Made by a program: the position numbers and the translations under genes | The notes under the pieces: model-generated | Databases searched by the model: none | The model's input: the letters and a program-made list of their open reading frames with translations, nothing else | What the model was told of the DNA's origin: nothing | Source of the DNA: Heptranchias perlo | Lineage: Eukaryota | DNA length: 64,000 nucleotides | Reading direction: 5' to 3' | Assembly: GCF_035084215.1 (NCBI RefSeq) | Contig: NC_090337.1 | Coordinates: 63,860,001 to 63,924,000 of the forward strand | Part shown: positions 1-64,000 of the stretch, piece after piece | Layout: the number at the start of each line of letters is the position of its first letter | Numbering within the stretch: position 1 is the first letter of the stretch

Positions 1-277
1 GGGGTAGGACATTTAGGACTGAGATAAGGAGAAATTTCTTCACTCAGAGGGTGGTGAACCTGTGGAATTCTCTACCACAGAAGGCTGTGGAGGCCAAGTA
101 TTTAAGACGGAGCTAGATAGATTTCTAGACATAGAAGGCATCAAGGGGTATGGGGAGTGAGCGGTAATATGGTATTGAGAGAGAGGATCAGCCATGATCA
201 TATTGAATGGCGGAACAGGCTCGAAGGGCCAAATAGCCTACTCCTGCTCCAATTTTCTATGTTTCTATGTTTCTATT
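1..277 (+). mobile_element. CR1 LINE 3' end (cut by window start)
   Basis: ORF2 C-terminal motif (FFTQRVVNLWNSLP), CR1 3'UTR and (TTTCTATG)n tail at ~252-277. Confidence 0.9.
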
Positions 278-578
278 ACAGAGGGAGCACTACACTGTCG
301 GAGGTGTCGTCCTTTAGATGAGATGTTACCAAGACCCTATCTGCCTGTTCAAGTGGACTTAAAAGATCCCCTGGCACTATTTGAATCGAAACAGGGAGCC
401 CTCCCAGCAAACACTCCACCCTCGACCAAGAAGACAGATCAACTGGTCATGTTGGTGTTTGTGGGACCTTGCTGAGTGCTAAATGGCGGCTGTGCTTGCC
501 TACATAACAACTTTAGAAGTACCTCATACTTGGAGTGCGTTGGATGTAATGATGCTATATAAATGCATGTTGTTTCTT
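278..578 (+). mobile_element. 5'-truncated Deu-domain SINE (SacSINE1/AmnSINE1-like)
   Basis: Core gagggagcactacactgtcggaggtg...gatgagatgtta...aaaagatccc shared with five other copies in the window; L2-type tail gctatataaatgca. Confidence 0.8.
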
Positions 579-762
579 AACCTTCATTATCCAAACAAGC
601 TATGATCCCCGCTATTGTATGGCTTTGGACTCAATAACAATGATAGCCCTGAGACTACAAGAGCAGATGGGTTAAAAACTAAAATGGGACTGGACTGTGG
701 GATATATTCAATGGCCCAGGATGTAAAAGTTTAGCAGCTTCTAGGAAATGGATTCCCTCCAG

Positions 763-1128
763 TAGGGTTGCCAACTCTGGTTGGACGTATTCCTGGAGGT
801 TTCATCACATGACCTCCCACCTTCACACTCCCACCATTGGTCGCCCACCATTGGTTGCCCTGCCATTCCCATGCCAACTGGGAAAGCGAACAACCTCTTC
901 ATTATCCAATTGGGTGATTCTTGACTCTCAGTCAAACAGCCTTTTTTTCCCATCTCCAATATTTTTTTAACTAATAAGCAAAAGTGTTCAGAGAACATTT
1001 TTTTAAAAACACAATTCTTTTTTAATGCCCCGATGATTTTTCTCCTGGGTTTGCTCACAGCAGTGTCCTGGAGATTAATCTTCAATTCCTGGAGACTCCA
1101 GTTCAAACCTGGAGGGTTGGCAACTCTA
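763..1128. mobile_element. Non-autonomous hAT DNA transposon (MITE), 366 bp
   Basis: TIRs TAGGGTTGCCAAC / GTTGGCAACTCTA flanked by a perfect 8-bp TSD CCCTCCAG (755-762 and 1129-1136). Confidence 0.9.
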
Positions 1129-1179
1129 CCCTCCAGTGCACTGGACTGTTTCACCCCAATTTATGCAGGTTTAGCAGCA

Positions 1180-1585
1180 GCAACAACAACAACAACTTGC
1201 ATTTATATAGCGCCTTTAACGTAGTGAAATGTCCAAAGGCACTTCTCAGGAGCGTTATCAAACAAAATTAGACACCGAGCCACATAAGGAGATATTAGGA
1301 CAGGTGACCAAAAGCTTGGTCAAAGCAGTAGGTTTTAAGGAGCATCTTAAAGAAGGAGAGAGAGGTAGAGAGGCGGAGAGGTTTGGGGAGGGAATTCCAG
1401 AGCTTAGGGCCTAGGCAGCTGAAGGCACGGCCGCCAATGGTGAAGTGAAGGAAATTAGGGACGTGTAAGAGGTCAGAATTGGAGGAGAGCAGAGATCTCG
1501 GAGGGTTGTAGGGCCGGAGGAGGTTTCAGAGATAGGGAGGGATGAGGCCATGGAGGGATTTGAAAACAAGGATGAGGTGTTTCTG
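1180..1585 (-). mobile_element. L2 LINE 3' end
   Basis: (AAC)n tail plus cttgcatttatatagcgcc; reverse complement of the L2 3' end at 8800-9255. Confidence 0.9.
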
Positions 1586-2559
1586 GACCAGGAGACTGTG
1601 TAATCCCTGCTGTTTGGAAAGTACAGTAAAAAAAAACAGCACTGCAAAGGAACCTAACCCCCCAGCTCACAACATCAGGCCTGAATGTTGCCTTTTGCAA
1701 AAAAAAGTATCAAGGTGAATGGGGGGGGGGGCAGAAACAGCGGGGAAAACTGGCCAATTCACTGTCAGAGATAAATTAGAGACCCATAAATAGCACAGCC
1801 TGTGATCTGCCAACAACCAAGTGACTTTAGCGCACTTTCCTGCAATTATTCCAACACTGCATCTTAAAATGGAGAGGGGGGGGGGGGGAGAGAGAGAGCA
1901 TGAGGAGTGAATACCGAGGTGGGCAAAAAACGACACTACGCCAAAGCAAAGTTCAAATGCGAGCAGAGCTTGTTTGCTGTTCGAAGACACCCAGAGGCAG
2001 TTTAGATAATCCATCCGACAGACGCAAGCAAAAATGATATATTTGACCTCATTGTGAGTGTATTTTGAGAATTTTTTTATAATGACTGCCATGGTAATAT
2101 TTCACGGTACCTCATGTATAATAAGTGGAAATCACAGGCCTTTATGATAAATTGCCAGGGTAACACAGGGACACCTAGTTTGCATTTCAATATGAGCAAG
2201 TGCCAGATCCTTATTTCATTACTGGCCGACACATCAGTGGATGGATTTTAATTTGCTTGTGGAAGCATGTATCCGTGGAGACCTGGTATGGCCACTGTAC
2301 ATTGGAAAATTCAGTGTCAGACTGTTGAGAGTTCTGAGCTGTCTGAACCCAGCAAATACACTGCTGAATAAACAAAAAATTGCAAGCTGTTGTAACTGTG
2401 AGAAAGACTCCACTCTACGCGAGTGAAATCAAATTACTAAAGAGCATTTTATTGGGTATTTAGGATGGGAGCAGTAACTTTCAGAGCTGGATCCACGGTA
2501 GGGTAGGTCACACACTGTGCGTTTCTACTATTTTAACCAATTTATTCCCCTCCTCCTCA

Positions 2560-2675
2560 GAAAGGTGCTGATTCCCGCTGGGAACAGCCCTCCTGAGGCC
2601 ATGCCCAAGTGCCCACTCACCCTTGTGTGAATCCAGACAGCAAGTGTCAGCAGGCTGCCTGATCAGGGGAGTCGG
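2560..2675 (-). mobile_element. Old tRNA-SINE fragment (AmnSINE2-like 3' part)
   Basis: Reverse complement gcagcctgctgacacttgctgtctggattcacaca...cacttgggc resembles the 19250-19560 element. Confidence 0.45.
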
Positions 2676-3384
2676 GGGTTTACCAGGTGTACAATGTGTA
2701 CCAGGTGTAGAATTTACCACAAATCAAGGATAGTTTCGTTCTCGTTAACAAACGATGCCACGCAACTCCCCTGATTGTTCGCTCGGTAAAGACCAGCCCC
2801 GGAATTTCCCGCCAATTTCCTGCCCAGACAAATGCATTACGGCAACTTCCAGGCATAAAAGATCGAGGAAATTTGGGTGTAAGTGACTTATGCCTGTTCT
2901 TACGCTACACCCGAATTTCCACAATCTTTTACACTGGTTCATCAAGACTTTGTGCCCGTCCCATCATGGCTCATTAACATGGCTCCACCCTCATGGGAAA
3001 ACGCAAACTTCCTGCTATTACGTTGATTCTAAGCAGGCGTAAAAGTACGCACAAAATTTTAGGCGCACAGGGACCAGTAGTCACCTGATCTCAGTATAAA
3101 TCAGCTCTGCACAATAATCAGTTGTGTAGATTATGACAAAACAAACTTAACATTCAGGCAAACTCTTGCCTGATCAAATGTCCACAACAAAACCTCAAGA
3201 ATTCTTTAAAATAAACCATCCTTGAGCAGCCTTTTTAAGAAAACGAGAAATAAATCAATGATCCAACTGGAAAGGTGACTTGTTCACTTGTCGGCTATTA
3301 TGACAGCTGCATAAATAACTTTATGTAAGATTTTATACTGAATGCTATAAAGTAGAGCTGAAACCCTTCAGACAGTGACACTAA

Positions 3385-3555
3385 AGGGTAGTAGAAATCT
3401 GGAACTCTCTCACCCAAACAAGCTGTTGATGCTGGGAGTCAGTCAATTGAAGTTTTTGTTGGATAAGGGTATCAAAGGTCAAAGGTAGGTGCAGATCAGC
3501 CAGGGTTCAACTGAATGGCAGAATAGGCTGAAAAATCCACTCCTGCTCCTATCTT
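3385..3555 (+). mobile_element. Degraded CR1 3' fragment
   Basis: gggtagtagaaatctggaactctct...gatcagcc...tgaatggcagaatagg...ctcctgctcctat. Confidence 0.75.
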
Positions 3556-3759
3556 CCGACTTTCCTGGCAGGCTAATGCGAGTCCCTCAGACCGTTTGCT
3601 GTTAGGAGGGCTTCAATTCAAGGATTCTACAGAGCTACAGATTAAGAGTGAAACACAGCATGCGATGGCTTATTGATGCAGCACATGGTGTACCAGCCAT
3701 CTGTGTTTGTTTTGTCTAGTTCACCGCATGTTTATTTTTCCATTCACACTCACACATAC

Positions 3760-4420
3760 TGGGGTCTAATTGTTGTGCCAGTTTTATGAGCCTAAAACAG
3801 GCACAACCTTACACAATTTAGCAGGGCAGAGGCCTGCGCCCGATCTGCGCGGGAGTCCGGGCCACTGCTAAATTGGCCGGGGCCATTTTTTAGGCGACCG
3901 CCTGGAATTAAGTGCAGGCCTCATTTCAATATTGAAACAAGGCGCCTAGGCTCATTTGAAGAACCAGACTCCGAATTTCATTAGCCCGAGTCAATGCGCA
4001 ATCTCCGACTGCCACTTCCGGATCTTGAACAGCCGGTGCAGCCGAAGGCCGCTCAGAAAAGACCCAAAAACGTTGAAAGTGTTTGCATTTTGTGGAGTCG
4101 GAAGGAGCAGATTCCCGGTTCCACAAAACAACTGCGGACCGTTACTGATCCGCCCACACCCTCTCCTCCCCCACCCCGACCCGTTCGCCTACCGCCCCCC
4201 TGCCACCCCACACACTTACCACTGGGCCTCGACGTGGGGCGAAATTGGTATGGCCCCGACAGGCGATCTGCCTCAGGGCTCCTGATTGGTGCCCGCAGCT
4301 CGCCTGATTTATTCTGGAATCGCTCCTGGTTTGGGGCACTAAAGAATTTGGGCCCATTAACACCGCAAAGGAGAGGATATCCGGACTTGAACTAGACATG
4401 GGAGGTCACTGTCTACCGCT
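3760..4420. mobile_element. GC/CpG-rich non-autonomous DNA element (probably Harbinger-derived)
   Basis: Starts ggggtctaattg; internal palindrome aatttagcag...ctgctaaatt shared with the element at 4668. Confidence 0.5.
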
Positions 4421-4667
4421 AAAAATTACAATATTGCTTGATGACCTTTGAAATGTTCCGTCTGAAACATCGCATCCCTCTGGCCTTCATCTGAAAATGT
4501 GACGCTTGTCGAAAGTTTTTAATGCTCAAAGTAATGGTTTCCCAGAGCTTAAGGTTTATCTGCTTTGTGCCTAGAAGTACAGTTAAACATGAAATGATTC
4601 TTTATTTTGATGTGGAGCCAGAGTCCACAACCAACACATTGAAAAACCATGGCACTTGGCACGTGTA

Positions 4668-5150
4668 GGGTAGAAATTGGTTTTGTGTTACGCCAGTTTT
4701 TCGGACGTAAAACGGGCTTAACTCTGACAAATTTAGCAGTGGAATGGGCTGCGTTCAATCTGTGTGTGGGTGTTTGGACCACTGCTAAATTAGTTGGACC
4801 TGTTTCTCAGGCGTCCTGGACGGCCGCCTAAAACAGACGTTAATCCTCTTGCTTATCTTAATTAGCGGCCTGACGCCCGTTTGTTGATCCTTCTGGGAAA
4901 TTTGTTTTTGATCAGCTTTGTTTAAAAAGTGTTCCCGCAGAGCCAGGAGGAGCAGGAGAGCTTCCCCTTCTCCCCATTTCGTTGCTCGCTCCAACCCTCC
5001 TCCCGGGACCTACCTTCGGGCTGCTGTCAGCGAGGCAAGCGGTCCGATATTCGTCCTCTTCAAATGCGTGAGCAGGGCCCACGAAAAATATGTTAATGAG
5101 GCCCGAGGACCAATTTCAGGCGGGCATCAGACCTACCGGTTGGGGACGTG
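4668..5150. mobile_element. GC/CpG-rich non-autonomous DNA element, related to 3760-4420
   Basis: Starts gggtagaaattgg; aatttagcagtgg...ccactgctaaatt inverted repeat; first ~170 bp similar to 3760-3930. Confidence 0.5.
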
Positions 5151-5329
5151 GCCCTGGTTATGGATTTGAAAATAAGCCAAGGAGAGGCAGAAAGACATCT
5201 ACACCAGTCAGTGTGTGAAAATCAGCTCGTCAGCATTTTAACCATAAAGAAAGTTGTACGCTGGAGAGGTTTGGGGTAACATGATTATCTGGAAAGATAA
5301 TGATGAAAGATCATAATGAAGACTGAGAC

Positions 5330-6148
5330 CATCCCCGCAATGCCTCAACTGTCTCCTTCCTCCCCTTGCTCCTAACCTCTCCCCTAGTTCCTTTCCAACC
5401 AATCTTGCACTCCTGCTCTTCTGCAGTTCCCCCCAACCCACCACTGTGCTCTCCAAACTCATCTCACCCTCAAAACCCAACATTTTCTCTCTCAATCCCC
5501 TCCCCACTCAACTCCTACTCACTCAATTGCCTTTCCTAGCTGCTGTACCAACTGACATCATTAGTTCCTTCACCCCTTTCCTCTTCAAAACTACTGTCAT
5601 CGTCCCCATCCTTTAAAAACCCATTCTTGACCCATCTGTCCTCTCTATTTATCACCCCCTGTCCGACTTTACTTTCCTCTGCAAGGTCCTTGGACATGTT
5701 GCCGCCTCCCAACTCTGTGCCCATCTCAGTCAATAATCCCCATTTAAGCCCACCCATCTTCCATCCCTCTCACAGCACTGAAACAGCCCTTGGATGTTTA
5801 TCTTCTGTAAGTGGGATCATGGTGCCCTCCTCGACCTATCTGTGGGTGTAACACAGTTGATCATGCCACTCTCCTCTAACTCCTTTCCTTCACTGTCCAT
5901 GTCCATGGGGCAGCTCTTGCATGGTTCCAACCTGACCTATTCAAACAGAACCAACTCATCTCCATCAATAGCTTCTCTACCCTCCCCTGCAATGTCACCT
6001 CTAGAGTCTCCCAAGGATCTATCCTTGGTCCCCTCCTCTTCCTGATCGACATACCGCCACTTGGTGAGATCAGCCTCAGGCAAGGGTGAGCTTCCACAAG
6101 TATGCTTGTGATGACACCCAATTCTACCTCTTGGCCTCTTGATTGCCT
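5330..6148 (+). mobile_element. Decayed L2 LINE RT fragment
   Basis: C-rich strand, similar to the L2 at 7656-8300 (LLDLS motif, gagtctcccaaggatc). Confidence 0.75.
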
Positions 6149-6149
6149 T

Positions 6150-7655
6150 AGATTGCGAATAATGACCATAATATGATTGAATTTGATATAAGGTTTGATA
6201 GAGAGAAGCCAGTGTCACAAGCCAAGATTTTAAATTTAATTAAGGCAAACTTCCAAGGGATGAGAAATAAATTGACCACAGTAAACTGGACTGAGCTAAT
6301 ACGGGGTAAACCTACAGACAAACAGTGGGAAGTTTTCAAGGAAGTTTTTGGTAGAATACGAAACCAGTACATGTCCCTAAAAGGCAAAGGCAACACTCTT
6401 GTAGTTAAGCAATCATGGCCAACAAATGAGGTAAGAGGCAGTATTAAGCTGAGAGAAAAGGCTTACACAAATTCCACAAACAGTGGAAATCCAGCAGATT
6501 GGGAGAGCTATAACAAACAACAAAGGGATACAAAGAAAGTAATGAGAGGTGCAAAAAGGGACTATGAACAAAAAATTACAAGCGATATCAAACGTAACAG
6601 TAAAAGTTTTTATAACTATATTAAGAGAAACAGAGTAGTAAAGGGGAATGAGGGCCCATTAAAGGCAGATGCAGACGATACTTTAATGGATAATAGGGAA
6701 ATGGCAGGCCTGTTAAATGAATACTTTGTATCCATTTTTACAGTGAAGAATGAGGACAAAATACCAGTGGTACAAGGGAACCTAAAAAGAAGTCAAGGTG
6801 AGGAACTTATTGGATTTAATATGTTAAAAAATTGGTCATGGAGAAAATAATGGGACATAAGATAGACAGATCTCCAGGACGTGATGGTTCCCACCCTAGG
6901 GCACGAAACGAAACAGGTGGAGAAATTGCAGATGTGTTAGTCATAATTTTTCAAAACTCTCGACATTCAGGATTGTGCCTTTGTATTGGAAAATTGCAAA
7001 TGTCATTTGATTATTTAAGACAGGAGGAAGGGAGAAACCAGGAAACTACAGACTTGTCAGTTTAACATCAGTTGTGGGGAAGCAACCTTGCAACATGGGT
7101 TGGAAATTGGTTGGGAGGTAGGAGACAGAGTGGGGATAAAGGGAATGTACTCTGACTGGTGGGATGTGATAAGTGATGTTCCCCAGGATACTGAGGCCTC
7201 AGCTTTTCACCATATACATTAATGACTTTGAAGAAGGAATAAAGAGTTGTATATCCAAGTATGCAGATAACACTAAGTTAGGAGGAACAGTAAGTTGTGT
7301 GGTCGATACCAGAAAGTTACTAAGGGACTAAGGCAGACAATTTTGTGAGTGGGCAAAATTGTGGCAAATGGAGTTCAATGTGGGAAGTGTGAGAAATCAG
7401 AATAGTTTCTTAATGGCAAGAAACTAGGAACTGTGGAGGAGCAAAGGGATTTGGGTGTCCAAGAACACAAATCACTAAAAGCTAGTGCACAGGTACAAAA
7501 AGTAATCAAAAAGGCTCTTGGAATGTTGGCCTTTAACTCAAAGGGGCTGGAATACAAAGTGAGGAAGTTAAGCTTCAGTTGTACAGAGCCTTGGTCAGAC
7601 CCCATCTGGAGTATTGTGATCAGATTTGGGCACCGCACCTCAGTAACGCCTTAGA
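6150..7655 (+). mobile_element. CR1 LINE ORF2, 5' part (interrupted by L2)
   Basis: ORF 6173-6850 (KSFYNYIKR...LNEYFVSIFT), SPGxDG motif, frameshifts and an internal deletion. Confidence 0.9.
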
Positions 7656-9255
7656 CCACCCAACTTCCCTTCCTGGCCCCCATGTTAGCTGATATTGTTA
7701 ACAGTGCCTTCTCCTCAGGTACTGTCCCCCTCCTCTTCAAATCTGCTGTCACCACCCCCCTCCTCAAAAAACCCACCCTTGACCCCTCTGCCCCATCTCC
7801 AAACTCCCTTTCCTCTCCATAGTCCTTGAACGTGTTGTTGCCGCCCAAATCTGTGCCATCTTTCCTGCAACTCCATATTTGAACCTCTCCAATAAGGTTT
7901 CCGCCCCTGCCACAGTACTGAAATAGCCCGTATCAAAGTCACAAATGACATCCTATGTGACTGTGACGATGGTAAACTATCTCTCCTCGTTCTTCTCGAC
8001 CTGTCAGCAGCCTCTGACACGGTTGACCGCACCATCCTCCTCCAACGCCTCTCCTCCATTGTCCAGCTGGGTGGGACTGCGCTCGCCTGGTTCCATTCTT
8101 AACTACCCAGTCATAGCCAGAGAATCACCTGCAATGGCTTCTCATCCTGCTCCTGCACCATTACCTCTGGAGTCCCCCAAGGATCTATTCTTGGCCCCCC
8201 CTCCTATTTCTCATCTACATGCTGCCTCTCAGTGACATCATCGGACAACACTCAGATTCCACATGTACGCTGACGACACCCAGCTCTACCTCACAACCAG
8301 CTCCCTTGACCCCCTCCACTGTCTCATTTGTCACATTGCTTGAGCAATGTGAGGTGCGGTGCCCAAAACTGAACACAGTACTCCAGATGAGCAAAAATTT
8401 CCTCCAACTAAATACTGGGAATACCAAAGCCATTGTCTTTGGTCCCCACTGCAAACTCCGTTCCCTAGCCACCGACTCCATCCCTCTCCCTGGCCACTGT
8501 CTGAGGCTGAACCAGATCATTTGGAACCTTGGTGTCCTTTTTGACCCTGAGATGAGCTTCTGACAACATATCCGCTCCATCACCAAGACCGTCTACTTCC
8601 ACCTCCGTAACATCTCCCGTCCCCGCCCCTGCCTCAGCTCATCTGATGCTGAAACCCTCATCCATGCCTTTGTTACTGCCAGACTGGACTATTCCAATGC
8701 TCTCCTGGCCGGCCTCCCATCTTTCACCCTTTATAAACTTGAGCTTGTCCAAAACTCTGCTGCCTTTATCCTAACTCGCACCAAGTCCCGTTCTCCCATC
8801 ACCCCTGTGCTCGCTGACCTACATTGGTTCCCGGTCCAGCAACGCCTCGATTTTAAAATTCTCATCCTTGTTTTCAAATCCCTCCATGGTCTCGCCCCTC
8901 CCTATCTCTGTAACCTCCTCCAGCCCCACACCCCTCAGAGATCTCTGCACTCCTCTAATTCTGGCCTCTTGCGCATCCTCGATTTTAATCGCTCCACCAT
9001 TGGGGCCGTGCCTTCAGCTGTCTAGGCCCCAAGCTCTGGAATTCCCTCCCTAAACCTCTCCGCCTCTCTACCCCTCTCTCCTCTTTTAAGACGCTCCTTA
9101 AAACGTATCTCTGTGACCAAGCTTTGGTCACCTGTCCTAATACCTCCTTGTGTGGCTCAGTGTGAAATTTTGTTTGATAATCGCTCCTGTGAAGCACCTT
9201 GGGACATTTTACTACGTTAACGATGCTATATAAATGCAAGGTGGTATTGTTGTTG
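7656..9255 (+). mobile_element. L2 LINE (RT to 3' tail) nested in CR1
   Basis: YADD-coding tacgctgacgac, LHWFPVQQRLDFKIL motif, (TTG)n tail; TAGA repeated at both junctions (7652-7655, 9256-9259). Confidence 0.9.
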
Positions 9256-9705
9256 TAGAGGGGGTACAGTGCAGGTTCACTGAAATTATACCAAGGCTTA
9301 AAGGGTTAAGTTATGAGGACAGGTTGCATAAACTTGGCTTGTATTCCCTTCTGTTTAGAAAATTGAGGGGTGATCTAATCGAGGTGTTTAAAATGATAAA
9401 AGGATTTGATAGGGTAGATACTGAGAAGCTATTTCCTCTGGTGGGAAAATGCAGAACAAAGAGGCACGATCTTAAAAAATTCCTTTAGGAGTGAAATCAG
9501 GAAGCATTTTTTCACACAAAGGATAGTGGAAATCTGGAACTCTCTCCTCCAAAAGGCTGTTGAGGCTGGGGGTCAATTGAGATCGAGGGTATCAAGGGAT
9601 ATGGAGCAAAAGAGGGTAAATGCAGGTGAGGTAGAGATCAGCCCTGATCTAATTGAATGGCGGAGCACGTTCGAGGGGCTGAATGGCCTCCTCCTGTTCC
9701 TATGT
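9256..9705 (+). mobile_element. CR1 LINE 3' part (continuation of 6150-7655)
   Basis: Resumes at EGVQCRFT...LRGDLIEVFK and ends with the CR1 3'UTR. Confidence 0.9.
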
Positions 9706-10119
9706 TGTTTCCACTGATTGATGAGATGGGCAATGAGAGGACACAAATAGATAATCACAAAAAGAATTAAAGAGGGAGGAGAGAAGACAAAACTTTACAC
9801 AGGTGATTAGAATCTGAAATTATCTCCACAAATCGTTGAGGAGCAAAGTCCATAAATTCTTCTGAAAGGCAATTAGTTGCAGTAAAATGGGATCAGACTA
9901 GATGGCTCATGTCGAAACAAACATTAGTGCAGCTGAATGACCAGATTCTGTGCTATAATTCTACATTTATTCATATGTGCGTGCATTTTTCAAGAACCAA
10001 ACAGAAGCCACTTCCTTCACTATCTAGAATCAAAGAATGTTGTCCCTGTAAACATGTCACACTGAAAGTTGTAAACAATTTTACAACACCAAGTTATAGT
10101 CCAGCAATTTTATTTTAAA

Positions 10120-10158
10120 TTCACAAGCTTTCGGAGGCTATCTCCTTCCTCAGGTGAA
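10120..10158 (-). ncRNA. Minimal type I hammerhead ribozyme motif
   Basis: Minus strand reads TTCAC CTGAGGA A GGAG ATAGC CTCC GAAA GCTT GTGAA. Confidence 0.7.
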
Positions 10159-10173
10159 CGATGTGGAAAATCG

Positions 10174-10212
10174 TTCACCTGAGGAAGGAGGTAGCCTCCG
10201 AAAGCTTGTGAA
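10174..10212 (+). ncRNA. Minimal type I hammerhead ribozyme motif
   Basis: TTCAC CTGAGGA A GGAGG TAG CCTCC GAAA GCTT GTGAA: helix I, CUGANGA box, helix II, GAAA box, palindromic stub helix III. Confidence 0.75.
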
Positions 10213-10554
10213 TTTAAAATAAAATTGCTGGACTATAACTTGGTGTTGTAAAATTGTTTACAATTGTCAACCCCAGTCCATCACCGGCATCTCCACACTG
10301 AAAGTTAGAAGGGGTAACAGCATCACCTAGTGTTTGGAGGACTGAAAGACAAGTATAATGGTAAATTTGGGGAATAGTTAATTTAAGTTAATTTTAGGTA
10401 TAACCAGGCAATACCAAAGCATGACAAACATAACAAAGGTATGACACAAACATGACAACATTGCGACACAGGAAATAAGGGAAGGCTATACAGTTGTAAG
10501 ATTTTTAATATATTTGATGATCTAGCTCATTGCGCACAGGAAGTCAAGAACAAG

Positions 10555-11325
10555 TAGAATCATAGACTATTACAGCACAAAAGGAGGCCATTCAGCCCAT
10601 TGTGTCTGTGCCGGCTCTTTGAAAGAGCTATCCAATTAGTCCCATTCCCCTGCTCTTTCCCCATAGCCCAGCAATTTTTTCCTTTCCAAGTATTTATCCA
10701 ATTCCCTTTTGAAAGCTACTTTTGAATCTGCTTCCACCACCCTTTCAGGCAGTGCATTCCAGATCATAACAACTCGCTGCACAAAAAAAATTCTCCTCAT
10801 CTCCCCCACTGGCTTTTTTGCCAATTATCATAACACTGTGTCCTCTGGATACCAATCCTCTTGTTAGTGGAAACAGTTTCTCCTTATTTACTCTATCAAA
10901 ACTCTTCAGGGTTTTGAACACCTCTATTAAATCTCCCCTTAACCTTCTCTGCTCTAAGGAGAACAATCCCAGCTTCTCTGGTCTCTCCACATAACTTAAG
11001 TCCCCCATCCTTGATACCATTTACCATTCTAGTAAATCTAATCTCTGCACCCTCATCAGGCCTTGACATCCTTCCTAAGGTGTGGTGCCCAGAATTGGAC
11101 ACAATACTCCAGCTGGAGCCTAACCAATGTTGTATAAAGGTTTAGCATAACTTCCTTGCTTTTGTACTCTATGCCTCTATTTATAAAGCCCAGGATCCCA
11201 TGTGCTTTTTTTTAGCATCCTCATTAACTTGTCCTACCACCTTCAAAGGTTTGTGTACGTAACACCCCAGGTCTCTCTGTCCCTGCACCCCCTTTACAAT
11301 TGCACCATTTAGTTTATATTGCCTG
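10555..11325 (-). mobile_element. CR1 LINE 3' portion
   Basis: ORFs 10636-11102 (LRGDLIEVFK, RVVMIWNALPERVVEA); tail tagaatcatag. Confidence 0.9.
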
Positions 11326-12309
11326 AAGTGTAGTCTTCAGGGCTGGAGGCTGGAGGAGATTTGGACCAGGGCATGCGGACGTAGTTCAGTTTTCATTTTA
11401 AGGTCATGCATTCTGACTTTATTTTTACATTTCTGAATATAGATTCCTAAGTTGACGTTTATAAGGGAAACTGCCTCTGTAAACTGGTCACATTGTAATT
11501 AGACCACCCTACCAGTGATGGCGCTGCAGCACCTCCACTGTGGGGAGAGTGCAATTACAGGATAAGTTTACATAGGCACTTTACAATATAAATGAATCAA
11601 TAGGAATTGATAATGGAAAAAAGTTGAGCAGAAACATATGCAGACATTAGATTTTAAGGGCTGCAATTCCACCGCCCCCTCCCCCCACACTTTGCAAGAT
11701 CCCAGCATGAAGCCCGTTGTGGACTAGCAGATCAAGCTCTATAATTAATTAGAGTCTACCCTGGAAAATCACGAGAAGGCAGCAAATATTAAATCGTTTT
11801 TGTGCTGGGACTGGGAAGTGTTATCTCTGGAAAGGCCTGCCAGGGTGGTGAAAGCGGGCATCAATCAAGAAAACACAGAGCTGCTGGAAAGCCAGCTGTT
11901 AGAGATTGGCAGGAAGTGGGTAAGGACTAACGACAGGTAGATCGAAGTGTCAGCCCCTGGGGGTTTGTGGAGGATTAGTGTAAAACCATGCGGGTGGTCT
12001 GGGGAGAACCAGGAAATCCCTGTATTATTGTCAATGTACAGGAGAAAGGTAAGGGGACAAAGGGTTAGTATAAAGCACAAGGTGTGGGATACTTGGCCTC
12101 TAATATTTACAGAGATAATCTTAATATGCAACATATTTAATGTTGATATCTCTCTTATGGCCCCTGTCCAGCTGCTCTATGAGCAACAACATGGGAGATT
12201 TTATCAAAAAGCCCACTCTCAGTACTACTATCCTGCCCTGAGTACTTCCTGGGCCAGCCCTAAAATCTCTACATGTCGTGACAGTGTTCTTGTACAGTGT
12301 AGCTGATGT

Positions 12310-14152
12310 AAGTAAGAACATAAGAACATAAGAAATAGGAGCAGGAGTAGGCCATACATCCCCTCGAGCTTGCTCTGCCATTCAATAAGATCATGGCTGA
12401 TCTTCGACCTCAACTCCACTTTCCCGCCTGATCCCTTGATTCCCTTAGAGCCCAAAAATCTATCGACCTCAGTCTTGAATATACTCAACGACCGAGCATC
12501 CACAGCCCTCTAGAGTAGAGAATTCGAAATATTCACAACCCTCTGAGTGAAGAAATTCCTCCTCATCTCAGTGTTAAATGGCCGACCCCTTATCCTGAGA
12601 CTTTGTCCTCCAGTTCTAGAATCTCCAGCCAGGGGAAACATCCTCTCAGCATCTACCCTGTCAAGCCCTCATATAGAATCTTATATGTTTCAATGAGATC
12701 ACCTCTCATTCTTCTAAATTACTCAATCTTTCCTCAAAGCACAACCTTCTTATCCCAAGAATCAATCTAATGAACCTTTGTTGCGCCTCCTCTAAGGCAA
12801 GTATATCCTTCCTTTGGTAAGGAGACCAAAATTGCACACAGTACTCCAGATGTGGTCTCATCAAAGCCCTATACAATTGCAGCAAGATCTCCTTACTCTT
12901 GTACTCCAGCCCCCTTGCAATAAAGGCCAACATACCATTTGCCTTTCTAATTGCTTGCTGTACCTACATGTTAACTTTCTGTGTTTTGTGTACGAGGACA
13001 ACTGAATCCCTCTGAACACCAACATTTAATCATTTCTCACCATTTAAAAAATACTCTGTTTTTCTATTTTCCCTACCAAAGAGAATAACCTCACATTTCC
13101 TCACATTATACTCCATCTGTCACCTTCTCGCCGAGACACTTAACCTGTCTATATCCCTTTGCAGACTCTTTATGTCCTTCTCACAGCTTACTTTCCCACC
13201 TAGCTTTTTATCATCAGAAAACTTGGATACATTAAACTCGGTCCCTTCATCTAAGTCATTGATATAGATTGTAAATAGCTGAGGCCAAGCACCGATCCCT
13301 GCAGCACCCCACTAGTTACAGCCTGCCAACCCGAAAATTACTCGTTTATTCCTACTCTCTGTTTTCTGTCCGTTAACCAATCCTCAATCCATGCTAATAT
13401 ATTACCCACAACCCCATGAGCCCTAATCCTGCATAACAACCTCTTGTGTGGCACCTTATCGAATGCCTTTTGAAAATCCAAATATGCTACATCCACTGGT
13501 TCCCCCTTATCTACCCTGCTAGTTACACCCTCAAAAAATTCTAATAGATTTATCAAACACTATTTTGCTTTCATAAAACAGTGTTGACTCTGCCTAATCG
13601 TATTATGATTTTCTAAGTGCCCTGTTACTACGTCCTTAATAATAGATTCTAGCATTTTCCCAACGACTAATGTCAGGCTAACTCGTCTATAGTTCCCTGT
13701 TTTCTCTCTCCCTTCTTTCTTGAATAGCGGGGTTGTATTTGCTACCGTCCAATCCACGGGGACCGTTCTAGAATCTAGGGAATTCTGGAAGATCAAAACC
13801 AATGTATCCATTATCTCTGCAGCCACCTTTTTTTAAATCCTAGGATGTAGACCATCAGGTCCAGGGGATTTGTTGGCTTTTAGTCCCATTAATTTTACTA
13901 AAACTTTTTCTTCGCTAATATTAATTACTTTAAGTTCCTCCCTCTCATTAGCCCCTTGGTTTCCCATTATTTCTGGTATGTTTTTTGTGTCTTCCACTGT
14001 GAAGACAGATATAAAGTATTTGTTTAACGTCTCTGCCATTTCCTTATTCCCCGTTATAATTTCTCCTGTCTCTGTCTCTAAGGGACCAATGTTTACTTTC
14101 GCTAATCTCTTCCTTTTTATATACTTGTCGAAGTGCTTACAATCTGTTTTTA
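12310..14152 (-). mobile_element. CR1 LINE ORF2 (RT to 3' end), frameshifted
   Basis: YLDFQKAFDKVPH, RPHLEYCVQFWSP, SPGPDGLHPR motifs; (TAAGAACA)n tail. Confidence 0.92.
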
Positions 14153-14879
14153 GTGAGTGTGATATATAAAATGGAAGGGCTTCAATTGTCACTGTTCGTA
14201 TTTCCCACTCTGTTCTGTTCTTTTCTGTTGAGTCCTTGCATCTTCTTCACCGTGGGCTGAATGGGAGATGAGTCCATTCTTCTATTGGCATTGAAGGATG
14301 TTTCATGTTAACCATAGCTCCATGACATAACAATTCAGCAATGTAAAGTACCTAAAATTATGCATAGAACAGAGAAAATCAACACAGTTGAAAAATATGT
14401 AGAGAAAAGATTCTTTTTTTTCACCTGGATGCAACTTGAGCAAAAGGGTCTGAATACTGAGTTGAATTGTCATTATGTTTTGAACATGGAAATGCAAAAT
14501 CTCAAGCTCACCAGGATTCCTGCACCTAGAATGAAACTGCTCAGCATCTTGCCTTTTCTCTGAATCAAACATTAAAATCAAGGATTAACTGCAAAACTGG
14601 TGAGAAACACCCTCAACTTTTTAAACTCGAAGCTACTGTCGGCAGTCAGTGACTGCACTGCAACGTAACCAAGCCCTTGATACATCCAGAGGCACTGATG
14701 GCCCAATGGCAAAAACCCAGAGGCAGCAGCACCTTTGATGGGGAACTTGTAGAAAAGTCTGCCATTTTATTTGGGTGGGTTAGGGTTCAACCTTCCTGCA
14801 ACGTATGTGAATTGATATGCTTTCCTGATCGCTTATTTGCCCAGGTCTTCTCCAGCCATTGGCCAGAAATTGTCCATTA

Positions 14880-15100
14880 GGGATGGAAACCTGCCGTCTT
14901 TACCGGGTCTGGTCTATATGTGACTCCAGTCCCACACCAACGTGGCTGACTCATAACTGCCCTCTGACATTGCTTGGCAGACCACTCAGTGTCAAACTAT
15001 TCAAGAAGAAGGCCCACCCCCATCTCCTCAGGGCAAATAACAATAAATGCCGGCCTAGCTAGCAACGCCCACATCCTGACGATTAATAAATAAAAGAAAT
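14880..15100 (+). mobile_element. 3' end of a further non-LTR LINE family (same as 32540-33215)
   Basis: ttcaagaagaaggcccacccccatctcctcagggcaa...aataaatgccggcc...gcccacatcctga followed by an A-rich tail. Confidence 0.65.
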
Positions 15101-15177
15101 AAAATCACAAATTAACACGATTGACAAGAAGTTGAAGAGCCTGGGATTGTTTATTCTGGAAGCATGATATTGGGGGG

Positions 15178-16062
15178 GGGCAGATACCCCAGTGCAGGGC
15201 AGCCCCAGAGTATGCAGAATGGATTCCACAGTACAGAGCAACCCCAAGGTATTGGGGGCAGATTCCCCAGTCCTGGATAATCCCAGGGTATAGGGGACAG
15301 ATTCCCCAGTCCTGGATAATCCCAGGGTATTCAGGACAGATTTCCAGGACTGGATAATCCCAGGGTGTTGGGGACAGATTCCCCACTGCTGGACAGACCC
15401 AGGGTATTGGGGACAGACCCAGGGTATTGGGGACAGATTCCCCAGTGCTGGACAGACCCAGGGTATTGGGGACAGATTCCCCAGTGCTGGACAGACCCAG
15501 GGTATTGAGGACAGATTCCCCAGTGCTGGACAGACCCAGGGTGTTGGGGACAGATTCCCCAGTGCTGGACAGACCCAGGGTGTTGGGGACAGATTCCCCA
15601 GTGCTGGACAGACCCAGGGTGTTAGGAACAGATTCCCCAGTGCTGGACAGACCCAGGGTGTTGGGGACAGATTCCCCAGTGCTGGACAGACCCAGGGTGT
15701 TAGGAACAGATTCCCCAGTGCTGGACAGACCCAGGGTATTGAGGACAGATTCCCCAGTGCTGGACAGACCCAGGGTGTTGGGGACAGATTCCCCAGTGCT
15801 GGACAGACCCAGGGTGTTAGGAACAGATTCCCCAGTGCTGGACAGACCCAGGGTGTTGGGAACAGATTCCCCAGTGCTGGACAGACCCAGGGTGTTGGGA
15901 ACAGATTCCCCAGTGCTGGACAGACCCAGGGTGTTGGGAACAGATTCCCAGGGCTGAACAGGCCCAGGGTATTGGGAACAGATTCCCAGGACTGGATAAT
16001 CCCTGGGTATTTGGGGATAGATTCCCTAGTGCTGGACAGCCCCAAGGTATTGGGGCAGCCCA
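15178..16062. repeat. 39-bp minisatellite (VNTR), about 22 units
   Basis: Unit CCCAGGGTGTTGGGGACAGATTCCCCAGTGCTGGACAGA; near-identical core ~15359-15957 with degenerate flanking units. Confidence 0.97.
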
Positions 16063-16569
16063 AAGTTATGGCAGAAACACTTCTTCTCGAAGCTGTTCTA
16101 TAATATAAAAGGGACATTGGTGAACACTGACAATGCACTCATATTGTATGTTTCGTTGTCAGTTTCTTTATACAGAGGCTGTAAATGAATAGCTTGTGTG
16201 TTCACTAAATGGGCGGGTCTGATATCTGATAGCGAGACTAATTGTGTCAGTGATGGAGCTGCTATTACTTTTCCAACATCTCAGATACATAGCAGTGATA
16301 TAACTGACATCAACCCCATCTGTAAAAGGACTGTACCTTATACAGAAATCACACACATGTCATATCATGCAGGTTCTTTATAGAGGCAAACATGTTTGAT
16401 TACTCCAAACTGCACTGACAGGTTCTTCCATTTACTTACTATCCTAAAATTCTAATTGCAGATATTTCTGAGGACTTAATGAGTGACCGTGGGAGGGAGC
16501 TGGGTGGACATCAGTAGAGATACAGTCAGTAACACGGGGCACTGGGGGGAGGGCTTTCTGGTGACAATG

Positions 16570-18735
16570 TGAGGTGGACAAAGACAAAGCAGGAGTTAAA
16601 GTTTTCAATTGGGGAAAGGCCAATTTTACTAAGCTGAGAAGTGATTTAGCAGAAGTAAACTGGAAACAGCTACCTGTCAGAGCAGTGGGAGACATTCAAA
16701 GGGGTTCAGGGTAAACATGTTCCCACAAAGAAAAAGGGAGGAGCTGCCAAATCTAGAGCCCCCTGGATGTCAAGAAGCATTCAGGGTAAGATAAGACAGA
16801 AAAAGAAAGCCTATGATAGACACCGGGAACTCAATACTATGGAAAGCTTAGAGGAGTATACAAAGTTCAGGGGTGAAGTTAAAAAGGAAATTAGGAAAGC
16901 AAAGAGAGGGCATGTAAAATCAAAGAAATCCCAAAGATGTTTTATAAATACATTAAGAGCAAGAGGATGACTAAGGAAAGAGTAGGGCCTATTAGAGACC
17001 AAAAATGTAAACTATGTGTGGAGGCAGAAGATGTGGGTTTAGTTCTTAATGAATATTTTGCATGTGTGTTCACAAAGGAGAGGGATGATGCAGAGATTGT
17101 AGTTAAGGAGGAGGAGTGTGAAATATTGGATGGGATAAATATAGTGAGAGAGGAAGTATTAAAGGGATTAGCATCTTTGAAAGTAGATAAATCACTAGGG
17201 CCGGATGAAATGTATCCCAGGCAGTTAAAAGAAGCCAGGGAGGAAATAGCAGAAGCTTTAACAATCATTTTCCAAACTTCACTGGATACAGGCGTAGTGC
17301 CGGAGGATTGGAGGACTGCTAACATCTTATTGTTGTTTAAAAAGGGAGTGAAGGATAGACCGAGTAATTACAGGCCAATCAGTGTAACCTCGGTGGTGGG
17401 CAAATTATTGGAATCAATTCTGAGGGACAGGATAAACTGTCACGTAGAAAGGCACTGACTAATCAAGGACAGTCAGCACAGATTTGTTAAGGGGAGGTTG
17501 TGTCTGACTAACTTGATTGAATTTTTCGAGGAGGTGACAAGGAGGATCGTGAAAGCGCAATTGATGTAGTCTACATGGATTTAAGCAAGGCTTTTGACAA
17601 GGTCCCACATGGCAGATTGGTCAAAAAAGTAAAGGCCCATGGGATCCAAGGGAATGTGGCAAATTGGATCCAAAATTGGCTCAGTGGCAGGAAGCAAAGG
17701 GTAATGGTCAACGGGTGTTTTTGCGACTGGAAGGCTGTTTCCAGTGGGGTTCCACAGGGCTCGGAACTAGGTCCTTTGCTTTTTTTGGTATACGTTAACG
17801 ATTTGGACTTAAATGTAGGGGGCATGATTAAGAAATTTGTGGATGACACAAAGATAGGCCATGTGGTTGATAGTGAGGAGGAAAGCAGTAGACTGCAGGA
17901 AGATATCAATGGACTGGTCAGATGGGCAGAAAAGTGGCAAATGGAGTTCAATCCAGAGAAGTGTGAGGTAATGCATTTGGGGATAGCAAACAAGGCAAGT
18001 GAGTACACAATAAATGGGAGGATACTGAGAGGTGTAGAGGAAGTGAGGGACCTTGGAGTGCATGTCCACAGATCCCTGAAGGTAGCAGGACAGGTAGGTA
18101 AGGTGGTTAAGAAGGCATATGGAATACTTTCCTTTATTAGCCAAGGCATAGAATATAAAAGCAGGGATGTTAAGCTGGAACTGTATAAAACACTAGTTAG
18201 GCCATAGCTTGAGTACTGCGCACAGTTCTGGTCACTACATTACAGGAAGGATGTAATTGCGCTAGAGAGGGTGCAGAGGAGATTTACGAGGATGTTGCCA
18301 GGACTGGAGAATTTTAGCTACGATGACAGATTGGATAGGCTGGGGTTGTTTGCCTTGGAACAGAGAAGGCTGAAGGGTGATTTGATTGAGGCGTACAAAA
18401 TTATGAGGGGCCTAGATAGAGTGGATAGGAAGGGCCTATTTCTCTTAGCAGAGGGGTCAGTAACCAGGATTAGAGTGGAAATGAGGAAAGATTTTTCACC
18501 CAGAGGGTGGTGGGGGTCTGGAACTCACTGCCTGAGAGGGTGGTAGAGGCAGACCCTCAACTCATTTAAAAAATAACTGGATGTGCACCTGAAGAGCCGT
18601 GACCTGCAGGGCTACTGACCAAACGCAGGGAGGTGGGATTAGGCTGGGTGGCTCGTTTCTCAGCCAGCGCAGACACGATGGGCCGAATGGCCTCCTTCTG
18701 TGCCATAAATTTTCTATGGTTCTTTCTATTATTCT
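16570..18735 (+). mobile_element. CR1 LINE ORF2 to 3' end
   Basis: ORFs 16937-17458 and 17575-18207 (DLSKAFDKVPH, GVPQGSELGP, FVDDTK); (TTCTAT)-type tail. Confidence 0.93.
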
Positions 18736-18885
18736 ATGTGGCTGGATTAACAACAGTAGAGATATAGTCAGCAACACAGGGCGTTGTCTGGAAGAAGTTG
18801 CTTAGGCGACAGTTTGAAAGAGCTGGGTCAAGTCAGTCGAGATGCAGGTGACTACATTCAAACCGTTAGTCATTTTTAAACCTAG

Positions 18886-19050
18886 GAGGGTAGATTTTAG
18901 CCCTTCCCACCTGAATGGTAATCTGGCGAAATGATTGAACACCCTTTATGGAACCTGCCTGAGTTTCGTTCTATTGAAGTCAATGGAATGAAAATCAGAC
19001 GGGTTCTATAAAGGGCAGGTGATCTGCTCTGCAAGATAACCCCCAGGCAG
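18886..19050. mobile_element. Short palindromic MITE-like element
   Basis: Imperfect inverted arms (ccctttatggaacctgcctga / tcagacgggttctataaaggg) centred on ctattgaagtcaatgg. Confidence 0.55.
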
Positions 19051-19249
19051 TGAAACTGTATCACGGACTATTTTATCAGAGAGCTACACAGAGAATTACT
19101 GCTGGCAATGGTGGGAGATGTGGAAGGATGGTAAGCACATTGACCAAAGTCTTCCTTCACATTGGTTATTGATCTTACAAATCTCAACTGGCAACTGATA
19201 TACAAGGAGCTTAGGTTTGATGAAAAATATTTGGGAAACTCCCCCCAGT

Positions 19250-19560
19250 GAGTTGCTGAGCATTACAGGCCGGGAAGGTCCCAGGTTTGATTCCCAGTCC
19301 GTACTGAGTCAACTGACCTCAGCTGGGCTGCTACAATTTGCCTCACTGTCCCTGTTTTAGGGTGGTTAAAAATCAACCAGGTATGATTTTTGGTTGTTAT
19401 TTGGTTATCCCGATTGGAAAGTGCACAAGGGTGGGCACTGAGGGAGGACTGGATCAGATTCGTTTCTGAATGACCTGCTGGCACTCACTATAAGATTCAA
19501 AGGTGATGACTATCCATTTGGGTGAGATACTAAATGGTCCCCTTGGAACTAAACCCTAGT
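19250..19560 (+). mobile_element. Old tRNA-derived SINE (AmnSINE2-like)
   Basis: B-box-like ggtttgattccc followed by ctgagtcaactgacctcagc...gctacaatttgcctca...aaaaatcaaccagg; related copies at 26010 and 36170. Confidence 0.55.
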
Positions 19561-19571
19561 AAAATAACAAA

Positions 19572-20025
19572 GAAAGAAAGTCTTGCATTTATATAGCGCC
19601 TTTCACAACCTCAGCACATCCCAGAGCACTTTACAGCCCATTAAGTACTTTTGAAATGTGGTCACTGTTGTAAAAAGGAAACGCAGCAGGTAATTTGCAC
19701 ACAGCAAGGTCCCGCAAACAGCAATGAGATAAATAACCAAATCATCTGCTTTAGGTGTTGGTTGAGGATAAATATTGGCCAGGACATTGGGAGAATTCCA
19801 GTGCTCTTCTTCATATAGTGCCATGGGAATCTTTACGCCCACCTAAGAGGGCAGATGGGGCCTCGGTTTAATGTCTCACCCGACAAACAGCACCTCCGAC
19901 AGTGCAGCACTCCCTCAGTACTGCACTGGGAGTGTCAGCGTGGATTATATGTTCGAGTCTCAGGACTTGAACCTACAACCTACTGACTCAGAGGCAAGAG
20001 TGCTACCAACTGAGACACGACTGAT
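19572..20025 (-). mobile_element. Deu-domain SINE, near full length
   Basis: Reverse complement of the 22927-23390 copy. Confidence 0.9.
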
Positions 20026-20374
20026 AAGCAAGAGTCAATGGGGCCATTTTTAGTCTCCATGATGCCCCAGAAACAAGTACAGATGGGTTACTGAAGCAGA
20101 AAATTGGACAAAGATCAGTTCTGCCCAAACATGTAGCTGGCCAATTTTCCACTGGAGTTTGGGCAGAACACTTGGAAGCTCCCTTTTGAAATAAGCATAT
20201 TAAAATGAAGAGGAAGTGAGGTCATGTAAATCTCTACACTACTTCATGTGGTTTCCACCCAGAATTCCCCAGTTCCAGATGACATACACAAAGCTTGGGT
20301 GTTTGCAGGAGCGGGAGATAGTTAAAGGGGACCTGCGGTTCATACTAGGTACTTCTATAACTCATTTTTTCTGT

Positions 20375-20975
20375 TGCTCTTTTAGCCCTGAAACCTGTCT
20401 CTCAGTACTTTATTTCCCCTTCTCCCCTCCACCCTCTCCAAGCTCATCATATCTATCAGAGTCATCTCCTGCACCCTCGATCCCCTTCTCACCCAACTTC
20501 TCTTCCTTGTCCTGATGCTAGCTGACATTGTCAATAGTTCCCTCCCCTCAAGCACAGTCCATCTCCCTTCGAAACCATCATCATCACACACTCCTCAATA
20601 AACCCCATCAACCCTCCCATACTCATCAGCTACCTCCCTAATTCCAATCTCCCTTTCTCCCTGTGCTTCTTAAGGTGACATACCTATCTCTCTTTAACTC
20701 CCTGTTTGAATCAGTCCAGTCTGGTTCCACCCTCCTCAAGCACTGGAACTGCCCTAACCAAAGTCTTGAGTGACATCCTTTGACTATGGTGCATTTTCCC
20801 TTTTCATCCTCCTCAACCTTTCCCCATTGTTCAACACAGTCAACCATTCCATTCGTCTCCAACGCTTCTCCTCAGTTGTCCAGCTCCATGGGACTGCCCT
20901 TGTTTCGTTCCACTCTTACCTATCTGAGTGTAGCTAGAACATCTCTAGCAATGGCTTCTCTTCGCACTCTCACAT
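20375..20975 (+). mobile_element. Decayed L2 RT fragment
   Basis: Similar to 7656-8150. Confidence 0.75.
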
Positions 20976-21457
20976 CTCAAAAGAGTCACACCTCAAAAAC
21001 AACATGAGTCCATTGGATAAAAAAAATCACAAGTAACTCAAATAACGACTATATGTTAAGTTAACCAGCCTGATTAGCTCAAATATCTCATTAATAAATA
21101 CATACTAGTCAAAAACCAGTTCCATTCATAAATGGCAACCACCATAAGATCAAACAATCAAAATTGCTCAGTTTTTCTAAAGGTACCAATTCATGAACCA
21201 GCAAGTGTCACAAAACCAACCAATCAAATTGCTCAAACTATCTTTTGAAGTCATTTTGTTTGTGTACACACACCCCGGTGCATATATGCAAAAATTAAAT
21301 TCATACCATAATACGCACATATAAAATTGCATAACTCTAGGTGAAAAAAACAATAAACTCACCCATAAAATTAGCCATTGTTTTTCCAAGAGGATTTCCC
21401 CACAAAGGCCTGCTCTGTCTCTGGCCTGGGGCTATAGTACTATTCTGTTCCCATAGC

Positions 21458-21610
21458 TTCTTCAAACCTACCTCTTTGACCAATCTTTTGGTCAGTTGTC
21501 CTAATATCTCCTTCTCTGGCTTGCTGTCAAATATTGTCTAATTAGGCTCCTGTGAAGCACTTTGGGATGTTTTGCTACGTTAAAGGACCTATATAAATGC
21601 AAGTTGTTGT
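21458..21610 (+). mobile_element. L2 3' tail fragment
   Basis: aaacctacctctttgaccaa...ctatataaatgcaagttgttgtt. Confidence 0.85.
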
Positions 21611-21712
21611 TCCAGTTGTGCGTGTGAGAGAGATGCATTGTGTGACTGTAGTTTTCACCTCTTTCCTGTAGAACTGTCATTCTGCGAATAAATCCCAACT
21701 ACCCATGTCACA

Positions 21713-22928
21713 CTCAAAATAAGAAGTATTGCACACCTTACTGACACTGAAAGATATGAGGCCTCAAAGATATATTTGTCACACTATTTACCGATGAAAG
21801 TAGCTTAAGCTTCAAGTAACTTTCTTCTTCTGCTCCCAAAACCTCTTATGCTCGGTTATTTATATGAGGAAATGTTTATTTTCTTGCCCTGTCTCCCACA
21901 GTAGATTTGCAGTTTGCGATGAAGGAGCAAGATTTTTTTTTTATTCTTCCCTCCTCCTTCTGCCGAACCTTTTTCCTCAGTTATTTACATGATTGTAAAA
22001 GACATTGTTTTCGCCCCCTTCCTTCCCACAGTAGTTCTGGCTAAAATTGGGAGCACTCTACCTGTGAGGTTATTCCCACTGTTGAACAGGTGGTCATTCA
22101 CCATGGTGTGGGTCGGGCTGACTCATTAACTCCAGCCACAGTGGGCCAGGAATTTCCTTGGAGCTGCCTCTACCCCCAACCCCCTCCCCCACCCACTTTG
22201 CCGTTGTAACTTTGGCAGAAGTGCAGCGTAAATGGGGATTCCACCACACTTCTGGCGCAGAGGAAATTCCTGGCCAATGTCACAGCCTCAAAGTGCTTTA
22301 TGTGCACAGTATAAACTTCTGTCCTCTTTAGCAACATAAAACACCCCTCACCTGCATAACACCTTTAACTCAGAAATATTATTTACCAGATTAAATTGTA
22401 ACAAGTGCCTGAAAAAAATGAAGTCTTTTTATTTGTAATTTTTTTCTGTAAATGTCATTCTGCGAATAAATCCCAGCTACCCATGTCACATGGGTAGTTG
22501 GGATTTATTCTTTGAGGTCTCATATCTTTCAGTATCAGTAAGGTGTGCTGTACTTCTTATTTTGTACAGTGCTCCCAATTTTAGCCAGAACTACAAATCT
22601 ACTGTGGAAAGGAAGGAGGCGAAAACAGTGTCTTTTACAATGAAGTAAATCATGTAAATAACTGAAGAAAAATGTTCGGCAGAAAGAGGAGGGAAGAATA
22701 AAAAAAAATCTTGCTCCTTCATCGCAAACTGCAAATCCACTGTGGGAGACAGGGCAAGAAAATAAACATTTCCTCATATAAATAACCGAGCATAAGAGGT
22801 TTTGGGAGCAGAAAAAGAAAGTTACTTGAAGCTTAAGATACTTTCATCGGTAAATAGTGTGACAAATATATCTTTGAGGCCTCATATCTTTCAGTATCAG
22901 TAAGGTGTGCAATACTTCTTATTTTGAG
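21713..22928. repeat. Inverted duplication with ~350-bp arms
   Basis: 21713-22057 is the reverse complement of 22568-22928 with few substitutions and small indels. Confidence 0.95.
22143..22275. mobile_element. Small MITE
   Basis: TIRs GGCCAGGAATTTCCT / AGGAAATTCCTGGCC. Confidence 0.7.
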
Positions 22929-23390
22929 CGTTAGCTGTGGCTTAATTGATATCACTCTCGCCTCTGAGTCAGAGGTTATAGGTTCAAGCCCCAGTCCAGA
23001 GGCTTGAGCACATAATCTAGGCTGACATTCCAGTGCAGTACTGAGGGAGTGCTGCACTGCCAGAGATGCCGTCTTTCAGATGAGATGTTAAACCAAGGCC
23101 CCAGCTGCCCTCTCTCGTGGACGTAAAAGATCCCATGGAAGTATTTCGAATAAGAGCAGGGTAGTTATCCCAGGTGTCCTGGCCAATATTTATCCCTCAA
23201 TCAAAATCACTAAAAACAGATTATCTGGTCATTACCTCATTGAGGGTTGTTGGAGCTTGCTGTGTGCAAATTGGCTGCTGCGTTTCCTACATTATAAGTC
23301 AATACACTTCAAAAAAGTACTTTGTTGGCTGTAAAGTGGTTTAGGACGTCCTGAGGTTGTAAAAGGCGCTATATAAATGCAGGTCTTTCT
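22927..23390 (+). mobile_element. Deu-domain SINE, full length (tRNA head, Deu core, L2-type tail)
   Basis: A/B-box-like head (tggcttaattga, ggttcaagcccc), core gccgtctttcagatgagatgttaaaccaagg...gtaaaagatcccatgg, tail ggcgctatataaatgca. Confidence 0.92.
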
Positions 23391-24684
23391 GATGACAATC
23401 ATGTGGCATGTTTGATGTGTTGCGGTGATAGGTGAATCAAATAGGTGAATTATTCAGCATGTATAAGCTGAATGGATATCATCAGGCCTGCACCAGGCCC
23501 TGGACAGCCAATAAGTCGTGCCACAGAGATCCAACAGCATTACGGTAAAACATGCAATCGAAGGCATGTTTGCTTTCAGCAACAAGATAAGAAAAAAAAA
23601 CAACTCTCTCGGAAGTGGATTGATGGAGACGTGTATTGCAATTGAGTGGCATTTCGACAGACAACCTGCTATTAGAAGTAGTGTTACAGACTTTCTGACC
23701 TTCTTAATAGAAGGTTAGTCATGATGAATTGTTCAGCAAATATTCCAAACGGAGTTCAAACATTCGGCAATGAATATTTAAATCAGAATGTCACAGTAAA
23801 GGCGCCTGCCTTTAAATTGTCGGATGCTAAACGTAAAGGGACAGTCCATTGTCGCGCGCAAAGAAAGATGTGTTTTCATAATACAAGGCACTGCGTTGAA
23901 AATTGTCTTTGAAAGGGAGCAGCTGCCTTGAGACGTACAGTGCAAGAAAATTGCTCACACAGATTCCCCTCTGTAATTGCCGGGCTTTAATGTGCAGCTG
24001 TTAAGTATCCAGTGTCAGTTTAAAAATGATAAACAGGCATCTGACAGTGTTCATCATTTATATATAATGAGATTGACAGAATCTAGCAAATTTAACTGAA
24101 AGTTTAAACACTGTTTATCTCTGCTTGCGAAAGTGGATTAAAAATGATTGAGTAGAATCTACTCGGCTACAATTAATTCTTACAATGTAATTAAAAAAAA
24201 ACTCTGTACTCTAGGATTCTGGCATTTAATGAACCGTGACATTGCTTTTATACTAAGTACAAGAACAGTTTATTAAAAGTGAGAGGAGCCCCAATCAAAT
24301 ATCCCTTACAGGGCTGAAATAAAACGAGAGCCTTGCAGTGGATGTTCATAAAGGGCTATAGCTCGCTGCTAAAATTCAGAAGCGAGAATTTCTGCAAAAT
24401 ATTTCCAATGACCTCCTCAAGCCCCATCCATCAGTCAGACGAGCTCATTATTCTAACTAGAAAATTCTTTGCTTCCATACTATGGCACCATCAGTTGCAA
24501 TCTGCATGCCAATTACTGGGACAGACCCCATGATACTGGAAATGGAAATGAGCTGTCAAGGAGGCCCTCCGAACCCAAGGACCAGTCTCTCAACTCCGTC
24601 ACAGAGCGCTGACAGGGCCTGCTGGAAAATTAATCTCGAAAATAAATGTAGCAACTTTCCGTGATTTTCAGCACAATTCCTAAT

Positions 24685-24698
24685 CCACCAGAGGGCAG
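24685..24698 (+). promoter_or_regulatory. Candidate CTCF site
   Basis: CCACCAGAGGGCAG matches the CTCF core consensus and lies in a TE-free island; motif match only. Confidence 0.4.
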
Positions 24699-25254
24699 GT
24701 TCTGTAAAGTTTATGATAATTGCAAAGGAGAGCGAGATCAACGATAACAAAAGGATACAGTTTATGAATGTTAGACTAAGGGCAAGCGAAAAATATCAAA
24801 ATGCAGAGTCCTTCCACCGTACTTTTCTGGATCTTTGCCTCCTCAGGGGCCGAGAAAATAGAAGCTTTCACCTCCCCTCATTGTTTATCTCAAGAACTTT
24901 CACTCTGTTGTGCTGTATATGATTGAGTGCTGGCGTTGTAAATACACATAACAAATTATTCCCAGACACAATTACCCTTTATGGTGCTAATTAGTCTTCT
25001 TAAAAAGGCTGTCAGCATCTGCAAACATTGCATATTTAACATCCCTGGATGAAGGATTATGTAATAAAGAATATAAAAACAAAATACCAGTTCAAAGTCA
25101 CACAACACTTATTAATACAATCTTATGGGACAAAGAACACGGTGAATATTGGATAGAACTACCTTTACTTTGAAGATCTGTAAGCATTTAGGTCCGTGCC
25201 CATCTACAGCTAATTCACATGGAGGCTCCATAGGTCGGTAGGAAAGAAAGACAG

Positions 25255-36315: not shown

Positions 36316-39300
36316 TAGAATCATAGAATTATAGAATGATACAGCACAGAAGGAGGCCATTCTTTGAAAGAGCTATCCAATTGGTCCCATTCCCCTGCTC
36401 TTTCCCCATAGCCCTGCAAATGTTTCCTCTTCAAGTATTTATCCAATTCCCTTTTGAAAGTTACTGTTCAATCTGCTTCCACCATCCTTTCAGGCAGTGC
36501 ATTCCAGATCATAACAACTCGCTGCATAAAAATGTTTTTCCTCATGTTGCTACTGGTTCTTTTGTCAATTACCTTCAACCTGTTTCCTTTGGTTACTGAC
36601 CCTTCTGCCACTGGAAACAATTTCTCCTTATTTACTCAATCATAACCCTTCATGATTTGGAACACCTATCAAATCTCCCCAAACTTCTATGCTCCAAGGA
36701 GAACAACCCTGTCTCCATGTAACTGTAGTTTTTCATCCCTGGTACCATTCTAGTAAATCCCCTCTGGAATCTTTCTAAGATCTTGACATCCTTCCTAAAG
36801 TGTGGTGCCCAGAATTGGCCACAATACTTCAGCTGGGGCCTAACCAGTATTTTATAAAAGTTTAGCATAACTTCCTTGCTTTTGTACTCTATGCTTCTAT
36901 TTATAAAGTCTAGGATCCCAGATGCCTTTTTAACAGCCTTTTCAACTTGTCCTACCAACTTCAAAGACTTGTGTACGTACACCCCCAGGTCTCTCTGTTC
37001 CTGTACCCCCTTTAAAATTGTACCATTTCGTTTATATTGTCTCTCCTCATTCTTCCTATGAAAATGTATCACTTCACACTTCTCTGTGTTAAGTTTCATC
37101 TGCCATGTGTCTGCCCATTTCACCAGTCTGTCTATGTTCTCCTGAAGTCTGTTACTATCCTCCACACTGTTCACTACATTTCCGAGTTTTGTGTCATCTA
37201 CAAACTTTAAAATTATGCCCTCTATACCCAAATCCAGGTCATTAATATATATCAAAAAGAGCAGCGGTCCTAATATAGACCCCTGGGGGATAGCACTGTA
37301 TACTTGCCTCCAGCCTGAAAAACAACCATTCACCATTACTCTCTCTTTTCTGTCCATTAGCCAATTTCATATCCACGCAACCACTGCCCCCTTAATCCCA
37401 TGGGGTTCAATTTTGCTAACAATTCTATTATGTGGTACTTTATCAAACACCTTTTGAAAGTCCATATACACAACATCAACCGCACTACCCTCATCATCCT
37501 TCTCCGTTACTTCATCAAAGAACTCAATCAAGTTAGTCAAATAAGATTTGCCTTTAACAAATCAGTGCTGGCTTTCATTTATTAACCCGTATTTTTCCAA
37601 GTGTCAATTAATTTTGTCCCAGATTATTGTCACTAAAAAATGTTCCTACCTGGCCTGTAGTTTCTGGATTTATCCCTCTCGCCTTTTTTTGAACAGGGTG
37701 TAAGATTTGCAATCCTCCAGTCCTCTGGCACCACTCCCATATCTAAGGAGGATTGGCAAATTGTGGCCAGAGTCTCCGCAATTTCTACCTTTACTTCCCA
37801 CAGCAACCTAAAATGCATCCCATCCAGACCGGATGACTTATCTACTTTGAATACCTCCTCTATCTATTTTTATCCTATCCAATTCCTCTGCTACCTCCTC
37901 CTTTACTTTGACATTGGCAACATCCTCTTCTTTAGTGAAGGCAGATGCAAAATATTCATTTAGTTCCTCAGCCATGCCCTCTGCCTCCACAAGATCTCCT
38001 TTTTGGTCCCTAATCAGCCCCAACCTTCCTTTGACTACCCATTTACTATTTATACGTTTATAAAAGACTTTTGGGTTCCATTTTATGTTACCCACCAATT
38101 TATTCTCATACACGCTCTTTGCCCCTCTTATTTCCTTTTTCAGTTCGCCCCTGTACTATCTGTATTTAGCTTGGTTCTCTACTGTATTATGAACCCATCA
38201 TTTGTCATAAGCCTCCTTTTTCTGATTCTTTTTGACCTCTATATCTTTACTCATCCGGGGAGCTCGAGCTTTGGATGCCCTTCCTTTCCTCCGCGTGTGA
38301 ACATGTCTAATCTGTACCTGAACTATCTCCTCCTTGAAGGCCTCCCATTGCTCATTTACTGTTTCACCTGCCAATCTTTGATTCCAATCCACCTGGACCA
38401 GATCCCCTTTCAACTCACTGAAATTAGCCCTCCTCCAGTTTAATGTTTTCACATTTGAATTTTCCTTTTCCTTTTCCATAACTATTCTAAACCTAATATT
38501 GTGATCACAGCTTCCCAAATGCTCCCCCACTGAAACATGCCCCACTTCATTTCCCAGAACTAGATCCAGCACTGCTTCCTTCCTCGTTGGGCTGAAAACA
38601 TACTGATCAAGAAAGTTCTTTTGTACATATTTCAGGAATTCCTTTCCCTCTTTGCCTTTTACACTGTTATTTTCCCAGTCTATATTAGGATAATTGAACT
38701 TCCCCATTACCACTACTCTAAAGTTATTGCATCTTTCTTCAGTTTGTTTGCAAATTTGCTCCTCTATCTCCTTCCCACTATTTGGTGGTCTATAGTATAC
38801 ACCCAGCAGCGTAATAGCTCCTCTATTGTTCCTTAATTCTAACCAAGTAGATTCTATCTTTGAACCCTCAAGTACATCATCCTTTTCTAGTACTGTAACA
38901 GTATCTTTGATCAATACTGTCACCCCCACCCCCCTCCTTTTTCTCAATCCCTATCTTTTCTGAATATATTATAGTCAAGACTATTAATGCCCATTCCTTC
39001 CCTTGTTTGACCACAGTCTCTGTTATTGCCACTATATCGTAATCCCATGTTGCTATTTCCAGCTAACCAAACTTATTTACCATGCTCTGTGCATTTACAT
39101 ACATGCACTCTAAACCCACCTTAGTCTGCTTTGCATTTGCCCCGTCTGATCCCTCCTATTTCTGAACTACTCTTTATTCTAATGCTGTTTGTCTTGCCCA
39201 GGTATCTGTGCACCTTGTATCTCCTCTCTAATGCTTCATCCTGGTGGCCCTCCCCCTGCCAAATTAGTTTATGCCCTCCCCCACCTGCACAAATTAACCT

Positions 39301-39650
39301 TCCTGCGAGGACATTGGTCCCAGCTCTATTAAGGTGCAATCTGTTGATCTTGTACAGGTCCCTCCTTCCCCAGGACTGGTCCCAATGCCCCAGGAATCTA
39401 AAGCCCTTCCTCCTGCACCATTTCTCCAGCCACGCATTAACCTGCCTTATCTTACTGCTCCTATACTCACTAGCACGTGGCACTGGGAGGAATCCAGAGA
39501 TTACTACCTTTGAGATCCTACTCTTTAAACCTCCTCCCTAGCTTCCGAAACTCTGATTGCAGAACCTCAACCCCTTCCCATCTATGTCATTGGTTGCAGC
39601 ATGGACCACCACTTCTGGCTGTTCCCCTTCCCACCGCAAAATTTTCTGCA
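36316..39650 (-). mobile_element. Long CR1 LINE: ORF1 esterase part, ORF2 endonuclease and RT, 3' end
   Basis: SGNH-esterase-like ORF1 (39121-39600, VNAWLEKWCRRKGFRFL...LHLNRAG), APE endonuclease (GVYYRPPN, LDLVL, SCDHN), RT (PQGSILGP, FVDDTK); multiple stops and frameshifts. Confidence 0.93.
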
Positions 39651-40001
39651 CCCTGAGAAACCCGTGCATCAGCAATGAAATCGGGAACCCAATTTAAATA
39701 TGTTAATGAAGTGCCCTGCCTCTCCATGGCGGGACACTCAGTGTCTCTCCGACACTCGGTGGGATGCCCCGATATCCGCTGCCATAAAAAAGGATATGGG
39801 CGCATGCACAGCGTGGTGGGGATGCCTTCCCCATATTTAAGTCTTTAACCCCCCTCCCCTATCGCTCCTCTCCCGTCCGTCGTGAGTTGGGGGAGATAAT
39901 ATCGAGGCCTATGATTCTATATATTAAACACAGTAAGGGCAAGATGGCAGCAAAACATGGTTTTACATTGAGTTGTTCCAAGATGTGACTGAGTCTCTTA
40001 C

Positions 40002-40214
40002 CTTGGTTACCTTAACTTCATTGAGAATCAGGTTGACCTCCGTTTGCAAAGGCCTCCTCCTTCCACCGTGCCTGCACCATTTCTTTGGTTGGCTTCCTTG
40101 TCTTGGTCCCAAATAACTGCTCCCTCTTGTCAATTGGTTGGCCCAAAACAAAACCTCTCTGGAGGAGTCTGAAAACTCGGGGGCTCTGAGCTTTGCTGTA
40201 GTGTCTTCAGACAT
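40002..40214 (-). mobile_element. Decayed Harbinger Myb/SANT-like gene exon
   Basis: RAPEFSDSSREVL resembles the RAPxFSDxxLExL start of Harbinger Myb/SANT proteins; ends at a GTAAG donor; CpG-rich TIR-like stretch at 39660-39910. Confidence 0.45.
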
Positions 40215-40371
40215 GATTCCTGCACAGGCAGCATTTGGAGTCCATGCTCCTTTCTGTTACATAGTTGACCTGCCCCTTTAAGCTGCCACGGCCAGTTAAA
40301 CATTGTCGCGGCTCTGGTTTCCCACGGGCTGTCCTAGAGGCGACCTCCCAATAGGGAGTGCTAATTAAAAA

Positions 40372-40730
40372 ACTTGCATTTATATAGCGCCTTGCACCAC
40401 CTCAAACCGTAGTCACTAATGTAACGTAGGAAATGTGGCAGCCAATTTGCACGTAGCAAGGTCCAACGAGCAGCAATGAGATAATGACCAGCGAATCTGT
40501 TTTAGGTGTTGGCTGAGAGATAAATGTTGATCAGAACACAAGGAAAAACTTTCCTTCGAAATAGTGCCGTGGGATCTTTTATGTCTACCTGAGAGGGCGG
40601 ACGGGGGCCTCGTTTTAACATCTCATCTGAAAGAAGGCACCTCAGACAGTGCAGCACTCCCTCAGAACTGCACTGGGGGCATCAGCCTAGATTTTGTGCT
40701 CAAGTCTCTAAAGTGGGACTTGAACCCACG
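40372..40730 (-). mobile_element. Deu-domain SINE
   Basis: Reverse complement of 22927-23390, head truncated. Confidence 0.88.
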
Positions 40731-41014
40731 AGTAAATCTGTTGAGTAGTTATTGACAGTTAACTATCAGGAAAGTGTGGCTTATATGTAATTAAGGGGCA
40801 TATTGTGGAAATCTTATTTTGCACTATAAAAAATGACAACAGCAGAACTCAGCCAAGGGATGTTACATCTATTTTGAATACCTACTGAAAATAAATTGAT
40901 GACATTTCTCCCCACACAACCTGCCAGCTCTGTGTAGATGTCCATTAGCTTTTGGAGCACAAATGGTTCTTTGCGAACACTGCTTTCTGTTTCAAGAAAA
41001 TAATTAACCGAGGA

Positions 41015-41560
41015 ATAAAAAAGTAAAAACAAAGTGCTGGAAATACTCAGCAGGTCAGGCAGCATGCGTGGAGGCAGAAACAAGAGTTAACGGGGGGGTT
41101 GGGGGGCGGGTGGGAGTTGAAAATAGTTGTTTTTTGGATCGCGACTGCAACCCGGCTTTATTTCCGGGTTTAAAGTCGGCGCGGAAAAGTGCAGGCTTCT
41201 CACTGGGAATGCAAAGTCCGAAAATGTTGTGGTTGCGACCCAAAAAAACAACTATTTTCAACTCCCACCCGCCCCCAACCCACCCGTTCTTGGGATTTAA
41301 AATCACCCCCAATATCGCAGGTGAATGACCTTTTATCAGAACTGGAAGATGTTAACGATGAACAGCTTTTAATCAGGTACAGAGCCGGGGAAAAGGGGGC
41401 CAGGGAAAGAACGAAGGAAAAGGTCTGTGATAGGGTGGAGGGCAGGAGTGATTAAATGACAAAAGGGACGATGGTGCAAGGCAAAGGGGGTGATAATGGG
41501 ACAAGTATAGAAACAAAAGATGGGTCCAGAGGAGGTGTAAATGGTTATAGCAGAATAGCA
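41015..41560 (-). mobile_element. Penelope-like terminal remnant (second family), split by a MITE
   Basis: Minus strand ctgataaaaggtcattcacctg//cgttaactc...tgctgcctgacctgctgagtatttccagcactttg, resembling a shark Penelope end with a degenerate hammerhead core. Confidence 0.6.
41092..41310. mobile_element. Palindromic MITE
   Basis: ~58-bp inverted arms (41092-41150 / 41226-41286); right end taaaatcacccc; left end apparently truncated. Confidence 0.8.
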
Positions 41561-42099
41561 GAGGGGGAGGGAAGCCTGGAAAATCTGGCAAAGCGGAGAT
41601 GGTTGCCGTGGCTCGGGAATGTGGTGGAAGAAAGGCAGGTAGATCCCAGGGGAGTGGACTATCCCGCCGGTGTGTACCAATAGGGGATCCCCACCCCAGG
41701 CACCGGCCCACACCGCCTCCACTCCCAGGGGCTCTGGTGTAGCCATCTTCCATTACCAGCACCTGCTGTCCGAGAGAAAATGGGAGCGGTGGTTAAGATC
41801 TGAAGTGGTTAAACTCCAGGACTGGTGAATTAGCTCATTGGTGGTTTAAGAAACTGGAGGGGGGTGGAGAATGTGGGTTTGCAGGGAAGTAAAAGTAGAC
41901 AGTGAGAAACGTAGGGTCCCTGTAGAATGACGCTGCCTGAGAACTGGGAACAATTTGCCCAGCTTTCCTCTCTGTTGAGGAATGATATGGGTTGTGTACG
42001 TGGGCCCAAAGAGAAAAACACACTTTTTTAAAAAGGCAAATAAGAACTTAAATACTGGATTTTAAAAAAATAATTGCAGACAATTGATTAAGTAAATGC

Positions 42100-42105
42100 T
42101 TTATT
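42100..42105 (-). promoter_or_regulatory. Candidate polyadenylation signal of the MROH-like gene
   Basis: AATAAA on the minus strand ~350 nt past the stop codon, followed by T-rich sequence. Confidence 0.5.
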
Positions 42106-42127
42106 CAAAAATTAACTTTCCAATAAT

Positions 42128-42187
42128 CATAGAATGATACAGCACAGGAGGAGGCCATTTGGCCCATTGTGCCTGTGCTGGCACGAT
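42128..42187 (-). mobile_element. 60-bp CR1 3' tail insertion
   Basis: catagaatgatacagcacaggaggaggccatt...; 7-bp TSD CAATAAT (42121-42127, 42188-42194). Confidence 0.85.
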
Positions 42188-42453
42188 CAATAATAAATAT
42201 AAACAAGTTTTTGTTGCTGAAGATAATTAAAGCAGTGTCCTTTACAGAGAAATAGTGTACAAGTGGGTAAAAAAAACACGCAGCTTCCTATCTGGGGCAT
42301 TAGTGTTGTCAGATAGAACAGCCCAGGCTGTTACCAGACTGATTTCTTGCTTTTGGCCATTTTTAACATCAGAATTCCTTTACTTCAGATACGCTCTTTC
42401 CAAAACACAGTTCCAGCAAATTCCACCTTACAACAGTTTTGTTCTGATGATTC

Positions 42454-45400
42454 TTAGTACATGTGAAGGCGTTCTATTGCCGCGATTGTTTTAATTCGGA
42501 CACTTTGCACGTGATCTGACAGCAAAGTAATCACCTCGTTGCACATCTCATGCGCGGGGGCCGAGCCAAAGTAATCTGGCGGTGCATTGGGCATGAGGAA
42601 ACTTGCAAACGTGACCGCATTTTCTCGCATCTCAGTCTGTAGACTGCTGAAGAAGGAAGCGCAGCTTTTTATGTAGTAGACGACTCTGTCAGGCAAATCC
42701 GTGCTAATGTGCTTGGAGATATCACTCAAATAATTCTCATAATCCAGAGTGCTTTCCTCCAACCCAAGCTCTTGAAACAGCGTGCACATCTTCTTCGACG
42801 TCAACAATGGACCGACCAGGCTCAGCACATGTCTGCAGACCTTCCTCACCTCACTACTCTTGTCATTGAGGTGGAGCAGCAAGCTAGTCAAGGTGGAATA
42901 TATGTGCTCCATGAATACCGGGTTCTGCTGCATACGCCCAAATTTGATGAGCTTTCCCAGTATGTTAAATGCTGCGGCTCTCACCTTGTCCTGCCGATTT
43001 TCGAAGAAAGGCTCAATCGCCAGGGCCACGTCGATTAGAATGGGATCTGCATAATTGTCTTGCAGATTATCCAAGATCTTCGATGCACTTGACATTGCCT
43101 CAATAGCCAGCAGAGCGTTCAGTTTAGAATTCTGATGCATGACGGAAAGCATCGTGGGCAAGAGTTTAGTAACGTATTTGTCTATCTTTTGAGAAGCTCC
43201 GACTGCTGCATTCCCCAAGCCTTTCACAGCCAGCCACTGGACCACAGGGGAATTGTCGATTAAGCATCGAAGCAAGCAGCCCACAAGTGTATCTGTGAGC
43301 AACAACTCTGACACAACTGTGTGATTGAGAAGCTCTCCAAAGAAGGCAGCTGTTGTGATCCTCTGGCTCTCGTGTATGTTAGCAAGGACAGGAGTGAGTT
43401 GGTCGACAATGTTGATGAGGTGAGGGACAGCAAGGTTGGCCATTGTGCTTGCCAGGAGCACAATACCCTCATGGTGCTTTTCTGGCCTCCTGATGAGGTC
43501 CCAGCCTCCTCTTTCTGCCATGCCCGCATCGTGCCCCTTTCCTTGCCTCAGGACAGCTTGAAGTATCTCGACAGAGTAATTACAAGCAGTGATGTTAGAA
43601 GGCTTTGGAAGAAGGCCAAAAGTTTTCCCATCCGCTTGAATTCTAAGAAAGTCCCGAGGCAACCGCGCCTGGACACTGGAGCTGAGATGAATCAGAACAG
43701 TGCTGAATAACTGGGAGTAAAGCATCCCTATCACAGTTTTCGAGTCATGGTTATAGATCATCTCATGAAGAGCACAGATTACAGCCAGAGGCTGATGAGG
43801 CTTTGAATTTGTCACATTCTTGACAAGAGATTCTTTGCTGCTATCGTACAGTAGCTTTAAGTTGTCCAGGAGGTATTTAATTGAGGCCGTGGCTACTGAA
43901 CTGGTTTTCAGTAGTGATCTCCATACATCACTAATGAATTTGTCAAATGGAATGGGGTACCTTAAGAGGCAGGGTAATACTGCTGGCACGTGCTGTGACG
44001 CCAGAATGGAGATAGAACTTGTCACTATTCGTATTATATGCTGCTGAGTAATTGACTGCAGCTGGTTGTGGAGGGCTTTGATCATCCCAGGGACATCTGT
44101 GAGGCCAGCCCCACATTTTGTAATGAGGACATTCATGACAATCGAAGCTGCATAGGAAGTGTTGGCTTGCTCATCAGTAAGTCCTTTGAACATTGTAAAG
44201 AGTAAAGTGTTCAGCTGGTCGTGGGCCACGCAATTTGAGAGAACTTTGCCAACATCGGTGCACACTTGAAACAAGGATTGGCTGCTGACTTGATGTAACC
44301 CGACTTTGATGGCTTTCAGGTGCTCCACCTGAGCGTCTTTCTGATCCGCAGGCACCCTTTCCAAGCGCAGTTGGATGTAAAGTAGTATGTACAAGCATTC
44401 AATGGCTGTCTCCCTTACAATGCATGATGGATCTGTGCAGCGAATCACCATGCATCCAATAATAACAGTCAGGTTATCCGATGGAACCTTATCCTCAAAT
44501 TCAATTTGTTCCAGGTAAAACACCAGGAGTTGTAAAGTGGTCTCAATTGCCTTTTCTCGTTCGTATTCTTTTGCCGATTTCATCCAGACGTCCATGTTCT
44601 TAAATATTGACTGAAGTCCAGCAGGTGACAGATCTAAAAGCAAGAGCTGCTTCAGAAAATCCAGCAGCGAGGCCATTGTGTCAATGAATAGCACGTGCTT
44701 GTCCTCCATGCCCATGGTTGTGTTATCATTGACAGCGCAGACCTCCAAACGTGGCAAGCTGAAGACGCTACTCAGGCATGTTTGAATCAATTCACTATTG
44801 TCATTTAATTGGGGCTGCAGTTTTAAGAGGGAAGTACAGGCGTCAATGGCAGACTTTCGGATAGAGGTTGTCAGTGCTTCCGTTGACTCGGCCTTGATGA
44901 GCTCCTGCATGTAGGTCAGCAGTTCAGCTTTCCTACTGAAGCTGTAGATGAGCTCTTCATCAGATTGGATGGCTCCGGCTAACTGGGTTACAGTCCTGAT
45001 CAGACTTAACTTCAGTGTCAAGTCCTTGACCTCAATTTTCATTCCCAAGATCTTGATATTATAGTGATTGAGCACATTCTCTACAATGTCAGTATCTATT
45101 CTGGCCGGAGTCAGGTCCTTTGGAGAAGATGACACTATACGCCCATAGCACGAGATAAGTGTGCTTTTCACCTTTATTATTTCAATGTCCTCCTGATCCT
45201 TAATAATCCGAAAGTAACTTGCAGTCTTCTTAAAAATGTTTAATTTTGAAAACTCCTTCAGCGCAGTTAGTGCGGTGTCCAAGTGGGTTACAGCACAGTA
45301 GCCAATCCCAGCGGCTATACCCTCTCTCTCCGAAGCGTCATTGTGCCGAACACTCTGTAGCATCTCCTGCAGAATCCTCTTTACCGCTTCTTCATTCTGG

Positions 45401-47385
45401 CTAAGTTGCAGCACTGCACCTAAACACTTGTACACAAACCCCTTCTCTTGCGAAAACTTATCATGACTGTGAAGGCAATTGATCAGTTCTTGGCCAAGCT
45501 GGCCAAGCCAATCATCATCTGCTATCACCTCCAGCGTTTGGGACAAAACATGTACTAATTTTTCTTCCCACTGGCTCTGGAGCAGGGATTTCTTGGAATT
45601 CTCCTGCAGATAGTCAAGCAGAGTTGGAAATTCCTTTTCCCAGACTTGAGTCACTCCTGGGTGGATGTCACAGCCCAGGACTTGCAGTAGGGTCAGAGCA
45701 GGAGCACATCTCCCTTTTCCCAGATGCAGAGATGATGACATAATAAACAGACTTGCTAGCAGTGCGTGACGCCGAGGAAGATTTGAATACTCCTTGTAAT
45801 TGAGAAAACATTCAGTTGACCCAGCTTCTAGTTTCTTCATTGCAAGGGAGGCCAAAGAATTGCAAATTGTGGCTAAGGCATTAGTGTACCGTACCGGGAT
45901 AATAAACTCAAAGAGCAATGGCCAGAGAACATTGTCAATCGGTAATGCTGTCAACATTTTCATCTGTTCTTCGCAAAGCCTCCTTAAATCTAGGTCCGTG
46001 ACCATATCTGCCGTGGTAACGGAGAGCTCCTTAGGGGTTTCCTCATTCTCCCTAGCTGGCAGAGCACACTGTTTGATGATAAACTCCACCATTTCATTTC
46101 CTCCCTCCAAATGTAGGTAATTGTGATTGGCCATGGTGTATATTAACTGGGCAACTTTTCCCTTCACTCTGTTATCGTTGGCTAGAAACACTAGCTTCGT
46201 ACTAGTCAGAATCTGATTCTTCTGACTCGCCATGTAGAGAGGGACCATATTGATAAGGTGATCCAGCACAGTCAGTGTTCCCAGTCGAATTTGGTTGTTG
46301 TTGATTTCCAGCTGCAGCAGAAGAAAATCCACTATCTGGTACGTAAAGGCTGGAGTTAGAAGTTTGAAGCAGCAAAGGACTTCTTTCCGCTGCTTCTGAG
46401 AATATGTGTCAGTGGGCTGGTCCATTGCAATGCAAATCTGATCGTGCAAACTGATAAGCAGGCTGTCCATTTGTATCGTCAGCTCCTCGCTGTTCCTCTC
46501 TATGGCAGTGTGCAGTACACCGTACAGACCCTGTGTGACACAAAAATCGCTAGAGGTTTTCTGGTACATAGACAGGATTGCTGGAATTAACCTGGGCAGT
46601 TCGTTCTCCAGTTTGTCAAAGGGGATCAGATGGGTTATCTGGCCTAATGTCTCTATCACTGCTGTGCTCACATTGTATTCATTCAGGGGCAGCCACATGT
46701 TGAAAAGGACGTCATAAGCAGCGGAAAACTCCTGGAAGAATAAATTCTTCTTCACCGTAGGGTCTGGGGCCTCCTCTATGTCAAACAGGTACGCAAGGAT
46801 GCTTTCACTAAAAATTCCCAAAGCAAAACAGAATACCCACTTGGTTTTCTCATCGGTCACTGTGTGCAGCATAGTCAGCATGGTACGGAGAGCAGGCTTC
46901 AGTAAAGGGACCATGTAATGCACATGTTGTTTACATAGGTTAGCTAGTGCCAGCACCACATAGAAATAGGGTTCCATCCTTGGTTGAAACATTGACAGCA
47001 GCTCATCACAAGCCTCCTTGGTAAACCAATAACCCACATTAAGTAGGAGGCTACTTGCAATTTCCTGGTGCTCATCGGTCACATCCTTCGATTTGGTCAT
47101 TTCTATGGAAGCCAAGGTGATAAGTTTCTTCGCCGCCATCCGGCCCAAGTCGTCAATGTTGTCCTTCACCAGCTGCGCCATCGCCTTTAACAACGCAGTG
47201 CGACGTATCAATGGCAACCTCCTGTGGTGGATGATATACTTACGACAGAACATTAGGACCCCTTCTGCATCGACGCGTCCCAGTTCTTGCAGGGAATCGA
47301 ATACTGTCTGGCTAACTAAGCCACCATCGTCCAAAGGCACCTCCAAAATCTTCGTCAACAAAGCTTCCATTTTGCTGCTCACCAT
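42454..47385 (-). CDS. MROH1-like: Maestro HEAT-like repeat-containing protein, MROH1-like (intronless, probable retrogene)
   Basis: Uninterrupted 1643-aa Leu-rich helical ORF; motifs LASIEMTKSKD, APDPTVKKNLF, AYDVLF, LHDQIC, KEVLCCF, GGNEMVEFIIKQCALP, LLLHLND match MROH1 as recalled, and length is near-identical; strong Kozak (AAAATGG) with an in-frame TGA five codons upstream. Confidence 0.93.
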   Translation of the reverse strand: MVSSKMEALLTKILEVPLDDGGLVSQTVFDSLQELGRVDAEGVLMFCRKYIIHHRRLPLIRRTALLKAMAQLVKDNIDDLGRMAAKKLITLASIEMTKSKDVTDEHQEIASSLLLNVGYWFTKEACDELLSMFQPRMEPYFYVVLALANLCKQHVHYMVPLLKPALRTMLTMLHTVTDEKTKWVFCFALGIFSESILAYLFDIEEAPDPTVKKNLFFQEFSAAYDVLFNMWLPLNEYNVSTAVIETLGQITHLIPFDKLENELPRLIPAILSMYQKTSSDFCVTQGLYGVLHTAIERNSEELTIQMDSLLISLHDQICIAMDQPTDTYSQKQRKEVLCCFKLLTPAFTYQIVDFLLLQLEINNNQIRLGTLTVLDHLINMVPLYMASQKNQILTSTKLVFLANDNRVKGKVAQLIYTMANHNYLHLEGGNEMVEFIIKQCALPARENEETPKELSVTTADMVTDLDLRRLCEEQMKMLTALPIDNVLWPLLFEFIIPVRYTNALATICNSLASLAMKKLEAGSTECFLNYKEYSNLPRRHALLASLFIMSSSLHLGKGRCAPALTLLQVLGCDIHPGVTQVWEKEFPTLLDYLQENSKKSLLQSQWEEKLVHVLSQTLEVIADDDWLGQLGQELINCLHSHDKFSQEKGFVYKCLGAVLQLSQNEEAVKRILQEMLQSVRHNDASEREGIAAGIGYCAVTHLDTALTALKEFSKLNIFKKTASYFRIIKDQEDIEIIKVKSTLISCYGRIVSSSPKDLTPARIDTDIVENVLNHYNIKILGMKIEVKDLTLKLSLIRTVTQLAGAIQSDEELIYSFSRKAELLTYMQELIKAESTEALTTSIRKSAIDACTSLLKLQPQLNDNSELIQTCLSSVFSLPRLEVCAVNDNTTMGMEDKHVLFIDTMASLLDFLKQLLLLDLSPAGLQSIFKNMDVWMKSAKEYEREKAIETTLQLLVFYLEQIEFEDKVPSDNLTVIIGCMVIRCTDPSCIVRETAIECLYILLYIQLRLERVPADQKDAQVEHLKAIKVGLHQVSSQSLFQVCTDVGKVLSNCVAHDQLNTLLFTMFKGLTDEQANTSYAASIVMNVLITKCGAGLTDVPGMIKALHNQLQSITQQHIIRIVTSSISILASQHVPAVLPCLLRYPIPFDKFISDVWRSLLKTSSVATASIKYLLDNLKLLYDSSKESLVKNVTNSKPHQPLAVICALHEMIYNHDSKTVIGMLYSQLFSTVLIHLSSSVQARLPRDFLRIQADGKTFGLLPKPSNITACNYSVEILQAVLRQGKGHDAGMAERGGWDLIRRPEKHHEGIVLLASTMANLAVPHLINIVDQLTPVLANIHESQRITTAAFFGELLNHTVVSELLLTDTLVGCLLRCLIDNSPVVQWLAVKGLGNAAVGASQKIDKYVTKLLPTMLSVMHQNSKLNALLAIEAMSSASKILDNLQDNYADPILIDVALAIEPFFENRQDKVRAAAFNILGKLIKFGRMQQNPVFMEHIYSTLTSLLLHLNDKSSEVRKVCRHVLSLVGPLLTSKKMCTLFQELGLEESTLDYENYLSDISKHISTDLPDRVVYYIKSCASFFSSLQTEMRENAVTFASFLMPNAPPDYFGSAPAHEMCNEVITLLSDHVQSVRIKTIAAIERLHMY

Positions 47386-48533
47386 TTTTACTGTAATTCA
47401 CTCTGGAATCCCAGGTGTCCAAGCTCTTGTTGCACTATTCGTAACAATTTCTTTCTGTCTTTGATTCCTGGAACAGAGTTCTCAACCCTGTGAAATCTCT
47501 TCCTCCAAATTGTTTTTTTTATTGTATTACTTGAGTTCTTTTCTTTCTTACAGAATAGTGCTGAATTAGTCCAGAATTAATTAACTGAATCACAGTTCTT
47601 TATCTCCAATTGCCTACTCTCCGATTCTATGTGACAACAATCTCTATATGTATTTTATTCACTCCTATCCTATTGTTGAATCCTTATTGATTCAGCTCAG
47701 CGCAGAATGTTTCGAACAGACCGATTCCACTGAGAATGCCTTCTTGTGATAAAACACACTGGTTAAATGCAGCACTGTGCTCTCAGCTTCTTCTCACAGA
47801 TCTTCACTAGCTTAGATGGGAGTTTGGAAGCTTAGCTTTCTTTTCTGATCTAGATTTATTCCTCTTATCCCCCTTTAATACAGGGCTAGGTCTCTCTCAT
47901 GATTAGTACAACTCCTTGTAGCACAGAGTTTTCAATCCTATGCAGAGTCTTCCTCAGATTGCTTTTTTGATTGTGTCGTTGATATTGTCATTAAAGCTCT
48001 TTTTTTTTCTTAAAAACCTGTAATCCCCCAAAGGCGACGGTGATTTTGTTTTGAGATGTGGGGGAGTTGAATCAGATTTTCTTTTTGTCTCAACTTCTTT
48101 TGATTCACTGTCTCAATAAACGATGGATTTATTTTAAACCGTACAGTTCTATGGCTATTTAATTGTCTTATATATATTGGTCTGCGCCCTGTCTCAAACA
48201 AGCCTTTCTCTTTTCTCTCTTTGTTTACACTAACACGGTCTTGTCAAAGATCGCAAGTAGATTTTCACTCCTTCTTGTTATTGATTTAATTTCTCGACTT
48301 TTTTCTTTGGGAACGGCTAATTATTATTATTGCTCCCAGTGTAAAAGCCCGTTCTCTAAGGACCCAACTCTTTTCTGTCTGTAATTCCAAATCTTCAATT
48401 TAATATCTCAACAAACTAACTTATTTTAAACGACAGAGCGGGCTTACTTGTTGCTCTAGAAGCCTTTGTAAATGCAGCTTGGTGCAAGTAAAGTTTGTTC
48501 TGAACAGATTTTGATTTCAGACGATGTTCCCTG

Positions 48534-48620
48534 ATGGAGTTAGATCACAGACCAGCCATGATCTTATCAAATGGCGGAGCAGGCACGAGGGGCTGAATGG
48601 CCTACTCCTGTTCCTATGTT
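48534..48620 (+). mobile_element. Short CR1 3' tail
   Basis: gatcacagaccagccatgatc...gggctgaatggcctactcctgttcctatg; flanked by repeated ATGTTCCC. Confidence 0.8.
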
Positions 48621-48989
48621 CCCATGATAAACACAGTGCTCTCAACTTGTCCTTGCATATCTTCACAAGTGGTGATCGAGTTTTGTTCTTGACTCGTTCC
48701 TGATATTGAGTTGTCTCCTTCACCATTAACACTAGGGTCCTCTCCTTCTCTCTTACAATTAACTCTTCACAGCACAGAGATGTGTTCAATCCTATGCCAA
48801 TTATTCCTCAGATTCCTGTTTTGATGATTTCAAACTATTTTCCATGTTTCGTTAAAAGATTTTGTCGATTTGTCCTGAGATTCACTTTCCGGCTCTCCTC
48901 ACAGCCAGACCCAAAGTTTAACTGCGGCATATCGAAGTAGCAAACAAGCTTAGTTTGAAAAGCCTCTTGTGCCATCATTTCCTGTCCTA

Positions 48990-49115
48990 ATACAGTCACG
49001 AATTTCATTGTGATGTCCCGTGACTCGAGCTGCAGCTAACCTGCCAGGTGCTGACCTCACCTGTGAGGGTGAGCTTATTAGCGATTGGTCCAATCATCTG
49101 TGGGTCGATTGGTCA
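48990..49115 (-). promoter_or_regulatory. Candidate promoter of the MROH-like gene
   Basis: Three clustered CCAAT/ATTGG boxes (49084-49112) and GACATCACAATG (minus, 49006-49017) where the purine-skewed upstream tract ends. Confidence 0.3.
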
Positions 49116-49311
49116 TCAGCAAGTTTATCATAAACTATAACCGTATAAGGGCAGATGTGATGAATTTTTGTCCCAGTAGAAAATCTTGCAGGTTGTGCTG
49201 GCCTCCTTGCCCTCAGTCGCTAACATGCACCTCCCAGAGGGTGACGCTGTGCATGGGCTCAGGTCTGAAATAGAGGTATAGCAGTGTATATCATGGTCAG
49301 GGCATCAGCTT

Positions 49312-49805
49312 TGTAGAATCTTACAGCTCAGATGGAGGCCATTCGGCCCATCAAACCTGTGCCAGCATTTTGAAAGAGCTATCCAATTAGTCCCACTCTC
49401 CCTGCTCTTTCCCCATAGCCCCGAAAATGTTTACTTTTCATGAGATTTGTTTCTACTGAATTGCCCCATTATCTATCCATCTGTATAATTCGACATCATT
49501 TGTTTTCTTTAATTTGTGCCTCTAAAATATGGTAACCGGAGATACAGATTTCAGATAATTGGTAAAAGAACCAGGGGGGAGATGAGGAGAATTTTTTTTA
49601 CACAGCGAGTTGTTATGATCTGGAATGCACTGCCTGAAAGGGTGGTGGAAGCAGATTCAATAGTAACTTTCGAAAGGAGATTTGATATATATTTGAAAAG
49701 GAAAAATTTGCAGGGCTATGGGGAAAGAGCAGAGGGTGTGAGACTGATTGGATAGCTCTATGGGCCGAATGGCCTCCTTTTATGCTGTAAGATTCTATGA
49801 TTTCA
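49312..49805. mobile_element. Two CR1 3' ends in opposite orientation (49312-49445 minus; 49530-49805 plus)
   Basis: CR1 3'UTR motifs; ORF 49516 RIFFTQRVVMIWNALPERVVEA. Confidence 0.85.
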
Positions 49806-51074
49806 TTCTCTGACTCACCATGGTCAGTACTATTAAAAATCTACTAGTCGATGACTAAATGTTATAAAACGGAGATAGCTGTGTCTAATGGAAGCCCTTT
49901 GTTTCCATGTTTTATGCTGCTGGGATGGTCTGAATTGATATAAAATGCCCTAATGCCCACATGGCTACCGTATGCCAACCTTGGTACTCGAGCAAACCTT
50001 GCCACATGACACCTGGCACTGCAAGCTCAGCAGATACTATGGAACCGCACTGCAGACAAGGTCGCAAATTCAAAAGCTGCATCAGAAGAGGCCTAACATA
50101 ATATTTTCACCCATGTGTTAGCCCATGGTGCTTTCCCTTAAGTGGTTTCTTGCCTATTCTGCCACACCTACAAGATGCTGCCCCAGTATCTTCAGCACGC
50201 TGGGTGGGAGGCTACCGATGCTCACGGTCAGTGACCTCTAGGAACTCGGGCCTGAGACCAAGGTCAGGTCAGTTAGCATATCAGATGGGTTTCGAAAATA
50301 GTCGTTGTCTCACAAAACCAAAAGTGACAGATAGGAAATATAAAAATCTGACAAGTATTACATTAACTAAAAGCATGAATCACGTTTCAGGTCCCTATTT
50401 TAATCAGCAGCTTTCCTTTCAATTTCAAACAGAGTTTTAAACGTTAATATTTTGGCTTACAATTCCTTTTATATTCCCTTCATGGCTCGCGATCATTTTT
50501 GAACTTTGAGGAGGACTCTGCAGGGTCAACTGGACTGGGATTGCCTGAATCTAGCCCTGATCTGCTGCCTGGGTCATTGCAGATCGGCCTGTCTGGTTTC
50601 TCATATCGTTCCTTTTTGTAGGATTGTTTTACAACCGAGTGCCTTGCTTGTGCCACTTCAGAAACGTTATGGGCGCTAAATTGAGCCGTTTAGCGCCCGT
50701 TGTTTCGGCGCTATACGGCCTCGCTGACATCCAAGATGGCGTCTTGGATGCGCACACACGTTTCCAGTGTGATGAGCGCTGGTATAGGAGTTAGCGCAGG
50801 CGCAGATAACGAACACTGGAATCATGTAAAGTGGGGAGAAAATGGCTTCAATCAGTGCGCAATGCTGATTTAAAGTGATTGACACCGTCTTGGGACTTAA
50901 CGCTCAACTCAACGCACAGTCTTAACCGCGACCATCTGACCGTGTCTTAGAGTGCCTGGAGGACCCCCTACCGGCGCTATTTAAAGGGACCACGCAGGAT
51001 TTGCAGGTTGGTGGCTGGATTATTGTTGCTCGCTGCCGAGACATTTGTAACTGTTTTTGGCGGTCTCCTGGACT

Positions 51075-51352
51075 TCAATACAAGGACGTGGGGACATAGC
51101 CTAACATTTAAAGCCAGGGCGTGCAGGAGTGAAGTTAGGAAATGCTTCTACACGCAAAGGGTGGGAGACATTTGGAACACTCTTCTGCAGACGGCAGTTG
51201 ATGCTAGCTCACTTGTGAATGTTAAATCTGAGATTGATAGATTTCTGTGAACCAAGGGTATTAAGGGATATGGGGCTAAGACGGGTATATGGAGTGAGGT
51301 CACAGGTCCACCATGATCTCATTGAATGGTGGAACAGGCTCAAGGGGCTAAA
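51075..51352 (+). mobile_element. CR1 3' fragment inside the Harbinger
   Basis: RKCFYTQRVGDIWNTL; 3'UTR without a microsatellite tail. Confidence 0.85.
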
Positions 51353-51898
51353 TGTCACTGCCACTTGCTGCCTCTTGATATGCGCCACCTTCTCCTGCAA
51401 GAATTGGGACCTGTGCCTGGGTGATGTGCCTGTCATGGTTGAATAGCTGCCAGTGTGTGTGGCCTGTGAGTTGTGGGTGGGCGGCTTGAAACAGTGGTAA
51501 TGTGCAAGGGTGAGAGGAAGCATCTGATTGGAAGAGTTGAGTACTGATGGAAAGAGTTTATTGGTATGTGGGTGATGGGGGTGTAGTGCATGGAGCAGTT
51601 GGTAGGAGACGCCACTTGACAGTTGACCTCACTCACCTTGACCAATCATGTCAAAGCATTGAACTTCTTCCTGCACTAAAATCACCCCCATCATGTGGGA
51701 TTACAATCAAAAATTGGTGGCTTGCATTTGGAAACAGTAACCTAGTGCTCTCTCGTCCTGCTGCGCTCTGTCCATGGGGAAAGAGATGTCGATATTTCTC
51801 CTGTAGTCTCGGTGACCTCCTTGATGCAGGGATGGACTGCAAACTGTGAAATGTTGCTGATGTCACCTGCTGCAGTCTGAAAGGAGCGTGTAGCATAA

Positions 51899-51978
51899 TT
51901 ACATAGAATTACATGGAATGTACAGCACAGAACAGGCCATTCGGCCCAACAGATCTCTGCCGATTTTCATGCTCCATC
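51899..51978 (-). mobile_element. Short CR1 tail inserted in the Harbinger transposase
   Basis: ttacatagaattacatggaatgtacagcacagaacaggccattcggccc. Confidence 0.75.
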
Positions 51979-53689
51979 TCAGCGCATAAAAGCTAAGGGC
52001 CACGGTGACCTTGACGGCCATAGGCAGTGCTGCCCAGGCCCTGGTGCGAGGCTCGAGTTGTGGATGCAGCAGGTGACATAGCTCGGTGACAGTCTCCTTG
52101 GTGAAATGAAAGCACCTCAGACATTGCTCCTCAGTGAAGTTAATGTAGGAGAAGTGCTCCCTGAATATGGCCTCCTGCGCAATGCCCCCCTCCTCCTCCT
52201 CCTACCTCTCGTCACAGCTGCTTCTGCTCTTTCCTGTTTTCCTTGCTGCTGCCCCTCGTCCTCCAGCTCCCAAGGCAATCTTATCAGACACCCATGACTG
52301 CGGTCAAACTGCTTAGAAGGCAGCCAAAAACAGTGCACCATCAGCAAAATCATCATCTCAGCAGTCAAAGTGAACTTTCCAGAATCAGGAAACAGGCCAG
52401 AAGTTAGCCAAGAGCCTGAAATGACAAACCAGCAACTATCCTGTAAGTACTGCAGGATCCATTTAAATAGTGCTGGTGAGGGGTCCTTCCTGTTAGCACC
52501 ACGAGTTGGTGGCCAAGGTTATCACCAGACGAGTCAGGCGCTAGGGCAGAACAATATCAGAAAGGGGTCCTCCAAAAAGGACCCTAATTTACACACGTTA
52601 TTCATTATTTTAAATAGTTCTGGCGTGCGTCCTGGTGTCTACAGAGGAGCTCAGTCCAATATGGCGGGCAGCGCACTTCCGGTTCGAAATGAGCATGAGC
52701 TTCCTGCCCGCCATCTTGGAGGCTTTTGTGCCCATTTAGTGCCCAAGAAACAGGTGCGACACGATCAAATTTCTAGGCCCATGTTCTGTCCATGATAACA
52801 TTCGCAGAATCATTGAAAACAAAGTCCTCCATTGTGTAGTGTTGCATTACCACCATGCTGTGTGGGACAGACTGAGGACAGATCAAGCAGCTCATAACTG
52901 GGCAGCTCCTTGAGCAAGAATAAATATAAAACAAAACTAAAAGCAACTGGCATAGATCACATGACTGTGATAGTGAAAGGGTTAAGCTACTGTCTTGGGC
53001 AGACAATTAAAGTGCAGCCATGGAACAGACAAGTCTAAGTATGGTCGAAAATTATTGGGAGAAGCTCAAGCAGAACATTTTGAGGAAAAAAAGATGCAGC
53101 AACCTTGAGTAAGAAATAAGAGCTGGGGCCTCATGCTTAACCGTTTGTCAGTTTCAGACAAAAGGGCAGCACATGGTGCTCTGGTCCTTCTTTGTGGTGG
53201 TTGTTGTTGGATAGGAGGCGCTGTCAACGTAGGCTTGGCTGAACATTGGCACCTGCGACAGTGGGACCATGAGCTGACACCCAGTCCGCTTGATACTTGG
53301 GTCCACTTGGCCGAAGGTTCCAGCAAACATTTTAGCCTTATCTCTCGGCCATGGCTGAGAATGGGAAGGTTCATCAAGCCTCCTGCTCCCATTTGTTGTT
53401 TGATTAGTCACCACCATTCTTGGTTGCATGTGGTGGGGCTCTGTATTTCTCTGAGGGCCATCAGTAGCAGTAGAATCACCATGATCTGTAACCTCATGGC
53501 CTGGCACATCCTTCACTCCTTCAACATCATATAGGAATGTATAAGGGTATCCCAGGAGTAGCACCAGACATACCTTAGAATGGTGTACCAACCTAGTGAC
53601 GCTAATACACGGGGCTACCTGCACGCTAAACAGGTCCCACAACCAATGGATCAGAGAAATACTGAGCCCCACCACATGCAACCCCTCCC

Positions 53690-53952
53690 CACGATGTCTC
53701 TGACCCGCTCGATGTCTCCGGCCCTCCTCCGATGTCTCCGGCCCTCCTCCTCCGATGTCTCCGGCCCACCACTGAAGACCGTCCCCCGCCCTACCCCCCC
53801 CTCCCCAGCCCCGGATGTCAGGCTTACATGGCTGTCGTGCGGGAAGCCCAGAAGTAAAATTGTAATCATTCAATTAGGTCGCACATTCCGACCTGCAATC
53901 AAAAATCTTCCGCCCCCGCTCTCTTACTGGCTCCAGGTAAAAATCATGCCCA
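53690..53952. mobile_element. Non-autonomous DNA element end with short tandem repeat
   Basis: About 4 copies of cgatgtctccggccc(tcc)n at 53692-53767; terminus aaaatcatgccc also seen near 30585-30594. Confidence 0.5.
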
Positions 53953-54129
53953 TGGTGTCTGTAGTAACATTAAGTTTGCTGATAACACAAAGCTCAGTGG
54001 ACAGATAATAAGTAGAAGGATTGTCCTCAATGAGATTTGGACATATTATTTTGACGTGTCCAGATATGTAAGAATGAATGTCAATAAATCTATGTATAAC
54101 ATGGAAGAATGTCCACCGGCAGAGGCTGA

Positions 54130-54690
54130 ACATATCCTGGAAGGTGTTAGATTACAAGTCAGAACGAGTTAGTGACATTATACAGATCAATGGTGAGACC
54201 AGCTCTGGAATGTGACATGCAGTTTTGGCCATCTTACCTAGAAATGATACAAATGCATTAGAAAGGGTTTAACAAAGAATGAGCTGTTTTACTCCAGTTG
54301 TTCAGGGGCTATGCTACGAAGAAAGGGTTAATTAAGATAGTTAATTAAGTGATTTGTTCATCACTTGCAAAGTTATGACTAAATTTATGTTTTGTCGGAG
54401 AAAAGAAGGCTGAGGGAAGACGTGAGACAGGCCTTTAAAACAATGAAAGGTACAGTTGAAGTAAACAGAAGCAAGCTTCTTATTTTGGACGAGGATTGGA
54501 CTAAGGGAAAGAAGTACAAGTCTCAAGCAAGGTTGGAAATTATGGGGAATAAAATTCCCACACAGGACAGCGAACAAACTCCCAGAGAACGGAGTTGATT
54601 TGGTTCAATTGGAAAGGGAACTGGATCGAGAACTGTTGAGAAAGGGATTTAAGAGTTACGAACATCACTTTGGAAATGATGGGTGGGAAA
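54130..54690 (+). mobile_element. Highly decayed CR1 3' portion
   Basis: ggtgagaccagctctggaatg...gcagttttgg; agaaaagaaggctgagggaagac. Confidence 0.6.
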
Positions 54691-54819
54691 AGACCAGCTG
54701 GTCCATCAAGTCTGCCCTACACTCATAATGCTTAGAGCATCATGACGAGATACCTACTACCCCCATCCACCCACCCCCTGCCATGTAACCTCCTGGGAGA
54801 GGCAAAACAAACACAGGGA

Positions 54820-55615
54820 AGTTATTCATTTCGATAGGAAGAACGAGGCGAGGCAATATAAAGTAGAGGGCACAACTCTAAAAGGGGTAGAGGAACAGAG
54901 AGATCTGGTGGTTTATGTGCACAAATCATTGAAGGTGGCAGGACAGGTTGAGAAAGTGGTTAAAAAAGCACACGGGATCCTGGGCTTTATAAATAGAGGC
55001 ACAGAGTACAAAAGTATGGAAGTCATGATGAACTTTTATAAAACACTGGCTCGGCCACAACTGGAGTGTTGTGTCCAGTTCTGGGCACCGCACTTTAGGA
55101 AAGATGTGAAGGCCTTAGAGAGGGTGCAGAAAAGATTTACTAGAATGATTCCAGGGATGAGAGGCTTTAGTTACATGGATAGACTGGAGAAGCTGGGATT
55201 GTTCTCCTTGGAACAGAGATGGTTGTGAGGAGATTTGATAGAGGTATTCAAAATCATGAAGGGTCTAGACAGAGTAGATAGAGAGAAACTGTTCCCATTG
55301 GCGGAAAGGTCAAGAACCAGAGGACATAGATTTAAGATGATGGACAAAAGAACCAAAAGTGACATGATGATAAACTTTTTTTACACAACGAGTGGTTAGG
55401 ATCTGGAATGCACTGCCTGAGTGGGTGGTGGAGGCAGATTCAATCATGGCCTTCAAAAGGGAACTGGCTAAGTACTTGAAAGGAAAAATTTTGCAGGGCT
55501 ACGGGGAAAGGGCGGGGGAGTGGGACTAGCTGGATTGCTCTTGCATAGAGCCAGCACAAACTCGATGGGCCGAATGGCCTCCTTCCGTGCTGTAACCTTT
55601 CTATGATTCTAAGAT
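54820..55615 (+). mobile_element. CR1 3' portion (inserted into an antisense CR1)
   Basis: ORF 54908-55228; tail ttctatgattctaag. Confidence 0.92.
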
Positions 55616-55619
55616 TTTA

Positions 55620-57180
55620 TGAAGGAAATAAGGAAAAAATACTCTGAAAAATTTCTCTCCAACCCTCTCAGGTGGTCACACAGAGATTACATTGAACATA
55701 TGTACGATAATTGTAAATTCACTTATCTTCAATATGATGCGATCTCTGCCCCAGTCAAGAACCAGTCCAGCTCCCTCTTGAAGGCAGAGAGTTAGCACCC
55801 ACCACACAAGCCGGCAACACATTCGAGAGGCTCACTACTGTCTGGGAAGAGAACCACCTAAAATCTAGCCTATCCCTATCATTGCGTAGTTTAAATGCAT
55901 GTCCCCAGATCCTCCCCAATCCGCCAAACTGAAATAATCTATCAATCGGCACGCAATCCAGCCCTTTCATTATTTCATATACCTCGATCAGGTTTCCCCT
56001 AAGTCTACACTACTCTAAAGTAAACAGACCCAGCAACTTAATCCTATCTGAGTAACTACGGTTCTTTAAGCTAGCAATAATTCTCGTAGCTCTCCTCTGA
56101 CTATTTTCCAAGGCCACTATATCATCCACCATGTGAGGGGACCAAAACCCTGTTTGCTTGGCTACAGCTTCTCTGCATTCGTCATGAACCTTCACTGATC
56201 TGATCACAATAACACTGGGATCCTTTTCTATCTCAATTGCATTCAGCATCATTCCCTGCATATGATGCATGTTTTCTGTGTTGGTCTGACCTACATGCAT
56301 GACACTACATCTATCTAGGTTAAATTCCATTTTCCATTGTTTGGCCTATTCCCCATGCACATCTAAACCTATTTGCAGAAGATTTATACTCCTCTACTGT
56401 CTTAACCTTTGCACATATTTTAGAATCATCTGCTATCTTACCGACCATACTCCCCAACACCACCGTCCAGGTCATTAATAAAAACAGTGAACAGTAGCGG
56501 GCCTAGGACCGATCCTTGGAGGACACCACTAGTAACCTGCCTCCAGGCTGATCCACAACCATTGACTACAACTTTTTGGCTGTGGGATTGGAGCTAATTC
56601 CTAATCCAGCGTATCAAATTCCCACTGATACCACAAGATTCTATCTTGTGAAGTAACCTAGTGTGAGGTACCTTATCAAAGGCTTTCTGAAAATCCAGAT
56701 AGACAATGTCAACTGAATTACCCGCAGCCACTCCTGGTAACTCCTTCAAAATACTCAATCAAGCTCGTAAGACATAATCTTCCTTTTCGGAAGCCGTGTT
56801 GAGTATCTCTAATGGTCCTTCTCTTTCCCAGTGATCATAATGACCATCTCTTAGGATCCGTTCAAGCATCTTCCCTATGATGGATGTCAGGCTGATGGGC
56901 CTGTAGTTCCCTGGTTCTGATTTGTCCCCTTTTTTGAAAATTGGAACTACATGAACTACCTTCCAGTTTAAGGGAACTATCCCTGACTGTATTGAGCTGT
57001 TGAGTATATGGGCTAGGGGCTAACAGAGTTTCTGTCCCATCTCTTCAATCACCCTCGGGTGGATATCATCTGGACCTGGAGCGCAATCTATTTTGAGACT
57101 TCCTATTTTAGTCAAGATGACATCCCTATCTATTTTATTATTTCTAATGTTATTTAATACAGGGCATCCCATAGCTGGAA
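55620..57180 (-). mobile_element. CR1-group LINE RT region, different family; its 3' tip probably at 54690-54815
   Basis: Minus-strand [45 protein letters not shown]. Confidence 0.85.
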
Positions 57181-58139
57181 CGTAAGCATCATGTAGCAAA
57201 ATTAAAGCTCATGGGATTAAAGGGACAGTGGCAGCGTGGATATGAAATTGGCTAAGGGACAGAAATCAGAGAGTAGTGGTGAATGGATGTTTTTCAGACT
57301 GGAGGGAAGTTTACAGTGGCATTCCCCAGGGGTCAGTATTAGGACCACTGCTTTTTTTGATATATATTAATGACCTGGACTGGGCACACAGGGCATAATT
57401 TCAAAGTTTGCAGATGACACGAAACTCGGAAATGTAGTAAACAATGAGGAGGATAGTAACAGACTTCAGGAGGACACAGACAGACTAGTGAAATGGGCAG
57501 ACGCATGGCAGATGTAATTTAACATAGAGACATGTGAAATGATACATTTTGGTAGGAAGAATGAGGAGAGGCAATATAAACAAAGTGGTACAATTTTAAA
57601 GGGGATGTAGGAACAGAGAGACCTGGGACTGTACGTGCATAAATCTTTGAAGGTGGCAGGACAAGTTGAGAAGGCTGTTAAAAAAGCATATGGGATCCTT
57701 GGCTTTATGAATAGAGGCACAGAATACAAAAGCAGGAAAGTTATGCTAAACCATTGTAAAACACTGGTTAGGCCTCAACTGGAGTATTGTGTTCAATTCT
57801 GGGCAGGATATCAAGTCCTTAGAGAGGGTGCAGAGGAGATTTACTAGAATGGTGCCAGGAATGAGGGACTTCAGTTATGTGGAGAGACTGGAGAGGCTGG
57901 GCTTTTCTCCTTAGAGCAGAGAAGGTTAAGAGGAGATTTGATAGAGTTGTTCAAGATCATGAACGGTTTTGATAGAGTAAATAAGGAGAAACTGTTTCCA
58001 GTAACAGAAGGGTCGGTAACCAGAGGACACAGATTTAAGAGGCGACATGAGGAAAAAAAATTCCGCAGCAAGTTGTTGTGATCTGGAATACACTGCCTGA
58101 GAGGGTGGTGGAAGCAGATTCAATAGTAACTTTCAAAAG

Positions 58140-58260
58140 CGATTTCATTTCGAGGATTTCATTTTCACATCGTTCACCTGACGAAGGAGGAAGCCTCCGA
58201 AAGCTTGTGAATTTAAAATAAAATTGCTGGACTATAACTTGGTGTTGTAAAATTGTTTAC
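58140..58260 (+). mobile_element. Penelope-like terminus inserted in CR1
   Basis: 58169-58260 nearly identical to 10170-10261; 12-bp TSD AACTTTCAAAAG (58128-58139, 58261-58272). Confidence 0.88.
58173..58211 (+). ncRNA. Minimal type I hammerhead ribozyme motif
   Basis: TTCAC CTGACGA A GGAGG AAG CCTCC GAAA GCTT GTGAA. Confidence 0.75.
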
Positions 58261-58519
58261 AACTTTCAAAAGGGAATTGGATAAATACTTGAAAGGAAAA
58301 CATTTGCAGGGCTATGGGGAAAGAACAGGGGAGTGGGACTAATTGGATAGTTCTTTCAAAGAGCCGACATAGGCACGTTGGGCCGAATGGCCTCCTGTAT
58401 TGTATCATTCTATGTTGTATGGTTACTAATAGCACTGCTTCCCCATCCCACATACCCCCACCCCCTTGGAAATATGTAAGGAACCCCTAGTTATTTAAAA
58501 GTAGAGTTCAACAGTGGAT

Positions 58520-59432
58520 TGGTGGCATTGTGGACAGTGGCATTGTGGACAGTGAAGAAGGTTATCTAGGATTGCAACGGGATCTTGATAAATTGGGCCA
58601 GTGGGCCGATGAATGGCAGATGGAGTTTAATTTAGATAAATGTGAGGTGATGCATTTTGGTAGATCGAATCGGGCCAGGACCTACTCCGTTAATGGTAGG
58701 GCGTTGGGGAGAGTTATAGAACAAAGAGATCTAGGAGTACAGATTCATAGCTCCTTGAAAGTGGAGTCACAGGTGGATAGGGTGGTGAAGAAGGCATTCA
58801 GCATGCTTGGTTTCATTGGTCAGAACATTGAATGCAGGAGTTGGGATGTCTTGTTGAAGTTGTACAGGGCATTGGTGAGGCCACACTTGGAATATTGTGT
58901 ACAGTTCTGGTCACCCTATTATAGAAAGGATATTATTAAACTAGAAAGAGTGCAGAAAAGATTTACTAGGATGCTACCGGGACTTGATGGTTTGACTTAC
59001 AGGGAGAGGTTAGACAGACTGGGACTTTATTCCCTGGAGAGTAGGAGGTTAAGGGGTGATCTTATAGAAGTCTATAAAATAATGAGGGGCATAGATAAGG
59101 TCGATAGTCAAAATCTTTTCCCAAAGGTAGGGGAGTCTATAACGAGGGGGCACAGATTTAAGGTGAGAGGGGAGAGATACAAAAGGATCCAGAGGGGCAA
59201 TTTTTTCACTCAAAGGGTGGTGAGTGTCTGGAACGAGCTGCCAGAGGCAGTAGTAGAGGCGGGTACAATTTTGTCTTTTAAAAAGCATTTGGACAGTTAC
59301 ATGGGGAAGATGGGTATCGAGGGATATGGGCCAAGTGCAGGCAATTGGGACTAGCTTAGTGGTATAAACTGGGCGACATGGACATGTTGGGCTGAAGGGC
59401 CTGTTTCCATGTTGTAACTTCTATGATTCTAT
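58520..59432 (+). mobile_element. Young 5'-truncated CR1 with an open ORF2 C-terminus
   Basis: Stop-free 274-aa frame 58530-59354 running to the natural stop; tail ttctatgattctat; 16-bp tandem duplication gtggcattgtggacag at the 5' junction. Confidence 0.93.
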
Positions 59433-60454
59433 AAGTAGCTGGGCAATCCATGATAGAATAAACATACTTAGAATCTGGAGTTGATTTGATGGGCTGAATG
59501 GCTTTATCCCATTGTGTCGTTATGTAAAATTGGTCAAATGTGTTCTGCTTGACCATGCTACTTGATGAGTACTAAATGGACCTTAAATTTAAAAAGAAAG
59601 CAAAAGGGAAGAGTTGAGGCTAATTGGTAGAGAAAGATCAATAAACCTTGAAATCAATAAAACTTGAGATTCTGACCACCTGTACAAAGGAACACAGTGA
59701 AGACCAGACTGTGTCATAGGTACAGCTACCAACTGCCCGTCTTCAAATTTGGAAAACAGGCAACAAAACCATACTGGAAAACTGCTTCCACTGCAATATC
59801 AGTGCAAACACTCACTATAAGGAGAACACCAGGAAACACGCATTCCAGTTGACATGCACAGTTGTTCAAAATTCTCAAGCTCCACTGTTACTTATGATGT
59901 CATACGGGTAATTTCCAATTTAAAGTCCACACAATATGTACTTATTTGGTTTATTAATAGCCCCATACTCAACATTTCAAATGCAAATTTGGGTTTTGAC
60001 TCACTAAGTGAGCCACTTTAGGAACTGACTGCTGAAATCCAGCCTCTGAACATCATACTTCACAATTCTTTAAACTGGCCCATTGTTGCAAAACTAAAAT
60101 ACCAATTTTCTAAACTGAGCTCCATATATTTTCATTTTTAGTGAGTTCCCATGCTGCTCAAGACCATCGGGAAATGAAACAGCTTTTCTTTATCCAATTC
60201 TCACCAAGCACTCCCGTAGCAGATATCACAAGGGTTCAATGGGAGGGTAATGTTCCCTCTGCATCAAACATTCCCAAATCAGGTGCTGAACTTATGTTAC
60301 AGTTCAGGCTTTTAAACAGTTTCTTCTGCCAATGGTTGTACCAGAATCTCCTTGAGTGAGCCTCATTCCTCAACAATAAGGATGCATGTATTTAGTTGCA
60401 TTGCCCAAAGCTAGTAATTACCCAACTTAGCAATAATACTGCTCACTGCAACTT

Positions 60455-60665
60455 ACTCTGGAACTCTCTCCCCAAAAGGCTGTGGATACTGAGGGTCAAT
60501 TGAAACTTTCAAGACTGAGATTGACAGATTTTTGTTGGGTAAGGGTATCAAGGGATATAGAGCAAAGCTGGGTAAATAGGGTAGAGGTGTAGATCAGCCA
60601 TGATCTAATTGAATGGCAGAACAGGAGCTGAATAGCTTGCTCCTGTTTCTATGCTCCTATGTAGG
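60455..60665 (+). mobile_element. CR1 3' fragment
   Basis: ctggaactctctccccaaaaggctgtgg...gatcagccatgatctaattgaatggc. Confidence 0.85.
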
Positions 60666-60799
60666 ATTCTCACTAAATCTCTTGTCTGTTGCAAAGATGG
60701 AATATATCACATTCAGAACCCAACTGGTACAGGCTAAAATAACGAATTCAATTTATATAGGACCAGTATATACCCCTAAGGGGCAAGAGCTCTACTTAC

Positions 60800-62790
60800 C
60801 AAATAAAACAACCATGATTGACTAAAGAGGTGAGAGATAACATAAAACTAAAAGAAAGAGCATACAAAAGTGCAAAGAATAGTGTAGATTCAGGGGACTG
60901 GGAGAGATTAAAGAACAACAAAGGAAGACAAAAAAGATAGTAAGAGCTGCAAGGAGGGAATATGAAAAGAAACTTGTGAGGGATATCAAGATTAACACAA
61001 AAAGTTTTTACAATTATATCAGAAGAAAAAGGGTAGTCAAGGGAAATGTGGGCTGTTTAAAAACAGATGTGGGTAATATTGCAAATGGAAATAAGGAAAT
61101 GGCAGACTTGTTGAATAATTACTTTGTGTCAGTCTTCACAGTAGAGGAAGAGGATAATATACCCGACATTCCAGAGAAACTAATAATGAATCAAAGACTG
61201 GAACTCACTAAAGTTAACGTTATCAAGAAAGCAGTATTAGAAAAAATAATGGCACTAAAAACTGACAAATCCCCAGGACCAGATGGTTTCCACCCCAGGG
61301 TTTTAAAGGAGGTAGGTGAGGAAATTGCAGATGCTTTAGCCATAATCTTCCAAAGCTCTCTCGATTCAGGAACGGTCCCTTTAGATTGGAAAATTGCAAA
61401 TGTAACTCCATTATTTAAGAAAGGTGAGAGAGAGAGAAACTAGAAATTTATAGAGTTAGTCTAACACCTGTTGTGGGGAAGTTATTGGAACCTATAATTA
61501 AGGATAAAGTGACTGAGCACTCAGAGAAATTTGAGCCGATTAGAGAGAGCCAACGTGGATTTGTAAAGGGTAGGTCATGTCTAATGAATCTAATGGAATT
61601 TTTTGAGAAAGTAACTAAAGTAGTAGACAGGGCAATGTCTATGGATGTAGTTTATATGGACTTCCAGAAGGCATTTGATTAGGTTCCACATAAGAGACTG
61701 TTAGCTAAAATTAAAGCTCATGAACTGAAGGCAAATTATTGACCTGGTTAGGAGATTGATTAGGCAGTAGAAGATAGAGAGAAAGGATAATGGGAATATA
61801 CTCGAATTGGAAGGAAGTGACCAGTGGTCTCCCACAAGGATCTGTGCTGGGGCCTCAACTATTCACTATATTTATTGATGAATTAGATAACACAATAGAG
61901 AGCCATATATCCAAGTTTGTCGATGACAGGAAGATTGGTGGTATAGTAAGTAGTGTAGACGGGAGCATAAAATTACACAGAGACTTTGATAGATTAAGTG
62001 AGTGGGCAAAACTGTGGCAGATGGATTTCAACACAGATAAGTGTGAGGTCATCCATTTTGGACTAAAAAAAGATAGATCGGAGTATTATTTAAATGATGA
62101 AAAGCTAGAAACAGTGAAGGTCCAAAGAGATTTAGGGTCCAAATACACAGATCAATAAAATGTAGTAGTCAGGTACAATAAATAATCAAAATGGCTAATG
62201 GAATGTTAGCCTTTATAACTAGAGGGCTAGAATATAAAGGGGAGGATGTTTCGCTACAGCTATACAAAGCCCTGGTTAGACCACATCTGGAGTACTGTGT
62301 ACAGTTCTGGGCACCGCACCTTAGAAAGGAGTGGAAGGAGTGCAGCACAGATTCACCAGAATATTACCAGGTCTCCAAGGGTTCGATTATAAGGAGAAAT
62401 TACATAAACTAGGCTTGTATTCCCTAGAATATAGAAGGTTAAGGGGTGATTTGATTGAAGTTTTTAGGATTTTAAAAGGAATTGATAGGCTAGATAGAGA
62501 GATACTTTTTCCGCTATGTCTAGGACAAGGGGACATAACCTTAAAATCAGAGCCAGGCCATTCAGGAGACAAGTTAGGAAACACTTCTTCACACAAAGGG
62601 TGGTAGAAGTGTGGAACTCTCTCCCACTAAAAGCAGTAGATGCTAGTTCAATTAATAATTTTAAATCTGAGATCGATAGATTTTTGGTAGCTGAAGGAAT
62701 CAAGAGATATGGAAGCCAAGGCAGGTGCATGGAGTTAGGATACAGATCAGCCATGACCTAATTGAATGGTGGAACATGCTCGAGGGGTGA
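60800..62790 (+). mobile_element. CR1 LINE ORF2, frameshifted
   Basis: ORFs 60976-62761 ([44 protein letters not shown]). Confidence 0.93.
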
Positions 62791-63004
62791 AAGGAATATG
62801 GGTAGGCAAATGTTTCTAAAAACAAATTTATAATTTATAGCACCAAAGAAATGGGTACATACTTTACAGCATAACTTAAGTACACAAAGAATCCATGAAG
62901 AGCCTTCAAATTTAATCTCTTCTGACCAGCACAACTTCTTCCTGCTTTAATATACTGTTTCTTTAAATGGAACAGTTTCTTAGAATATCACAATTTTTGT
63001 CTTT

Positions 63005-63368
63005 GCAGAGACGTTAAGGGGAGATTTGACAGGTGTTCAAAATTATGAGATGTTTTGATAGAGTAAATAATGTTTCCACTGGCAGGAGTGTCGGTAACCA
63101 GAGGACACAGATTTAAGATAATTGGCAAAAGAACCAGTGGGACAATGAGGAAACATTTTTTTACGCAGCGAGTTGTTATGATCTGGAATGCAATGCCTGA
63201 AAGGGTGGTGGAAGCAGATTCAATAGTAACTTTCAAAAGGGAATTGGATAAATACTTGGAAAGGAAAAATTTGCTGGGCTATGGGGAAAGAATGGGACTG
63301 ATTGGGCGGCTCTTTCAAAGAGCTGACGCAGGCATGATGGGTCGAATGGCCTCCTCCTGTGATTTTTA
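63005..63368 (+). mobile_element. CR1 3' end
   Basis: ORF 63070-63372. Confidence 0.9.
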
Positions 63369-63699
63369 TTGAACGTGCTCCCCCCTCCGGTAATATTCCT
63401 ATTCAAGAAAAGTCCTGCAAGGCTTTCCAACTGCACTGGTGACCGTGAGGTGAGATGACCCCACCCGTTCTGTGGGGCATGATAGCGTGAAGATTTCGTC
63501 TGTTCAGCATTTTGAGCAAAATCAGAAAACACACTCCTTTCAAAATAGTAAACCAAAGGGAAGCTTCGCCCAGATATGATGCCACTGTACAAACGGAGGG
63601 GCAAGTCCTATCTCAGTGAAGCCAACACTCAACTATTATAGGTAGTGTTAAAAAAAAGTCAAATATTGAATCAAAGAGAGTCTATTTTCATTAGGACAA

Positions 63700-64000
63700 A
63701 GATTAAGGGGTGATTTAATGGAAGTGTTTAAAATTATGAAGGGATGGGATAGAAACAGACCATTTCCAGAGATTGAGGGGTCTAGAATGAGGGGACATAG
63801 ATTAAATGTAAGAGATTTAGGACTGAGAGCAGGAGAAACTTTTTTTTACACAGGGGTTGTGAGGCTATGGAATACACCACCAGAGTCAGTGACTGAATTT
63901 GAGACCATGTCAACATTCACCAATATGTTACATAGGGAAAGGGATCTAAAGGGATATGGGAACAGGGGGATACATGGGACAAGGATTACTGTTTGTGCGG
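63700..64000 (+). mobile_element. Old CR1 3' fragment (cut by window end)
   Basis: agattaaggggtgatttaatggaagtgtttaaaattatgaaggg. Confidence 0.8.

Follow-up and report, generated by a model that had tools for sequence, protein, structure and literature searches.

The elephant TP53 retrogene expansion and the primate core duplicons are cases in which one retroposition was followed by duplication at the DNA level, leaving nested variable flanks around a core. In vespertilionid bats, according to one report, Helitrons amplify retrogenes in larger DNA units, sometimes with an acquired promoter (PMC4224331). According to the VGP Phase I survey, retrocopies are scarcer outside mammals and are for the most part species-specific, as counted by a method that drops families with more than five paralogous copies (10.64898/2026.06.24.732306). 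Canonical MROH1 (also HEATR7A or HPO-27) is a mediator of lysosome fission that interacts with WASH-actin; among mouse tissues, testis has the highest level of Mroh1 mRNA (PMC13587356, PMC5450189).

Here we describe an intact and constrained intronless MROH1 paralog of Heptranchias perlo, which we read, as probable rather than secure, as one copy of a ~10-kb cassette that an ancient burst of DNA-level copying spread through the genome. The closest described process is the transposon amplification of retrogenes in bats (PMC4224331): there too an mRNA copy was amplified in a larger DNA unit, most copies decaying and few being under purifying selection. The bat retrogenes are of more recent origin, are in many cases incomplete and travel with a defined carrier, whereas the shark cassette holds a whole 4.9-kb ORF and has survivors in sharks and rays, with no Helitron ends identified. 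Ordinary vertebrate retrogenes, as presented in the VGP Phase I survey, likewise show intron loss and the retention of a minority under selection, whereas the shark family has about 90 copies, kilobase-long common flanks and at least eight intact members. Compared with elephant TP53 and the primate core duplicons, the shark copies are dispersed over more than 30 contigs, form a star-like burst and include survivors with full-length frames. Canonical MROH1 was the nearest known family in every search and resembles the present gene in length and Pfam families; the latter is nonetheless intronless, only 36-44% identical, multi-copy, faster-evolving and not the ortholog. No published description of the intronless family or its burst was found in searches mostly of the openly available literature. 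Its proteins are already in databases, nearly all named plain 'MROH1'.

The window (the whole 64-kb stretch of DNA that was analysed) carries the gene on its minus strand at 42454..47385, as a single open frame of 1643 aa; the next longest stop-free frame of the 64 kb is 351 aa. A sequence-only reading of the same DNA had claimed an uninterrupted 4.9-kb frame with a strong start context, an upstream in-frame stop and a downstream AATAAA, and every one of these features was located: A at -3 and G at +4, a TGA five codons before the ATG (47398-47400, minus strand; the frame opens at 47397), and AATAAA at 42100-42105 on the minus strand, in the same position in several sibling copies. Frame, Pfam, orthologs, tree and omega* (defined below) together mark it as an MROH1-derived ORF of orthogroup a. 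All four MROH-specific HEAT domains of the Maestro HEAT-like family exceed their curated cut-offs over the full length (PF23210, E=5e-177; PF21047, E=5e-60; PF23227; PF23221). Among the 18 other long frames of the window, Pfam revealed no host-gene family, and the three that pass the curated cut-off are all LINE-type reverse transcriptases or endonucleases. Just before the AATAAA, sibling alignments delimit a 67-bp repeat fragment inserted in the 3' UTR (42116..42182, minus strand), which is private to this gene among the copies aligned and which we take to resemble a CR1/SINE 3' end. A DDE_Tnp_4 remnant lies at 51737-52165, ~4.4 kb upstream of the ORF; such Harbinger-type transposases are hugely abundant genome-wide (34,316 first-look candidates, many with open frames near 500 aa).

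A search for a separate multi-exon parent had been proposed, and spliced MROH1 is indeed present, on C2 and C151 (C-numbers denote contigs of the same Heptranchias perlo assembly). Querying the genome with part of a ray canonical MROH1 gave exon-sized matches of 76-80% identity on C2, and mapping yielded 21 such matches, 17 on C2 and four on the unplaced C151. The assembly splits this gene between C2:168083301-168158641 and C151:43142-56596; the middle exons are absent from C2, where a gap of 200 N stands at 168103874, and four of them are on C151. Eighteen parent introns of 0.4-16 kb were directly seen, with GT and AG near the match ends (a loose check). The window's ORF, 44% identical to the mapped parent residues, spans all 18 of those junctions unbroken and therefore has mRNA ancestry: the introns were lost through an mRNA intermediate. 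The place of MROH1 ortholog, that is, grouping as the genome's spliced copy, is held by the C2/C151 gene and not by the window's.

The window's gene has many intronless relatives. A first genome search returned at least 73 matches, many of them long open frames, and pooling the coding loci gave at least 94 on 35 contigs, or at least 91 on 33 without duplicate contigs; the resulting figure of about 90 is a lower bound in which a few short uninspected matches may be exons of spliced paralogs. Among 38 directly inspected loci, 30 are decayed and eight are distinct intact intronless genes: the window's gene, C41, C44, two on C46, C11 and two on C12. A further two frames, on unplaced contigs, are near-identical duplicates. 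C41 and C44 are 61-62% identical to the window's protein and the other intact paralogs 38-42%. The two C46 paralogs (C46:7710967-7715856 and 7813769-7818741) are ~100 kb apart and have GC3 values of 0.79 and 0.91 (others 0.50-0.58); white shark and zebra shark each have two proteins of the C46 orthologous type, apparently on one contig. Close to C11 and C12a, broken copies at C11:12.38 Mb and C12:0.65 Mb contain internal inversions of ~0.9 and 1.5 kb. Directly after the clade B genes at C12:215900 onward, C12:75527700 onward and C29:8765500 stand kilobase tandem arrays with units of roughly 31-37 bp, grown out of the 3' UTR.

The window's protein has orthologs in horn, white, saw, cat, bamboo, epaulette and whale sharks as well as in sawfish, devil ray, electric ray and skates, with identities of 65-80% in the rows scored. 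C41, C44, C46a, C11, C12a and C12b each have orthologs of their own; none was resolved for C46b. Two catshark proteins of ~1650 aa come from contigs of only 5.6 and 6.2 kb, which therefore leave little room for introns. In sawshark, at least four closely related proteins of orthogroup c (P0022, P0027-P0029) suggest a recent lineage-specific expansion. The gene had been proposed as a cartilaginous-fish retrogene, of which the elasmobranch part (sharks, rays and skates) is borne out: no chimaera protein was among the matches listed in three protein searches, which is not evidence of absence. In an 18-row tree rooted on five bony vertebrates, the outgroups including neither lamprey, chimaera nor invertebrates, the intronless rows are monophyletic (100/100) and sister to elasmobranch spliced MROH1 (100/100), and a 66-row FastTree with eight redundant rows left out has the same topology (support 99); long-branch attraction among the fast intronless rows could inflate this monophyly. 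Three well-supported internal branches (0.09, 0.07 and 0.41 substitutions per site) separate the window's gene from the parent. In outline, the analysis shows an intronless family that apparently derives from one ancient retroposition in the elasmobranch lineage.

Sharks and batoids are both represented in orthogroup a and in orthogroup b, so that the split between the two orthogroups predates the shark-batoid divergence. This age is based on species distribution and not on mutation rate, because the published shark rate is per generation (PMC10587355). Shark-ray identity is 62-68% for the window's gene versus 67-75% for canonical MROH1, a moderately faster evolution.

A DNA tree of clade A (22 rows: three intact and 19 decayed, three short copies dropped) is star-like, with inner branches mostly of 0.000-0.014 and tips of 0.15-0.23. 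Three sub-clades depart from this pattern, pairing the window's gene with C13:56.6 Mb, pairing C44 with C44:9.4 Mb, and uniting a trio around C33:7.6 Mb. No stop occurs among the 1313 resolved column-majority codons of 15 decayed copies, and the source was therefore an open gene. When changes are counted against column-majority codons, four-fold sites supplying the neutral spectrum, the median omega* of 18 decayed copies is 1.04 (range 0.73-1.22), most of the copies having about the expected number of stops; to judge from their codons, most copies were evidently dead on arrival. The C33:7.6 Mb trio has omega* values of 0.73-0.88 and fewer stops than expected, as if its source had been constrained for a time. 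Omega* is 0.51 for the window's gene, 0.54 for C41 and 0.69 for C44. Pairwise NG86 dN/dS among these three is 0.30-0.37, against 0.61 among decayed pairs, a method biased low in which the contrast is weightier than the values. The codon comparison thus shows the window's gene, C41 and C44 kept open under purifying selection while most copies decayed neutrally from the outset.

The decayed copy C44:9419719-9421200, 360 kb from the intact gene at C44:9777768, is 90-98% identical to it in the ORF and 76-80% right after the stop, suggesting gene conversion that would be confined to coding sequence. The sequence-only reading had taken the gene to be old and selectively retained, and had proposed a dN/dS check. 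Both points are answered in its favour by the orthologs across sharks, rays and skates and by the omega* of 0.51 versus 1.04 in decayed copies, the selection estimate being paralog-based (dN/dS of 0.30-0.32 against C41 and C44). With parent introns lost, purifying selection and retention across species, the locus has the properties of a retrogene by descent, and on these grounds we consider it a real, functional-looking retro-derived gene.

Similarity between the copies extends far beyond the frame. Flank alignments define a 5' flank common to dispersed siblings at 47386..50005 (minus strand), which reaches ~49925 with most clade A copies and 50005 with the C13:56.6 Mb copy, is A-rich on the sense strand and is broken by three short repeats; part of it (47386-48530) is internally duplicated in the window's gene and in its sister copy C13:56.6 Mb. 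Alignment and sequence place a promoter-like block with paired CCAAT-like boxes at 49000..49100 (minus strand), ~1.6-1.8 kb before the ATG, and the shared flank runs ~0.8 kb further upstream. E-box-, CRE- and ETS-like words occur in the sibling blocks, putative motifs like the CCAAT-like boxes of the window's block. On the other side, flank alignments show the 3' UTR and proximal 3' flank at 41882..42453 (minus strand) to be common to clade A copies, similarity persisting ~220 bp past AATAAA, and a distal family-specific block at 40732..41022 (minus strand), 1.4-1.7 kb past the stop, to be common to C44, C37:26.5, C30:20.7, C30:21.5 and C21:54.4. Over clade A, ~2.5 kb upstream of the ATG is common to the copies, and on the 3' side family-specific blocks, for the most part in collinear order and interrupted by subsequent indels, occur over at least 2.5 kb beyond the stop. 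Sense-strand A content in four clade A flanks is 33-36%. Clade B has a different 5' flank of ~1.1 kb.

The parent's flanks have no match to clade A or clade B flanks beyond common repeats, and its UTR is unmatched. As kilobases of non-coding flank are common to dozens of siblings and none detectably to the parent, the immediate origin of the window's gene was therefore an already intronless cassette. The claim of retroposition accordingly divides: the RNA step stands through intron loss, and a direct single retrocopy at this site does not, given the three internal branches to the parent and the sibling flanks. That a single retrocopy of spliced MROH1 mRNA inserted directly here is, despite the intronless full-length frame, the parent and the purifying selection that fit it, barely credible for a gene nested deep among ~90 intronless loci with flanks common to siblings and not to the parent, a contradiction lifted only if this locus is the clade A source, against which its side-branch position with C13:56.6 Mb argues.

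Under the cassette reading, MROH1 mRNA would have been reverse-transcribed once in the elasmobranch lineage, giving the single intronless clade. A descendant that had acquired a promoter-like 5' flank of ~2.5 kb, together with no less than 2.5 kb on its 3' side, would then have seeded dozens of loci across many chromosomes before the shark-ray split; while the burst itself is evident from the star phylogeny, the DNA-level route is what we infer, a DNA transposon or duplicon-type process being the likeliest carrier. Most copies then decayed neutrally, as shown above, with the window's gene, C41 and C44 staying open under selection. Signs of the DNA-level route are the similarity on the 3' side, which continues well beyond AATAAA and for no less than 2.5 kb from the stop, and the ~0.8 kb shared upstream of the promoter-like block. 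The near-equal frequency of the two ends of the unit, the stretches that show both flanks and the upstream DNA common to C36 and C29, all detailed below, point the same way.

The copies were also compared with the marks of particular carriers, and clade A yielded none, which counts against the DNA-level route. No long direct or inverted similarity was detected between seven 3' and six 5' clade A flanks, the single match being of 29 bp (E=0.019), and no convincing target-site duplication was seen at the two junctions tried. No empty carrier free of MROH-linked sequence was seen among 37 stretches. Both flanks are present in 10 of these 37, several with large internal deletions, which could equally be old decay. 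Six of 11 extra stretches have family flank with no coding remnant within ~10 kb, and one more ended short of a known coding match. As for the inverted repeats of a Pack-type element, no long ones were seen in the clade A flanks covered. In clade B, an inverted-repeat element ends where the homology of one sub-group begins, and this sub-group has a transposase-like 3' junction, with no matching right end found. In that sub-group, C36 and C29 have 6.1 kb of upstream DNA in common across chromosomes, starting at the end of the high-copy element, and in both a transposase-like fragment, unmatched by transposase queries and presumably Harbinger-like by its motif, is fused after the UTR. This junction is confined to the one sub-group, and such transposases are ubiquitous in the genome. 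At the furthest block common to the copies, short of the cassette ends, visual inspection revealed no Helitron hairpin.

The high-copy element, of 800 bp with ~21-bp inverted ends, has 8,467 candidates genome-wide, the best copies being 82-84% alike (L110:2900-3680), and a partial copy occupies 32267-32466 of the window; considered as a general carrier, it was rejected, as it has unrelated positions and orientations in clade A loci. Also rejected were 3' transduction with two different tails, since the blocks turned out to be chiefly collinear segments of a single flank interrupted by deletions, and a decayed LINE ORF1 or Gag within the 5' flank, since none of the 51 longest stop-free flank stretches scored above a Pfam cut-off and tblastx gave no convincing signal. 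The integrase-like N-terminus of P0021 had no match near the copies. Ribozymes and other RNA families fared no better, Rfam giving no match over gathering score and only three sub-threshold miRNA-type matches in six loci.

An alternative that we consider unlikely, though it accounts for several observations, is serial retroposition, in which a ~10-kb promoter-containing read-through transcript of an intronless source was recopied by LINE machinery, as a non-autonomous protein-coding retroelement. Its classic pattern, a star-shaped tree of copies that were dead on arrival and lie on many chromosomes, is what the family shows, and the A-rich sense strand, which is common in retroelement RNAs and counts against the DNA-level route, fits it as well. 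Four of the five clade B copies aligned have a sharp 5' boundary at a promoter-like motif. LINE copying would however leave 5' truncation, of which there is no sign: the far-5' flank and the 3' UTR are about equally frequent (33 matches versus 25, the latter to the first 271 bp; rough genome-wide counts from different queries). Nor do the copies behave as direct LINE-mediated retrocopies at their 3' ends, where similarity persists for kilobases past AATAAA, or 2.5 kb upstream, and some sub-clades have up to 6-10 kb of common upstream DNA. Of three candidates for young poly(A)-terminated retrocopies, two were discarded: at C1:191.8 Mb the seeming A-rich tail end continues into family sequence, and C44:9.4 Mb, with its drop in identity from ORF to UTR, fits gene conversion. 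The third, the ambiguous C11:12.4 Mb, has similarity to C11:9.6 Mb that stops at AATAAA, as serial retroposition would have it; its identity is patchy (72-99%) and a repeat follows the AATAAA.

More speculatively, and in our judgement rather improbably, the cassette could have been a protein-coding mobile element in its own right: it would have captured a full-length MROH1 cDNA whose product aided spread in the elasmobranch germ line, the frame staying open through 0.41 substitutions per site and seeding dead-on-arrival bursts, with at least eight copies later domesticated by sharks and rays into private membrane-fission paralogs.

Capture of an MROH1 mRNA by an LTR-type or other full-length-copying retroelement would explain intron loss, the keeping of both ends, the A-richness and the star burst in one step, its terminal repeats being now unrecognisable. 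We regard it as highly improbable, as no repeat between the 5' and 3' sides was detected although flanks of different copies align at 62-75%; the direct repeats at both ends that mark an LTR element were not found within the flanks covered. No Pfam family, of retroelements or otherwise, exceeded the cut-off in 51 flank peptides (the longest 51 of 146 stop-free stretches in the flanks of 14 copies), and the Rfam result for six loci is equally blank.

Returning to the cassette reading, the function of the window's protein is inferred from homology. It would be a full-length HEAT-repeat scaffold with a role akin to that of MROH1/HPO-27 in the fission or trafficking of endolysosomal membranes, its probable site being a specialised tissue, for instance the germ line, an assignment that we put forward tentatively. 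The protein keeps 246 of the 337 residues (73%) invariant in 16 canonical MROH1 rows, and its function may therefore have shifted with the loss of the other 91. A sequence search found no solved structural relative. In three runs presumed to be RNA, two short exact contigs of low depth were found; among the records listed as containing the ORF, none is catalogued as RNA. The testis peak of mouse Mroh1 mRNA would be consistent, by analogy, with a germ-line route for the first retroposition.

Beside the single spliced gene, shark and ray genomes appear to harbour at least eight intronless MROH1 paralogs as a hidden family, of consequence for assigning orthologs in sharks. A large host cDNA seems to have behaved like a transposon here, in a lineage for which few retrocopies are reported. 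Its dead copies record the source sequence and so provide a built-in neutral control for selection on each survivor, and the survivors would give structure-function work a set of naturally occurring, long-diverged versions of a lysosome fission factor that was described recently.
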